In this document: one piece after another, positions 1-64,000 of the stretch
How positions within the stretch are numbered: the first letter of the stretch is position 1
Layout: the number at the start of each line of letters is the position of its first letter
Source: Candidatus Peregrinibacteria bacterium GW2011_GWF2_39_17
Lineage (GTDB): Bacteria; Patescibacteriota; Gracilibacteria; UBA1369; UBA12473
Direction of reading: 5' to 3'
NCBI GenBank assembly: GCA_000993615.1
Contig: LBWM01000003.1
Location: 16,125-80,124 of the forward strand
DNA: 64,000 nucleotides
The notes under the pieces: generated by a model
The model's database searches: none
What the model was told of the DNA's origin: nothing
The model's input: only the letters and a program-made list of their open reading frames with translations
Translations under genes and position numbers: made by a program

Positions 1-7629: not shown

Positions 7630-9378
7630 TTAGGTATTGTCCATCACAGCCCCAGTATTGGCGCTTTGAACATGTTGAGTGTAACGCCCAAGCCAGCCAC
7701 GTTTAACTTTAGGTTCAAAAATAGGCAAGGCCTCTAAACGCCGAGTTATTTCTTCATCAGCTAATTGGACATTAATAGTTCTTTTTTCGGCATCAATCTC
7801 AATAAGATCCCCTTCCTCAATTACTGCGATTGGGCCTCCGGCCGCAGCTTCTGGCGAAATATGCCCAATACAGAGCCCTCTGGTCCCACCGGAAAATCGG
7901 CCATCAGTAATCAAAGCCGCCTTAATCCCCCGCCCCTTAATCGCGGAAGTCGGAGAAAGCATTTCTTGCATTCCTGGCCCGCCCTTTGGGCCTTCATACT
8001 TGAGAACCACCACATCATTGTCCACTATTTTTCCCTTTAAAATGGCGTCCATGGCCTCTTCTTGAGAATGATAAACTTTGGCCGTCCCTCTAAATTGCAT
8101 CATTTCTGGTTCCACGCCAGCTATCTTAACCACGCCACCCTGTGGAGCGATATTGCCGTAAAGAACAGCTAGCCCACCTGTTTTAGAAAAAGCTTTTTCC
8201 CCAGTTCTAATCACGTCTTGATCAGCTTTGGGAGCAGATAGCACGTTTTCCCGAAGTGTTCCCACACAAGTGGGTAAATCGAGATTAAGCGGCGCTCGCC
8301 CCTCCTCATAAATAGCTTTCAAAATAGCAGAAATTCCACCAACTCGATGCACATCTTCCAGGTGAACATCCGGGCGAGAGGGCGAAACTTTACAAATATT
8401 AGAGGTTAAATCTGATAAACGATTAAGTTCTTCCAATGGGTAGACAATTCCGGCTTCATGCGCCAGGGCTAAAGTATGAAGAACCGTATTGGTAGATCCT
8501 CCCATGGCCAAATCCAAAATAAAAGCATTATCAATCGACTCCTTGGTCACAATATCACGAGGTAAAATTTTATTCTTCAATAAATACCCGATTGTTTCTC
8601 CGGCCTTTTCAATAAATTCAGCTCTTTCTGGATTAATTTCCCAAGTTTGCTTGCTTTTATCCACCCAAATCGCGGCTGGAATCGTTCCGTTTCCAGGCAT
8701 GGCCAAACCAATGGCTTCTGCCAAACAATTCATAGAATTAGCGGTAAACATGCCGGCACAACTTCCACAAGTTTTACATGCACTTTCCGCCAATTCCTGT
8801 AACTGCATTTCGCTCATTTGCCCCGCGGATTGTTTTCCCACGCCTTCAAATACCGTGATTAAATCAGATTTATTTTTGCCGGCCAACATAGGCCCCCCAC
8901 TAACATACAACGAAGGAATATTTAATCTGACCATGGCATTGAGCATGCCGGGCACAATTTTGTCACAATTACCAATTCCAATCCAGGCATCACAAGGATG
9001 AGCCCCGACAATAGTTTCAATCTGATCAGCGATTAATTCACGCGAAGGCAAGGAATATTTCATTCCAAAATGCCCCATGGCAATTCCATCATCCACCGCG
9101 CCTCCAATATTGGCATACCAAACATTGTAACCTTTATTTTTGAGTACTTTGACCAGAAGTTCGCCCAATTTATCCAAATGTACATGCCCAGGAATTTGCG
9201 TTGTATAGGAATTAATAATGGTAATAAAAGGTTTTTCTCGATCAGAAATTTTCTCAAGCACTCCAGCTGCAATCATTAGAGAAGCAGCCGGTAACATGTG
9301 ATTCCCTTCGGCCACAATGCGACTACCGCGCTTTTGAATGGCCTCGAATCCGGGATTAAGGGGTTCAGAAATAGACAT
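7630..9378 (-). CDS. ilvD: Dihydroxy-acid dehydratase (IlvD/Edd family)
   Basis: '[11 protein letters not shown]', 'GGPMLAG', '[14 protein letters not shown]', '[10 protein letters not shown]' and '[12 protein letters not shown]'. The ORF extends to 9486, but the ATG at 9378 (MSISEP...) removes a non-homologous hydrophobic leader. Confidence 0.9.
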
Positions 9379-9528
9379 ACTAAAAGGATAGTAAGGAATA
9401 ATATAGAAGGAGTATAGCAAAACCTCTTCTCTGGAGTAAAGACCAACGACTTCAAGTGTTTGGCAGCCAAGGAGACAAGAATTCATCCGATCTTGTGTAA
9501 TTCGTAGGGCGAATCATGAGGGAAAAGG

Positions 9529-11619
9529 TTAATCCGCGAACTGGACATTTCTGGGTCGAAAAAATTGATTCACTTCTTCTGCAGAAGCAACGGAGTCATA
9601 ACCTTTATTGGAGGGAAAATATTCAGATCCTTCATAATGAAATAATCCATCTTCTTTTTGAACATACCAATCCTGTTTCATAACGGCCAAGGGTTTATCA
9701 GGATTTTGCGTATTGTAATATTTTAGTGTTGCGTGACGGTAAGCGATATAGGCCTTAGGCGGTGACGCTTTCCTGTCTAAGCCACAATCTGTAAGAACGT
9801 TAAATTCACCGACAGGGCCTCTCTGATGTGTTGGAAGCTTTTCAAGCATTTCTCGAACTTGACGATCTTCCGGGGATCCAAAACGGACTTGCTCTCCGGG
9901 GATAATTTCTCCCAGAGAAGGCTCCGTCTTTTCTCCCATTTCAGGTTTTACTCGCGTGGATTCACCGGGAGGGATCACACTCCCCCTTGATCCCTCATCG
10001 TATTCAGGCGAAGAAGGAATGCCCTCCTCTAACCTCTTAGTGGGCGTGGCATCCATCGAAATCCATTGGGTACCCTCCCAAATTTCAGCCCATCCGTGCC
10101 GCCCATCTCCCCCCGTTAAGATCGTTTTCCCATCGTGAGGAATGGCTCCATACCCTCCTAAACGACGGGCCGGAATCCCGATTTCGCGACACAATGCAAC
10201 AAAAAAGGTATTCGCGACATCGCAATCGGCCTTACGAGTCTGATCCAATCGTTTCATAAATTCCCTGCTCCCATTTTCGTGATAATACTCACTGACTGAC
10301 GCATCTTTTGAATAAAAAAATTGTTCAACTATAAATTCTTTGATTTTTTGGGCTTTCTCTAGGGGGCTCAAATCATCTCTCCTCCCCAATTCATCCACTA
10401 GAGCTTGAGTATCTTCTTGCAAAGGAGCTCCGCGTAAAATATCTTCCGTCTCAACGGACGAAGGAGGAGTATTCTCTTGATAAGTCTCATCTTTGCTAAA
10501 CTCCAAAGAATATTCCACCGGCAGTGCACTTCCAAAAATAAGATGCGCGATGCCGTACTGATCCTGCTTGACAATAACAGTAGTTCCAGGATTGGTGGTG
10601 ATGGAATCAGATTTTATTCTATATCCCTCGGGCAGAGGAATGATGATTTCTTGCCGCGCTTTTCCACTTAAGGTATGGATGTCCTCTAATCCTTCACCAA
10701 AAGCATAATCCGACAATGAGATTTCGTCTATTTCCCATTCCCGACCATTGTAAAGGCTATAAACTGTAGTCGTATAATTCCCTTCCAAGGGGGGAGAAAT
10801 TTCATAATACCACGCGCGTGGAGCAAGTACCTCCACCTCACGATCTTCTGATTCGGGATTCTCTTGTGATTTTGTGCTTTCATCTTCTGCGTTTTCCCTA
10901 TTTCTCTCCTCTGCCCCTCCTGCTTGCTCATTTTCCTCCCCCTCTTTCTCGCTTTCAGTCGCTTGACTGCTTTTCTCTTCTTTCCCTGGCTGCTCATCTA
11001 TTTCGGGTTTTTCCCCTGTTTCTTTTTCGCCTTCTTTCCTTATCCCTTCCTGGCCTTTTTCTCCACTACTGCCTTTCTTCTCTACTTTCCTTCCCGACTT
11101 ATCTGACTTTTTTGTATCTTTTCCCTTTTCTGAAGATTCATCTTTATTTGAAGGAAATAAATATCCATCAATCCTTTTTTCTCCCTTCTGCCCTACCACT
11201 TTGAGCTTCCATCGCCCAGCCTCCAGATAAACAGACAGAGTATCAGCGGGGTAGATTAAGGTAATATCTCCAACCGTGTCCTTATTTTCAGGGTTATTAC
11301 TCAAGTAATCCAAACAAAAAAACATCATTTGTTTAGAGGTTGGACTTTCAGATCCTCTTTTCCCCTTCTTAAATGCTTCTAGAAGCATTTTACTCACGGA
11401 AATTCCCTTCCGTTCAATCGCGTAATCATGCTCTGGACTTGCTACTTCCTTGAAAATTCCCTGTGCTAAATTGAGACGTTCCTGAGATAGTTCTCCTGCA
11501 AATGCTTCGCGATAAGAACGATACACCTCTTCCCTTTCCTCGGGATTCATCTTTACCCAATTAATTTTTGGTTTTTTATATTCCTTTCCGTGATAGGAGT
11601 GAGATTCTAATCGCGACAT
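9529..11619 (-). CDS. Transglutaminase-like domain protein with a long E/K/G/S-rich low-complexity linker
   Basis: The transglutaminase core reads 'ADCDVANTFFVALCREIGIPARRLGGYG...GRHGWAEIWEGTQWISMDATP' (Cys...His...Asp). About 110 aa of charged low complexity is encoded by a CT-rich plus-strand tract at ~10820-11150. Confidence 0.75.
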   Translation of the reverse strand: MSRLESHSYHGKEYKKPKINWVKMNPEEREEVYRSYREAFAGELSQERLNLAQGIFKEVASPEHDYAIERKGISVSKMLLEAFKKGKRGSESPTSKQMMFFCLDYLSNNPENKDTVGDITLIYPADTLSVYLEAGRWKLKVVGQKGEKRIDGYLFPSNKDESSEKGKDTKKSDKSGRKVEKKGSSGEKGQEGIRKEGEKETGEKPEIDEQPGKEEKSSQATESEKEGEENEQAGGAEERNRENAEDESTKSQENPESEDREVEVLAPRAWYYEISPPLEGNYTTTVYSLYNGREWEIDEISLSDYAFGEGLEDIHTLSGKARQEIIIPLPEGYRIKSDSITTNPGTTVIVKQDQYGIAHLIFGSALPVEYSLEFSKDETYQENTPPSSVETEDILRGAPLQEDTQALVDELGRRDDLSPLEKAQKIKEFIVEQFFYSKDASVSEYYHENGSREFMKRLDQTRKADCDVANTFFVALCREIGIPARRLGGYGAIPHDGKTILTGGDGRHGWAEIWEGTQWISMDATPTKRLEEGIPSSPEYDEGSRGSVIPPGESTRVKPEMGEKTEPSLGEIIPGEQVRFGSPEDRQVREMLEKLPTHQRGPVGEFNVLTDCGLDRKASPPKAYIAYRHATLKYYNTQNPDKPLAVMKQDWYVQKEDGLFHYEGSEYFPSNKGYDSVASAEEVNQFFRPRNVQFAD

Positions 11620-11640
11620 AAATTAAGGGCAAAGAAATCT

Positions 11641-12054
11641 TCAATATTTTAAATAATCACCCTTATTAGGCAAAGGAGGAGGGGTTGGGACTGGAGGATC
11701 TTTTGTTAATTTTTCCATAATTCTCATCCCTTCCGCATGACTGGCAGAATCCAATGGCTTTCCAAATTGTGACAAATTAGGATTTTTCACTCCCTCAAGT
11801 AACCCTTTTCCAATATCAACAACTCCTCGCAAAATTTTTCCCCATGAATAATCTGCATTCGGCTTTAGTTCATTAGCAACACGGGCCATCAATGTTTTTA
11901 ATTCCTTTTTTGTTCCAGGATTTCCTTTCTCTGTGCCATTTTCTAGTTTAGACGAAACAGAGAAATTATTTCCCATCTGAGATTTTTCTTTAAGATAAAT
12001 TTTCAAATGCCAACTGGTATTAGTTAAAAAATGATTAAATTTGGTTGATAACAT
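11641..12054 (-). CDS. Hypothetical small protein
   Basis: 137-aa ORF, same strand as and 22 nt upstream of the transglutaminase-like gene. No motif recognised. Confidence 0.45.
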   Translation of the reverse strand: MLSTKFNHFLTNTSWHLKIYLKEKSQMGNNFSVSSKLENGTEKGNPGTKKELKTLMARVANELKPNADYSWGKILRGVVDIGKGLLEGVKNPNLSQFGKPLDSASHAEGMRIMEKLTKDPPVPTPPPLPNKGDYLKY

Positions 12055-12131
12055 AAAAAAAGGCTAAAAATATATCTTTTAATTATACCTTGTTTTTTAA
12101 CTAAAATCCAGAAATTTTAACCTAAATACCC

Positions 12132-14060
<1,929 letters not shown>

Positions 14061-14114
14061 TTAATCGGACGCAATCTAGCATAAAAATAGCGAAGGGGGA
14101 ACTTGATTTTTTTA

Positions 14115-16586
14115 TTATTCACCCAAAAAAGCAGACGCAACTTCTTCTGCTAAATTAGTAACGGCAATGTCACCTACCGTAAACTCATAATCGTCATAAG
14201 TGGCTGTAATTCCAGAGGCCATTCGTTCGTTGGCCGCATAACTGAAATTTACCTTAAATACCTTTCCCTGACTCGATATTTCAGATGCAATGATAAAAAT
14301 ATTTTTTTCTAAATCCGCAATCGTAATACCCGTCTCCGAGATTATTAATCCAACGTTATTTACTAAATCTTCACGTACCAAATTCAGAGCTAATGTTTCG
14401 GCTGAGGATGAAGAGGAAGAGGAGGTTTCTCCATTTGTTTCTTGGGATTGAATAGTTACTCCGGTACTAGTCTGCGATTGCGTAAACTCAATTACGGCTT
14501 GTTTTAAATTTTCAAGCTTAACACCAACCGAAAAGGCCTGACCATCAATTTTAAAATCATAAATAATGCCAGTAACACGATCATAATTACCTTTAATTGG
14601 AGTTAAATTTACTCGTCCTCCTTCAATACTAAATAATCGATAATCAGGATCTCCCAAGGGATAGAGCGCCACAAAATAGATTCCTTCCTGGTTAAAAGCC
14701 TTCTCGCTTTGAATTATGGCTTCATCAAGTGTGATTGAAGACTGTGGTACCTCCTGATTCTTCAAACTTCTAATATAGAGGATAAGCTCAGCCAAATCTT
14801 GCTCCTTTGCTAAGTAAGTAGCATACTTTTCCTCAAAAGTTCCTTGATCGGCTAATCGATAATCTGAAGATCCAATAAATTGAAATTCTAATCCTAATTC
14901 GGCTAGCTGCGAAACAAAATAATCCATAATTGCGGTTTTATTGGTAATATCTTTTAACATCTCTTGAGCATCAGCAAGCAACAAATAACCTAAATCTGTG
15001 CCAGTTTCGATACTCACCTTTTTTTGGTCAATTAAAGCTATCAAGCGGTTCAAAACTCGTATTTTATCCTGAATAAAAGCCTGACGAGCTTCGTTTAAGC
15101 TTGATTCATCTGCTGTGAAGGAAATAATCGTATCTTCCAATTGAGTTAAAACGGCGTATAGATTTACCTGATAGAAGGTATCTTCGCGGTATAAAAGATT
15201 TTGTAAAATTTGCCTTTCTTCGGTTAGGGTTTTTATCCAATCCACTAATTTGGTTCTTTCCTTCTGAATTAAGGTTAACCACCCTTTATTGTAATCGACA
15301 AGTGCTTGTTTTCCTCTTGCTAACTCACCCTGCCCTAATAAATCATAGATTTCGTTTAAACGATCACGAGAAATAGAAAGTTGCAAGCTTAAGCGAGTAT
15401 CGCTAGCTGCTAATTCCGCATTAATAGCTCTCAGCGTTTCCTTGGCCGAATAAAATTTGTCTCCCCACAAAACTGCTTGAAAAACATGACTCAAGGGTTT
15501 TAATTTTTCTTGATTTTTTATGTTCATGCCTTGTTTAAATTGATTTAGCCGAGCAAGCCCTGCATCTTCTTTCCCCTGACTCATTAAATAAAGAGCCTGA
15601 TATAGAATTTGCAAAGTTTCATCTTCTTCAAGTGTAAAAAGATGCTGCTTATCGAGAGTTAACCAGTTGCGGATAATTTTGTAATACGAAAAAAATGTAT
15701 ATTTTAAAGTACCTTGAGTATACCCCGCATCTCCTTCTCGCCGTAACTTACTAATAAAATCACTTTTCTTTTGATTTAAACGATCTAAATCTGTTTTTAG
15801 AGCTATTGACCAACTTTGATCCTCATTTTCAGGAGAAACATACAGAGAAGGATATTCCTTTGTTAACTTGGTATATTGTAGCTGTTCAATTTGCGGATTC
15901 AAACGCTTTTCATTAATTTCAACCTGATAAGATTCAGTTAATAAATAATCATTTAAAACATTCTTCTTATCTGTATCATCTAAAAAAGTTAATCTTACCG
16001 GATGATGGGCTGCAAATACATTAACTAGCGCATCTTTATAACTAATAAGAGACGAAGCTTTTTCTGGGTTGATTTTTATTCGATTAGTGACCACGTCGAT
16101 AGCGGCCCGACCCTGAATCGTACTTATCCAAACCGATCCGGCATGAAGAATAATTTTAAGCTGCATGGGATCAGTTCGCAAATTAACCTCCTGGAAAACA
16201 ACTTCCGTATTAGGTAATAACCGGATTAAGTCTGAAGAATCAAAAAAAATACCTAGTTCACTACTATTTTCAGTCCTAAAAGTGACTCCGGAAGCCAATG
16301 GGATTCCTTGCTCAAAAGGTTCAAAAAGAGAAGTATCAGTGATGCTAGATGCGGTAGTGACTGGCGCTTGATCCGTTTTGGTTAGGATTGAAACTTTACC
16401 TTTTACCACATATTCAACCAAAGCCTTCTGATCTTCGGGGCCTCCCTTAAAATGCTGTTCTCCCCAAATTGACATTAAAAAAAATCCCAGCGCTAAAACC
16501 ATCAAGAATAAGAGGACTGAAATGCTTAACGGTTTAAGAAAAACAGCTTTATTTTGGGAAGAAATCAGAGGATCAGAGGAGGGCAT
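14115..16586 (-). CDS. Large hypothetical membrane-anchored protein
   Basis: 823-aa ORF with one N-terminal TM helix ('ISVLLFLMVLALGFFLMSIW'), followed by a long, mostly helical extracytoplasmic region. No catalytic motif recognised. Confidence 0.55.
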   Translation of the reverse strand: MPSSDPLISSQNKAVFLKPLSISVLLFLMVLALGFFLMSIWGEQHFKGGPEDQKALVEYVVKGKVSILTKTDQAPVTTASSITDTSLFEPFEQGIPLASGVTFRTENSSELGIFFDSSDLIRLLPNTEVVFQEVNLRTDPMQLKIILHAGSVWISTIQGRAAIDVVTNRIKINPEKASSLISYKDALVNVFAAHHPVRLTFLDDTDKKNVLNDYLLTESYQVEINEKRLNPQIEQLQYTKLTKEYPSLYVSPENEDQSWSIALKTDLDRLNQKKSDFISKLRREGDAGYTQGTLKYTFFSYYKIIRNWLTLDKQHLFTLEEDETLQILYQALYLMSQGKEDAGLARLNQFKQGMNIKNQEKLKPLSHVFQAVLWGDKFYSAKETLRAINAELAASDTRLSLQLSISRDRLNEIYDLLGQGELARGKQALVDYNKGWLTLIQKERTKLVDWIKTLTEERQILQNLLYREDTFYQVNLYAVLTQLEDTIISFTADESSLNEARQAFIQDKIRVLNRLIALIDQKKVSIETGTDLGYLLLADAQEMLKDITNKTAIMDYFVSQLAELGLEFQFIGSSDYRLADQGTFEEKYATYLAKEQDLAELILYIRSLKNQEVPQSSITLDEAIIQSEKAFNQEGIYFVALYPLGDPDYRLFSIEGGRVNLTPIKGNYDRVTGIIYDFKIDGQAFSVGVKLENLKQAVIEFTQSQTSTGVTIQSQETNGETSSSSSSSAETLALNLVREDLVNNVGLIISETGITIADLEKNIFIIASEISSQGKVFKVNFSYAANERMASGITATYDDYEFTVGDIAVTNLAEEVASAFLGE

Positions 16587-16756
16587 TTTTTATACCTTAC
16601 ATTAATTTTACATGACTTATTTATTATAACACTTTTTTTAATATTTCGCCTTAGAATTTTCTAAAAAATGAATTCTACTGACCTTTGAATTTCAAAATAC
16701 GATTGCCTTTAAAAAAGGCTTGTGTACAATGAAATCCATTATTTAATTTTTAAAAA

Positions 16757-18538
16757 ATGAATTCACGTTCTTACCTTACGCGGTCTTTGGGACTTTTTTT
16801 AATCTTGTTACTAACAACTTTAGGGTGCGGTATTTCTCAAGTACAGGCAACCTTCCGGGATACGGAAACTACACCATATCAAGAGGCTATTGATTATTTG
16901 CAATCCCAAGGATCAATTCAAGGTTATCGCAATGGCACGGAATTTCAGCCAAACGCTGCTATTAATTTAGCCTCTTTTCTTAAAATAGCCTTAACCAACT
17001 TTGGCTTTGACCCACAAGCCAATCGGATTAGTCGTGTTCTTAATCCTTTTACGGATATTCCGCAAAAAGCCTGGTTTGCTTCTTATTTTCAGCGAGGTTG
17101 GGAAATTAACATGCTGAACAACACGACGACTATTAATCCCGGAAAATCGCTTACTAGAGCTGAGGGCGTGCAATTAATTTTAAAATTATTAAATATCAAT
17201 ACTCCACGGGTAATAAGCGCTGATGAATGGTCTTCTGATTACCTGGACGTGGATTCACAATCATGGTTTGCGCCAATTGTTTTTTATGGTCAAAATTATG
17301 AATTACTAACAAATTTGTCTCCCGATAACAGCCGCTACTTTCGCCCACACGATTTTTTAACTAGAGGAGAAGCAGCTCAACTTATTTACAACATGGATTT
17401 ATTCCTTTATAAAACCGCGCTTAAATTTAACATAAGCGAATCCTTACTGGACGAAAATCTAAATTTTGTAATTCCCAATCTTGATTTATTTGTAGATGTT
17501 TGGAATCGGGTAAATCATAACTACTACAAAACTGAAGAGATTGACCAAAATACCTTAATTTACCAGGCTATTAAGGGGATGGTAAATGGGCTAGGAGATG
17601 CCCATAGTGTCTTTTTTAATCCTGAAGAAACCGGTGAATTCACTCAAGCCATTGAGGGTAAATTTGGCGGGATCGGGGTCTTTTTAAGAAAAACAGATGA
17701 TGGCCTAAGAATAGAGGGTTTTGTAATTAATTCTCCGGCTGAAGCCTCGGGCCTCAAATATGATGATTTAATCATTGGGGTTGACGACGTACTTTTTACA
17801 AACCAATCAGTGGACACCATTACGAACATGATTAAGGGTGATCCAAACACGAATGTAACCCTGATTATTAAACGAGAAGGCGCATCAACACCTCTAAAAT
17901 TCGTAATTACCAGGGAAATTATTGACCTTGGAGTTATGCAGGGAGAAATGAAAAATAATGCTATTTATGTGGATATCAATACTTTTGACCAAAATGGAGC
18001 AGTTGATTTTGAAACAACCATTAAGAATCTCATTTCCAAAAATTCCAACTTTAAAGGATTTATATTCGACTTGCGTAATAATGGAGGTGGCTACCTTTCG
18101 ACGGTGCACCAAATGCTTGGTCATTTTATTCCAAATGGAGATCCTGTGGTTTACGAAGAATTTAGGTCGGATTATCTACTGATCTACTCCTCACTTGGCC
18201 AAGGAGAATGGCGAAATTATCCAATTGTCATCTTAATTAACGAAGGAACGGCTTCAGCTTCAGAGATTATGGCTTTGGCACTTAAAGAAAAAAACAACGC
18301 AGTTTTAGTTGGAACAAAAAGTTATGGCAAGGGTACGGTCCAAAATGTGTATCCCTATTCTGATGGCTCTCAACTTAATTTAACAGTGGCCAAGTGGTTG
18401 AGTCCACTCATGAACAATATTGATGGAGTTGGAATTACTCCGGACTATGTTGTTACTCAAACCCAAGAAGACCTGAAAAATAATCGTGACCCTCAATTAG
18501 AAAAGGCTTTAGAAATTTTCAAGGGACTTACACGCTAA
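16757..18538 (+). CDS. S41 C-terminal processing peptidase with N-terminal SLH-like repeats and a PDZ domain
   Basis: Signal peptide present. SLH-like 'YQEAIDYLQSQGSIQGYRNGTEFQP'. PDZ-like 'GVFLRKTDDGLRIEGFVINSPAEASGLKYDDLIIGVDD'. S41 motifs are 'DLRNNGGG', 'NEGTASASEI' and 'SYGKGTVQ'. Confidence 0.85.
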   Translation: MNSRSYLTRSLGLFLILLLTTLGCGISQVQATFRDTETTPYQEAIDYLQSQGSIQGYRNGTEFQPNAAINLASFLKIALTNFGFDPQANRISRVLNPFTDIPQKAWFASYFQRGWEINMLNNTTTINPGKSLTRAEGVQLILKLLNINTPRVISADEWSSDYLDVDSQSWFAPIVFYGQNYELLTNLSPDNSRYFRPHDFLTRGEAAQLIYNMDLFLYKTALKFNISESLLDENLNFVIPNLDLFVDVWNRVNHNYYKTEEIDQNTLIYQAIKGMVNGLGDAHSVFFNPEETGEFTQAIEGKFGGIGVFLRKTDDGLRIEGFVINSPAEASGLKYDDLIIGVDDVLFTNQSVDTITNMIKGDPNTNVTLIIKREGASTPLKFVITREIIDLGVMQGEMKNNAIYVDINTFDQNGAVDFETTIKNLISKNSNFKGFIFDLRNNGGGYLSTVHQMLGHFIPNGDPVVYEEFRSDYLLIYSSLGQGEWRNYPIVILINEGTASASEIMALALKEKNNAVLVGTKSYGKGTVQNVYPYSDGSQLNLTVAKWLSPLMNNIDGVGITPDYVVTQTQEDLKNNRDPQLEKALEIFKGLTR

Positions 18539-18567
18539 AATGGACAAGCCTGTCTTTAAAAGCGCTA

Positions 18568-19098
18568 CTAAGCTCCAAATAAACCTGCCAGAAACCGTAT
18601 CTTGAGGCGCGAGTTTCGACGGTGTAGGGATCTTGGTTTTCTAATAAAACCCCTTATCTGATTTTGATGTTGAATAAGGAATAGACGCCAATTTTTTTTG
18701 AGCCAATTTTTTTGAAAAAGGAGATCTTGCCCAAAGCCGCGTGCCTTGAGTTCCTTATCGACAACTCCTCCGGCATGTGGTGTACAAAATTTTTGTTCAA
18801 GTGGAGAGCTAAATCCATGCACATAATGTACTAGTTCATGTGCGATGGTAAGATCTACTACAATCAGAGGGATTTTTTCAATTTGAAATAAACGATTTAT
18901 TAAAATGCGTGATTTTTTTTTGTCGCGTAATAAACGAATTGAACCAAGCCTGGTACGAGCTGCTTGTCCAAATTTAATTTCGATTTTATTAGCTGGGATA
19001 AGATCAGAGAATCCCCTTTCTAGTACCTGGTGCATTCTATCTTCCAACCATTTTTGATTACGCGGAGATGATTTTTCCATCAAGAAAAACCTTCGCAT
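18568..19098 (-). CDS. SprT/DUF45-like zinc metallopeptidase
   Basis: HExxH in 'IAHELVHYVHGF', preceded by 'RTRLGSIRL...ILINRL', a layout similar to YgjP/SprT proteins. Confidence 0.5.
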   Translation of the reverse strand: MRRFFLMEKSSPRNQKWLEDRMHQVLERGFSDLIPANKIEIKFGQAARTRLGSIRLLRDKKKSRILINRLFQIEKIPLIVVDLTIAHELVHYVHGFSSPLEQKFCTPHAGGVVDKELKARGFGQDLLFQKNWLKKNWRLFLIQHQNQIRGFIRKPRSLHRRNSRLKIRFLAGLFGA

Positions 19099-19125
19099 AG
19101 TTTTTATAATTCCTCAAGAGCATCG

Positions 19126-21168
19126 CTACCGGATTTTCGCCTGTTGCTCTTGCTGAAAAAGTAACTGCTTCGGATTAGTTGTAATGATCTTGTCTTCACT
19201 GTAAGAAGCAATAATTTGAATAGCCACATGCTTAAGGCCGGCGAAAAACAAACCTTGCCCCACACCGCTGTTTAAAAGCATATACTTCTCCCCTTCAGTT
19301 AAGTTGAAAACTTTGGCTAAACTATCAATTATGGAAGGTGATTGCTTGAGCAAAAGTTGAATTGAAGAATTACTAACAATAGGCTTGCCATACGAACTGG
19401 AAATAAAATCCTCCACATCCTGCGTGATGGTAGTGACACCAAGATAATATTTTCGTGCTCTTTTCACTAATCCGAATAAAAATTTCGCAGAATCTTCATG
19501 CTGCATCATTGTCCAGGCCTCATCAATTACTAAAATACGACGTTTCAAAGTGCTGCGGACGCGATTCCAAATATAATTAAGGATGATATACATAGCAATT
19601 GGTCTTAGAGAATCTTCTAAATCGCGAATTGAAAAAACAACTAACCCGTTATCAAGAGTGACGTTTGTAGACTTATTAAAAAGGCCAGCAAAAGTACCGG
19701 TAGTATATTTTTGGATTCTTTGTGCCATTTCCGTGGCTCCATCCATAGCAGACAAAACATTATAAAAATCATCCATGGTTGGCGCCTCAAAAGCGGCCGG
19801 ATCTGGAGTTTCCATAGTAATTCCTTTAGTGGCATACGTATCAAGTAAAGCCTTATCAATAAGAGCCTCCTCCGAAGCAGTTAAATTTCCGAACATTAGT
19901 TTCATTAAACCAGTTAAATCAATAATTGCGGATCTCAATAAATCTCCTGGCCTTAATTCGTCATCATCTAACGGACGAGGTAAATCAAAAGGATTAATGC
20001 GACGATCAGAGTTAAGAGAAACTTTTAAATAACTACCTCCCACAGTTTGAGCTAAAGCCTCATATTCGTTCTCTGGATCAATAACAATAACGTCAGTCCC
20101 AGTCATCAGGCTTCTCAAAATTTCTAATTTTACGCCATAAGATTTACCGGCGCCTGATTTGGCAAAAACGACCGCATTGGCATTTTCAAGTGAAAAGCGA
20201 TCAAAAATAATCAAACTATCATTATGCCGATTAAGGCCATACAAAATACCTTCATTGGAAGTTAAATCAGCGGAAATAAAAGGAAAAGTACTGGAAAGAG
20301 GAGAAGTATTCATATTGTGGTTAACCTCCAATTCATCAGACGCAATTGGGAGAGTGGAATTAAATCCGTGCTCCATCCGAAGATCAGATCTCCTGGTTAA
20401 AACTAATTTCCCGCCCAGTAGGCTTTCTAATTGTTTGGTAATTTTCTCCAAATTTTTAAGATCATGATGATAAACTGTAAAATACAATCCAAATTGGAAA
20501 AATTTTTCTTCACCCCGCTGCAAATCAGTCCGTAATTGTTCGGCATCCTCAAGGGCGGTTTCCAAAGCAGGATCTCGAACTTGTCCTTTATCCCGGGCCA
20601 TCCTAATACTTGATTGAAAACGGGCAACTTGACCTCTTAAAATCTTCATAATTCGATCCGAGGAAATCGGATAAATAAACTGCGCCATATCAAGAGTTAC
20701 ATCAAAATTAACCACCGGAGACAGCCAATTGGTTTCAATGTAGCGAGGATAGGTATAGACAAAAAAGCTTTCGGTAAAAAGTCCGTCAACAAGCAGATGA
20801 TTAAAAGTAACTTCCATGGAAGAAGGAGCAATAAGATCTCTGATTGTGGCAATACCCTGCTGGAAAATCTTCTCCGCTTCGATAATTTTTTTCTTATCAG
20901 TAATTGAAATTTTCGTATAATCAGATTCACCAGAGCTATTCTTGGGAAGATTCTCGATAAGAGTAGAAGAAATTTCCTTGCTTAACTGTGAACTATTTTG
21001 CTCTTTTGCGATTATACTCTTGGCCTTATTAGCCTCAACCCTAGCCTGCCATTTGGCCTTTAAGTTCCCAATAAAACCTTGAGCCGGCTTAGCTGATGCT
21101 TGGCTTTGGATCGAGCTTTGGGGTTGATTCTCGGTTTGATTCTGAATTTGGGGGTTGAAATCAGCCAT
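19126..21168 (-). CDS. VirB4/TraC-like type IV secretion or conjugation ATPase
   Basis: Walker A 'FAKSGAGKSYGVK', Walker B 'RRILVIDEAWTM' and 'GVTTITQDVEDF'. The size (~680 aa) fits VirB4. The ATG at 21168 (MADFNPQ) is preferred over the TTG at 21174. Confidence 0.75.
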   Translation of the reverse strand: MADFNPQIQNQTENQPQSSIQSQASAKPAQGFIGNLKAKWQARVEANKAKSIIAKEQNSSQLSKEISSTLIENLPKNSSGESDYTKISITDKKKIIEAEKIFQQGIATIRDLIAPSSMEVTFNHLLVDGLFTESFFVYTYPRYIETNWLSPVVNFDVTLDMAQFIYPISSDRIMKILRGQVARFQSSIRMARDKGQVRDPALETALEDAEQLRTDLQRGEEKFFQFGLYFTVYHHDLKNLEKITKQLESLLGGKLVLTRRSDLRMEHGFNSTLPIASDELEVNHNMNTSPLSSTFPFISADLTSNEGILYGLNRHNDSLIIFDRFSLENANAVVFAKSGAGKSYGVKLEILRSLMTGTDVIVIDPENEYEALAQTVGGSYLKVSLNSDRRINPFDLPRPLDDDELRPGDLLRSAIIDLTGLMKLMFGNLTASEEALIDKALLDTYATKGITMETPDPAAFEAPTMDDFYNVLSAMDGATEMAQRIQKYTTGTFAGLFNKSTNVTLDNGLVVFSIRDLEDSLRPIAMYIILNYIWNRVRSTLKRRILVIDEAWTMMQHEDSAKFLFGLVKRARKYYLGVTTITQDVEDFISSSYGKPIVSNSSIQLLLKQSPSIIDSLAKVFNLTEGEKYMLLNSGVGQGLFFAGLKHVAIQIIASYSEDKIITTNPKQLLFQQEQQAKIR

Positions 21169-21229
21169 AAACAACTAAATAAACAGATTTAATAAAATCT
21201 GGATAGTATAGCAAATTTTTAGCTAAAAC

Positions 21230-22363
21230 TCAAGCCTGTGACCGCTTTTCCTTTGCTTCATTCTGAATCCTTATGGCCTCATTTGTACGAACTTCATTTA
21301 GCCAACTTGCGGAAAAAACAAAATTTCGACCCTTTCCCGAAGCTATCTCAAAGTCCGAATCTCCCCATATTCGACCTTGTCTATCATGCGGAAGATGCTT
21401 AGCCACTAATTCAGCTAAATTAGACTGACCGTCAAGAGTTACGCTCGCCTCCTCCAAAATTTCCTTATAATGCTCTGCCTCTTTCCTTTTTTCTTTATCA
21501 TGACTAAAAACAATTGTGGCGACACCAGCGCTAAGTGTTACTCCAATAATTATATGTTGAATATGATTTTGATCATGAACAACAAAAGACTGCTTTTCTA
21601 CTAAACTTCTAGCTCGGTTAGCAACACTTAATCCCGCATCATTGTTTTCATTCAACAAAATACTAAATTCATCTCCACCCAAACGGGCCATAATGACGCC
21701 ATCCGTATCGCGTAATGATTTTTTAACCAAAAGTGCCACCTGACTAATAATTTCATCTCCAGCATTTTGCCCATATTGATCATTAATATCTTTAAATTTA
21801 TCAACATCAAAAAAAATTTGGGTACAAACTCCACCTTGACGCTGCCTGGCAGATAAAATTCTTTCCCGAGCACGAGTCCAGGCAGTTTTATTTAAAATTC
21901 CCGTACCGCAATATGGATCATAATTTTCTATTTTAGCAGTATCATAAGCTCGAGCAAACGACATCATAATTTCATCTCTGACTCTGCTTAGTTCCACCTC
22001 TCTTTGGGTATTAATATCAAATAAATTGGCCCAATTGGGAGATAATTTTTGAAATAAAACATCCCTGAACCCTCTAATTTCCTTCTCAATTAAATTCAGG
22101 TATTTTCCGTAACGTTGATCTACTAAAAAAGTTATTAGTTGCTGTAAATTTGCCACACTTCGCGCGTAATTTTCTTCACCAGCATTCTTAAAATCTCGAA
22201 TCAAATCACGGCAACAGTTCAAAAATTCCGCAAAGTCGGCTGTAATCGCCATAACTAAAGCAGCTTCAAAATTTTGATGTTTATTATTTTGTAGTTCTTC
22301 TATATTAATTTGAGCCTGCGGGACTCCTTCCAAAATTGAAGCAAAAGAAATTTTTTCGACCAA
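21230..22363 (-). CDS. GGDEF-domain diguanylate cyclase with an unknown N-terminal sensor region
   Basis: 'FFDVDKFKDINDQYGQNAGDEII...LRDTDGVIMARLGGDEFSILL'. The start at 22363 is TTG and no nearby in-frame ATG exists. Confidence 0.8.
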   Translation of the reverse strand: MVEKISFASILEGVPQAQINIEELQNNKHQNFEAALVMAITADFAEFLNCCRDLIRDFKNAGEENYARSVANLQQLITFLVDQRYGKYLNLIEKEIRGFRDVLFQKLSPNWANLFDINTQREVELSRVRDEIMMSFARAYDTAKIENYDPYCGTGILNKTAWTRARERILSARQRQGGVCTQIFFDVDKFKDINDQYGQNAGDEIISQVALLVKKSLRDTDGVIMARLGGDEFSILLNENNDAGLSVANRARSLVEKQSFVVHDQNHIQHIIIGVTLSAGVATIVFSHDKEKRKEAEHYKEILEEASVTLDGQSNLAELVAKHLPHDRQGRIWGDSDFEIASGKGRNFVFSASWLNEVRTNEAIRIQNEAKEKRSQA

Positions 22364-22496
22364 AGGATAGGTTTTAGTGCAAATAAGTTTTTATTATAAT
22401 AATTTTTTATATTTTGTCAACATTCTCTGTCTAAAATTTCCTTCCTTTTATGGTAGAGTACGAAAGATTTATCATTACTAAACACTCTCAATTCTC

Positions 22497-25124
22497 ATGC
22501 CCAAACCAACTGACGATCATCGTGATGACTCCTTACCAGAAGAAAACAAACCCGAAGAATCATCCCAGGAGATAAACAGCGACCAAGTTAACGATATTCC
22601 TCCGCAATTATTTAATTCAAGATATCGCCTAAAATCTATTTCTGATGAAATGGAGGAATGCTATTTGGATTACGCCATGAGCGTTATTGTTTCACGTGCT
22701 TTGCCGGATGTTAGAGATGGGCTTAAACCTGTTCATCGTCGTATTTTATACGTTATGCAAGAATCTGGGTTAAGGGCCAGTGCAAAATATCGCAAATCAG
22801 CTAATGTGGTTGGTGAAGTTCTGGGTAAATATCATCCTCATGGCGATACAGCTGTTTATGACTCCATGGTACGTATGGCGCAAAGTTTTTCTTTACGCTA
22901 TCCACTAGTAGATGGACAAGGTAATTTCGGCTCCATTGATGGGGACAGCCCCGCAGCCTATCGATACACCGAAGCCAGAATGTCTAAAATCGCAGAAGAA
23001 ATGCTGGCTGATATCGACAAAGAAACCGTTGATTGGGTGGATAATTATGACGCAACCAGGAAAGAACCACGTGTCTTACCAGCCAAAATACCGCAACTTT
23101 TACTCAATGGAACAGTAGGTATTGCCGTTGGCATGGCCACCAACATTCCTCCTCATAATTTAAGTGAATTGATAGATGGTCTAATTGCTCTTATTGGCAA
23201 TCCACAAATGACAGTTGAAGATTTAATGGGACATGTTAAAGGTCCTGATTTCCCAACAGCCGGCCTTATTTATGACAAGGAAGCCATAAAAGCCATGTAT
23301 GTTAATGGACGAGGAGGAATTGTCATGAGAGCCAGAGCCATCATTGAAGAAACCAGAGCTGGAAGATCGCATATTCTTGTTACCGAAATCCCCTATCAAG
23401 TGAATAAAGCTACCTTAATTGAAAAAATTGCGGATCTAGTTAGAGATAAAAAAATTCAGGGAATAAGCGACATTCGAGATGAATCAAGCCGTAACGAGAT
23501 TAGAATTGTTATTGAACTTAAAAAGGATGCTTATCCGAAAAAAATCTTAAATCAGCTTTTTAAGTTAACCCAGATGCAAAGCAGTTTCAATATGAATATG
23601 ATTGCTCTAGTAGATGGCATTCAACCTCGCCTACTTAATCTTAAACAAGTTCTTGAATACTTTATTGAACACCGTAAGGAAGTCATTACCAGACGAACTC
23701 AATATGAACTAAAAATTGCCAAAGCCCGCGCCCATATTTTAGAAGGACTAAAAATTGCCTTAGACCATATTGATGCGGTTATTGCGACAATTAAAAAATC
23801 GAAAACCAAGGAGGATGCTTCAGGGGCTTTGCAAAAAGAATTCAAGCTTACTGTTCTTCAAGCGCAAGCTATTTTAGAAATGCGACTTCAAACCTTGGCC
23901 GGGCTGGAACGTCAAAAAATCGAGGATGAATACTTGGAGAAAATAGCTTTAATTACGGAGTTGGAAGGAATTTTAACTGATTCAAAAAAAGTTTTAAATA
24001 TCCTAAAAAAGGAATTAGCGGAAATAAAAATGAAATATGGAGACGATCGCCGGACTGAAATTATTCCCCATGCGGTCAATGAAATTTCCCAAAAAGATAC
24101 TATCCCCAATATGCCAATATTGGTTATGCTCAGCAAGGAAGGTTATATTAAAAGAATTCTCCCAAATTCTTTTAAACAACAACATCGAGGAGGTAAAGGC
24201 ATTATTGGGATGACAACCAAAGAAGAAGACGAAATAAGAATTATGCTTTATGCCAATAACCATGATGATTTACTGTATTTTACTAATCGTGGCCGTGTTT
24301 TTTCTTTGCCGGTTTACGAAATACCCCAAACTTCTCGCACCGCGAAAGGTCAAGCTATTGTTAATTTACTGCAACTTCAAAAAGACGAACGAGTAACAGC
24401 AATCCTAATTTCTAATCAAAATGCAACCCGACAATTTTTATTTATGGGTACTAACCGGGGGACAGTTAAAAAAACCGCGATTGAGCAATTTAAAAACATG
24501 CGAAAGACTGGTTTAATTGCGATTAAATTGCGCGATGGTGATGAATTGGAATGGGTTAAAGAAACGTCTGGTAGCGATACCGTGGTTCTGGTTAGCAGGG
24601 AAGGTAAATGTATTCAATTCCCGGAAAAAGATGTGCGTTCTATGGGTCGCACCGCTACTGGAGTACGCGGAATGCGCTTAAAAGGTGATGACGAAGTAAT
24701 TCAAATGGATGTTATTAGGGGGGAAAACGGAGATTTATTAATAGTAACTCAAAATGGTCTTGGGAAACGCACTGCTCTGGTAAATTACCGCTCCCAGGGG
24801 CGTGGCGGATCAGGCGTTAAAACCGCTAATTTAAATCCAAGAACAGGTAAAGTAGTGGGGGCAGAAGTTATTATTAAAGAATTACAAGGTGATCTTATTA
24901 TTATTTCAAAACTGGGACAAATTATACGCCTGCCATTAGAATCAATTCCAACGAGGGGAAGAGCAACACAAGGAGTTTATTTAATGCGGATGAAAAATTC
25001 AGGTGATATAGTCGCCTCTATTTCTATAATTCGCAAGGATGAAGATTTGCCTGAAGATCAATTAGGGGAAAATAATTTAAAAGAAGAGGCAGAAGAAGCT
25101 CCCACACAACCTACGCTTGTCTAA
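22497..25124 (+). CDS. gyrA: DNA gyrase subunit A
   Basis: '[12 protein letters not shown]', '[18 protein letters not shown]' and '[10 protein letters not shown]' (active-site Tyr region), plus C-terminal beta-pinwheel repeats. Confidence 0.97.
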
Positions 25125-25145
25125 ACCTCTATCTCTTTTTAATCT

Positions 25146-26447
25146 ATGAAAAAAATCCTCCCTGCTTTACTCACTTTATGCTTGGGGCTATCCATTATCC
25201 CCCTTGTTTTTGCGGATTCTGGCGACCTCGCCTTAACCTCGGATAATGTTTATCTATCGGATACAACTATTGTTCATAATCAAGCGGTTCGTATTTACGC
25301 TACTGTAAAAAACAACAGTAGCAATCAAGATTTATTGGGTTCGGTTCAATTTAAAAACCAAACAACCGGCCATCAAATCGGAAATGATCAGCCAATTTCC
25401 GTCCGCGGTGGAGGAACAGACACGGTATTTGTAGACTGGAGACCAATGGCCGGCACCTACACTATTGTGACAACAGTTTATCCTTGGGACACGGCTGGCG
25501 ATGATTCTGCTAATAATCAAATCAGCTTTGCAGTAACTGTCGATTATGATTACGATAATGATGGGGTTGGAAATGCCCAAGATCCAGATGATGACAATGA
25601 TGGGGTAGCAGATAAAGAAGACTTATTCCCTTTGGACAAAAATGAATCCCAAGATACAGATCAAGATGGCCTAGGTAATAATGCGGATCTGGATGATGAC
25701 AATGACGGTACTTTAGATGAAGTTGATGCCTTGCCACAGGATGCCAATGAATTCGTGGATACAGACGAAGATGGGACCGGCAATAATACTGATTTTGATG
25801 ATGACAACGATGGACTTTCTGATGTTTATGAGCAATCGACGACTGATCCAAATTCCGGTGAAGCAAAACCCAGCACCAATCCCTTATTAGCGGATACTGA
25901 TACCGATGGATATAACGATCAAGTTGATACTTTCCCAAGTGATTCAACCGAATGGGAAGACACGGATCACGATAATATCGGAGATAATACTGATTTTGAT
26001 GATGATGGAGATGGGTTAGCTGACCTTGAAGATGATTATCCTAAAAATCACGGCCCTGTCATTACAGTGGAACGCTATGAAGAAACTGATCCGGCTACGC
26101 TAGAAAAATTTTTAATTCTTGACGCCTCAAAATCTAGTGACCCAGATGGTTCCGCCGAACGCCTTAAATTTCAATGGTTTACGAAAGAAGGACGCTTAAT
26201 TGGGGAAGAAGCGATCTTTAAACTAGCAATTCCCTTTAAAAATATTTTACCCTCTACGCTGATGGTATTTGATGAAAATGGAGAATCAAGAACATTTAAT
26301 TTAAGCCTAACAGGGAAAGGTTATCTCAAAATTATGGGAGGAGCGCTCAGCATTTCACTGCTACTGACTCTTGCATTGATTATCTATTTAAAGTACACTG
26401 CCTCCGCTCGTTCTGATAAAAAATCATCTAAACCTAAGAAAAAATAA
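25146..26447 (+). CDS. Secreted, membrane-anchored protein with thrombospondin type-3-like calcium-binding repeats
   Basis: Signal peptide, then repeated 'D-x-D-x-DG-x-G(D/N)N-x-D-x-DDDNDG' units, a PKD-like '[11 protein letters not shown]...FQW', and a C-terminal TM helix with a basic tail. Confidence 0.7.
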
Positions 26448-26809
26448 TGAAAAATGGCATTCATCCAACCTATTATAAAGACGCCACTATCACTTGTTCA
26501 TGTGGGAATGTGATTAAAGTGGGTTCTACGATTCAAGCCTATGGGACAGAACTTTGTTCCAAATGTCATCCTTTTTATACCGGCAAAAAGAAAACTGTGG
26601 ATACGGCCGGTAGAATTGAAAAATTCAAATCAATGCAAAAATTAGCTCTAGTAGCGAAGGAAAAAGTTAAAAACAAAAAAGAAAAACGCCGAGGATCGAT
26701 TGAGGAAAAAATTAATCAGGAACTACAAAAACAAGCTGATGTTGATCGCAAAAAAGAAGAAAAATTAATGTCAAAAATTCGCAAAAATAGGCCTCAAGAA
26801 GAAAATTAA
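26447..26809 (+). CDS. rpmE: 50S ribosomal protein L31 with a ~50-aa lysine-rich C-terminal extension
   Basis: '[10 protein letters not shown]...CSCGN...[13 protein letters not shown]', followed by a K/E-rich tail. Confidence 0.9.
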
Positions 26810-26821
26810 ATCTGGCAAAAT

Positions 26822-27883
26822 ATGGCTGGTAGCACTTTTGGAAATATTTTCCGCATTACTACTTGGGGAGAATCTCATGGCAAAGCAATTGGCGGCGTTG
26901 TTGATGGGTGTCCGGCCGGTATTTTGCTGTCGGAAAAAGATATTCAGCCTGATTTAGATCGACGGCGCCCAGGGCAAAGTGCCGTAACAACCAGCCGAGA
27001 TGAAAAAGATAAGGTTGAAATTCTTTCGGGGGTTTTTGAAGGGAAAACAACGGGGACGCCGATTTCGCTCATCATCTGGAATCAGGACCAACACTCAAAA
27101 GATTATGCAGCACTTAAAAATGTCTATCGGCCAGGCCATGCGGATGAGGTATATGATTTAAAATATGGTTTTCGGGATTATCGAGGCGGCGGCCGCGCTT
27201 CAGCTCGAGAAACTACTGTGCGTGTGGCGGCCGCCGCCATTGCCAAAAAAATATTTCAAGAGCTTAATTTACCCACCCAGGTCATCGCCTATACCAAACA
27301 AATTCAAGAATTAATAATTGAAAAACCAAATCTCGAGGTTATTGAGCAAAACAATATTCGCGCTGCTGATTTAGCTATCGCCAAAAAAATGGAAGAACGA
27401 ATTTTGAATTTACAAAATAAAGGAGATTCGGTCGGAGCTATAATCGAGATTATAATCAAAGATTGTCCGAAAGGATTAGGAGAACCAGTTTTTGATAAAT
27501 TTAAGGCTGATTTGGCAAAAGCCTTGATGAGCATTAATGCCATCGTGGGATTTGAATACGGAGCCGGATTCGCAGTCGCTAACATGAAAGGAAGTACCCA
27601 TAATCAACTAGAAACCGGTATTTTAGGTGGAATTACTAATGGCGAAGAAATAATTTTAAAAGTCGCCGTTAAACCAACTTCTTCTCTTGAACTTCATAAA
27701 TTGGCTAAAGGAGCCCCGAAAGGAAGACACGATCCTTGCTTGGCTCCGCGAGCTGTCCCAGTGGTTGAGGCTATGTGCTGGCTCGTTCTCATAGATCATT
27801 ATTTACGAAATCAGTCCGCTCGGATATCCAGAAAAAAGGAGCCGCTGAGTTCATCAACTGCTCCTTTTAAACGTTCCCATTAA
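26822..27883 (+). CDS. aroC: Chorismate synthase
   Basis: 'FGNIFRITTWGESHGKAIGGVVDGCPAG', 'RRRPGQS' and 'RPGHADEVYDLKYGFRDYRGGGRASARET'. Confidence 0.93.
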   Translation: MAGSTFGNIFRITTWGESHGKAIGGVVDGCPAGILLSEKDIQPDLDRRRPGQSAVTTSRDEKDKVEILSGVFEGKTTGTPISLIIWNQDQHSKDYAALKNVYRPGHADEVYDLKYGFRDYRGGGRASARETTVRVAAAAIAKKIFQELNLPTQVIAYTKQIQELIIEKPNLEVIEQNNIRAADLAIAKKMEERILNLQNKGDSVGAIIEIIIKDCPKGLGEPVFDKFKADLAKALMSINAIVGFEYGAGFAVANMKGSTHNQLETGILGGITNGEEIILKVAVKPTSSLELHKLAKGAPKGRHDPCLAPRAVPVVEAMCWLVLIDHYLRNQSARISRKKEPLSSSTAPFKRSH

Positions 27884-27893
27884 ATTACTCCTA

Positions 27894-29870
27894 TTACTCC
27901 TCGGTCGCTTGATAATATTGATAGAGCGCCACGGCTACATCATAGCGCGTTAGATTTTCACCCGGGTTCAAATATTTAGCGCTATCAGCCAACATTAGGT
28001 TATAGTAAGGTTCTAACCCAGCATAAGGCGCAAAATAATCATCAGCTGAAACATCTAAAAAGGAATATCCCAAATTTTGGGTAAGACCAAATGTTAGGGC
28101 AAACATTTTAAGCCATTCAGCCTTATTAACGGTTTGAAGGGGCTTAAAAGTACCATCCGGATAACCGCGCACAATCCCATGTCCCAAAGCAAAGCCAACA
28201 TATTTTGAGTACCATTGATCAGTTTGTAAATCAGAAAGGTTACTGGCACGAGAAGAAAGGGAATCCTTGGCCTCCTTCTTAGCTCCTTCAATTAACATTT
28301 TTAGAGCTTCAATCCGATTGATGTCATTTTCACCTTTAAAGGTTCCATCTGGATAACCCTTCACGATGCCACGATTATAAAGATCAAGAACAGCCTGCCC
28401 CTCTAAAGTAGATTCGTCCACATCGGGGAAAGGATTAGTTGATCTATATTCCAATTGTTTCTCAAGACAATTATCTTCGCTTAATTCAGCTATTTCACCT
28501 ACTTCATCTTTGCTATCAACACAAATTTTAGCGACATCACCTCTTGTGAAATAATCTACAGCCACAGAATCAATAACCGTCGATTGCTTATAAAGTAAAA
28601 AATTCGTATCGGAAAGGTTAGCCCAATCATAGCCACCATTGTTTAAAGGCTCCGCAGCATTCATATCACTCCCTTTTACATAAACGCCCCAGGTAATTAA
28701 CCCGCTTTCTGCGGTTACATCAGCATGACCTTCATTCGCTAATTTGAAGGCAAGAGTATCATATTCCTCCCCTAATTCAGCTTTAACTAAATAAACATCC
28801 TTAACCACTAAATCAGGAAGCAATTTGGCTTCAAGCTCATTATTGGTTTCATCATATTCATAAACCGAATTTTCCGAATCAATAACTACTTTAACGTCAG
28901 CTCCACTATAATCTCCGCCTTGCAACATATATTCCATTTCCCCTCCCTCATATAAAAATGTTTGAATATGTCCGGCATTTTTCTCATCTTCCCAATTGTA
29001 ATCATACTTTAATTCCCCGTTAATATAAATTTTAGTGTGCCCAGCTTTCCTCTGGGTAACATCATCAACAGCATAATATCCACTTGTCTGAAGAATGGCC
29101 ATTCCATTATTAATTACCTTAACAAGGATTGCTCCATCCGCATTAAGATAAATATCCGAAACGCCAAGATCAGACATCACTTCTTCTGGGTAAGGTGAAT
29201 ACACATCCATTGTCAAATCGTTGTTTGTCTTACTCCACTCGGAATTTTGTAATTCCTGTGGGGAAATAGAAATTGCGGCATTAGCTTCATAAGTCTTACC
29301 TACTTCTATCCCAAATTCGGTCGTATGACCCATATTTAGGTCATAGCAATAACTTCCATCTACTAAGAGAGTCTGTGCTGGCATCGTTGAATCTTTTTCT
29401 GCCCATTCCCCATTCGCGGTTAACGTAACCGTAAAAACATTCTGGGTTGGATCAGTTGAAGGATTCTTGACGCAAACTTTAACATAAAAAGAATCATAGA
29501 TATTATACATTGGATCAATAGAAGTTGTTTCCTTGTTTCCAATCGAAATAGCGGAAGGATAAACATCAATAGCATTGGGATCCTGGTTAGCCGTTAATTC
29601 TGAGTCAAGCTGAAGATCGCCAGACTCAAGATCAAGATTCCCTTTTACCCCCTCGCTTGAATCTTCAACCTCGCCCGTACTCAATTCCGGATCAAGCTCG
29701 GGATCAAACTGCCCTGGTACTGTTGTCCCTGTCCCACCAGGAGCATCCGTGGTTTCATTGGTAGCCAGAGCCCATGCGGCTCCAGCAGGAAACATGGTAA
29801 CAAAGAGACTAAGTACAACAAAAACAGCCAAAAGTCTCTTGGTTTTTTTAAAGAATAAGGAATAATACAT
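27894..29870 (-). CDS. Secreted surface protein with C-terminal S-layer-homology (SLH) repeats
   Basis: Signal peptide. The middle region is beta-rich and CARDB-like. The C-terminal repeats are 'LYNRGIVKGYPDGTFKGEN' and 'GHGIVRGYPDGTFKPLQ'. Confidence 0.75.
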   Translation of the reverse strand: MYYSLFFKKTKRLLAVFVVLSLFVTMFPAGAAWALATNETTDAPGGTGTTVPGQFDPELDPELSTGEVEDSSEGVKGNLDLESGDLQLDSELTANQDPNAIDVYPSAISIGNKETTSIDPMYNIYDSFYVKVCVKNPSTDPTQNVFTVTLTANGEWAEKDSTMPAQTLLVDGSYCYDLNMGHTTEFGIEVGKTYEANAAISISPQELQNSEWSKTNNDLTMDVYSPYPEEVMSDLGVSDIYLNADGAILVKVINNGMAILQTSGYYAVDDVTQRKAGHTKIYINGELKYDYNWEDEKNAGHIQTFLYEGGEMEYMLQGGDYSGADVKVVIDSENSVYEYDETNNELEAKLLPDLVVKDVYLVKAELGEEYDTLAFKLANEGHADVTAESGLITWGVYVKGSDMNAAEPLNNGGYDWANLSDTNFLLYKQSTVIDSVAVDYFTRGDVAKICVDSKDEVGEIAELSEDNCLEKQLEYRSTNPFPDVDESTLEGQAVLDLYNRGIVKGYPDGTFKGENDINRIEALKMLIEGAKKEAKDSLSSRASNLSDLQTDQWYSKYVGFALGHGIVRGYPDGTFKPLQTVNKAEWLKMFALTFGLTQNLGYSFLDVSADDYFAPYAGLEPYYNLMLADSAKYLNPGENLTRYDVAVALYQYYQATEE

Positions 29871-29951
29871 AAGATTTAGTATTAAGAAATAAAAAGCATC
29901 ACTCGATGCTATTATATAGACAAGCTTTTATTCAGCAAGTTTCAAAAAATT

Positions 29952-31088
29952 ATGTTTACTTTTAAAATAAATCATACTAATGACCGGGCTAGATTAGGTC
30001 AATATTTTACTCCTCACGGAATCATTAATACGCCAGCCTTTATTCCCTGTGGCACAAAAGGAGTTGTTAAAACTCTTGAAATAAGAGATTTGCACGATTT
30101 AGGAGTAGAAATTATGCTTTCCAATACTTATCATCTTACCATTCGACCTGGAGCCGAAGCTATAAAAAAATGGGAAGGTCTTCATCGTTGGATGGGATGG
30201 GACAAGCCGCTACTAACTGACTCAGGAGGATTTCAGGTTTTTTCTCTGAATGCCACTCGTAAAATTGACGATCAGGGCGTTGAATTTAAATCTCCATTAA
30301 ATGGAACGCGCCATTATTTTACGCCAGAATCTGTAATGCAAATTCAAGAAAAATTGGGAGCTGATATTATCATGGCTTTTGACGAATGTGCAGATGGTAA
30401 TAGCGATAAAGCATACGCTAAAAAAGCAATGGAAAGAACACATAAATGGGCTAAACAATGCCAAAAAGAAAACTCAAAGCTTCAAAAATTGCGCGCTTTA
30501 AATGGACAATTCCCGCAAGCTCTTTTTCCCATTATTCAGGGAGTAATTTATGAAGATTTAAGGATTGAATCAACTAAATTTATGGCTGATCTCGATTTAC
30601 CAGGAATCGCTATAGGGGGCTTAAGCGTGGGAGAAAAAAAAGAAGATATGTATCGTGTTCTTGACATTATTTACCCACATCTACCTAATGACAAAATCCA
30701 CTATCTAATGGGCGTAGGCAGCCCCGAAGATCTTGTTGAAGGGGTGGCTCGAGGCATTGACCTTTTTGATTGTGTACTTCCGACTCGCCTCGCCCGCCAT
30801 GGTGCTTTTTGGACCGAAACTGGTCGCTATAATATTAAGAACAAAAAATTTGAACAAGAATTAATGCCTTTAGCTGAAAACTGTACTTGTTCTACCTGCA
30901 AATCTTGTTCTTGTTCTTATATTAGACACTTATTTATGGAAAAGGAAATTACGGCTTTGCGGCTTCTCTCTATTCATAATTTACATTTTTTGCTAACATT
31001 AGTGCATGAAATTAGAGTACAAATTGGCAAAGGAAATTTTGAAAATTTTCGCCAAGAATTTCATAATCAATTCTTAAATTTAAAATAA
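29952..31088 (+). CDS. tgt: tRNA-guanine transglycosylase (queuine tRNA-ribosyltransferase)
   Basis: 'TPAFIPCGTKGVVK', 'LSNTYHL', 'LTDSGGFQVFSL', 'GLSVGE' and the zinc site 'CTCSTCKSCSCSYIRHL'. Confidence 0.93.
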   Translation: MFTFKINHTNDRARLGQYFTPHGIINTPAFIPCGTKGVVKTLEIRDLHDLGVEIMLSNTYHLTIRPGAEAIKKWEGLHRWMGWDKPLLTDSGGFQVFSLNATRKIDDQGVEFKSPLNGTRHYFTPESVMQIQEKLGADIIMAFDECADGNSDKAYAKKAMERTHKWAKQCQKENSKLQKLRALNGQFPQALFPIIQGVIYEDLRIESTKFMADLDLPGIAIGGLSVGEKKEDMYRVLDIIYPHLPNDKIHYLMGVGSPEDLVEGVARGIDLFDCVLPTRLARHGAFWTETGRYNIKNKKFEQELMPLAENCTCSTCKSCSCSYIRHLFMEKEITALRLLSIHNLHFLLTLVHEIRVQIGKGNFENFRQEFHNQFLNLK

Positions 31089-31120
31089 TCATCTACAACA
31101 ACTTCTAATCTAATAATTTT

Positions 31121-31699
31121 ATGTTGGCTTACCTATCTGGGACGACAAAATTTAAACGCTTAAATCATGTAGTTTTGGATGTACAGGGCGTAGGTTACAA
31201 GGTCTTTATGCCCCTTTTGCTTTTGAATAGAGCTAAACTTGATTTGCCGTTGGAACTCTATATTCATACCGTGGTACGCGAGGATGATTTAAGCCTTTAT
31301 GGATTTGAGAACGAAGAACAATTAAAGTTATTTGAATTACTGCTCAGTGTGAATGGAATCGGCCCCCGCCTTGGCCTGGATCTTTTTGCCTGGCCAATTG
31401 ATAAAATTAAAAAAGCAATTCTTAATAAGGAAGTTACTACCCTAACTCAAATTCCGGGAATAGGGAAAAAAACCGCAGAAAGAATTATCCTAGAATTAAG
31501 AGAAAAATTAGGAGCACTAGATAATAATCATTTACCAGAAAATGATTCCGGGGAAACGCTAATTAAAGAGGAAATATTGGATGCCCTATTGTCCCTTGGC
31601 TACCAGAAAAAGGATATTGAAAGAGTTTATCGTGGGATCAAAGAGCCAATACCTGAAAATTCCGAGGAAATAATTAGGTATTTTCTGAAAAATATTTAA
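31121..31699 (+). CDS. ruvA: Holliday junction DNA helicase subunit RuvA
   Basis: 'VVLDVQGVGYKVFMP', 'LYGFENEEQLKLFELLLSVNGIGPRLGL' and the HhH motif 'IPGIGKKTAERI'. Confidence 0.9.
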   Translation: MLAYLSGTTKFKRLNHVVLDVQGVGYKVFMPLLLLNRAKLDLPLELYIHTVVREDDLSLYGFENEEQLKLFELLLSVNGIGPRLGLDLFAWPIDKIKKAILNKEVTTLTQIPGIGKKTAERIILELREKLGALDNNHLPENDSGETLIKEEILDALLSLGYQKKDIERVYRGIKEPIPENSEEIIRYFLKNI

Positions 31700-32748
31700 T
31701 GTCTCAAGCTTCCCTAATCACTCATCCGCTCAATTGTGAATATCTGACTGGATTTCGAAGTTCAAAAAGCTTTTTATTAAATACACCAAATAAATCCTAT
31801 CTTTTTACTGATGCTCGTTATTTTGAGCGGGCGACTAAAATTAATTTTTCAAAAATATTAAAGAGACATTTGGAAATTAAACTCATTGATAAGCAACTAA
31901 AAGCAACTCTTACTAATTTAAGCCAAAAACACCAACTTTCGTCTTTAACTTATGAAGCAAGCCATCTAACCGTGGCACAATTTAAGCAATTTAAAAAACT
32001 TTTTAAGAAAATTAGATGGGTTGAAAATTCACTAAATACTGAAAAATTGAGGGCCATTAAAAGTACTTCGGAAATAGTCAAAATCCGTAAGTCACAAACT
32101 ATTAATGAACAAATTTTTTATTCATTAAGGGGAGCTTTAAGTAATGGCGTAAGTGAATTGGACATAGCCTTGATGATTAAACGCCTATCCTATCAATATG
32201 GAGCAGATGGAATATCCTTTGAGCCAATTATCGCTTTTGGTAATCACACTTCAATACCACACCACGAAAACACTAACAGAAAATTAAAAAGGGGAGATTT
32301 GATTTTAATTGATATGGGAATTCTTTATAAGCGTTATGCTTCGGATATGACCCGCATGCTTTTTACCAAAGCCCCAACTAAGCAACAAGAAACTATTTAT
32401 AATCTCGTATTAGAGGCTCAGGAAAAAGCCATAATAAATCTTAAGCCAAAACAAATTGCTTCTAAACTCTATAAAATTGCCAATGATCATTTTAAAATTG
32501 CTGGCCTAGCCACTAATTTTACCCATGCTCTGGGTCATGGAATCGGGCTTGAAGTGCATGAATTACCAAATCTCGCAGTCAAAGGCAAAGAGGTACTCAA
32601 GCCAGGCATGATTGTCACCTGTGAACCAGGTCTTTATTTTCCAAATAAATTTGGAATTAGAATTGAAGACATGCTCCTAATTACCAAAACTGGATCTCAA
32701 AATCTTACCAAAGTGCCGAAGCTAATAAAAGATTGCGTTCTGTCTTAA
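31699..32748 (+). CDS. M24 family Xaa-Pro aminopeptidase/dipeptidase
   Basis: 'DLILIDMG...YASDMTR', 'HGIGLEVHELP' and 'EPGLYFPNKFGIRIEDM'. The start overlaps the ruvA stop. Confidence 0.85.
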   Translation: MSQASLITHPLNCEYLTGFRSSKSFLLNTPNKSYLFTDARYFERATKINFSKILKRHLEIKLIDKQLKATLTNLSQKHQLSSLTYEASHLTVAQFKQFKKLFKKIRWVENSLNTEKLRAIKSTSEIVKIRKSQTINEQIFYSLRGALSNGVSELDIALMIKRLSYQYGADGISFEPIIAFGNHTSIPHHENTNRKLKRGDLILIDMGILYKRYASDMTRMLFTKAPTKQQETIYNLVLEAQEKAIINLKPKQIASKLYKIANDHFKIAGLATNFTHALGHGIGLEVHELPNLAVKGKEVLKPGMIVTCEPGLYFPNKFGIRIEDMLLITKTGSQNLTKVPKLIKDCVLS

Positions 32749-32784
32749 AATCTCTTAAACTTTAGTCCTCCTAATTTTCATCTT

Positions 32785-34566
32785 ATGTGTGGAATATTTG
32801 GTTATCTTGGCCCGAGAAACGATGCCGCTCACATGGCACTCCTAGGTCTAAAAAATTTAGAATATAGAGGTTATGATTCGTGGGGGGTCGCTTGTAAAAC
32901 TGATCACCATCTTGAGATTGAAAAACATATTGGGAAAATCTCCGAAGTCACTAATCTTAAAACCGAGTTAGAGCAAGCCGATACCCATCTGGCCATTGGG
33001 CACTCTCGTTGGGCAACGCACGGAGGAGTAACCGAGAATAATGCCCATCCGCATCTTAGCCAAAATGGTAAAATCGCCATTGTTCACAACGGCATTATTG
33101 AAAATTATTTAGAGCTAAGGGAAGAATTAAGCGCCAAGGGCTTTAAATTTGTTTCTGAAACTGATACCGAAACCATTGGCCACTTGATCGAATTTTACTA
33201 TCAAGGTAATTTCGAACAGGCCTTCGCTAAAGCGATTCAACGTCTACAGGGACGATATGCGGTACTGGCAATTCATAAAGATCATAACCTGATTTTAGCG
33301 GCCAGAAAAGGCTCACCACTTATTGTAGGGGTAGGCTCAACCGAAAATGAATTTTTTATCGGGTCTGATGTGCCGGCCTTTTTGCAATACACAAATCGAG
33401 TTATGTACCTAGACGATGATCAAATGGTTATTATTGGCGAAAATGGGGCCTATTTTTTAGAAATTTCAACTAAACAAGTGGTTGAAAAAAGAATCATAAC
33501 CCTAGATCTTGATTTAGAAAGTGCTGAAAAAGGTTCCTTCCCTCACTTCATGATTAAAGAAATTATGGAACAAAAAGAAACCATTCAACGAGCCATTAAC
33601 CAAGATACCAAAACTATTGAAATTCTAGCTGAAGCTATTCGCAAGGCACATGGCACTTTTTTTATAGGATGTGGGACAGCCGGGAAAGTGGCCTTAGCTG
33701 GCTCTTATCTTTTCTCTCGTATCGCTAAAAAACATGTGAATTTTACCTTTGGATCCGAATTTGCGAGTTACCAAGATTTTTTAAATGAGAAAGCATTATT
33801 GGTGTGTATTTCTCAGAGCGGAGAAACAGCCGACACCCTAGAAGCTATTGAAGTTGCAAAAAAAAAGGGAGTAACCGTGGCCTCAATTGTAAATGTGGAA
33901 AGTTCAACCATGGCCAGGACATCTGATATTGTGCTGCCGATTAAAGCCGGGCCTGAAAAAGCAGTGGCCTCAACCAAAGCCACAACCTCACAATTGGCTA
34001 TTTTAACCTTACTCGCCTACGCCACCGCAAACCGCTTAAAAGAAGGCCAATATTTACTGGTGTCCACGGCCGGAGAAATTAATGACATGCTTAATCCCCG
34101 TTACGAAGATCATATTCGCAAACTCGCAGATCAGATTAAGGAGGTGGAAAGTATGTATATTATTGGGAAGGGATTAAATTACGCCATTGCTCTTGAAGCC
34201 GCTATTAAATTGCAAGAAGTCTCTTATATTCATGCTGAGGGATTCGCGGGAGGAGAATTAAAACATGGGCCAATTGCACTTATTTCGCAGGGCACACCCT
34301 GCATTGCAATTGTAGCTAATGACGAGACCAAGGCTGATATTCTCGGCAATGCAATGGAAGTAAAAGCCCGTGGTGGTTATATTATCGGTATTTCTCCTGA
34401 TAATTCGGAAATTTTTGATTACTGGATTAAGGTACCAGATGGTGGGAATACCTCCCCGATTGTTAATATTATCCCGATTCAAATTTTGGCTTATCATTTA
34501 GCAATAGTTCGCAAGAACAATCCGGATATGCCCAGAAATTTAGCCAAAAGCGTTACGGTAAAATAA
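32785..34566 (+). CDS. glmS: Glutamine--fructose-6-phosphate aminotransferase
   Basis: N-terminal 'MCGIFGY', 'GHSRWATHG', two SIS domains ('ISQSGETADT') and the C-terminal 'PRNLAKSVTVK'. Confidence 0.95.
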   Translation: MCGIFGYLGPRNDAAHMALLGLKNLEYRGYDSWGVACKTDHHLEIEKHIGKISEVTNLKTELEQADTHLAIGHSRWATHGGVTENNAHPHLSQNGKIAIVHNGIIENYLELREELSAKGFKFVSETDTETIGHLIEFYYQGNFEQAFAKAIQRLQGRYAVLAIHKDHNLILAARKGSPLIVGVGSTENEFFIGSDVPAFLQYTNRVMYLDDDQMVIIGENGAYFLEISTKQVVEKRIITLDLDLESAEKGSFPHFMIKEIMEQKETIQRAINQDTKTIEILAEAIRKAHGTFFIGCGTAGKVALAGSYLFSRIAKKHVNFTFGSEFASYQDFLNEKALLVCISQSGETADTLEAIEVAKKKGVTVASIVNVESSTMARTSDIVLPIKAGPEKAVASTKATTSQLAILTLLAYATANRLKEGQYLLVSTAGEINDMLNPRYEDHIRKLADQIKEVESMYIIGKGLNYAIALEAAIKLQEVSYIHAEGFAGGELKHGPIALISQGTPCIAIVANDETKADILGNAMEVKARGGYIIGISPDNSEIFDYWIKVPDGGNTSPIVNIIPIQILAYHLAIVRKNNPDMPRNLAKSVTVK

Positions 34567-34578
34567 GCGCAAGGGAAT

Positions 34579-37500
34579 TTATTCCAATCCCCAACTCAGC
34601 CCAAACTTATACTCCGTAGCTGTAGTCCAACTCATTTTAGCTTCATTGAAATAAACATATCCATCACCATAGGGATCGTCATCTGATGTGCGTTTATAAC
34701 TGGCTTGTAATTCCCATACATTATTAACAAATTCATATAAATAGACCGTCATGGTTTGTTTTTGACTACCTTGACTTAATAATTTCACCTTTAACCAATC
34801 GGTATCGTATGATGTGTCAAAATCACCGTAAACCTCATTTGTACAATTATAATATACTTCAAAGGCATCAGTCATAAAATCTGAAAAATCACCACTCTCC
34901 TGTACAACTGGTTTTAGACAAGTTCCGCTATTGCTATCTTTTCCATTAACACTAACCACTACACTTTTAGTTACAAAGCCAGCGTAAGACCATAATTTTA
35001 AAGTGTAATTTTGAGTGCAAGGAGCACTGCTTGTTCCGCAAGAAGCAACAATATTATTTATGCTTTGAATAGTAGTACCAGGATAAGTCGAAAGCGTAAC
35101 ATTCCCACTCGCAACTTTTTTACTTTGATAATCGAACAATTCATAGCTAAAATTACTAAAAGAATTATAAGCTTGATAGGTGAAATTAAGACTATCCCCC
35201 TCATTAACGATAGGTTGATTAACAATAAAAAAAGCGATTTCTGTTTTACCAATCTCTAGTTTTTGCGCATCTGCACCCGCACATTTATTACTAATATTGC
35301 ACGCATCAACATGAAAAGTATAATACCCTTCTTTAGTTCCTTTTACGGTAATTCCCAAATCGTAAATCTGCCCGCTTCCATCCGAATCTTGAGTTATTAT
35401 TTTTTTGGTGAATGAGTCAGTTGAATTATTTGTATTCCAAACAAAACTTTCAACAGCACTGGTCGTATTGTATTTAAAATATTTCACAGTAAGAATAATA
35501 TAATCAATATTTGAATCATGATCAGTGATTATCGCTCCAAAAGAAACATCACTGCCAACCGTGCTACCAGCACTAGCATTACTTATACTTGGCGGATAGA
35601 TTTCAATTATGGGTGATGTAGTGTCATCCTCAACTTTAAAATTCAAAGTAACTTGAGAACTTGGCATATCCAATGAATTATAACCGATCATCACTGCTGA
35701 ATAATCACCGGCAGTTGAAAGAGTAAACGAATCAGTTGTAAAATCTTCTTGATCTTCTTTTGGCGTATTTGGATCGTGATAATAATTTTTATTATCCATT
35801 ACGGTCGCGCCTTTGAAAATTTTTATTTCACAACCAGAAGCCTTTGATTCTAAATCTTTAACCTTACATTGAAATTTAACTTTGCTGTTTACAGAAATAG
35901 TCGCTGTATCAATATCAGTAGTATTATCAATAATTTCATTATTATCAGCTTTTAGGATTGAGGCAATAACCATGGGTGAAGTGGAATCAATTCCGAAAGT
36001 ATAAATTTTTGTAGTTTCTGATCCTAACCAATCAGTAACAGTTACATCCATGGTATAAGATCCCTTCATTTTAAAATCATTGGTAGTTAGCACAAAGTCA
36101 ACACTTTGTTCAGGTTTACCGATATTTGGATAAGAAGACACGTTAAAACTTTGTTCTTTATTGACAATTTTAGAGTCAGGGTTGCCGGAATTTGCTTTGA
36201 TTTTAAACGCTATTTTTTTAATGGCGATATCATCTATAGCTTGAATATGAATAGGAACCTGCCCATTAAGCTCATAATAATTAAGATATAGATCATTACT
36301 ATTTGAATCAAAATTTTGATTATCAAGGGTGATAGAACCCAAAGATGGCTTTTTGGTATCTTTAAACGGTTCATAAGTAGTGGGATCGGATACGAACGAA
36401 ATTATTTCCCCGCAATCAGGATCCCCAGCATAATTAAAATAATAATAAGCATTTACCTTTCCAGGAGGAGCAGGGAATGAAGTTGTAGTTCCATCATAAT
36501 CTGAAATATAAAAACGAACACGACAAACGATACTTGAAAAATGAGAGTTATCATCATAACTGCTTATACAAGCAAGTGGCTTGCTCGTACTGGTAATTAA
36601 ATCAGTTGAATGATCAAGAACGTATGGCAGATCAATTACCAAACCATAAATACCATTATAATAAATGGACTTAGTCCCATCAGCGAAGACGGTGTTTGCC
36701 CCCGGATTAACAATAATTTCAGAGAAAGCCTCTCGCAAAGCAACATCACTCCCAATATTATCAATTTTTATCTCAAATTCACCGAATTCACTTCCCGCTT
36801 TATCATCAGCACTATTACCAATAAATAGAACTTGGGGAGCTTTTAAGTCCATTCCATCTAAATTACCCGTGTTTAATATTTTATCATCCGTTTCAGCCAT
36901 GGTGTCACCATAAATATCGTATACCTTGGCCTTAAGCGTTATTAGCCCATTGGCTATTTGGACTTCGTTGATAGGAACATTAGTCCAAGAGGTTGTGTAT
37001 GCAGTATAAGCATCACCAGGGAGAGTAACTTCATGTATAGGAGCTTCTTTGATCTTTGCTCCATCAACATACAAAACAATTTGATAAAGATCGTTGTCTT
37101 TTTTAACTTGATCTGAAATGTCTACCGTAGCAGTAAAAGTATTTGGATTTTCATCCCAATCTTCATTAACGTGTGTGCCATTAGAATCAAAATCGATTTT
37201 AACAAATTTAGCCTCGCTGTTCATACCACTCACTGCATCAAAAGAATCGCTGTTCACACCAACCGCATCAAAAGCGGTGCGAACAGCTTTATATTCTGGA
37301 GAATCTTCACCGTATTTCTCACGAGTATATTTAACAATTACTCCACGGGTTTTGCGATAATTATTCGCCTCAGTCATAGAAAACATACCATTCCAGGCAA
37401 TATCAGCTACTTTATTTACTCCGATTCCAGTCAATGATTGAATTAAATATTTACTGCCATTTTCAGGACAATTATTTGGATCAGAAGCACAACTTACTCC

Positions 37501-38568
37501 GCCTTCAGAAGCAAAATAAGCCCAGCGTAAAAGTGGTCCCATCCCTTGATAAATGGTTTTCCAATCTTTTAAATCTCCATTTTGATCAAAACAATCTTCA
37601 TAATAATTACAGTAACCTGTTTTTTCAGGATTTTGAGTGCTATTTTCAGGATTTTGAAGATCAATCGCTGATTTTCCTTTTGTACTGATTTCACTACCTA
37701 CTTCCCAAGGACATATTTGTCCTGAAGCGCTAATTTGTGATCCCTTGCCATTTTTCATCCAACAATCGCCAAAACTAGCTAAAAGGTCTGCATAAGCTTC
37801 TCTCAAAGTATCATCTTCATCATGCTCATTATTATAATTATTAGCAATATCAGGGTTTACATCAATGAGATAAAATTGTATTCCATGAACATATTCATGC
37901 AGAGTAATGAATGGGGAATGAGGAGAGGTATGAAATTTATCAGAATAAACATCATAATAAGTAAATTTATGATAAATATGATTAGATGATGGTGCCCCTG
38001 TTTCAGTATTATAAAAATTAGCATAATGAGTCGCAAGAGTTGAGGATTCCTCACCATTGACTTGCTCGCTAATGGGATCAGCATGAATATAGCTTGTAAT
38101 ATCGACATCATATCCTGAATTATTATCTAATCCAATATAGCCAAAAATCTTTTTAAAAAAATCCCAAGATAAGCGAAAATTATAATAAACATCAGCACCT
38201 TCTGTATTCCAATTTTGAGAACCATATATTGAGTTAGGATAAGGGACTCCTTTATAATCCTGCCCATCTCCAATAACATTGATAGAATTGCTGACACTGT
38301 ATGGGGAAGGTAAGTTAGCCGAAACAACCTCATGACCGCCATAATCTGAAGTATCTTTTAAATAATAAAAAGTTTTCTTATCGATTGTTCTTTTAGAAAT
38401 TTTAGCTGTCTGATTACCGCTATACTGGGTTTTTAAGGTACCATCGACATAAGTTGCAGAGCCGCTATTGCCAATATAAGCTGAAGCTTGAGGTGAAAAA
38501 TTTGTAATGAGCACAAGAGCTATTAGACAAAGGGAAGGAAGGTAATATTTTAAGTTAGAAAGATGCAT
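34579..38568 (-). CDS. Very large secreted metalloprotease (M4/M36 gluzincin-like catalytic domain plus many beta-sandwich repeats)
   Basis: Signal peptide. HExxH in 'TLHEYVHGIQ', then 'REAYADLLASFGD', comparable to the thermolysin 'NEAxSD' third-ligand motif. A further ~900 aa of Ig-like beta-rich sequence follows. Confidence 0.65.
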   Translation of the reverse strand: MHLSNLKYYLPSLCLIALVLITNFSPQASAYIGNSGSATYVDGTLKTQYSGNQTAKISKRTIDKKTFYYLKDTSDYGGHEVVSANLPSPYSVSNSINVIGDGQDYKGVPYPNSIYGSQNWNTEGADVYYNFRLSWDFFKKIFGYIGLDNNSGYDVDITSYIHADPISEQVNGEESSTLATHYANFYNTETGAPSSNHIYHKFTYYDVYSDKFHTSPHSPFITLHEYVHGIQFYLIDVNPDIANNYNNEHDEDDTLREAYADLLASFGDCWMKNGKGSQISASGQICPWEVGSEISTKGKSAIDLQNPENSTQNPEKTGYCNYYEDCFDQNGDLKDWKTIYQGMGPLLRWAYFASEGGVSCASDPNNCPENGSKYLIQSLTGIGVNKVADIAWNGMFSMTEANNYRKTRGVIVKYTREKYGEDSPEYKAVRTAFDAVGVNSDSFDAVSGMNSEAKFVKIDFDSNGTHVNEDWDENPNTFTATVDISDQVKKDNDLYQIVLYVDGAKIKEAPIHEVTLPGDAYTAYTTSWTNVPINEVQIANGLITLKAKVYDIYGDTMAETDDKILNTGNLDGMDLKAPQVLFIGNSADDKAGSEFGEFEIKIDNIGSDVALREAFSEIIVNPGANTVFADGTKSIYYNGIYGLVIDLPYVLDHSTDLITSTSKPLACISSYDDNSHFSSIVCRVRFYISDYDGTTTSFPAPPGKVNAYYYFNYAGDPDCGEIISFVSDPTTYEPFKDTKKPSLGSITLDNQNFDSNSNDLYLNYYELNGQVPIHIQAIDDIAIKKIAFKIKANSGNPDSKIVNKEQSFNVSSYPNIGKPEQSVDFVLTTNDFKMKGSYTMDVTVTDWLGSETTKIYTFGIDSTSPMVIASILKADNNEIIDNTTDIDTATISVNSKVKFQCKVKDLESKASGCEIKIFKGATVMDNKNYYHDPNTPKEDQEDFTTDSFTLSTAGDYSAVMIGYNSLDMPSSQVTLNFKVEDDTTSPIIEIYPPSISNASAGSTVGSDVSFGAIITDHDSNIDYIILTVKYFKYNTTSAVESFVWNTNNSTDSFTKKIITQDSDGSGQIYDLGITVKGTKEGYYTFHVDACNISNKCAGADAQKLEIGKTEIAFFIVNQPIVNEGDSLNFTYQAYNSFSNFSYELFDYQSKKVASGNVTLSTYPGTTIQSINNIVASCGTSSAPCTQNYTLKLWSYAGFVTKSVVVSVNGKDSNSGTCLKPVVQESGDFSDFMTDAFEVYYNCTNEVYGDFDTSYDTDWLKVKLLSQGSQKQTMTVYLYEFVNNVWELQASYKRTSDDDPYGDGYVYFNEAKMSWTTATEYKFGLSWGLE

Positions 38569-38808
38569 TGAAAATTATTAGGGATATTAAAATAATAAAT
38601 TTACTCGACGAAAATATTTCCAGGAAAATGGGGCAAAAACGCTATTATAGAAAGGTTTTTATATTAAATAAATTACCATCTTTGTCAATAGATAGCCTTG
38701 TCGTATTTTGTTTATTTTGACCTATTTTATCTTAAAAAGTTTCGTAAACTCCTTTCTAAAAAGGATATAAAGTGGTAAAATATATATTTAGAAAATCTAT
38801 TTTTCGCT

Positions 38809-40230
38809 ATGAAACGAAAAACAAAAATTGTGTGCACCCTAGGCCCTTCGACTGATAGCGTTACAGAGATAGAGCGTCTCCTAGAAGCAGGAATGAATGT
38901 CGCCCGCCTTAATTTTTCGCATGGATCCTACGAATACATGGAAAAAATTCTAAAAAACCTCAAGGAGGCTTGCTTAAAAACAGGAAAAAGCGTGGCAATT
39001 TTGCAAGATTTACAAGGCCCTAAAATCAGACTGGGGAAATTACCCGAAAAAGGCATTCCTGTTAAAAGAGGGGAAATCATTATCCTTAGTACAGATGGAA
39101 AATCATTTAATCCCCTAGCAGGAAAAATGATCCCGGTGCAATATCGCTCTCTGCACAAAGACGTCAAATCCAAAGATCTCATTTTGATTGATGACGGATA
39201 TATTGAGGTGCAGGTTCAAAAAATAGTCGAGCGGAAAATTTACTGTAAAGTTAAAACTTCCGGGGTTCTCAAAAGTCATAAGGGTGTAAACTGCCCCACA
39301 GCCTCAATTAAAGCCGCAAGTATAACCGCAAAGGATTTAGCTGACTTAAAATTTGGCCTTAAAAATGAAATTGATTATGTGGCTCTTTCCTTTGTTAGAA
39401 AAGCAGAAGATATTGAGAATTTAAGAAAAAAACTAATTGAAAACAATCATCAGCATGTCCAAATTATTGCCAAAATTGAACGACATGAAGCCGTAAAAAA
39501 TCTAAAAGAAATTGCCAAAGCCTCTGACGGGTTAATGGTGGCGCGCGGCGATTTAGGCATCGAAATTCCGGCGGAGCAAGTACCGATTGTCCAAAAAGAA
39601 ATCGTGCGAATTGGGCGAATATTGGGTAAACCAGTAATTATCGCCACCCAAATCTTGGAATCCATGATTCAAAACTCAAAAGCCACCCGAGCTGAAATTA
39701 GCGATGCAGCTACCGCAATTTTTGAACATGCCGATGCTTTTATGCTTTCCGGCGAAACTTCGACTGGTCGTTATCCTTTTAAAGCCGCGCAGACACTGGC
39801 CAAAGTAGCGCATGCGGTTGAAAAAGAAATCCAAAACCGTATCTACCTAACTCCTAACTATCTTTTCAATTCTTCGCTTTCCACCCAAGATGCCATCTGC
39901 TATAACGCGGTGATTTTAGCTGACAAAATAAAAGCCAGATTCATTGTGATACTGACTAAAACAGGTTACCCGGTTTGCCAAATCACGAAATATCGCCCCC
40001 ATACTCCAATCGTTGTTATTACGCCCCACGAATTAGTCAAAAGACAACTTCATCTGGTGTGGGGAATTGAGGATGTTTTGATTTCCGGAGAAAAAATCTC
40101 ATCAGAGGATGAGGCAGCGCGCTTGATTTCATCTTTACTTAAAAAGAAGAAATTAGCAAAAACTGACCAAAAAATTGTAATTGTAAATATAGGACAAAGG
40201 CATAATTTTATTACCACAGTTAAAATTTAA
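38809..40230 (+). CDS. pyk: Pyruvate kinase
   Basis: 'KIVCTLGPS', 'MNVARLNFSHG', 'DLQGPKIR', 'MVARGDLGIEIP' and 'ATQILESM'. Confidence 0.93.
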   Translation: MKRKTKIVCTLGPSTDSVTEIERLLEAGMNVARLNFSHGSYEYMEKILKNLKEACLKTGKSVAILQDLQGPKIRLGKLPEKGIPVKRGEIIILSTDGKSFNPLAGKMIPVQYRSLHKDVKSKDLILIDDGYIEVQVQKIVERKIYCKVKTSGVLKSHKGVNCPTASIKAASITAKDLADLKFGLKNEIDYVALSFVRKAEDIENLRKKLIENNHQHVQIIAKIERHEAVKNLKEIAKASDGLMVARGDLGIEIPAEQVPIVQKEIVRIGRILGKPVIIATQILESMIQNSKATRAEISDAATAIFEHADAFMLSGETSTGRYPFKAAQTLAKVAHAVEKEIQNRIYLTPNYLFNSSLSTQDAICYNAVILADKIKARFIVILTKTGYPVCQITKYRPHTPIVVITPHELVKRQLHLVWGIEDVLISGEKISSEDEAARLISSLLKKKKLAKTDQKIVIVNIGQRHNFITTVKI

Positions 40231-40310
40231 CCTCGTTTCGTCTTAATTTTTCAAAAAATATTAGACCAGATAAGATTGTAACAACCAAGTGATAATTGTA
40301 TAATCCGGAC

Positions 40311-40790
40311 ATGCGTATTTTAGGTATTGATCCTGGCACCGCTACTACAGGATTTGGGATTATTGATTTTTGTAAAAACCAATATCAATTATGTGATTTT
40401 GGTCACATTTCAACTCCAAAAACCCTTCCCTTGGCACAAAGACTGACCCAAATTACTCAGGATTTAAAAATAATCTGTCAAAAATGGGAACCGGAGGTAT
40501 GCGCGGTGGAGGAAATTTTTTTTAGCAAAAATATCAAAACTGCAATCCAAGTTGCTCAGGCTCGCGGAGTTATTTTGCATACTCTTAATGAATCAGGGTA
40601 TCCGATTTTTGAGTATAATCCGGGTCAAATCAAAGTTGCAATCACCGGTGACGGAAAAGCCCCAAAATCGCAAATTCAAGGGATGGTGCTTCGCCTGCTT
40701 AATTTAAAGGAAATTCCAAAACCTGATGATGCAGCGGATGCCTTGGCTATTGCCCTCTGCCATGCCCATACGGCAAGATTTAAATTTTAA
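40311..40790 (+). CDS. ruvC: Crossover junction endodeoxyribonuclease RuvC
   Basis: 'MRILGIDPGTATTGFGII', 'AVEEIFFSKN' and 'DAADALAIALCH'. The ATG at 40311 is preferred over the TTG at 40296, which lies inside a TATAAT-like box. Confidence 0.92.
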   Translation: MRILGIDPGTATTGFGIIDFCKNQYQLCDFGHISTPKTLPLAQRLTQITQDLKIICQKWEPEVCAVEEIFFSKNIKTAIQVAQARGVILHTLNESGYPIFEYNPGQIKVAITGDGKAPKSQIQGMVLRLLNLKEIPKPDDAADALAIALCHAHTARFKF

Positions 40791-40875
40791 ATTTCCCTTA
40801 AAAGATAAATTTCGTTTTTCCGTCATCTCTATTGTATAATTCCCTAAAAGATAAATTTAAAAAATTCCTCCCCCT

Positions 40876-42339
40876 ATGAAAGGTTTTATCATTACTTTAT
40901 TATCTTCAACCTTAATTCTAATTGGGTTGATGTCTGCCACGATAATGAGATCAACGACCTCAACCAATGTCTTAGGCTCCTCATCTACAACCCAACCCTT
41001 TGCATCGGCTCTACCCCTCACCAACACGGAAGATAGCACTTCAACTCAGCCTTCTTATCTTGAAGCAATTAAGAAAGGAGATATTTTTTTCAAAGAGAAT
41101 CATTTCACTTTGGCTACTAACGAGTATCAAAAAGCCTCAATGCTCGAACCAAATTTAGCAGAACCATTTTTCAAACTGGGAAAAGCCTATTTCGCTGATG
41201 AACATTACCAAGAAGCTCTTCAAAGCTTAACCAGCGCTACAAAAAATAATCCGACTGACATTGAGGCTCAAGTTTTATTGGGAAGAACTTTATTAAAATT
41301 AGGACAAATTGAAACTGCTTTTAAGTATTTCGAGCAAATAAATTCTACTACTCCAATTGTCATCTATTATCGAGCGATCATAAATGTTTATCAAAGTAAT
41401 TATGAACAAGCTCGCGCTTATTTCGAATCCTTAACTACTACTGCTAATCAAGATGCTGAAACGACTCGAAAAGCACAAATCTATCTTAATTCCATGGCGG
41501 AATACGCTTCAGCTCAAGATCCAAATCCTAATTATATCCGAACTTTAATGGCGCGAAGTTTTGAAGAAACAGCAGAACATGATCTAGCAAAATCGCTATT
41601 ATATGACGTCCTTAAGGAAGAACCGGATTATCGCGATGCGTGGAAATTATTAGGCTATGCTTATTTGCAAGAAAAGAGCTACACAGAAGCGCAGGAAGCC
41701 CTTTTTAAAGCTGTAACTCTGGACCCAACTAAAGCAGAAACTCGTTATCTTTTGGGCTTAAGTTATTTTGGTTTGCAAGATTTTAAATCCGCGGCGCAGC
41801 AATTTGAACTAGCCTTACAAAGCGGATTCCAACCAGTTACCGAAATTTATCCAAAGCTTGGGGAGGCAGACATAGCCCTTGGAGAATATTTAAAAGCAGC
41901 GGAAGTTTATGAGAAACTACTTTTGATAGATCAAAGTGATTTGAATTGGTTTGTTAAACCGGTTTGGCTTTATATTGAACCTTTATCTAATCCCAAAAAA
42001 GCCCTGGAATGGTCACAAAAAGCCTTAAGTTATTATCCTAATGCAGCCCTGAGTTATAATTTAGTTGGCTGGGCACAAATTGATAATGAGCAATGGGATG
42101 AAGCTGAGAAAAACCTTAATTATGCCATAATCTTGGACCCAAATTTAGCAGCGGCCTATCTTAACTATGCGTTTGTTTTTGAACATAAAAACGACAAAGA
42201 ACAAGCTAAGGAATACTTTAAACGCGCTTACACGCTAGACCCCAACGGCTCCATAGGCAATCTTGGCGCTTCAAACTACAACCGCCTGGTACAAGAAGAT
42301 ACCGAAATTTTTAAAGAAAATCCTCCTAGTAATTCCTAA
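40876..42339 (+). CDS. Membrane-anchored tetratricopeptide (TPR) repeat protein
   Basis: N-terminal TM helix, then more than 8 TPR-like 34-aa units ('A...Y..A..L.P....A...LG'). Confidence 0.75.
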   Translation: MKGFIITLLSSTLILIGLMSATIMRSTTSTNVLGSSSTTQPFASALPLTNTEDSTSTQPSYLEAIKKGDIFFKENHFTLATNEYQKASMLEPNLAEPFFKLGKAYFADEHYQEALQSLTSATKNNPTDIEAQVLLGRTLLKLGQIETAFKYFEQINSTTPIVIYYRAIINVYQSNYEQARAYFESLTTTANQDAETTRKAQIYLNSMAEYASAQDPNPNYIRTLMARSFEETAEHDLAKSLLYDVLKEEPDYRDAWKLLGYAYLQEKSYTEAQEALFKAVTLDPTKAETRYLLGLSYFGLQDFKSAAQQFELALQSGFQPVTEIYPKLGEADIALGEYLKAAEVYEKLLLIDQSDLNWFVKPVWLYIEPLSNPKKALEWSQKALSYYPNAALSYNLVGWAQIDNEQWDEAEKNLNYAIILDPNLAAAYLNYAFVFEHKNDKEQAKEYFKRAYTLDPNGSIGNLGASNYNRLVQEDTEIFKENPPSNS

Positions 42340-42348
42340 CCTTTTTCT

Positions 42349-43101
42349 ATGTTTTTTTTATTTCTTTTCATCCTCGGATTACTGCTAGGCAGCTTTCTTA
42401 GCGTCTTAATTTATCGTTTACACACCGGCGAAACAGGTATTATCCTTGGACGTTCTTTTTGCCCGCACTGCAACCATCGATTAAGTGCAAAAGACCTTGT
42501 TCCATTGATTAGTTATTTGATTCAGGGGGGGAAATGTCGCTATTGTAAAAAGAAAATCCCCTGGCATTATCCTGTGCTGGAACTTTCTACTGGTCTTGTT
42601 TTTGTAACCATGGCACTAAGTGGATTTCAGCCACTAACCCTTTTCCTTTTCTTTAGCCTAGTTCTGGTTTTTATTTTTTTCTATGATTTTCTTTATCTGG
42701 AAATTCCGGATGAAATCATGTTGCCAAGCATTTTTATTGCTCTGGTTTCCACCTTTTATCCTACTACTGTTTCTTTTACCAATGGTTTATTGGGAGCTGT
42801 GATTATTAGCGTATTTTTTTTACTACAAATTCTTATTTCCAAAGGACGATGGCTAGGTGGTGGAGATTTGCGTATCGGTGCTTTTATTGGTTTTATTTTG
42901 GGATGGAAACTAATTCTGGTCGCGCTTTTTATGGCTTACCTAATTGGCGCTATAATTAGTCTGACCTTGATTGCAACCAGGAGACTTAATCGTAAAAGCA
43001 TGATTGCTTTTGGGCCTTTTCTGGTTTTGGGAACATTTATTGCTCTATTTTGGGGAGAAACAATGATTAATTGGTATCTGAATTTAATTTTTATTTATTA
43101 A
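42349..43101 (+). CDS. pilD: Type IV prepilin peptidase (A24 family)
   Basis: Zinc-binding 'CPHCNHRL...CRYCKKKI', multiple TM segments, and catalytic Asp contexts 'FFYDFLYLEIPD' and 'GGGDLRIG'. Confidence 0.88.
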   Translation: MFFLFLFILGLLLGSFLSVLIYRLHTGETGIILGRSFCPHCNHRLSAKDLVPLISYLIQGGKCRYCKKKIPWHYPVLELSTGLVFVTMALSGFQPLTLFLFFSLVLVFIFFYDFLYLEIPDEIMLPSIFIALVSTFYPTTVSFTNGLLGAVIISVFFLLQILISKGRWLGGGDLRIGAFIGFILGWKLILVALFMAYLIGAIISLTLIATRRLNRKSMIAFGPFLVLGTFIALFWGETMINWYLNLIFIY

Positions 43102-43153
43102 GTTTTTGATAAAAAAAGTCACTACTAATTGCTTAGTAATGAAAAATCTGACT

Positions 43154-44767
43154 ATGAAATCTAAAAATACACGCACCCTACTTATTATCATGGATGGCTT
43201 TGGGAAGGGAAAATCTGGGACTGGTAATGCTATTGAATTAGCCAAAATGCAATATTGGCAACGCTTACTTAAGCGTTATCCAAGTTGCCTTTTAAAGGCT
43301 TCAGGAAATGCCGTTGGCTTGCCAAAAGGTTATCAAGGCAATTCGGAAGTTGGCCATTTTACGATTGGCGCAGGGCGCATTACTTGGCAATCACTTGAGG
43401 AGATTGACCGCTCCATTAAAAATAAAAGTTTTTTCCAAAAAAAAATGTTTATCAAGGCCTGCCAGCGAGTTAGAATCGCGAATCAAAAAGGTGAAAAAAG
43501 AGCCTTACACCTTCTTGGCATGATTTCTGATGAAGGGGTGCATGCGCATCTGAATCACCTTTTTGCCTTGATAGAATTAGCAAAAAAGGAAAAAGCTTTC
43601 CCGATTTATATTCACGCAATTTTAGATGGAAGGGATGTTCCGGAAAGAAGCGCACCCATTTATCTTCAAAAAATTCAAAACAAAATTAAGCAACTTGAGC
43701 TTGAGGAGGCTTGTGCCTATAAAGGGCATCCCCAAAAAGCACAAATTGGCACTATAATCGGGCGTTATTATGCTATGGATCGAGACACAAACTGGGATCG
43801 AACCCAAGTAGCCTATGATTTAATGGTTCACGGCAAAGGTATTATGGGAAAAAACCCGCTTTCTGCCATAAAAAATGCCTATAAAAACGGGGCAAAAACT
43901 GATTATTATGTGGAACCGATTATTTTAAATAGCTCGGGATTAATCAAAAAACAGGATTCTGTAATTTTCTTTAATTATCGAACTGACCGTGCCCAGCAAC
44001 TAACGGATGCATTTGTGAACAAAAAATTTGATCATTTTAAAACCAATCATCAGCCGATTTATTTTGCAGCCATGGGGCCTTATACTACCCTCGCACCAGT
44101 AGCCTTTCCTACTCCGATTATTAAAAAAAATCTTGGTGAAATTTTAGCGCAAAATCAGGTAACACAAATAAGAATGGCCGAAACTGAAAAATACGCTCAC
44201 GTTACTTTCTTTTTTAATAGCCAGAAACATGACTCAAATCCGCTAGAAAAACGCCTCATGGTTCATTCTCCAAAATGTCCTTCTTATGCTGAAAAACCGG
44301 AAATGAGCGCGCGGGAGCTAACTGCTAAAGCGATTTTAGAACTTAAGCGTAAAAAATATGGCTTTGCGGCTCTTAATTATGCGAATGCGGATTTAGTGGG
44401 GCACTCCGGAAATTTAAAGGCAGCTATTCAATGTTGTAAAGTGCTAGATGAATGTTTGGCTAAAATTGTTCCTGCAGCTTTAGAAAGTGGGTATGCGATT
44501 TTACTAGTTTCTGATCATGGCAACGTGGAACAAATGAAATACCCAGATGGCAGTCCTTGCCCATCCCACACCACTAATCCGGTTTTGGCTGTACTAATTT
44601 CAAGGGATGCTTCGTCATATAAACTAAAAAAGGGAGGTGGATTGCAGGATATTGCTCCAACAATTTTACAGTTACTAGGTATTTCGAAGCCAAAAGTAAT
44701 GACTGGAGAAAGTTTATTGAAAATGATTCCCTCCCACCCGGGGGGCCACCGTCCAACCTTAGCCTAG
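43154..44767 (+). CDS. gpmI: 2,3-bisphosphoglycerate-independent phosphoglycerate mutase
   Basis: 'LLIIMDGFG', 'GNSEVGH', 'LDGRDV', 'ETEKYAHVTFFFN', 'NYANADLVGHSG' and 'SDHGN'. The ATG at 43154 (MKSKNTRT) fits family N-termini. The ORF opens at 43106 with TTG. Confidence 0.9.
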   Translation: MKSKNTRTLLIIMDGFGKGKSGTGNAIELAKMQYWQRLLKRYPSCLLKASGNAVGLPKGYQGNSEVGHFTIGAGRITWQSLEEIDRSIKNKSFFQKKMFIKACQRVRIANQKGEKRALHLLGMISDEGVHAHLNHLFALIELAKKEKAFPIYIHAILDGRDVPERSAPIYLQKIQNKIKQLELEEACAYKGHPQKAQIGTIIGRYYAMDRDTNWDRTQVAYDLMVHGKGIMGKNPLSAIKNAYKNGAKTDYYVEPIILNSSGLIKKQDSVIFFNYRTDRAQQLTDAFVNKKFDHFKTNHQPIYFAAMGPYTTLAPVAFPTPIIKKNLGEILAQNQVTQIRMAETEKYAHVTFFFNSQKHDSNPLEKRLMVHSPKCPSYAEKPEMSARELTAKAILELKRKKYGFAALNYANADLVGHSGNLKAAIQCCKVLDECLAKIVPAALESGYAILLVSDHGNVEQMKYPDGSPCPSHTTNPVLAVLISRDASSYKLKKGGGLQDIAPTILQLLGISKPKVMTGESLLKMIPSHPGGHRPTLA

Positions 44768-44860
44768 CATATTTGACATGAAAAAAATCTTTCGGAAAAA
44801 TTAAAAATTATTAAAAATAAAAATTCTAATTGCAGTGATCCTAATTTTAATTCTATCCCC

Positions 44861-45946
44861 ATGAAAGCAGTAATCCTGGCTGGCGGCACCGGCACTCGTC
44901 TTTGGCCGCTTAGTCGCCTCAAAAAACCAAAGCAATTTCAGAAATTTACCTCAAATAAAACTCTTTTTCAGGAAACCGTAGCGCGTCTTTCTTTTTTAAA
45001 ACCAAAAGATATTTATGTGGCCACTAATCAGGCTTTTTTGAATTATGTCCAAACTCAAGCCCCACAAATCCCCAACGAAAATATAATTATTGAGCCGGCT
45101 TTGCGCGACACAGCTTCCTGCATTGGCTTGGCAGCAGCAGTTATTGCCAAGCAATTTCCAAATGAAGTAATGGCCGTGATTTACGCTGATCACTTAATTA
45201 AAAATAAAAAAGAATTTGCCAAAAAACTCAAAATTGCCGAGCAAGTGGCGAAGGAGGACGAAACCTTAAATATTATTGAGGTTAAGGCTAAATTTCCAAA
45301 CATCAACCTAGGATATGTAAAAATCGGAAAAATGCTAAAAACCATTAAGGAAGTGGATATTTTTTCCTTTGAAAAATTCATTGAAAAGCCGGATTTAAAG
45401 ACAGCCCAAAAATTTTTACAATCCTATAAATATTTGTGGAATACCGGGTATTACGTATGGAAGGTGTCAACTATTTTGGAAGCTTACCAGGCTCATCTAC
45501 CGGAGACCTATCGTCACCTAATGGCAATCCAGGAAAAGCTGGGGACAACTCAGGAAAAAGCGACCCTAAAACAAGAATATCCACTTTGTGAAAAGATTTC
45601 CATTGACTATGGAATTATGGAAAAGGTGGATCCCAAAATAGTACGTATTATTCCTGCGGATTTGGGCTGGAGCGACATTGGGACTTGGCGATCTTTACAT
45701 CAGGAACTAGTTAAAAACCCAACCGCTAATTTTGTTAATGGCGAATTTCTAGCCAAAGAAACCCATGGATCGGTTCTTTACAACACGGAAAAAGAAAAAA
45801 TGATTGCGGTGGTGGGCATGGAAAATGTCGCGGTCGTAAACACGAAAGATGCGATACTGATTTGTAATTTGGCTAAAGATTGCTCCCCGCAGATTAAAAA
45901 GGTGGTGGAAATTTTAAAAACGGAAGGGAGGGAAGATTTACTTTAG
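44861..45946 (+). CDS. Mannose-1-phosphate guanylyltransferase (NTP-transferase domain only)
   Basis: 'MKAVILAGGTGTRLWPLSR...KQF', 'EPALRDTA' and 'DLGWSDIGTW'. Confidence 0.85.
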   Translation: MKAVILAGGTGTRLWPLSRLKKPKQFQKFTSNKTLFQETVARLSFLKPKDIYVATNQAFLNYVQTQAPQIPNENIIIEPALRDTASCIGLAAAVIAKQFPNEVMAVIYADHLIKNKKEFAKKLKIAEQVAKEDETLNIIEVKAKFPNINLGYVKIGKMLKTIKEVDIFSFEKFIEKPDLKTAQKFLQSYKYLWNTGYYVWKVSTILEAYQAHLPETYRHLMAIQEKLGTTQEKATLKQEYPLCEKISIDYGIMEKVDPKIVRIIPADLGWSDIGTWRSLHQELVKNPTANFVNGEFLAKETHGSVLYNTEKEKMIAVVGMENVAVVNTKDAILICNLAKDCSPQIKKVVEILKTEGREDLL

Positions 45947-45964
45947 CGGCTAAATTCTGCTTTT

Positions 45965-46669
45965 TTACTTAATTTCAATCATCTTTGCCCCATATCTCTT
46001 CAAAAGAGCCTCGACACGAGGAGTTTTTAGTGGAGGTTCAGGTTCATTCTGACGGCCTTTTTTAGCTATATCTGCTGCTTCTCTAGGCGAAATTTTACCA
46101 TTAAAAACGTCCTGTAAAATAATTGCCCTGTCCTGAATAATGTTATTTATGGCATCTCTTGTCGCAATAGCCAGGGGAGTAACACTTGACTGACGTAAGG
46201 AAAATTCAGCAGGCAAAATATTAGGAGTAACATTAGTTGGAAATTCTATCTGATTGCTGACGGGGGGAATAGAATCTGGATCTCTACTTTTCTCATGACC
46301 ATCTGGATAATAATAATCCATTCTACATAAACTGATTCCGAAATAACCCATCACATCATGGAAACGAGAACTTCCTTTTAATATTTGGCTAATTTCTCCG
46401 GTAAACGAACTGTCCATTGCCATTTTTAAGACTAACACGTTTGTATCTACATCATAACGATTTATGCCAACTTTAGCAGTAAAATATTCATCCTCCCCTG
46501 TAAATTGAGCAGATATAGTACCACTTCCTGCTCTAAAACTTGCGCTAAAACCGATAATAAAATCAATTAACCTGGAAACATTTCTTCCCATTTTGTGGTC
46601 TATTTCCGGAAGAAAAGCTTGATCACTAGAACGAATAGGTAGTAATTCCTCTTCTTGTAATTTTTTCAT
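45965..46669 (-). CDS. Hypothetical protein, distant paralog of the next gene
   Basis: 234-aa ORF. It shares the colinear strings 'IDFIIGF', '...GEISQIL...' and 'ILPAEFSLRQSSVTPL' with the 248-aa neighbour ('VDWVVGI', 'SEIPSAL', 'NLPPVYALRQSCNPL'). Confidence 0.5.
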   Translation of the reverse strand: MKKLQEEELLPIRSSDQAFLPEIDHKMGRNVSRLIDFIIGFSASFRAGSGTISAQFTGEDEYFTAKVGINRYDVDTNVLVLKMAMDSSFTGEISQILKGSSRFHDVMGYFGISLCRMDYYYPDGHEKSRDPDSIPPVSNQIEFPTNVTPNILPAEFSLRQSSVTPLAIATRDAINNIIQDRAIILQDVFNGKISPREAADIAKKGRQNEPEPPLKTPRVEALLKRYGAKMIEIK

Positions 46670-46686
46670 AGTGGATAATTAAAGAA

Positions 46687-47433
46687 TTAAATCAAGAAAT
46701 ATTTTGTTTTTTTTCTTTCATATGTGCCGCCACTTATCCGAGATACCCAATTGAAGACTTTATCACTAAGACTACGACGATATCCTCTCATTTCAAAAAG
46801 ATCATCAACTCTGCTAGAACTGATTGGCACTCCATATCCGTCCGGTAGTCGATCATTTTCATCTTTTTGCCCTGGGTCGGTGCTTTTTAAAAAAGCACAA
46901 ACTGTCCCCGCTGTTTCCGCTTCATCGCTCTCACCTAGCAAGGGATTACAAGATTGGCGTAAGGCATATACTGGCGGAAGATTTGCCTGATTAATAGGAA
47001 ACCCCGTGTTTACAACTTCCGCCTCACCACTATCATTAAGTGTATTGGAAATAAACCGAATAAATTCAAATTTTCCGTGATGAGCCAAAATGGACTGCAG
47101 GCGTTGACTATTTTGAAAAGCGATATAAAGAGCACTGGGGATTTCACTAGATAATTCTAAGGTAAAACATATTTCCTTTGCGTCGATATCAAACGAAAGC
47201 GCTACCCCAGGAAATTGTTCATTTATTATCTGTTCGCTGGGGACATAACCAGCATTAACCATTCCACAGATTCCAACAACCCAATCAACTATAGCGGCAC
47301 CTTCTGCTGCTAATTTTTCCCTAGAACTATGCCCGCTATGAGTTTGCGCCATCAATGCCCTTGTGTAAATGCCCTGGTTATTACCTACTTCCTGCTCATC
47401 ATGACGAAGGCTAATAGCCTCTGAGTTTCCCAT
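46687..47433 (-). CDS. Hypothetical protein, distant paralog of the previous gene
   Basis: 248-aa ORF, 17 nt upstream of its paralog on the same strand. No motif recognised. Confidence 0.5.
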   Translation of the reverse strand: MGNSEAISLRHDEQEVGNNQGIYTRALMAQTHSGHSSREKLAAEGAAIVDWVVGICGMVNAGYVPSEQIINEQFPGVALSFDIDAKEICFTLELSSEIPSALYIAFQNSQRLQSILAHHGKFEFIRFISNTLNDSGEAEVVNTGFPINQANLPPVYALRQSCNPLLGESDEAETAGTVCAFLKSTDPGQKDENDRLPDGYGVPISSSRVDDLFEMRGYRRSLSDKVFNWVSRISGGTYERKKTKYFLI

Positions 47434-47573
47434 AAAAAAGAGATTTAAAAATTAAAAAAAACTCAAATTTAAAATCAAGAAGTTTTTACTTTACAAATAT
47501 TTTTTAATAATGTCAATGTTATTCCTTGGCTGCTTTCTGGGAAATTGCCTGATTTTCCGCTAAATTATGAGCC

Positions 47574-47978
47574 ATGCACGATCTTCAAATCAAACTTAAA
47601 CCTTGGGGGCGAGAAATCTGGTTTGCCCATACCCCAAAATATGCTGGTAAAATTTTAGAGGTAAAAAAAGGACATCGACTTTCATTGCAATTTCATGAAC
47701 AGAAGGAAGAAACTCAGTATCTTTATTCCGGGAGCGTTAAATTTACAATTGGTCATGACGAGCAACATTTGGAGGAACGCATCTTAAAGCCAGGGCAAAA
47801 GGTGGATATTCAACCCGGGATGATTCATCGAATAGAAGCCTTAGAAGACGCTCAAATTTTCGAAGTTTCCACTCCAGAGCTGGATGATGTGATAAAATTA
47901 GCAGATGATTACGGAAGGAGCGGCAAGGGGAATGACGAAAACCTTGATCAAACCCTAGCTAACGAGCTAAAGTCCTAA
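47574..47978 (+). CDS. Cupin-domain protein, type II phosphomannose isomerase-like
   Basis: 'KPWGREIWFA...GHRLSLQFHEQKEETQYL..G....I........GQKVDIQPGMIHRIEA...IFEVSTPELDDVIKLADDYGR' matches the C-terminal cupin of bifunctional ManC/PMI. Confidence 0.75.
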   Translation: MHDLQIKLKPWGREIWFAHTPKYAGKILEVKKGHRLSLQFHEQKEETQYLYSGSVKFTIGHDEQHLEERILKPGQKVDIQPGMIHRIEALEDAQIFEVSTPELDDVIKLADDYGRSGKGNDENLDQTLANELKS

Positions 47979-48022
47979 TACTTAAATTTTTATTTTTCGC
48001 TATCCTTAATAAATTTTTGTTT

Positions 48023-51000
48023 ATGAAAAAACGTCTTCTGACTCAACTGGTGCTTATTGGCCTTTTAACCTTAACTTTTGGCTATTTCAGCCTTCCTTAT
48101 GACCAGCAAAAAAGCTTGTTTCCGTTTACTCCGGAAAGCCTGGCTCAACAAAAAATCAACCTTGGCCTTGATCTGCAAGGGGGTAGCCAACTTGATTACA
48201 AAATCGACTTAAGGAGAGTTGACTCAAAAGACCAAGAACAAATTATTGAGGGGGTTTTAGAAGTCATTAATAAGCGTGTAAACGGGCTAGGAGTAGCGGA
48301 ACCAAATATTTATCGCTCAAAAGTTGGCGATGAGGAGCATATTGTGGTGGAATTAGCCGGGATTAAAGATTTGGAAGAAGCTAAGGCCACAGTGGGTAAA
48401 ACCATCCAACTGGAATTCAAAGAGGAAAATCACGACCCTATGACTGCCGACATGGTAAATACTATTAAGAGAAATGCACAAAACACTTTGGACAGGATCT
48501 TAGATGGTGAAGATTTCTCATCCGTAGCTGAAGAAGAAAGCCTGGCTAACCCCAGCCAAGTACAACATTTTGCAATAAGCGAAGGTGAGGACAATTACTC
48601 CTTTAAAAGCACTCTTCCAACTGAATATTTCCCAGCCTTGGACGAACTTGAATTAGGAACCGTAATCCCGAATGTGATTCAAACTACTGATGGTTATACT
48701 TTCGATGAAACTGGTAATTTGGCTCCATTGGAAGGTTTTTTCTTGGTAAAGCTTTATGACCGCAAAGAAGGCGAAAAGGATGTCCATGAAGATAAAGAGG
48801 TTAAAGCCAGCCATGTTCTGATTGCTTACCAGGGTTCCTCAAAAGCAGATGAGAGTATCACTCGTACCAAAGAAGAAGCGCAGGCTTTAACAGAAGAAAT
48901 TCACCAAAAAGCCTTAAACGGAGAAGATTTTGGAGAATTGGCCATCCAATATTCTGATGAACCTGGGGCTAAAGACACCAGCGGTGATTTAGGCTTTTTT
49001 AAACCAGGGGTAATGAGTAAACCATTTGAAGATGCGGCCTTTGCCCTTGAGAAAGGTCAAATTTCTGATGTGGTAGAAACTGAATTTGGCTTTCATGTTA
49101 TTAAGGTAACAGATATCACCCCGGCTAAAGATGAAAAAGTAAAAGAGATGGAATATCGTCTGGAAAAATTATTTTTCTCCACAGCCCCTGACCCCTGGAA
49201 GCAAACTGAACTTACCGGAGAATATTTTAAACACGCGGATGTTGCGTTTACCCAAACTTATAGCCCTTATGTAGCCATTGAATTTACAACCGAAGGAGGG
49301 AAATTATTTGAGCAACTGACGGAACGCAATGTCAATAAGCGATTAGCAATTTTTGTAGGGGGGCAGCTTATTTCCGCTCCTAATGTAAATGAGAAAATTT
49401 CAGGGGGAAGAGCGCAAATTACGGGTAATTTTAGCGTTGAAGACGCCACTAATTTAGCGCGAGATCTTAATACTGGGGCTATCCCTGCACCCATTGTTTT
49501 AGTGGGACAATATACCATTGGCGCTTCCCTTGGGCATGATGCTTTAAATAGTAGTGTAAAGGCTGGCATCGTGGGGCTGATTATTTTGGCGCTTTTCATG
49601 ATTGTTTATTATCGATTCCTTGGATTTTTAGCTAACATTGCCCTTCTTATTTACGCCCTGGCACTCATTTTCTTTATTAAAATCGCCTTGCCTTTGTGGC
49701 TGGCCTTAATTATTGGCTTAGTGATTTTTGGATTTTTGGTTTCCGCAATTCTGCGCTCTAAAGATTCTGGGTGGGAAAAATTCATTTCCTTTGCAGTAGC
49801 TTGTTTTGTTCTATTTTTCATTACCTTTGTCCTAGCCACTCCGATTGTTCTGACTTTGGCGGGCGTGGCTGGAGTTGTTCTTTCAATTGGAATGGCCGTG
49901 GATGCCAATATTTTGATTTTTGAACGAATTCGCGAGGAATTAAGAAATAAACGTCCGCTTTCTGGCGCTATTGAAATTGGTTTTGAAAGAGCGTGGAGTT
50001 CGATTCGTGATTCAAATTTTTCCTCACTTATTACTACCGCAATTCTTATTTATTTTGGAACTTCAATTATTAAGGGGTTTGCCATGAACCTTGCTCTTGG
50101 TATTTTGATTTCCATGTTTACGGCCATTACCATTACCCGCACTTTCCTACGCCTAATGGTTGGAACTTCCTTGGCAAACAATCAATTCCTACTTGGTGTT
50201 CCCAAAACACCTCATCCAGCTTTACGTATTGTCCAAAATAGAAAAATTTGGTTTGGCTTCTCCGGGATTTTGATAATTATTGCCTTAATTGCCTTACCTT
50301 TGAATGGCCTAAAATTTGGTCTCGATTTTACAGGTGGCACTTTAATGGAAATTCAATTTAACCAACCAGTAGAAACTAAGGACGTAACTGATACGTTAAA
50401 AGAGGTTGAAAATAAGCTTTTAACCTCACAGGTGACACAACAGCAACCACTAGATATTAGCCCTGAAGATGAGACTATTTTGATTAATTTTGGGGAACCA
50501 ATAGTGGTATCTAGTGGTGAAAATTCCGTTATAGTTCGCCTTAAGCACATTTCGAACGAAACTCATGACGCAATTTCAGCGGCCTTCACGGAAAAATTTG
50601 GGACATTTGAAGAAACGCGCTACACCACCATTGGGCCCACAATTGGCCAAACGATGAAAACAAAAGCCGTGATTGCCCTAGGTATGGCTTTGCTTATGAT
50701 GGTTGTTTATATCGCCTTTGCCTTTAGAAAGGTGCCGCGAGAATTGAACCCTTGGCGCTTTGGTTTGACAGCCATTGCAGCTTTGGCGCATGATCTGACC
50801 ATTACTGTTGGCGTGTTTGTAATCCTGGGTAAAGTATTTGGGGTGGAAATCGATGCTCTTTTCATTACCGCCTTACTGACAATTTTGGGTTTTTCAGTTC
50901 ACGATACAATCGTTGTTTTTGACCGTATTCGTGAAAATCTAAAATTACAGCAAAAAGGCGAAACCTTTGAGGAAGTAGCAAATCGCGCGGTAAATGAAAC

Positions 51001-51196
51001 CTTAGCGCGCTCCATTAATACCTCAGCTTCTACTTTATTTACCATTTTGGCTCTATTTGCTTTAGGGGCCGGATCAATCCATTATTTCCTATTAGCCTTA
51101 ATTGTGGGACTCGTTTCCGGGACTTATTCATCTATCTTCACGGCTACTCCCCTTCTGGTAGCCTGGGATAAATGGAAGCCAAAAAAGGGAAATTAG
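48023..51196 (+). CDS. secDF: SecD-SecF fusion protein carrying an inserted parvulin-type peptidyl-prolyl isomerase domain
   Basis: SecD head 'LGLDLQGGSQL', 'RVNGLGVAEPNI' and 'GKTIQLEF'. PpiC domain 'ASHVLIAY...GEDFGELAIQYSDEPGAKDTSGDLGFFKPGVMSKPFEDAAFAL..GQISDVVETEFGFHVIKV' (~48800-49117). Two 6-TM blocks carry 'GMAVDANILIFERIREE' and 'GFSVHDTIVVFDRIREN'. Confidence 0.88.
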   Translation: MKKRLLTQLVLIGLLTLTFGYFSLPYDQQKSLFPFTPESLAQQKINLGLDLQGGSQLDYKIDLRRVDSKDQEQIIEGVLEVINKRVNGLGVAEPNIYRSKVGDEEHIVVELAGIKDLEEAKATVGKTIQLEFKEENHDPMTADMVNTIKRNAQNTLDRILDGEDFSSVAEEESLANPSQVQHFAISEGEDNYSFKSTLPTEYFPALDELELGTVIPNVIQTTDGYTFDETGNLAPLEGFFLVKLYDRKEGEKDVHEDKEVKASHVLIAYQGSSKADESITRTKEEAQALTEEIHQKALNGEDFGELAIQYSDEPGAKDTSGDLGFFKPGVMSKPFEDAAFALEKGQISDVVETEFGFHVIKVTDITPAKDEKVKEMEYRLEKLFFSTAPDPWKQTELTGEYFKHADVAFTQTYSPYVAIEFTTEGGKLFEQLTERNVNKRLAIFVGGQLISAPNVNEKISGGRAQITGNFSVEDATNLARDLNTGAIPAPIVLVGQYTIGASLGHDALNSSVKAGIVGLIILALFMIVYYRFLGFLANIALLIYALALIFFIKIALPLWLALIIGLVIFGFLVSAILRSKDSGWEKFISFAVACFVLFFITFVLATPIVLTLAGVAGVVLSIGMAVDANILIFERIREELRNKRPLSGAIEIGFERAWSSIRDSNFSSLITTAILIYFGTSIIKGFAMNLALGILISMFTAITITRTFLRLMVGTSLANNQFLLGVPKTPHPALRIVQNRKIWFGFSGILIIIALIALPLNGLKFGLDFTGGTLMEIQFNQPVETKDVTDTLKEVENKLLTSQVTQQQPLDISPEDETILINFGEPIVVSSGENSVIVRLKHISNETHDAISAAFTEKFGTFEETRYTTIGPTIGQTMKTKAVIALGMALLMMVVYIAFAFRKVPRELNPWRFGLTAIAALAHDLTITVGVFVILGKVFGVEIDALFITALLTILGFSVHDTIVVFDRIRENLKLQQKGETFEEVANRAVNETLARSINTSASTLFTILALFALGAGSIHYFLLALIVGLVSGTYSSIFTATPLLVAWDKWKPKKGN

Positions 51197-51363
51197 GAAG
51201 AAGAAAACCATCTTCAAAAATCCTAGACTTTTCAATAAAAAAATGGGATAAATATATTGTTTCACTTTCTTATATTTTAGTGATCTTGTCTGCCAATTCA
51301 ATAAGAATGGGCTCTAGGCAAGATTATAAAAATTAAGTAAGTATATATTTAACCCCTCCTAAA

Positions 51364-51711
51364 ATGAAAAAATGGCTTATAGGAATTAGCCTTGCTCTCT
51401 TTATCCTAGTAATAATCGGTTGTGGATCCACTTCATCTACATCTGAAAATTATAGTACCAAATATTTTAAATATGCAGTTTCTGACATCTATTCTAATGG
51501 TAATCACCTTCAATCCTTAGTTAGGATTAATGAATCAACCAATGAACAAGAAATAGTTATTGATGATTTGTATGCGCAATATAATACTTATTTCCAAATC
51601 GAGGAGCAGCCGGATAATTCCGACACCATTATTTTAAAAACTGTTGTCGAAGAAGGAGAAGGGCAACTTTATGAATACAATACCTTGAATGGAACATTCA
51701 AACTTATTTAG
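51364..51711 (+). CDS. Small lipoprotein
   Basis: Signal peptide with lipobox 'LVIIGCGS'. 115 aa. Confidence 0.5.
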   Translation: MKKWLIGISLALFILVIIGCGSTSSTSENYSTKYFKYAVSDIYSNGNHLQSLVRINESTNEQEIVIDDLYAQYNTYFQIEEQPDNSDTIILKTVVEEGEGQLYEYNTLNGTFKLI

Positions 51712-51726
51712 TGATAAATAAGCTTT

Positions 51727-52215
51727 TTAAGCACTTTTTGCGTTCTTATCAAGATTTTTGAAATTGGTTACTAGGTAATTCCAAGCTTGAATTTCGTTCC
51801 CGACCCCAGAAATGATCACGCTATTACTGAGCGTAGGTAATTTTGTGTCATCTAAGTTCTCAGCAACAACTGTCACCACTACATTTTCGCTTAATTTATT
51901 TTTTTCAAATACAATGGTCACTTTTACATTGGTATCTGGTAAACCTAAATTTTTTAGTACTTGCGGCATATCAGGTTCAAATTGATATTTATCTAGCCTC
52001 GCAGATTTACTAAATCCCTTAACCTCAGAAATCTTTATTACTGGCCTACTAGTTTCTACTTTCGCCATTAACTCCTGGAGTTGCTTCGCGGTTTCCTTAG
52101 GTGCAGACTCTGACTTTTCAATATTGCCAGGCATTCCTTCAAAACTCATATGGATCATCCTTTTAGGCAAAGCCTTCAGAGTATATAAATTAACTTCAAA
52201 TTTTTTAAGTAACAT
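51727..52215 (-). CDS. Hypothetical protein
   Basis: 162-aa ORF; an internal Met (MSFEG...) is also possible as the start. On the minus strand in 52216-52341 there is a TTGTAT-17-TATAAT promoter with an extended TG. Confidence 0.4.
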   Translation of the reverse strand: MLLKKFEVNLYTLKALPKRMIHMSFEGMPGNIEKSESAPKETAKQLQELMAKVETSRPVIKISEVKGFSKSARLDKYQFEPDMPQVLKNLGLPDTNVKVTIVFEKNKLSENVVVTVVAENLDDTKLPTLSNSVIISGVGNEIQAWNYLVTNFKNLDKNAKSA

Positions 52216-52341
52216 TGATGTTTGTTTTAGGAATAAAAAAATAGTAAAAATTAATTACCAAGATTGACAAATCTTTAAATTATATCATTTTATTATCGAA
52301 AATACAAGAGGCACATTACTACTGCGCCATATTAAGAAACT

Positions 52342-53547
52342 TCATTCAACGATGGATTTCAAAGATTCAACATCTATTTTAGAAATCTGGGCTCGTGGCG
52401 AAGTTAATTTATCAATTACGCCTTGCTGGTTTCTGGTTTGGAGCATTAAAGTTTTAACATCAGTTGGTGAAAATTGCTGTAAACGCATTTTCCCCTTTTT
52501 AAAATTAATATCGTCCTTAATATCACTTCGAAGTGTATTGGCTTTTTCAAGGACAGAAACACCACTTTGAGCCGAAAGCAAGTCAAGGGCGTTTCGCATG
52601 TTGATGTGATGGTCAAATTCAGCGATTAAACTGACAATATTTTCTCGATCTCGCGGGTCCATTTGCTCCGCCAGTTCGTAAGAGCTAATTTTCTTAAAAG
52701 TGGCTAAAACAACGGCCATAGCATCTGGAGAAATCACAAAAACCTCGTAGCCTTTCTCGTAAAAATACGTTTTCGTTAAAGACATGATGGCCTCGCCTGG
52801 AATCACCAAAAAAACCATTGGATAAATTCGTGGATCATTATTGATTTTTTCAACGGTTGACTTAACAGCAGTATTTGCAAAATAATTTTGCAAATTATCT
52901 GATTTAGAACACTTGGCATCAAAAATCACATATTGTCCTAAAAACTCAATCATGAAATCCGGCTTAAATTTACCCCCAAAGCCATCCGGTAAATTTTTAT
53001 TATCAAATGTTGTAAAACCGTACTGGGGCAATTTGCATAATTCCACTAACTGATTTTTAACGTTATTTTCATGCTCAGCCCATATTCGATCGCGAGTTTC
53101 TTTTTCTTTTTGATCGCGTTCTTCATCCTCCTTCCGAACCCTTCTTTTTTCATCATCAAGAGCATTTTTAGCTTCATCTAATTTTTGAATTTTTTGCTCT
53201 AGTTCTTTGGCCATTCTCGCTTCATCGGACTGAAATCGAGTTACCTCCTTACTAAGGCGTTCCCTGTCTTTAAGCAAACTTTCATTCTCCGCCTTAAGCG
53301 ATGTTTTTTCAGCAAATAATTGTTTGTTTTTACCTGCTAATTCATCTTTTAAAGTTTTTTCAGTTTGAAGATTAGAAATAATTTCCCCTAGCTGCTTATC
53401 CCGATGACTTAAATCTGCCTTGAGCTTAGCATTTTCTTCTATATTTCGAAAATCATTGGAATCGTTTTTAGGCTTTAATAATAATTGATAAAGTACAATA
53501 CCAAGTCCGATTAAAAGCAGAGTCAATAAAATATTGGTAATTCCCAT
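52342..53547 (-). CDS. rmuC: RmuC-like DNA recombination protein (TM anchor, coiled coil, PD-(D/E)xK-like C-terminal domain)
   Basis: N-terminal TM helix and a long K/E-rich coiled coil. 'KFKPDFMIEFLGQYVIFDAKCS' resembles RmuC 'RPD..I.LP.....IDAK'. Confidence 0.55.
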   Translation of the reverse strand: MGITNILLTLLLIGLGIVLYQLLLKPKNDSNDFRNIEENAKLKADLSHRDKQLGEIISNLQTEKTLKDELAGKNKQLFAEKTSLKAENESLLKDRERLSKEVTRFQSDEARMAKELEQKIQKLDEAKNALDDEKRRVRKEDEERDQKEKETRDRIWAEHENNVKNQLVELCKLPQYGFTTFDNKNLPDGFGGKFKPDFMIEFLGQYVIFDAKCSKSDNLQNYFANTAVKSTVEKINNDPRIYPMVFLVIPGEAIMSLTKTYFYEKGYEVFVISPDAMAVVLATFKKISSYELAEQMDPRDRENIVSLIAEFDHHINMRNALDLLSAQSGVSVLEKANTLRSDIKDDINFKKGKMRLQQFSPTDVKTLMLQTRNQQGVIDKLTSPRAQISKIDVESLKSIVE

Positions 53548-53572
53548 AATGAATAAATTTTAAAAAACAGGA

Positions 53573-53740
53573 TGCTTGGAGCTGCCTCTATGAAGAAGTT
53601 CGGACTCATTTTAAAGCATCTGGAGGCTAGCCTCCAGAGATTTTTTAAAAAACCGCCTGAAACCTGCGCCAGCGTGCGTTGAAAGGGGGCGGGCGGCGCG
53701 CAATGGGGCTTTGTGAAAATTCGACACGGAAAAGGACGGG
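53573..53740. repeat. Left arm of a GC-rich imperfect inverted repeat flanking the type I R-M island
   Basis: By hand alignment, 53573-53646 is the exact reverse complement of 62839-62912 (74 nt), and 53705-53740 is the exact reverse complement of 62719-62754 (36 nt). The GC-rich core between them is only partly alignable. The arm contains the 18-nt palindrome ctggaggctagcctccag (53620-53637) followed by agatttttt. Confidence 0.85.
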
Positions 53741-53809
53741 CGGGCAAGAATATTGGCAAGTACCCATGGAAACCCATTAGCATCAATAGAATTTTAAAAA
53801 AACTGATGC

Positions 53810-54364
53810 CTAATAATTATTTTTCAACTCACGAATGAGATTTTTGTAATTTGGTAATGCTTTTTCCACCAGGTTCCAGTATTTTCGACCGTGACTTAAT
53901 TCCTTGAGATGACAAAGTTCGTGAACAACAATGTACTGCGCCAAGTGAAGCGGTAAAAATACAATCCTATAATTAAAATTCAAGTTCCCCTTTTTTGAGC
54001 AGCTTCCCCATTTTGTTTTATGACTCTTAATAGTGATTTTTTTGTATTTTAAGTCACATACTTTATTAAATTTTTTAATAATTCTAAGTGCTAATTCATA
54101 AGCTCGTTCCTTATTCTGTTCAAAGCCGACAGATTGATTTTTAACTTTGATCCCCTTGGCTTCTCTAAAATAATCCAATTTTGCAGATATCCACTTTGAT
54201 TTTTGCCTTAAATAAGCCTCTACATCCGAAACAGTTTTGTGATGAGGCAGCGTAACAACGACATCGCTATTATAATAAACTGCTATCCGTAAGCGTTTTG
54301 CGCGGGTGCTTTTCCTTATCGAATAAGGAATTTTGCGGTCATAGAGTGTAATTTCTGTCATCAT
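53810..54364 (-). CDS. YgjP/DUF45-like (M48-type) zinc metallopeptidase at the end of the type I R-M operon
   Basis: 'KTKWGSCSKKGNLNFNYRIVFLP...YIVVHELCHLKELSHGRKYWNLV'. The start overlaps the hsdR stop. Confidence 0.8.
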   Translation of the reverse strand: MMTEITLYDRKIPYSIRKSTRAKRLRIAVYYNSDVVVTLPHHKTVSDVEAYLRQKSKWISAKLDYFREAKGIKVKNQSVGFEQNKERAYELALRIIKKFNKVCDLKYKKITIKSHKTKWGSCSKKGNLNFNYRIVFLPLHLAQYIVVHELCHLKELSHGRKYWNLVEKALPNYKNLIRELKNNY

Positions 54365-57276
54365 TAAAATTTTTTGATTATCAGATCAGTCAGTTCGTTT
54401 AAATATTTTTGAAAGTCTTTTATCTTAATTTTATCTTTAAATTCTTTAAGAATTAAAATTTGCACCTCTCTTTTTATATCTTTTAGGAAAGCTTCTCTTT
54501 TTGATGATTCTTGCCATTCTTTATCCAGAATTTCATCGAGCCGAGCAGTTATAACTTTTGCAAATTCGATAAGGTCTTCTTTTGACGTATCTTCAGAAAA
54601 ACCTTCGGTTATGATAAAAATCGCATACTCCTTCAGATCAAGCCCCATGTCTTTAGCTTTGTTTCCAACCTGCTTGATATCTTCCATAAGTTCAAAATAT
54701 GCCTTTATTCTTTCCGCAAGATCGATCTGATTTTGTTCAAAGTCAGCTTTGATAGCCATCAGTCTCTCACTGAATTTTTTAAATACAGGATTTGTTTCAA
54801 TGTTGATCGAAATTTCCCGTTTTAACATTTTCTCAAGATTGACTGCTTTCTCTTCATCATCCATCTTTTCAAGCCTTTCAAGCGTATAAATATCATTGAT
54901 TCTTAATTCTCTAAAATTCTTGGTAATCCCCTCATAATCTACGCTTGATTTAATCAATTCCTGCATTTTACCGCCATATTCGCTTAAGCTGTGGCCACTT
55001 TCCTCAGTTCGATATTCCTTTATGAATGCGATATAAAAACTTGCCAGCCATTCAAACTTACGGAGATAGTCCATCAAAAAAGGGTCGGGTGATAAGATTT
55101 CAAAAAGAATTTTTAGATTATTATAATTGTCATAAAAGAATTGCTGCTTATTTTCATCCTCAAAAAAGAGTTTCAGGCATTTACGCAGATTTTCCATTGA
55201 GGCATCTTCCGTATTCACGCCAACAAATAGGTTGATGATTTCATTAAACAAGTCTGTAAATCGTTTTTTATACTCATTAATGTCAATCATGGCGCTATCA
55301 ATCACACTTTCGTCGAAATTGAGAGCTTCGTGCAAATTTCTCGTGATGCCGTAGTAATCAATTATTTTTCCGCAACCCTTCTCTTTGCTATAAACACGGT
55401 TTGTTCGTGCAATAGCCTGTAAGAGGTTGTGATCACGCAAAGGCTTGTCCAAATACATTACCTGCTCAATCGGTGCGTCAAAACCCGTTAGAAGCATGTC
55501 ACAGATTATTAAGAATCGTAGAGGATCATCCTTGCTCTTAAAAGCATCAATAATTCTTTCCCGATCACTTTTACTCGTGTTGTATCTTTTTAATTGTTCA
55601 TCATCGCTGTTTGGATCCCCTGGCGAATAAACCACTTTTGACCATTCTTTTGGGATTAACTCATCGAGCAGTTTTTTATACATCGCACAAGCTTCACGGT
55701 CATAACAAACAATCTGCGCCTTGAATCCGTTAGGCTCAATATAAAGTTTAAAATGCTCAACGATATCTAAAGCCACGGCTCTCATTCTTTTTTCAAGCTT
55801 CACTAAAGCTGATTTTTTGCCATATTTTTTAATCAATTCTTGTTTTTCTTCATCGGAAAGATCACCGGTTAATTCTTCAAATTGCCCATCAACATGGTCT
55901 TCATCGAGAAAGAATTTTGATAGTCGCGCTTCATAAGTTACGGGCAATGTGGCGCCGTCTTCGATAGCCTGTTGGATTGAATAGTAATCAAGATACCTCT
56001 CTCCTTCCTCTCCAAAGTTTCGGTGAGTGTTCAGTGTCTTTTTATCAATCGGTGTCCCCGTAAAGCCGAAAAAGAAGGCATTTTTCATTGTGCTTCGCAA
56101 TTTTATCGCCGCAATACCTTCATTGTCGCGATGCGCTTCATCACAAAGCACAATCAGGTTATCATCCAGATTTTCCACATCTTTTCCAAGCTCGTTGAAT
56201 TTTTGAATGGTAGAAATGAAAATCCCTCGTTCCGGAGATTTTATTTTTTGCTCCAGATCACGGCGAGAAGTCGCCCGTTCAACATTTTTACCGCCGCAAT
56301 TGATAAAGGTTTCAAAAATCTGGTCATCCAGATCAATACGATCTACAAGAATAAAAACTTTAGGATTTTTTAAACGCGGCTCAAAGCGCAGTTTCCATGC
56401 AGTATAAAACATGGTGATGCTCTTTCCGCTGCCTTGAGTGTGCCAAACCAAGCCTTTTTTCTTCTTACCTTCGATAACCCGCTGCACAATCAAATTCGTT
56501 GCTCTCAATTGTTGATAGCGGCAGATTTTTTTTGACGTTCGCCCTTTTTCTTTCTCGAAAACAAGGAAATTTTTAATGATGTCTAAAAGATTTTCCTGCT
56601 TAAAAAGAGCCACCAGCGTCATTTCAAGATTGCCGCCCGCAACTTCTTCAAAATCATCATCACGCCATTGAAAGAAATACTGTTTTGGTGACCCCGTGGC
56701 TCCGTAAACTGTTTTCAAACCATCTGTAGCCACATTAAAACAGTTCGGCAAAAACAATTTGCGCGCATTTCTCTCATATCGCTTAATCTGATCAATCCCT
56801 TTTTCATAATTGACGGAAAAAGAAGCGGTTGGACTTTTGGCCTCAATATCGGCAATCGGCAAACCATTTAAAAATACAATCATATCCGGCCGGATATTTT
56901 CTTCATTTCCTTCAAAAATAAATTGGTTAGTGACGACAAAATGGTTGTTCTCGGGATTATCAAAGTCTACTATTTTATAATCCCTCATCGTTCTTGTTTT
57001 TGGATCCTGTAGATTCACACCGTTTCGCATCACCTCCAAAAATCCTTCATTGGTCTCGATTTTTTTGATTTCACGTACAACATTTTCCACCTCTGTATCA
57101 TCCTCAAGCTGATTGATTCGTTTAATTGCGACTTTGAGGTGCGGAATAATCAAATATTCCGTCTCAAACTCCCGCAGTTTCTTAAAATCTTCCGGCTTAA
57201 TATATTCATATCCAAGATCGTGCTCAAAAAATGAGATGATATGATTTTCGACGGTGTATTGTTCGTTGAAGCGCAT
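54364..57276 (-). CDS. hsdR: Type I restriction enzyme, R subunit
   Basis: N-terminal nuclease region 'RPDMIVFLNGLPIADIEAKS'. SF2 helicase motifs are 'VWHTQGSGKSITM', 'LCDEAHRD', 'FGFTGTP' and 'MLLTGFDAP...QAIARTNR'. Confidence 0.95.
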   Translation of the reverse strand: MRFNEQYTVENHIISFFEHDLGYEYIKPEDFKKLREFETEYLIIPHLKVAIKRINQLEDDTEVENVVREIKKIETNEGFLEVMRNGVNLQDPKTRTMRDYKIVDFDNPENNHFVVTNQFIFEGNEENIRPDMIVFLNGLPIADIEAKSPTASFSVNYEKGIDQIKRYERNARKLFLPNCFNVATDGLKTVYGATGSPKQYFFQWRDDDFEEVAGGNLEMTLVALFKQENLLDIIKNFLVFEKEKGRTSKKICRYQQLRATNLIVQRVIEGKKKKGLVWHTQGSGKSITMFYTAWKLRFEPRLKNPKVFILVDRIDLDDQIFETFINCGGKNVERATSRRDLEQKIKSPERGIFISTIQKFNELGKDVENLDDNLIVLCDEAHRDNEGIAAIKLRSTMKNAFFFGFTGTPIDKKTLNTHRNFGEEGERYLDYYSIQQAIEDGATLPVTYEARLSKFFLDEDHVDGQFEELTGDLSDEEKQELIKKYGKKSALVKLEKRMRAVALDIVEHFKLYIEPNGFKAQIVCYDREACAMYKKLLDELIPKEWSKVVYSPGDPNSDDEQLKRYNTSKSDRERIIDAFKSKDDPLRFLIICDMLLTGFDAPIEQVMYLDKPLRDHNLLQAIARTNRVYSKEKGCGKIIDYYGITRNLHEALNFDESVIDSAMIDINEYKKRFTDLFNEIINLFVGVNTEDASMENLRKCLKLFFEDENKQQFFYDNYNNLKILFEILSPDPFLMDYLRKFEWLASFYIAFIKEYRTEESGHSLSEYGGKMQELIKSSVDYEGITKNFRELRINDIYTLERLEKMDDEEKAVNLEKMLKREISINIETNPVFKKFSERLMAIKADFEQNQIDLAERIKAYFELMEDIKQVGNKAKDMGLDLKEYAIFIITEGFSEDTSKEDLIEFAKVITARLDEILDKEWQESSKREAFLKDIKREVQILILKEFKDKIKIKDFQKYLNELTDLIIKKF

Positions 57277-58124
57277 TAAATAACGTGGTTAATATATCGA
57301 AGTAATAGACCTGTCTGATAAATCAAAAACTCATTTTCGGCATCATCCAATTCGCCATCATTGTGCTTACTATTCTCATTAAAATATTGATCGAGATAGC
57401 TAAAAATTTGAACAATTATATTTCTAATTTGAGCATCAACATGAGCGGTTTTAAGCGTTTTACTTAATTCATTTTTATTCTCCTTTAACCCTTTTTTATT
57501 TTTCAACTTCAATCTGAGAAATTCTTCTAAAGCCCTTCTCAAGCCTTCGGCAGATTTTATATAGTGTTTAGCCTGATAAAACTTGAGTGCATCTGTAAAA
57601 TGCGTATTACTTTGCGCATCTAGGAAATCCATCACTCTATTTACAAGAACTTCATCAAGAATTCCTTCGCCTTTTGGATAGAAAATAATTTCTCCATTAT
57701 CAAGTTTTGCTATTGCAAGATTTACATTTGAGAACTCAAGTGATTTCCAAAGTTTTACGTATAAAATTTCCTTGCTATAACTGTTTTGCCCGCTATACCC
57801 CGACCTAGTTCTAATGTCGAGAGAAAAAATAATTTGCAATAATTTATAGAATTCTATTTCATCATTTTCTTTCATCAATCTGTCTTTGATATTTGTGCCC
57901 CATGCCCGATTGTAAGGGTCGAATTTATCATGATGCCATTTCTCAGGGATTCCCAAGAATTGGCAAAAAATAGCTACACTTGATTCAGTGACGTGAGAAT
58001 CAATATCACTCATAAAATTCAAAATTCGAATTTTGAATTTTCTAAATTCTTCTTGTGAATTTATTGCAATATCTGGCAATTTCCACCGCTGGTTAAATTT
58101 TTTAATCATATCTTTTAAACTCAT
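57276..58124 (-). CDS. Unknown protein embedded between hsdS and hsdR (C-terminal helical, HEPN/DUF4145-like region suspected)
   Basis: 282-aa ORF. Its stop overlaps the hsdR start, and its start lies 5 nt after the hsdS stop. The C-terminal region 'AEGLRRALEEFLRLKL...IRNIIVQIFSYLDQYFNENSKHNDG' is reminiscent of HEPN-type helices, but I do not see a canonical Rx4-6H. Confidence 0.55.
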   Translation of the reverse strand: MSLKDMIKKFNQRWKLPDIAINSQEEFRKFKIRILNFMSDIDSHVTESSVAIFCQFLGIPEKWHHDKFDPYNRAWGTNIKDRLMKENDEIEFYKLLQIIFSLDIRTRSGYSGQNSYSKEILYVKLWKSLEFSNVNLAIAKLDNGEIIFYPKGEGILDEVLVNRVMDFLDAQSNTHFTDALKFYQAKHYIKSAEGLRRALEEFLRLKLKNKKGLKENKNELSKTLKTAHVDAQIRNIIVQIFSYLDQYFNENSKHNDGELDDAENEFLIYQTGLLLRYINHVI

Positions 58125-58129
58125 AGTTT

Positions 58130-59368
58130 TTAATTATTAACTCTTACCTTCCCACTCAAAAGGTCATTCATAAGGCCTTTTTTGAGTTTTAGTAAATTAG
58201 ATTTTGTTTTTTCGTTGATGACAAGGCGGCCATCAATTGCATCTAAAATTTTAGCAATTTGTTCCTGTTCAGTTACGGGAGGAACAGGCACAAAACATTT
58301 AAGAACTTCATCTTTTCTTAAATTAGTTTGGCCAACACCATTATCAAAATTCAAAAAATAGCTATTCCTGCTTAGTACATAAAAATAGAATTTTGGATTG
58401 CCGTTAATTGGTCTTAAGGCACAGATTCTTTGATTGAGTGTGTATTTATTATCCTCTAATACCAAAAAACACTTACCTAATGCTTTACCATTCGGAACAT
58501 CACTCATCACCATAACAATATCGCCAGCTGATAGAGGCTTTAAGTTGTCATTTGAATATTTCACTACTGCTCCGTCTGAAGATATAAATTTTGAATTTAT
58601 TACTATATAATTACCATTTTCTGCGATTTGCTTCTCATGCGCTTTGCCATTTTTGAATCTGCATACTTTGCTCAATTCTTCCACCTCCCACTCCTCCGGA
58701 ATCTCTCCAAGCTCGGTTTGCTTGAATTTTGTGTGTCCGATTCCTTTCGTCAAAAGTTTCTGCATCAACCCTTTCTTCAATTTTTCCGTTTGCTCTATAA
58801 TTTGTTCGACTTTTTCGATTTCTTCGTCGACTCTGGAGAAAATGGAGGCGATGCGGGTTTGTTCGGGCAGAGAAGGAAGGGAAATATCTAAAGATGATAA
58901 TGATTTGAGTTGTAGATGTAAAACCGTTGAACCGCTCGAAATACTTCTCATGAATTGCCTGACGCTATCCTGCAATAGATAGTAATACAAATAATGTTTA
59001 ATTACTTGATTTCCATCTATGTCAATTACTGATAAATCCATAGATATTAAAACCGAATTACTCGAAAGATGGGGCATGAATAGCGGCGCTCCAATAATGT
59101 CGCCGGCTCTGGTTAAATCCGTATTTGCGATGATTAAATCTCCACTTTCTACAACATTTGATTGATCATATTTCCCCTTATAAAATTTGACTCCATCTTT
59201 GTTGAACCCTCCTCCTTTTGAAATACACTTAAGAGTTACAAAAACCAGTCCATTCTTTTCATCACCATAATCAACGCTTTTGTAAGTGAGGCCTTTTCTG
59301 ATTCTGGCAATTTCAGTTAAACCTTTTTTTTTCCACCCCGCTGGTATTTGTTGAGCTGTTTTTGTCAT
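58130..59368 (-). CDS. hsdS: Type I restriction-modification specificity subunit
   Basis: Two target-recognition halves, each ending in a conserved helix: 'LPSLPEQTRIASIFSRVDEEIEKVEQIIEQTEKLKKGLMQKLLTKG' and 'VPPVTEQEQIAKILDAIDGRLVINEKTKSNLLKLKKGLMNDLLSGK'. Confidence 0.93.
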   Translation of the reverse strand: MTKTAQQIPAGWKKKGLTEIARIRKGLTYKSVDYGDEKNGLVFVTLKCISKGGGFNKDGVKFYKGKYDQSNVVESGDLIIANTDLTRAGDIIGAPLFMPHLSSNSVLISMDLSVIDIDGNQVIKHYLYYYLLQDSVRQFMRSISSGSTVLHLQLKSLSSLDISLPSLPEQTRIASIFSRVDEEIEKVEQIIEQTEKLKKGLMQKLLTKGIGHTKFKQTELGEIPEEWEVEELSKVCRFKNGKAHEKQIAENGNYIVINSKFISSDGAVVKYSNDNLKPLSAGDIVMVMSDVPNGKALGKCFLVLEDNKYTLNQRICALRPINGNPKFYFYVLSRNSYFLNFDNGVGQTNLRKDEVLKCFVPVPPVTEQEQIAKILDAIDGRLVINEKTKSNLLKLKKGLMNDLLSGKVRVNN

Positions 59369-59397
59369 AATCGAATTTAGAAAATTATCGCCTCAAA

Positions 59398-59550
59398 TCA
59401 AGCAAATCCATAACGAACTTGTGCATTTTGATAATGGTTGCTTTTGAATATTTCAGTATTTCTTGCACTTTTTTCATCACTGATTCTAGCCTCAGAATAA
59501 GGCCACTGCTCGGCCCAAAGCTGATCGCGTTGTTTTTGAGTTAACTTCAT
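59398..59550 (-). CDS. Possible 50-aa ORF translationally coupled to rhuM
   Basis: Hand translation gives MKLTQKQRDQLWAEQWPYSEARISDEKSARNTEIFKSNHYQNAQVRYGFA*. Its ATG (59548-59550) overlaps the rhuM TGA (59547-59549) as ATGA. It is below the 60-aa cut-off of the ORF track, and no homology was recognised. Confidence 0.3.
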   Translation of the reverse strand: MKLTQKQRDQLWAEQWPYSEARISDEKSARNTEIFKSNHYQNAQVRYGFA

Positions 59551-60554
59551 TTTTTCTTCTTAAGAAATTTCTTTGTTTCCTTGTCAAAATCCGACTCAAA
59601 CTGCTTGTCCTGAATAATCCTGAACTTTTCATACTCGTTTTCGGCCAATTCTTTAGCAACCTTTGCCGAAACTTTGCCTGGATTATTTAGAATTTCATAT
59701 TCATTGAATTGCAAGAAAGCATCAAGCTTTTCTCTCCAGTTTTTCATCGTCATCAACCTGCCGTTTTCCGCCTGATTTTCACCATAAATCAGGTACATCT
59801 CCACAATGCGATTCAATTTTCCTATTTCATCCTGATTGAGGTAATTTTTAGCAATCGAAACATCCGATTTTAAGATTTTGCCTTTGGGTGAATGTTTCCA
59901 TGTGGTGAGTCCCATAAGTGGTTTCTTGCTGTCAGCCCTCATCGCAACAATTTCTGCAGCCGTTTGTCCAGTAATAGCCCAATGAAGTTTATTTTGTACA
60001 GTGGCAAAAAATTCCTGAGTTAATTCGTCATTTGCATCATAATCAATACTTGTTGCATAAAGATCTGTAATTTTCTGATAAAACCGCCTCTCGCTGGCAC
60101 GGATTTCTCGAATACGCTCAAGTAAACTTTCAAAATAATCTTTGTCGAAATGACTGCCATTTTTAAGTCTTTCATCATCCAGAACAAAGCCCTTGATGAT
60201 AAATTCACGCAAAGTTTGAGTCGCCCAAATACGGAATTTGGTAGCTCGTGTAGAATTAACCCTATAGCCAACCGAAATAATAGCGTCGAGATTATAAAAA
60301 CTTGTAAGATATTCTTTCCCATCTTCGGCAGTTGTTCGAATTTTTCGAATAACTGAATCCTCAGTCAATTCGCCACTTTTAAAGATTTCTTTCAAATGAT
60401 AGTTAATTGTATTTACCTCTACACCAAATAATTCCGCCATCTTTTTTTGTCTTAGCCACACGGTTTCATCTTGAAAAAAAACATCAATTTTCACATCGCC
60501 TTCCGGCGTTGTGTAAAGGATTATGTTTGATTGTTGTGGTTTGTGATCTGTCAT
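59547..60554 (-). CDS. rhuM: RhuM-family protein (virulence-protein RhuM-like), embedded in the type I R-M operon
   Basis: 'IILYTTPEGDVKIDVFFQDETVWLRQKKMAELFGVEVNTINYHLKEIF...LDAIISVGYRVNSTRATKFRIWATQTLREFIIKGFVLDDERLK' is the RhuM signature. The ATG at 60554 (MTDHKPQQ) is preferred over the GTG at 60620. Confidence 0.85.
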   Translation of the reverse strand: MTDHKPQQSNIILYTTPEGDVKIDVFFQDETVWLRQKKMAELFGVEVNTINYHLKEIFKSGELTEDSVIRKIRTTAEDGKEYLTSFYNLDAIISVGYRVNSTRATKFRIWATQTLREFIIKGFVLDDERLKNGSHFDKDYFESLLERIREIRASERRFYQKITDLYATSIDYDANDELTQEFFATVQNKLHWAITGQTAAEIVAMRADSKKPLMGLTTWKHSPKGKILKSDVSIAKNYLNQDEIGKLNRIVEMYLIYGENQAENGRLMTMKNWREKLDAFLQFNEYEILNNPGKVSAKVAKELAENEYEKFRIIQDKQFESDFDKETKKFLKKKK

Positions 60555-60622
60555 GATGTATCTTGTTAAATATCCAAGTTGTGACAATTTGTTACGGTTT
60601 AAACGTATCGAATTCGACACGG

Positions 60623-62308
60623 TTAATATTTCAATTCCTTCAAATATCCCTCCACTTCCTTATCTATTTGGCTTCTTTCCTTTTCCAGCTCCTTCAACTC
60701 TCCCCAAACTTCACTTACGTTGATTTCCTCCTCCTCTTCTCCATTTTCGATATATCGGCGGACATTCAGATTGAATTCATTTTTCTCAATTTCTTTTAGA
60801 TCAACAATGCGTGCGAATTTTTCAATATCTTTGTAGTCATCATAGGCGCTTACGATTTTGTCGATGTCCTTTTTCCTCAAGCTGTTCTGATTTTTCCCTT
60901 CCGCATAATCTTTTTCAGCATCTATGAAAATGAGTTTATTTTTTTTGTTTTCGGGCTTGTTTCTATTAAAAATCAGAATACAAACGGGAATCCCAACGCC
61001 GTAAAACAGTTTTGAAGGCATTGCTATAATTGCTTCAATCAGATCATTTTTCAAAATTTGTTCACGAATCCGGCCTTCACTGCCGCCCCTGAAAAGCACA
61101 CCGTGAGGGAGTACAACTCCGGCACGTCCATTTTCTTTCATTGATTTAATGATGTGTAATATAAAGACATAGTCTGCGTTTTTATTTGGCGGCATGTCGT
61201 AGCCTGTAAGTCTTCCATAACGATTTGTCTTGAAAAATTCATACGGCCAGTCTTTGATGGAATAGGGAGGATTGGCGACCACTATGTCGAACTGTTTTAA
61301 AGCACCGAAATCGTCTAGAAATTGAGGATCTTGTAATGTATCTCCGCGCCTGATGTCGGCTGCATCCAGGCCGTGCAAAAACATATTTATTTTTGCTATG
61401 GCAAAAGTTCCGAGGTTTATTTCTTGCCCATATAGATAAAGAGTGTTGGCTATTTTTTCATCGGTTTTTTCTCTTAAATGTAGATATGATTCAAGAAGAA
61501 ATCCGCCTGAACCAACGGTCGGATCATATATGTGATTTTTTTCGTGTGGTTTTAGAATATTGATGATGACGCGTTCAATTTCACGGGGGGTATAAAATTC
61601 ACCTCCTTTTTTACCAGCGTCGGCGGCAAATTGCTTTATGAGATATTCATATGCGTCACCGAGTAGGTCGGAATTTATATAGTTACTCCCAAAATTATAT
61701 TGAGAGAAGTGGTTAATAAGCCGTTGGAGAGTATCATTTGGAAACTTGTGTTTATTCGCAAAATCCAGATCGTCGAATATTCTGTCGAGTTTTGGGCTGT
61801 TGGCGTTGGTAAGTTTCGCAAAGTTTTCATTCAACTTTTGTCCGATATTGTCCGCCTGTTGTTCAATTACTATCCATTTGCAGTCTTCCGGAACCTGAAA
61901 ACGGTGGTTGTAATCAGCTTTTGCGAGATTTTTATCGTTAAATTCGTCCATTACTTTTTGATATTCCTCATCCCATACGTCACTTATGCGTTTATAAAAA
62001 AGAAGCCCAAAAATATATTTTTTGTAATCCGAGCTGTCGATCTTTCCCCTTAATATATCTGCACTTTTCCACAAAAACTGTTCAAGCTGTTGGAGCGTGA
62101 GCCTGCTTCCCATTTTGGCAGTTATTGTTTCAATATCTGCCGGACGGTACCTGCGGTCTTGTCGATCTCCGATTCTCAAAGGGACAAGAAGTCCTTTCTT
62201 TTCCCAATTTCGCAAAGTGTCTTGATGAATGCCAAAAATCTCTGAGACCTCACTGATTGAAAGGAGGTCTGGCATTTCTTTTAACTTTTTTTCGATTTCT
62301 CTTTTCAT
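60623..62308 (-). CDS. hsdM: Type I R-M N6-adenine DNA methyltransferase subunit with an N-terminal MerR/excisionase-type HTH
   Basis: HTH 'LLSISEVSEIFGIHQDTLRNWEKKGLLVPLRIGDRQDRRYRPADIE'. HsdM N-domain 'LWKSADILRGKIDSSDYKKYIFGLLFYKRISD'. SAM motif 'IYDPTVGSGGFL' and catalytic 'VVANPPYSIKDW'. Confidence 0.95.
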   Translation of the reverse strand: MKREIEKKLKEMPDLLSISEVSEIFGIHQDTLRNWEKKGLLVPLRIGDRQDRRYRPADIETITAKMGSRLTLQQLEQFLWKSADILRGKIDSSDYKKYIFGLLFYKRISDVWDEEYQKVMDEFNDKNLAKADYNHRFQVPEDCKWIVIEQQADNIGQKLNENFAKLTNANSPKLDRIFDDLDFANKHKFPNDTLQRLINHFSQYNFGSNYINSDLLGDAYEYLIKQFAADAGKKGGEFYTPREIERVIINILKPHEKNHIYDPTVGSGGFLLESYLHLREKTDEKIANTLYLYGQEINLGTFAIAKINMFLHGLDAADIRRGDTLQDPQFLDDFGALKQFDIVVANPPYSIKDWPYEFFKTNRYGRLTGYDMPPNKNADYVFILHIIKSMKENGRAGVVLPHGVLFRGGSEGRIREQILKNDLIEAIIAMPSKLFYGVGIPVCILIFNRNKPENKKNKLIFIDAEKDYAEGKNQNSLRKKDIDKIVSAYDDYKDIEKFARIVDLKEIEKNEFNLNVRRYIENGEEEEEINVSEVWGELKELEKERSQIDKEVEGYLKELKY

Positions 62309-62473
62309 AGTATTACGAAATGTTATTTATTGAAACAAACCCGAGTATACAGATGAAAGTTGGAAAAGTCAATATAAAATTTCTTCATAGGTTATCATAG
62401 GTTTAGCATTGACTTTTATTTGGCTGTACCTAATATAGGGGGTGCAATATTTATTTTTTAAACTCTTAAGTTT

Positions 62474-62686
62474 ATGCCAAAAAAGGATACAAATGCGCCA
62501 AACATGCCCGGTCATGCCGCTCGAACTCAACAAGGGAGACTTCGAAAAATAAGGGAAGATACTCAAATGGGGACTCTGAAACAACGCTATCATGTTGACT
62601 TGGGAGTAAGAAGTGATATGGAATGGGGAACTTTCAAGGAAAAGTTTGATATCGATAGCGTTAAGGAGGCCTTAGAAAAAAAATAA
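62474..62686 (+). CDS. Possible small hypothetical protein
   Basis: 70-aa ORF divergent from hsdM, preceded by TTGACT (62409-62414), a 16-nt spacer, then TAATAT (62431-62436). No clear RBS and no motif recognised. Confidence 0.3.
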   Translation: MPKKDTNAPNMPGHAARTQQGRLRKIREDTQMGTLKQRYHVDLGVRSDMEWGTFKEKFDIDSVKEALEKK

Positions 62687-62718
62687 GGATAAATAAATCT
62701 CCCTAACCCATCCCAATG

Positions 62719-62912
62719 CCCGTCCTTTTCCGTGTCGAATTTTCACAAAGCCCCCTTTCGGGCGGCGCGAGGAGTTGTGCGTGGGTGCGCCAGCGTGCGT
62801 TGCCCCCTTTCAGCGCACGCTGTGGCACAGAGTTCAACAAAAAATCTCTGGAGGCTAGCCTCCAGATGCTTTAAAATGAGTCCGAACTTCTTCATAGAGG
62901 CAGCTCCAAGCA
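62719..62912. repeat. Right arm of the GC-rich imperfect inverted repeat flanking the type I R-M island
   Basis: See the left arm. The exact blocks are 62719-62754 and 62839-62912. The core contains the hairpin cagcgtgcg...cgcacgctg, and the palindrome ctggaggctagcctccag lies at 62848-62865. Confidence 0.85.
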
Positions 62913-63012
62913 GTAAATCGCGATTTTTCGGACGCGGCGGCCCACGGAAAACCCAATTCCACAACGTCTTTTTGGCCGATGATGTGGAAGTTCGCCGCGC
63001 GGAGCGCGGAAT

Positions 63013-63052
63013 AAAACCGAATGGTAAAATGAACAGGATACCATTCGGTTTT
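63013..63052. repeat. Perfect 14-bp inverted repeat with a 12-nt spacer, upstream of the recombinase remnant
   Basis: aaaaccgaatggta (63013-63026) / taccattcggtttt (63039-63052). It could be a terminator-like hairpin (a T-run follows a few nt later) or a recombinase or operator site. Confidence 0.5.
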
Positions 63053-63129
63053 ATAGCCAATTTTTTACTTTTTGCCGAAGGCAAAACTTCTAAATTTCCA
63101 GTTAAAGAAAACGACAACCAATCAAGCCT

Positions 63130-63400
63130 ATGAAGTATTTTATCTATGCCAGAAAATCTACGGATGAAAATGACCGCCAAGTTCTCTCTATTGAAGGACA
63201 AGTAACGGAATTACGAGAATTTGCCGTAAAAGAAAAACTGGAAGTCATTGATGAATTTATAGAAAGCAAAACGGCAAAGGTGCCCGGCAGACCAATTTTC
63301 AACAAAATGATCAAAAAAATAGGACTTAACGGTCATGCGGATAACGTAGGAATTTTAGCGTGGCATCCCGACAGATTGGCAAGAAACAGCATAGATGGCT
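63130..63400 (+). pseudogene. Truncated serine recombinase (N-terminal catalytic domain fragment only)
   Basis: 'MKYFIYARKSTDENDRQVLSIEGQ...GRPIFNKMIKKI...VGILAWHPDRLARNSIDG' matches resolvase/large serine recombinase N-termini, with a catalytic Ser in 'YARKS'. Homology stops at ~aa 90, exactly where the tRNA gene begins. The remainder of ORF 63130..63522 is read-through of the tRNA. Confidence 0.7.
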
Positions 63401-63474
63401 TGGAGCGGATGACGGGAATCGAACCCGTGCCTCAACCTTGGGAAGGTCGCGTACTACCATTATACTACATCCGC
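63401..63474 (-). tRNA. tRNA-Gly (anticodon CCC) with encoded CCA
   Basis: The reverse complement, GCGGATGTAGTATAATGGTAGTACGCGACCTTCCCAAGGTTGAGGCACGGGTTCGATTCCCGTCATCCGCTCCA, folds by hand into a cloverleaf: a 7-bp acceptor stem, a 4-bp D stem, a 5-bp anticodon stem with loop TTCCCAA, a T arm ACGGG/TTCGATT/CCCGT, and discriminator T followed by CCA. Confidence 0.9.
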
Positions 63475-63616
63475 AATTTATTTTTTGTGCTTTGGAGCGC
63501 AAATATTTGTCGCTTTTTTTAATTTCTTTTCTTTTGAATTTTAGGCAAAAACCCGACGTAAAACAAGCCTTTAAAACCTGCTTAAAATTTCCTTTAAAAA
63601 AACCCGTAAAAAAATA

Positions 63617-63644
63617 TTGACATTCAAAATCAAAAGACTAAATT
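63617..63644 (+). promoter_or_regulatory. Sigma70-like promoter in front of the terminal structured region
   Basis: TTGACA (63617-63622), a 16-nt spacer, then TAAATT (63639-63644). Confidence 0.35.
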
Positions 63645-63792
63645 TAGTCCGTAAAAAAATTAAATACGCACGCCTAGGGCACTGCGTAAACAGTAGGGAA
63701 CTGACTGACTTTGAAGGATCATCTTCTCGCTCTCAAAGGCGCTCACTCCCTGAGGTTTACTCGGGCTCTACGACGATTCGTAGCGTACATCT

Positions 63793-63842
63793 CCTTTCCT
63801 TTGCGGCATTTATTAGTGATTTTATATGCCCTAAAGGAAAGG
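63793..63842 (+). other. Long stem-loop (17-bp stem with 2 mismatches)
   Basis: cctttcctttgcggcat (63793-63809) pairs with atgccctaaaggaaagg (63826-63842) across a 16-nt AT-rich loop. Confidence 0.55.
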
Positions 63843-63845
63843 GTG

Positions 63846-64000
63846 GTGTGGGCTCAAACCGTGGTAGGGTTGTTCCTTACCAACGCGGAGAGTCCACACG
63901 AAGGTAAAATTCGAAAAATGGGGAAACCCATGCGCCGTAAGGCACTTTCGAATTCGCAGTTGAGCTGTAAAAAGATCGTCCACTTTTGGACGAAAATATC
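63846..64000 (+). ncRNA. Candidate structured RNA running off the window: possibly the 5' end of a group II intron (class C-like), alternatively another ncRNA
   Basis: It begins GUGUG 3 nt after the long stem-loop. It contains 'GGAGAGUCCACACGAAGG' and a 9-bp helix (aattcgaaa/tttcgaatt) enclosing two GNRA-capped hairpins (augggGAAAcccau, gccGUAAggc). GC is clearly above the local background. The only ORF there (63617..63907) does not look like a protein. Confidence 0.3.

What the first reader, a model, noticed from the sequence alone, without database searches (positions are those of the whole stretch)
53573..62912. Whole type I R-M island bracketed by ~170-195-nt GC-rich inverted repeats with two perfectly identical blocks
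Seen in sequence: hand alignment shows 53573-53646 is the exact reverse complement of 62839-62912 (74 nt), and 53705-53740 is the exact reverse complement of 62719-62754 (36 nt). A GC-rich core between these blocks has diverged and contains its own hairpin in the right copy. The arms lie just outside ygjP/hsdR on one side and hsdM plus a small ORF on the other, so they enclose the full ~9-kb R-M operon. Each arm carries the palindrome ctggaggctagcctccag followed, when read inward, by agatttttt. This looks like an intrinsic terminator facing transcription that enters the island. ORFs predicted across the arms share 'KNLWRLASRCFKMSPNFFIEAAPS' only because of this repeat. Inference: the arms could be terminal inverted repeats of a mobile cassette carrying the R-M system. 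They could be substrates for inversion of the whole segment, since a serine recombinase remnant sits 220 nt from the right arm. They could also be copies of a genome-wide MITE/REP-like structured element that happened to land on both sides. Perfect identity of the two blocks within a diverged core argues for constraint or recent gene conversion.
Basis: partly seen in the sequence, partly recalled or inferred. Interest (0 to 1): 0.7.

Follow-up and report, generated by a model that had tools for sequence, protein, structure and literature searches.

The report
Recombinase attachment-site repeats bracketing defence cargo
The two inverted repeats are the left end and an internal, flipped copy of the attachment site of a small mobile island, driven by a large serine recombinase, that inserted at a glycine tRNA gene carrying a restriction-modification system; the same two-repeat design recurs in hundreds of related islands in candidate-phyla bacteria.

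Summary
In detail: 53573-53646 and 62839-62912 are a perfect 74-nt inverted repeat, and 53705-53741 and 62718-62754 a perfect 37-nt one. There are no other copies in the window.

The arms are neither a generic MITE nor transposon ends. They are the downstream (P') flank of the attachment site of a large serine recombinase (LSR) element.
- **74-nt block:** it holds the last 18 codons of the LSR gene and that gene's own terminator.
- **"Resolvase remnant":** 63130-63399 is the first 90 codons of this LSR, left by a ~1.2-kb internal deletion. It abuts tRNA-Gly(CCC).
- **Left arm:** this is the attL junction (host|TTGGAGC|P').
- **Right arm:** together with 62913-62994 it is an intact, inverted attP-like copy.

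In 80 related metagenome loci the layout recurs: attL, 2-9 kb of mostly defence cargo, inverted attP copy, LSR, then a convergent tRNA 3' end. The repeats are usually 98-100% identical within an element.

No inverted form of this island was found, and its recombinase is dead, so it is probably immobile. Why the family keeps an inverted attP copy is unresolved. I found no description of this architecture, but the literature search was largely unavailable. I rate it a new variant of a known kind.

The parts
53573..53741 (+). Left arm (arm A). This is the attL junction plus the P' flank of the attachment site, and is the left end of the island.
   Evidence: Exact inverted repeat with the right arm. 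Homologous at 83-94% to arms in other CPR assemblies. Host sequence changes to element sequence at TGCTTGGAGC.
53576..53582 (+). Crossover core TTGGAGC at attL. It is the reverse complement of the tRNA-Gly 3' end GCTCCA plus one downstream base (A).
   Evidence: The same heptamer ends the P arm in the right arm (62903-62909) and sits at the recombinase/tRNA junction (63400-63406). The attL/attP*/attR triads in L030, L031 and other loci break at this point.
53574..53630 (+). Copy of the last 18 codons plus stop of the recombinase gene (AWSCLYEEVRTHFKASGG*). The stop codon lies in the terminator loop.
   Evidence: Frame translation. It continues the C-terminal frame seen in the right arm.
53619..53646 (+). 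Intrinsic-terminator-like hairpin plus T run. This is the recombinase gene's own terminator; left copy.
   Evidence: Nearly invariant across 10 aligned arms.
53810..54364 (-). Cargo: YgjP-like metallopeptidase gene.
   Evidence: Pfam PF01863, E 1.8e-38.
54364..57276 (-). Cargo: type I restriction subunit HsdR.
   Evidence: Pfam HSDR_N, SWI2_SNF2, T1R_D3-like and T1RH-like_C.
57276..58124 (-). Cargo: 282-aa ORF of unknown function inside the R-M operon.
   Evidence: No Pfam family at E<=0.001, only noise at E~0.1. Called as a gene in public assemblies.
58130..59368 (-). Cargo: specificity subunit HsdS.
   Evidence: Pfam Methylase_S, E 1.2e-40.
59547..60620 (-). Cargo: RhuM-family gene.
   Evidence: Pfam PF13310, E 5.6e-113.
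60623..62308 (-). Cargo: HsdM methyltransferase with an N-terminal MerR/HTH_17 domain. A promoter-like site lies at 62372-62344.
   Evidence: Pfam N6_Mtase, HsdM_N and MerR_1. Promoter-like site with a 10/12 match.
62718..62912 (-). Right arm (arm B), P' part. It is an inverted copy of the left arm and includes the second terminator copy (62866-62839).
62903..62994 (-). P part of arm B. It is an inverted, non-functional copy of the recombinase C-terminal coding sequence (..NFHIIGQKDVVELGFPWAAASEKSRFTAW..). With the P' part it forms an intact attP-like site.
   Evidence: tblastn of the 490-aa recombinase, residues 458-489, 72% identity, E 5.6e-10. The same 92-nt inverted repeat flanks the recombinase gene in L009, L012 and L026-L033.
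62995..63129 (+). Upstream region of the recombinase gene. It contains hairpins, e.g. 63011-63026 / 63039-63054.
   Evidence: Conserved at 83% nt with L009 and L018 as one block from 62750 to 63398. 16-nt inverted repeat.
63130..63399 (+). Remnant of the large serine recombinase gene: the first 90 codons, including the YARKS nucleophile motif. Codons 91-490 are deleted.
   Evidence: 91% aa identity to residues 1-90 of the 490-aa protein of L009. Pfam Resolvase positions 2-88 of 145. Junction sequence.
63401..63474 (-). tRNA-Gly(CCC), the integration target. Its 3' end faces the island and remains intact.
   Evidence: ARAGORN. Rfam tRNA, 70.1 bits.

Best explanation
Window 53576-63406 is a ~9.8-kb integrative island of a family, widespread in candidate-phyla (Patescibacteria) genomes, that is moved by a large serine recombinase (LSR).

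**Attachment site (shown by comparison).**
- The element's attachment site attP overlaps the 3' end of the LSR gene.
- The P half is the last ~30 codons of the gene.
- The crossover core is TTGGAGC.
- The P' half and flank hold the last 18 codons, the gene's terminator and about 100 nt of GC-rich hairpins.

**Integration (inferred from junctions).**
- The LSR recombines this site with the 3' CCA end of a tRNA-Gly gene.
- One junction is attL (host|P'), which is the left arm.
- The other junction is attR (LSR 3' end|tRNA).
- The tRNA stays intact, and the LSR reading frame now ends inside it.

**Second attP copy (shown).**
- Every family member carries a second, complete attP-like copy in inverted orientation just upstream of the LSR gene.
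- In the window this is the right arm plus 62913-62994.
- The cargo therefore sits between two inverted P' flanks, and the LSR gene between two inverted P flanks.

**State in this window.**
- A ~1.2-kb deletion has removed LSR codons 91-490. The island is therefore probably fixed in place with an apparently intact type I R-M operon (inferred).
- Both arms have begun to decay by small deletions (shown).

**Open question.** The role of the inverted attP copy is inferred only. The most likely reading is a second, still recombination-competent site kept identical to its partners by gene conversion. It is not a free-running inversion switch.
For: **1. Arm content.**
- Arm B, read on the minus strand, encodes ..NFHIIGQKDVVELGFPWAAASEKSRFTAWSCLYEEVRTHFKASGG*. 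This matches the C-terminus of the 490-aa LSR (E 5.6e-10).
- Arm A holds the last 18 codons of that frame.
- The stop codon lies in the terminator loop.

**2. The recombinase remnant.**
- Positions 63130-63399 are 87-91% identical in protein to residues 1-90 of full-length LSRs.
- Those LSRs carry Resolvase, Recombinase and Zn_ribbon_recom domains.
- They give weak matches to phage A118 integrase.

**3. Conserved block.** Window 62750-63398 is one conserved block, 82-84% nt identical, in three other species.

**4. Target.**
- All full-length close relatives end in a convergent tRNA-Gly 3' end.
- Across 80 metagenome loci, 47 of 59 with enough downstream sequence have a convergent tRNA at the LSR 3' end. 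The targets are Gly, Gln, Ser, Trp, Val or Ala, by clade.

**5. Junction triads.** attR, the inverted attP copy and attL share one arm each and switch at a 3-9-nt core containing TGG, the reverse complement of CCA.

**6. Repeats across the family.**
- The repeat flanking the LSR gene occurs in 44 of 52 eligible loci (median 99 nt, 98.6% identity).
- The repeat flanking the cargo occurs in 16 loci (median 161 nt, 99.3% identity; median cargo 4.1 kb).
- Both are present on contigs of 274 kb and 960 kb.

**7. Site grammar.**
- The tRNA T-arm-like motif TTCGAAC lies 5 nt further from the core in P' than in the tRNA in 18 of 33 loci.
- The serine-integrase model of attP versus attB half-sites predicts this shift (from my own knowledge of Rutherford and Van Duyne's work).

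**8. Cargo.**
- Cargo is unrelated between elements with 90% identical LSR modules.
- It is mostly defence genes: R-M types I, II and IIG, CBASS parts, AbiEii, a RelA/SpoT-type toxin and SIR2.

**9. Low copy number.** At most 2 arms per assembly.
Against: - No empty tRNA-Gly(CCC) site with the window's left flank was found, so the boundaries rest on junction logic and on sister elements.
- No excised circle of this exact element was seen. The one circular-looking relative is a 10,189-nt contig with a 141-nt terminal overlap. It has a frameshifted LSR and could be a tandem array.
- No recombination activity has been shown for any member.
- The purpose of the inverted attP copy is not explained by standard serine-integrase biology.
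- The arms in this window are less alike in their middle than in sister elements.
Confidence: 0.85

Rival explanations
1. The arms are crossover sites of an invertible segment. A serine recombinase flips the whole R-M operon and switches restriction on and off (phase variation).
For: The repeats are inverted, perfect over 74 nt, and lie next to a serine recombinase gene. Repeat pairs within sister elements are kept 98-100% identical, and the identical stretch extends past the family-conserved part, which implies recombination between them. In one relative (L089) the LSR segment lies in the opposite orientation relative to the tRNA.
Against: - The window's recombinase is a 90-codon stump.
- Of 15 contigs read per look-up, every one that spans an arm has YgjP next to the 401-aa gene. 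The others stop at an arm.
- The operon has its own promoter-like site inside the segment, so flipping would not switch it.
- Across the family, orientation is strongly biased. The LSR 3' end faces the tRNA in 47 loci, against 1-3 exceptions. Cargo genes point away from the LSR in 13 of 15 bounded cargos. That is not expected of a free switch.
- The enzyme is a 490-aa integrase type, not a Hin/Gin-type invertase.
Confidence: 0.06
2. The arms are copies of a genome-wide MITE/REP-like structured repeat that happened to land on both sides of the R-M genes.
For: They are GC-rich, hairpin-rich, non-coding-looking sequences in an AT-rich genome. A similar GC-rich hairpin motif recurs in the arms of distant relatives.
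Against: There are only two copies in 64 kb. At most 2 copies occur per assembly among 185,579 species genomes, all but one beside the LSR, the target tRNA-Gly or defence/toxin-type cargo. The outer 57 nt are LSR coding sequence. There are no target-site duplications.
Confidence: 0.02
3. The arrangement is the decayed remains of two recombinase modules inserted in opposite orientation around the cargo, like a composite transposon. The outer module was lost except for its 3' flank.
For: One metagenome contig (L052) shows a cargo with complete LSR modules facing outward on both sides, as a 2,122-nt perfect inverted repeat. Tandem arrays of elements exist (L101, L104, L087).
Against: The left arm begins exactly at the crossover core in the window and in sister elements, as a site-specific junction would and decay would not. 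The L052 contig is the kind of palindromic path an assembler produces at collapsed inverted repeats. The layout is uniform across LSRs of 49-100% identity.
Confidence: 0.05
4. The arms encode a small structured RNA or a small protein, and the repeat reflects two gene copies.
For: A promoter-less but terminator-ended 74-nt block could be an sRNA 3' end. Gene callers have called 71-aa and 95-aa ORFs on arm-B-like sequence in two short contigs.
Against: - No Rfam match in either arm.
- Folding energies of the window arms are not unusual for their composition (z -1.4 and -0.7).
- The arm-B frame has no usable start codon in the window.
Confidence: 0.02

Closest known systems
Large serine recombinase (serine integrase) integrative elements and prophages, e.g. 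phage A118, phiC31, Bxb1 and SCCmec Ccr (from my own knowledge)
   Same: The recombinase has Resolvase, Recombinase and zinc-ribbon domains. Integration is site-specific with only a few bases shared between the element and target sites. The attP-type half-site motif is displaced about 5 bp outward relative to the attB-type half-site.
   Different: - The target is the 3' CCA end of tRNA genes.
- attP lies inside the recombinase gene, so integration changes the protein's C-terminus.
- A complete second attP copy is kept in inverted orientation next to the gene.
- No directionality-factor gene is evident.
- Elements are only 4-12 kb and carry almost nothing except defence genes.
Myxococcus phage Mx8 intP/attP and Sulfolobus SSV1 int (attP inside the integrase gene; from my own knowledge)
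   Same: The attachment site lies within the integrase coding sequence, so integration alters or splits the gene's 3' end.
   Different: Those integrases are tyrosine recombinases, and those elements have no inverted second attP copy.
Tycheposons of Prochlorococcus (bioRxiv 10.1101/2020.12.28.424599)
   Same: They are small tRNA-targeting integrative elements that carry modular cargo, including defence genes, in streamlined genomes. A minority use large serine recombinases.
   Different: 910 of 937 use tyrosine recombinases, and many carry replication genes. The paper's one mention of inverted repeats is in its reference list.
Serine-invertase segments (Hin/hix, Gin/gix, Cin, Pin) and the Tn552/pI524 invertible region flanked by inverted res sites (from my own knowledge)
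   Same: A serine recombinase gene lies next to, or inside, a segment bounded by inverted copies of its own recombination site.
   Different: Those enzymes are about 190 aa with a C-terminal helix-turn-helix. Their sites are about 26-30 bp, and both orientations coexist. Here the enzyme is 490 aa, the repeats are 80-280 nt, orientation is strongly biased, and the primary reaction is integration at a tRNA.
Yeast 2-micron plasmid (Flp/FRT inside long inverted repeats; from my own knowledge)
   Same: A circle is divided into two unique segments by long inverted repeats that contain the recombinase's site. One segment carries the recombinase gene.
   Different: Flp is a tyrosine recombinase in a eukaryotic replicating plasmid with an amplification function. 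Nothing here shows replication.

Membership tests
Large-serine-recombinase integrative element | Encodes a recombinase with an N-terminal resolvase catalytic domain, a recombinase domain and a zinc-ribbon domain | tested here: met
   Full-length relatives (490 aa, 87-94% identical over the shared part) have PF00239, PF07508 and PF13408. The window itself keeps only codons 1-90, which include the YARKS serine motif.
Large-serine-recombinase integrative element | attL and attR junctions that each combine one element arm and one target arm around a short shared core | tested here: met
   Junction table for more than 50 loci. In the window these are host|TTGGAGC|P' at 53576 and TTGGAGC|tRNA at 63400.
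Large-serine-recombinase integrative element | Unoccupied target site (attB) in related genomes at the same locus | not tested
   All contigs that carry the flanking 401-aa gene also carry the island or break at the arm. The nearest homologues of that gene are 68% identical or less.
Large-serine-recombinase integrative element | Excised circular form with a reconstituted attP | tested here: inconclusive
   Contig JACRIB010000092.1 (L011 + L018) has a 141-nt terminal overlap and the order arm(rc)-LSR-arm-cargo. Its LSR is frameshifted by a 101-nt deletion, and tandem arrays would assemble the same way.
Serine-invertase invertible segment (Hin/Gin type) | Small (~190 aa) serine recombinase with a C-terminal helix-turn-helix | tested here: not met
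   The enzyme family is 484-540 aa with recombinase and zinc-ribbon domains.
Serine-invertase invertible segment (Hin/Gin type) | Both orientations of the segment present in a population | tested here: not met
   Only one orientation appears in the contigs that span an arm, out of 15 read per look-up; the rest stop at an arm. No pair with the same cargo in opposite orientation was found among 100+ loci. Read-level data were not available.
MITE / REP-like dispersed repeat | Many dispersed copies per genome, unlinked to a particular gene | tested here: not met
   2 copies in the window. At most 2 per assembly in the species-genome collection, nearly always with the LSR or cargo.
TIR transposon / composite transposon | Terminal inverted repeats at both element ends with a target-site duplication and a transposase | tested here: not met
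   The right arm is internal, since conserved element sequence continues 490 nt beyond it to the tRNA. No duplication flanks the arms. No transposase is present among the ORFs.
Known RNA family (Rfam) | Match to a curated covariance model | tested here: not met
   Only the tRNA passes gathering thresholds in the window. Permissive scans of both arms give nothing credible.

The most novel reading that the evidence does not exclude
The inverted internal attP copy may be a working second recombination site, which would make these islands two-module devices (a recombinase module and a cargo module).

Three observations point this way:
- **Tandem arrays:** in these, an incoming element has used a resident attR as its target.
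- **Recombinase-only remnants:** these are flanked by two inverted tRNA genes, as expected if the internal attP recombined with a second tRNA gene and deleted the cargo.
- **Repeat identity:** the repeats stay perfectly identical even beyond the family-conserved region.

If this holds, the family is a natural dual-site system. It could swap defence cassettes between elements, toggle the recombinase between a tRNA-fused and a native C-terminus, or rearrange small CPR chromosomes at tRNA genes.
Probability: 0.3. Interest if true: 0.8.

Novelty: new variant of a known kind. Interest (0 to 1): 0.62.

Why it matters
**Defence-gene mobility.** It explains how a whole R-M operon, and many other defence systems, move between candidate-phyla bacteria. 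These organisms have tiny genomes and few recognised mobile elements.

**A large, uniform family.** More than 7,900 related proteins were scored. The family gives precisely mapped attP, attB, attL and attR sites at tRNA 3' ends, which is useful raw material for integrase-based genome engineering.

**An unexplained design rule.** Every element keeps a complete inverted copy of its own attachment site, held almost perfectly identical to its partners. This can be tested directly in vitro and with long reads.

**Practical rule for annotation.** In these genomes, a pair of GC-rich inverted repeats plus a recombinase gene ending in a tRNA marks a defence island.

Tried and rejected
- **Rfam:** gathering and permissive scans of both arms and of the tRNA-distal flank gave nothing beyond the tRNA.
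- **Single-sequence folding of the window arms:** energies are not unusual for their composition (z -1.4 and -0.7).
- **Inverted state:** look-ups of the 401-aa flank gene and of YgjP found one orientation only. An all-against-all comparison of loci found opposite-strand matches only for the palindromic contig L052, plus one weak 69% match (L062/L071).
- **Right flank:** a look-up of the 96-aa ORF right of the tRNA, meant to extend the locus, found no record.
- **'Long-form' recombinases (510-540 aa):** I tested these as candidates for an intact native C-terminus. They are ordinary integrated copies whose ORF reads through the tRNA.
- **Native C-terminal peptide:** a protein search returned only two short ORF calls on arm-B-like sequence. 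The word index evidently misses short queries, so the search is uninformative.
- **Mosaic ancestry of the two window arms:** rejected. The right-arm spacer is simply divergent from all sampled alleles.
- **Empty site via homologues of the 401-aa gene:** not feasible, because the best homologue is 68% identical and the gene is patchily distributed.
- **IMG/VR scan with the recombinase:** one distant hit (44%), so these elements are not catalogued as viruses.
- **Literature:** two searches ran and found no description of such elements in CPR bacteria. Eight further searches failed with time-outs (include these).

Full report
**1.

The repeat finder reports 53573-53646 and 62839-62912 as a 74-nt, 100% complementary inverted pair. 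It reports 53690-53741 / 62718-62769 as a 52-nt pair at 90%. The exact inner block is 37 nt, 53705-53741 / 62718-62754.

Neither block occurs anywhere else in the 64-kb window, even with three mismatches. Shuffled sequence gives no matches.

Both arms carry TCTGGAGGCTAGCCTCCAGA followed by GATTTTTT, called as terminator-like and facing inward.

Between the arms, all on the minus strand, lie:
- a YgjP-like gene
- hsdR
- a 282-aa ORF of unknown function
- hsdS
- a RhuM-family gene
- hsdM with an N-terminal MerR-type domain
- a 74-aa ORF

To the right lie a 130-aa ORF with a resolvase N-terminal domain and, overlapping its end on the other strand, tRNA-Gly(CCC).

**2. Source and relatives**

The flanking 401-aa gene places the window in a groundwater Peregrinibacteria population (GCA_000995295.1 and several metagenome assemblies).

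A 22-mer from the arm (CTGGAGGCTAGCCTCCAGAGAT) was scanned against one genome for each of 185,579 species. It matched 11 stretches in 8 assemblies, with never more than two in one assembly. Seven assemblies are labelled Peribacteria, Peregrinibacteria, Gracilibacteria, Patescibacteria or simply 'bacterium'. The eighth is binned as Bacteroidales, but its contig (L016) matches the Gracilibacteria contig over the repeat, and their ORF layouts correspond throughout.

The arms there are 84-94% identical to the window's. This rules out a generic dispersed repeat.

**3. What the arms are**

In three of those species the conserved DNA does not stop at the right arm. It runs as one block from window 62750 to 63398, through the 'resolvase' ORF, and ends exactly at the tRNA.

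The intact gene in those species encodes a 490-aa protein with Resolvase, Recombinase and Zn_ribbon_recom domains. That makes it a large serine recombinase, LSR. It has weak sequence matches to the phage A118 integrase structure.

The window keeps only codons 1-90, at 91% identity. The sequence ..ATAGATGG is joined to CTTGGAGC, the last bases before the tRNA. This is a ~1.2-kb internal deletion.

Read on the minus strand, the right arm and the 82 nt beyond it (62913-62994) translate as ..NFHIIGQKDVVELGFPWAAASEKSRFTAWSCLYEEVRTHFKASGG*. This matches the LSR C-terminus (tblastn E 5.6e-10). The left arm contains the last 18 codons of the same frame.

The 74-nt perfect block is therefore the end of the recombinase gene plus that gene's own terminator, with the stop codon in the hairpin loop.

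**4. Junction logic**

In every close relative with an intact gene, the LSR reading frame ends inside the 3' end of a convergent tRNA-Gly gene. One example is ..GAATTTACCGTTTGGAGC|AAGTAACGGGAGTCGAACCC, where TGGAGC is the reverse complement of the tRNA's GCTCCA.

In the copy upstream of the gene, the same sequence continues instead as ..TTTGGAGC|TGCCTCTATGAAG.., which is the start of the arm. At the far end of the cargo, host sequence is joined to the same TGCCTCTATGAAG.. at the same core.

This gives three sites:
- attR: P arm | tRNA
- attL: host | P' arm
- an intact inverted attP-like site: P | P'

In the window these are:
- attL at 53576-53582 (left arm)
- the inverted attP copy at 62718-62994 (right arm plus extension)
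- the remnant of attR at 63400-63406

The tRNA gene is left intact.

A T-arm-like TTCGAAC motif sits 5 nt further from the core in P' than in the tRNA in 18 of 33 loci. As far as I know, published structural work on serine integrases describes this same offset between attP-type and attB-type half-sites.

**5. The architecture is a family trait**

A protein search with the LSR returned more than 7,900 relatives, all from metagenomes or MAGs. The named hosts are mostly Patescibacteria (Peregrinibacteria, Gracilibacteria, Paceibacterota, Magasanikbacteria, Berkelbacteria and Nealsonbacteria), with one Omnitrophica label. Many sit on contigs of 1.7-2.4 kb.

I analysed eighty metagenome loci with LSRs 49-100% identical to the query by self-comparison and tRNA search:

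| Feature | Loci with the feature | Typical size and identity |
|---|---|---|
| Inverted repeat between the region upstream of the LSR and the LSR 3' end | 44 of 52 with enough upstream sequence | median 99 nt, 98.6% |
| Convergent tRNA at the LSR 3' end | 47 of 59 with enough downstream sequence | Gly 19, Gln 16, Ser 7, Trp 3, Val 1, Ala 1, by clade |
| Second inverted repeat abutting the first and bracketing the cargo | 16 | median 161 nt, 99.3%; median cargo 4.1 kb |

The eight loci lacking the first repeat are mostly cut by a contig end.

The same layout, with 97-100% identical repeats, is present on contigs of 274 kb and 960 kb.

Within-element repeats are usually 98-100% identical, whereas arms of different elements are 81-94% alike. 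In L030 and L031 the identical stretch (255 and 281 nt) extends 75-100 nt beyond the part conserved between elements. The copies are therefore being homogenised.

**6. Cargo**

Elements with 90% identical recombinase modules carry unrelated cargo. The cargo seen includes:
- the window's type I R-M
- a different type I R-M with DUF3800 and AAA_21 genes (L010)
- an AlwI-type R-M (L011)
- a Schlafen/AAA/Hsp70-like set (L030)
- type I R-M plus SIR2 (L029)
- a RelA/SpoT-domain giant protein with an HD hydrolase (L013)
- AbiEii (L015)

A census of 45 ORFs from 13 repeat-bounded cargos is dominated by methyltransferases and restriction enzymes, with CBASS components, AAA_13 and DUF3644/PDC-S19. A few genes are not defence-related, such as EPSP synthase and a P-type ATPase.

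**7. State of the window's copy**

Relative to the consensus of ten aligned arms:
- the left arm has lost 52 nt between two GAAAGGGGGC direct repeats
- the right arm has lost 19 nt and 7 nt
- the right arm has a divergent spacer

The 'two perfect blocks in a diverged core' are therefore what is left after independent small deletions.

The recombinase is truncated, and the contigs that span an arm show only one orientation. This copy is best read as an immobilised island that still carries an apparently intact R-M operon. That operon has its own promoter-like site at 62372-62344.

**8. How it works, and what is not known**

*Shown by sequence comparison:*
- the identity of the arms
- the junctions
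- the tRNA target
- the family-wide layout
- the defence cargo

*Inferred:*
- integration by attP x tRNA-3'-end recombination
- that integration replaces the recombinase's last 18 residues by a few residues read from the tRNA antisense strand

*Unresolved:* why an inverted attP copy is kept.

Hints that it is active:
- Tandem arrays in which a resident attR served as target (L101, L104, L087).
- Recombinase-only units flanked by two inverted tRNA genes (L034, L058). This is expected if the internal attP recombined with a second nearby tRNA gene and deleted the cargo.
- One locus with the recombinase segment in the opposite orientation to the tRNA (L089).

Against a free inversion switch:
- The strong orientation bias of both segments.
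- The lack of opposite-orientation pairs.

One contig looks circular. Its recombinase is frameshifted, and a tandem array would assemble the same way.

The arms of many clades also share a GC-rich hairpin with a G-rich loop. They are more GC-rich (0.54 against 0.39) and somewhat more structured than shuffles (median z -1.9). The role of this hairpin is unknown.

**9. Comparison with known systems**

The element works like a serine-integrase genomic island and meets the domain and junction criteria. The empty-site criterion was not tested, and the circular-form criterion was inconclusive.

It fails the criteria for a Hin/Gin-type invertible segment, a MITE, a TIR transposon and any Rfam family.

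Placing attP inside the integrase gene recalls Mx8 and SSV1, which use tyrosine integrases. tRNA-targeting cargo islands in streamlined genomes recall tycheposons, which mostly use tyrosine recombinases. Long inverted repeats carrying the recombinase's site recall the 2-micron plasmid and the Tn552 invertible region. None of these combines all the features.

Two literature searches found nothing on such elements in CPR bacteria.

**10. Verdict**

The finding is real, and most of it is explained. I rate it a new variant of a known kind.

Interest is moderate to high. This is less because of this decayed copy than because it exposes a uniform, widespread and apparently undescribed island architecture with an unexplained dual-site design.

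Noticed in passing
L030-L109, e.g. L077 9632-9824, L095 2573-2679, L103 4651-4755: The arms of many recombinase clades (Gly, Gln, Ser and Trp targets) contain a similar long GC-rich hairpin with a G/A-rich loop, roughly CGGGCGGGC-AAAAAGGAAGGGGGTTGGGGGGAAGGAATTTTT-GCCCGCCCG. It occurs in either orientation. The arms are 54% GC against 39% for the loci. Its function is unknown. The G runs could in principle form a quadruplex.
   Followed up: partly
L034 7773-9772; L058 9706-11525: The recombinase gene is flanked on both sides by inverted tRNA genes (Gly/Gly and Gln/Gln) with no cargo between them. This is as expected if the internal attP copy recombined with a second tRNA gene.
   Followed up: partly
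L101 1-6722; L104 1652-1780; L087 127-344: Tandem arrangements occur. In them the 'host' side of attL is the 3' end (P arm) of another recombinase gene, sometimes of a different clade. This implies that incoming elements can use a resident attR as their target.
   Followed up: partly
L052 1-8610: A palindromic contig in which a 4.4-kb cargo has complete recombinase modules facing outward on both sides, as a 2,122-nt perfect inverted repeat. It is either an assembly path through collapsed repeats or a real double-module form.
   Followed up: no
L011 + L018 (JACRIB010000092.1): A 10,189-nt contig with identical first and last 141 nt, so it looks circular. It carries arm(rc)-recombinase-arm and an AlwI-type R-M with two D12 methyltransferases and a 1,089-aa unknown protein. 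Its recombinase has a 101-nt deletion between TTGGCTCGAACTTCC direct repeats.
   Followed up: partly
window 52342-53547 (-): The 401-aa gene abutting the left arm has no Pfam family. Its closest homologues are only 68% identical and are scattered across Patescibacteria, a Bacillota MAG, a Flavobacterium and others. It may itself be horizontally moving cargo of an older insertion.
   Followed up: partly
L002 1019-2941 and 6288-9184; L003 6353-9184: In other assemblies of the same population, hsdM is split into 307- and 253-aa ORFs. hsdR is split into 368- and 604-aa ORFs, or is 943 aa instead of 970 aa. This reflects either population-level decay of the R-M system or assembly errors.
   Followed up: no
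window 60623-62308 (-): The HsdM methyltransferase carries an N-terminal MerR/HTH_17 DNA-binding domain at residues 15-63, fused ahead of the usual HsdM_N domain.
   Followed up: no
window 63640-64000: Beyond the tRNA lies a relatively GC-rich stretch with several inverted repeats (e.g. 63793-63812 / 63823-63842) that runs to the window end. It has no credible Rfam match. The 96-aa ORF there has no Pfam family and is not on record as a called gene.
   Followed up: partly
window 62995-63129: The region between the inverted attP copy and the recombinase start contains hairpins (63011-63026 / 63039-63054, and TTTTTGCCGAAGGCAAAA). It appears to be an extended, hairpin-interrupted inverted copy of more of the recombinase 3' coding region, sharing GGAAATTTAGAAG..AAAAAATTGGCT with L009 7740-7780.
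   Followed up: partly
L016 (JBBAAT010000094.1): A 9,447-nt contig binned in a 'Bacteroidales' MAG matches the Gracilibacteria contig JBAZQU010000005.1 over the repeat and has the same ORF layout. It begins in one arm and is inferred from the offset to L009 to end in the other. This looks like a binning error caused by a repeat-bounded contig.
   Followed up: partly
P0241, P0242 (contigs of 658 and 578 nt): Gene callers have called 71-aa and 95-aa ORFs on arm-B-like sequence. Each joins a short unique N-terminus to a copy of the recombinase C-terminal tail. The window's copy has no usable start codon. Whether any element expresses such a tail peptide is unknown.
   Followed up: partly
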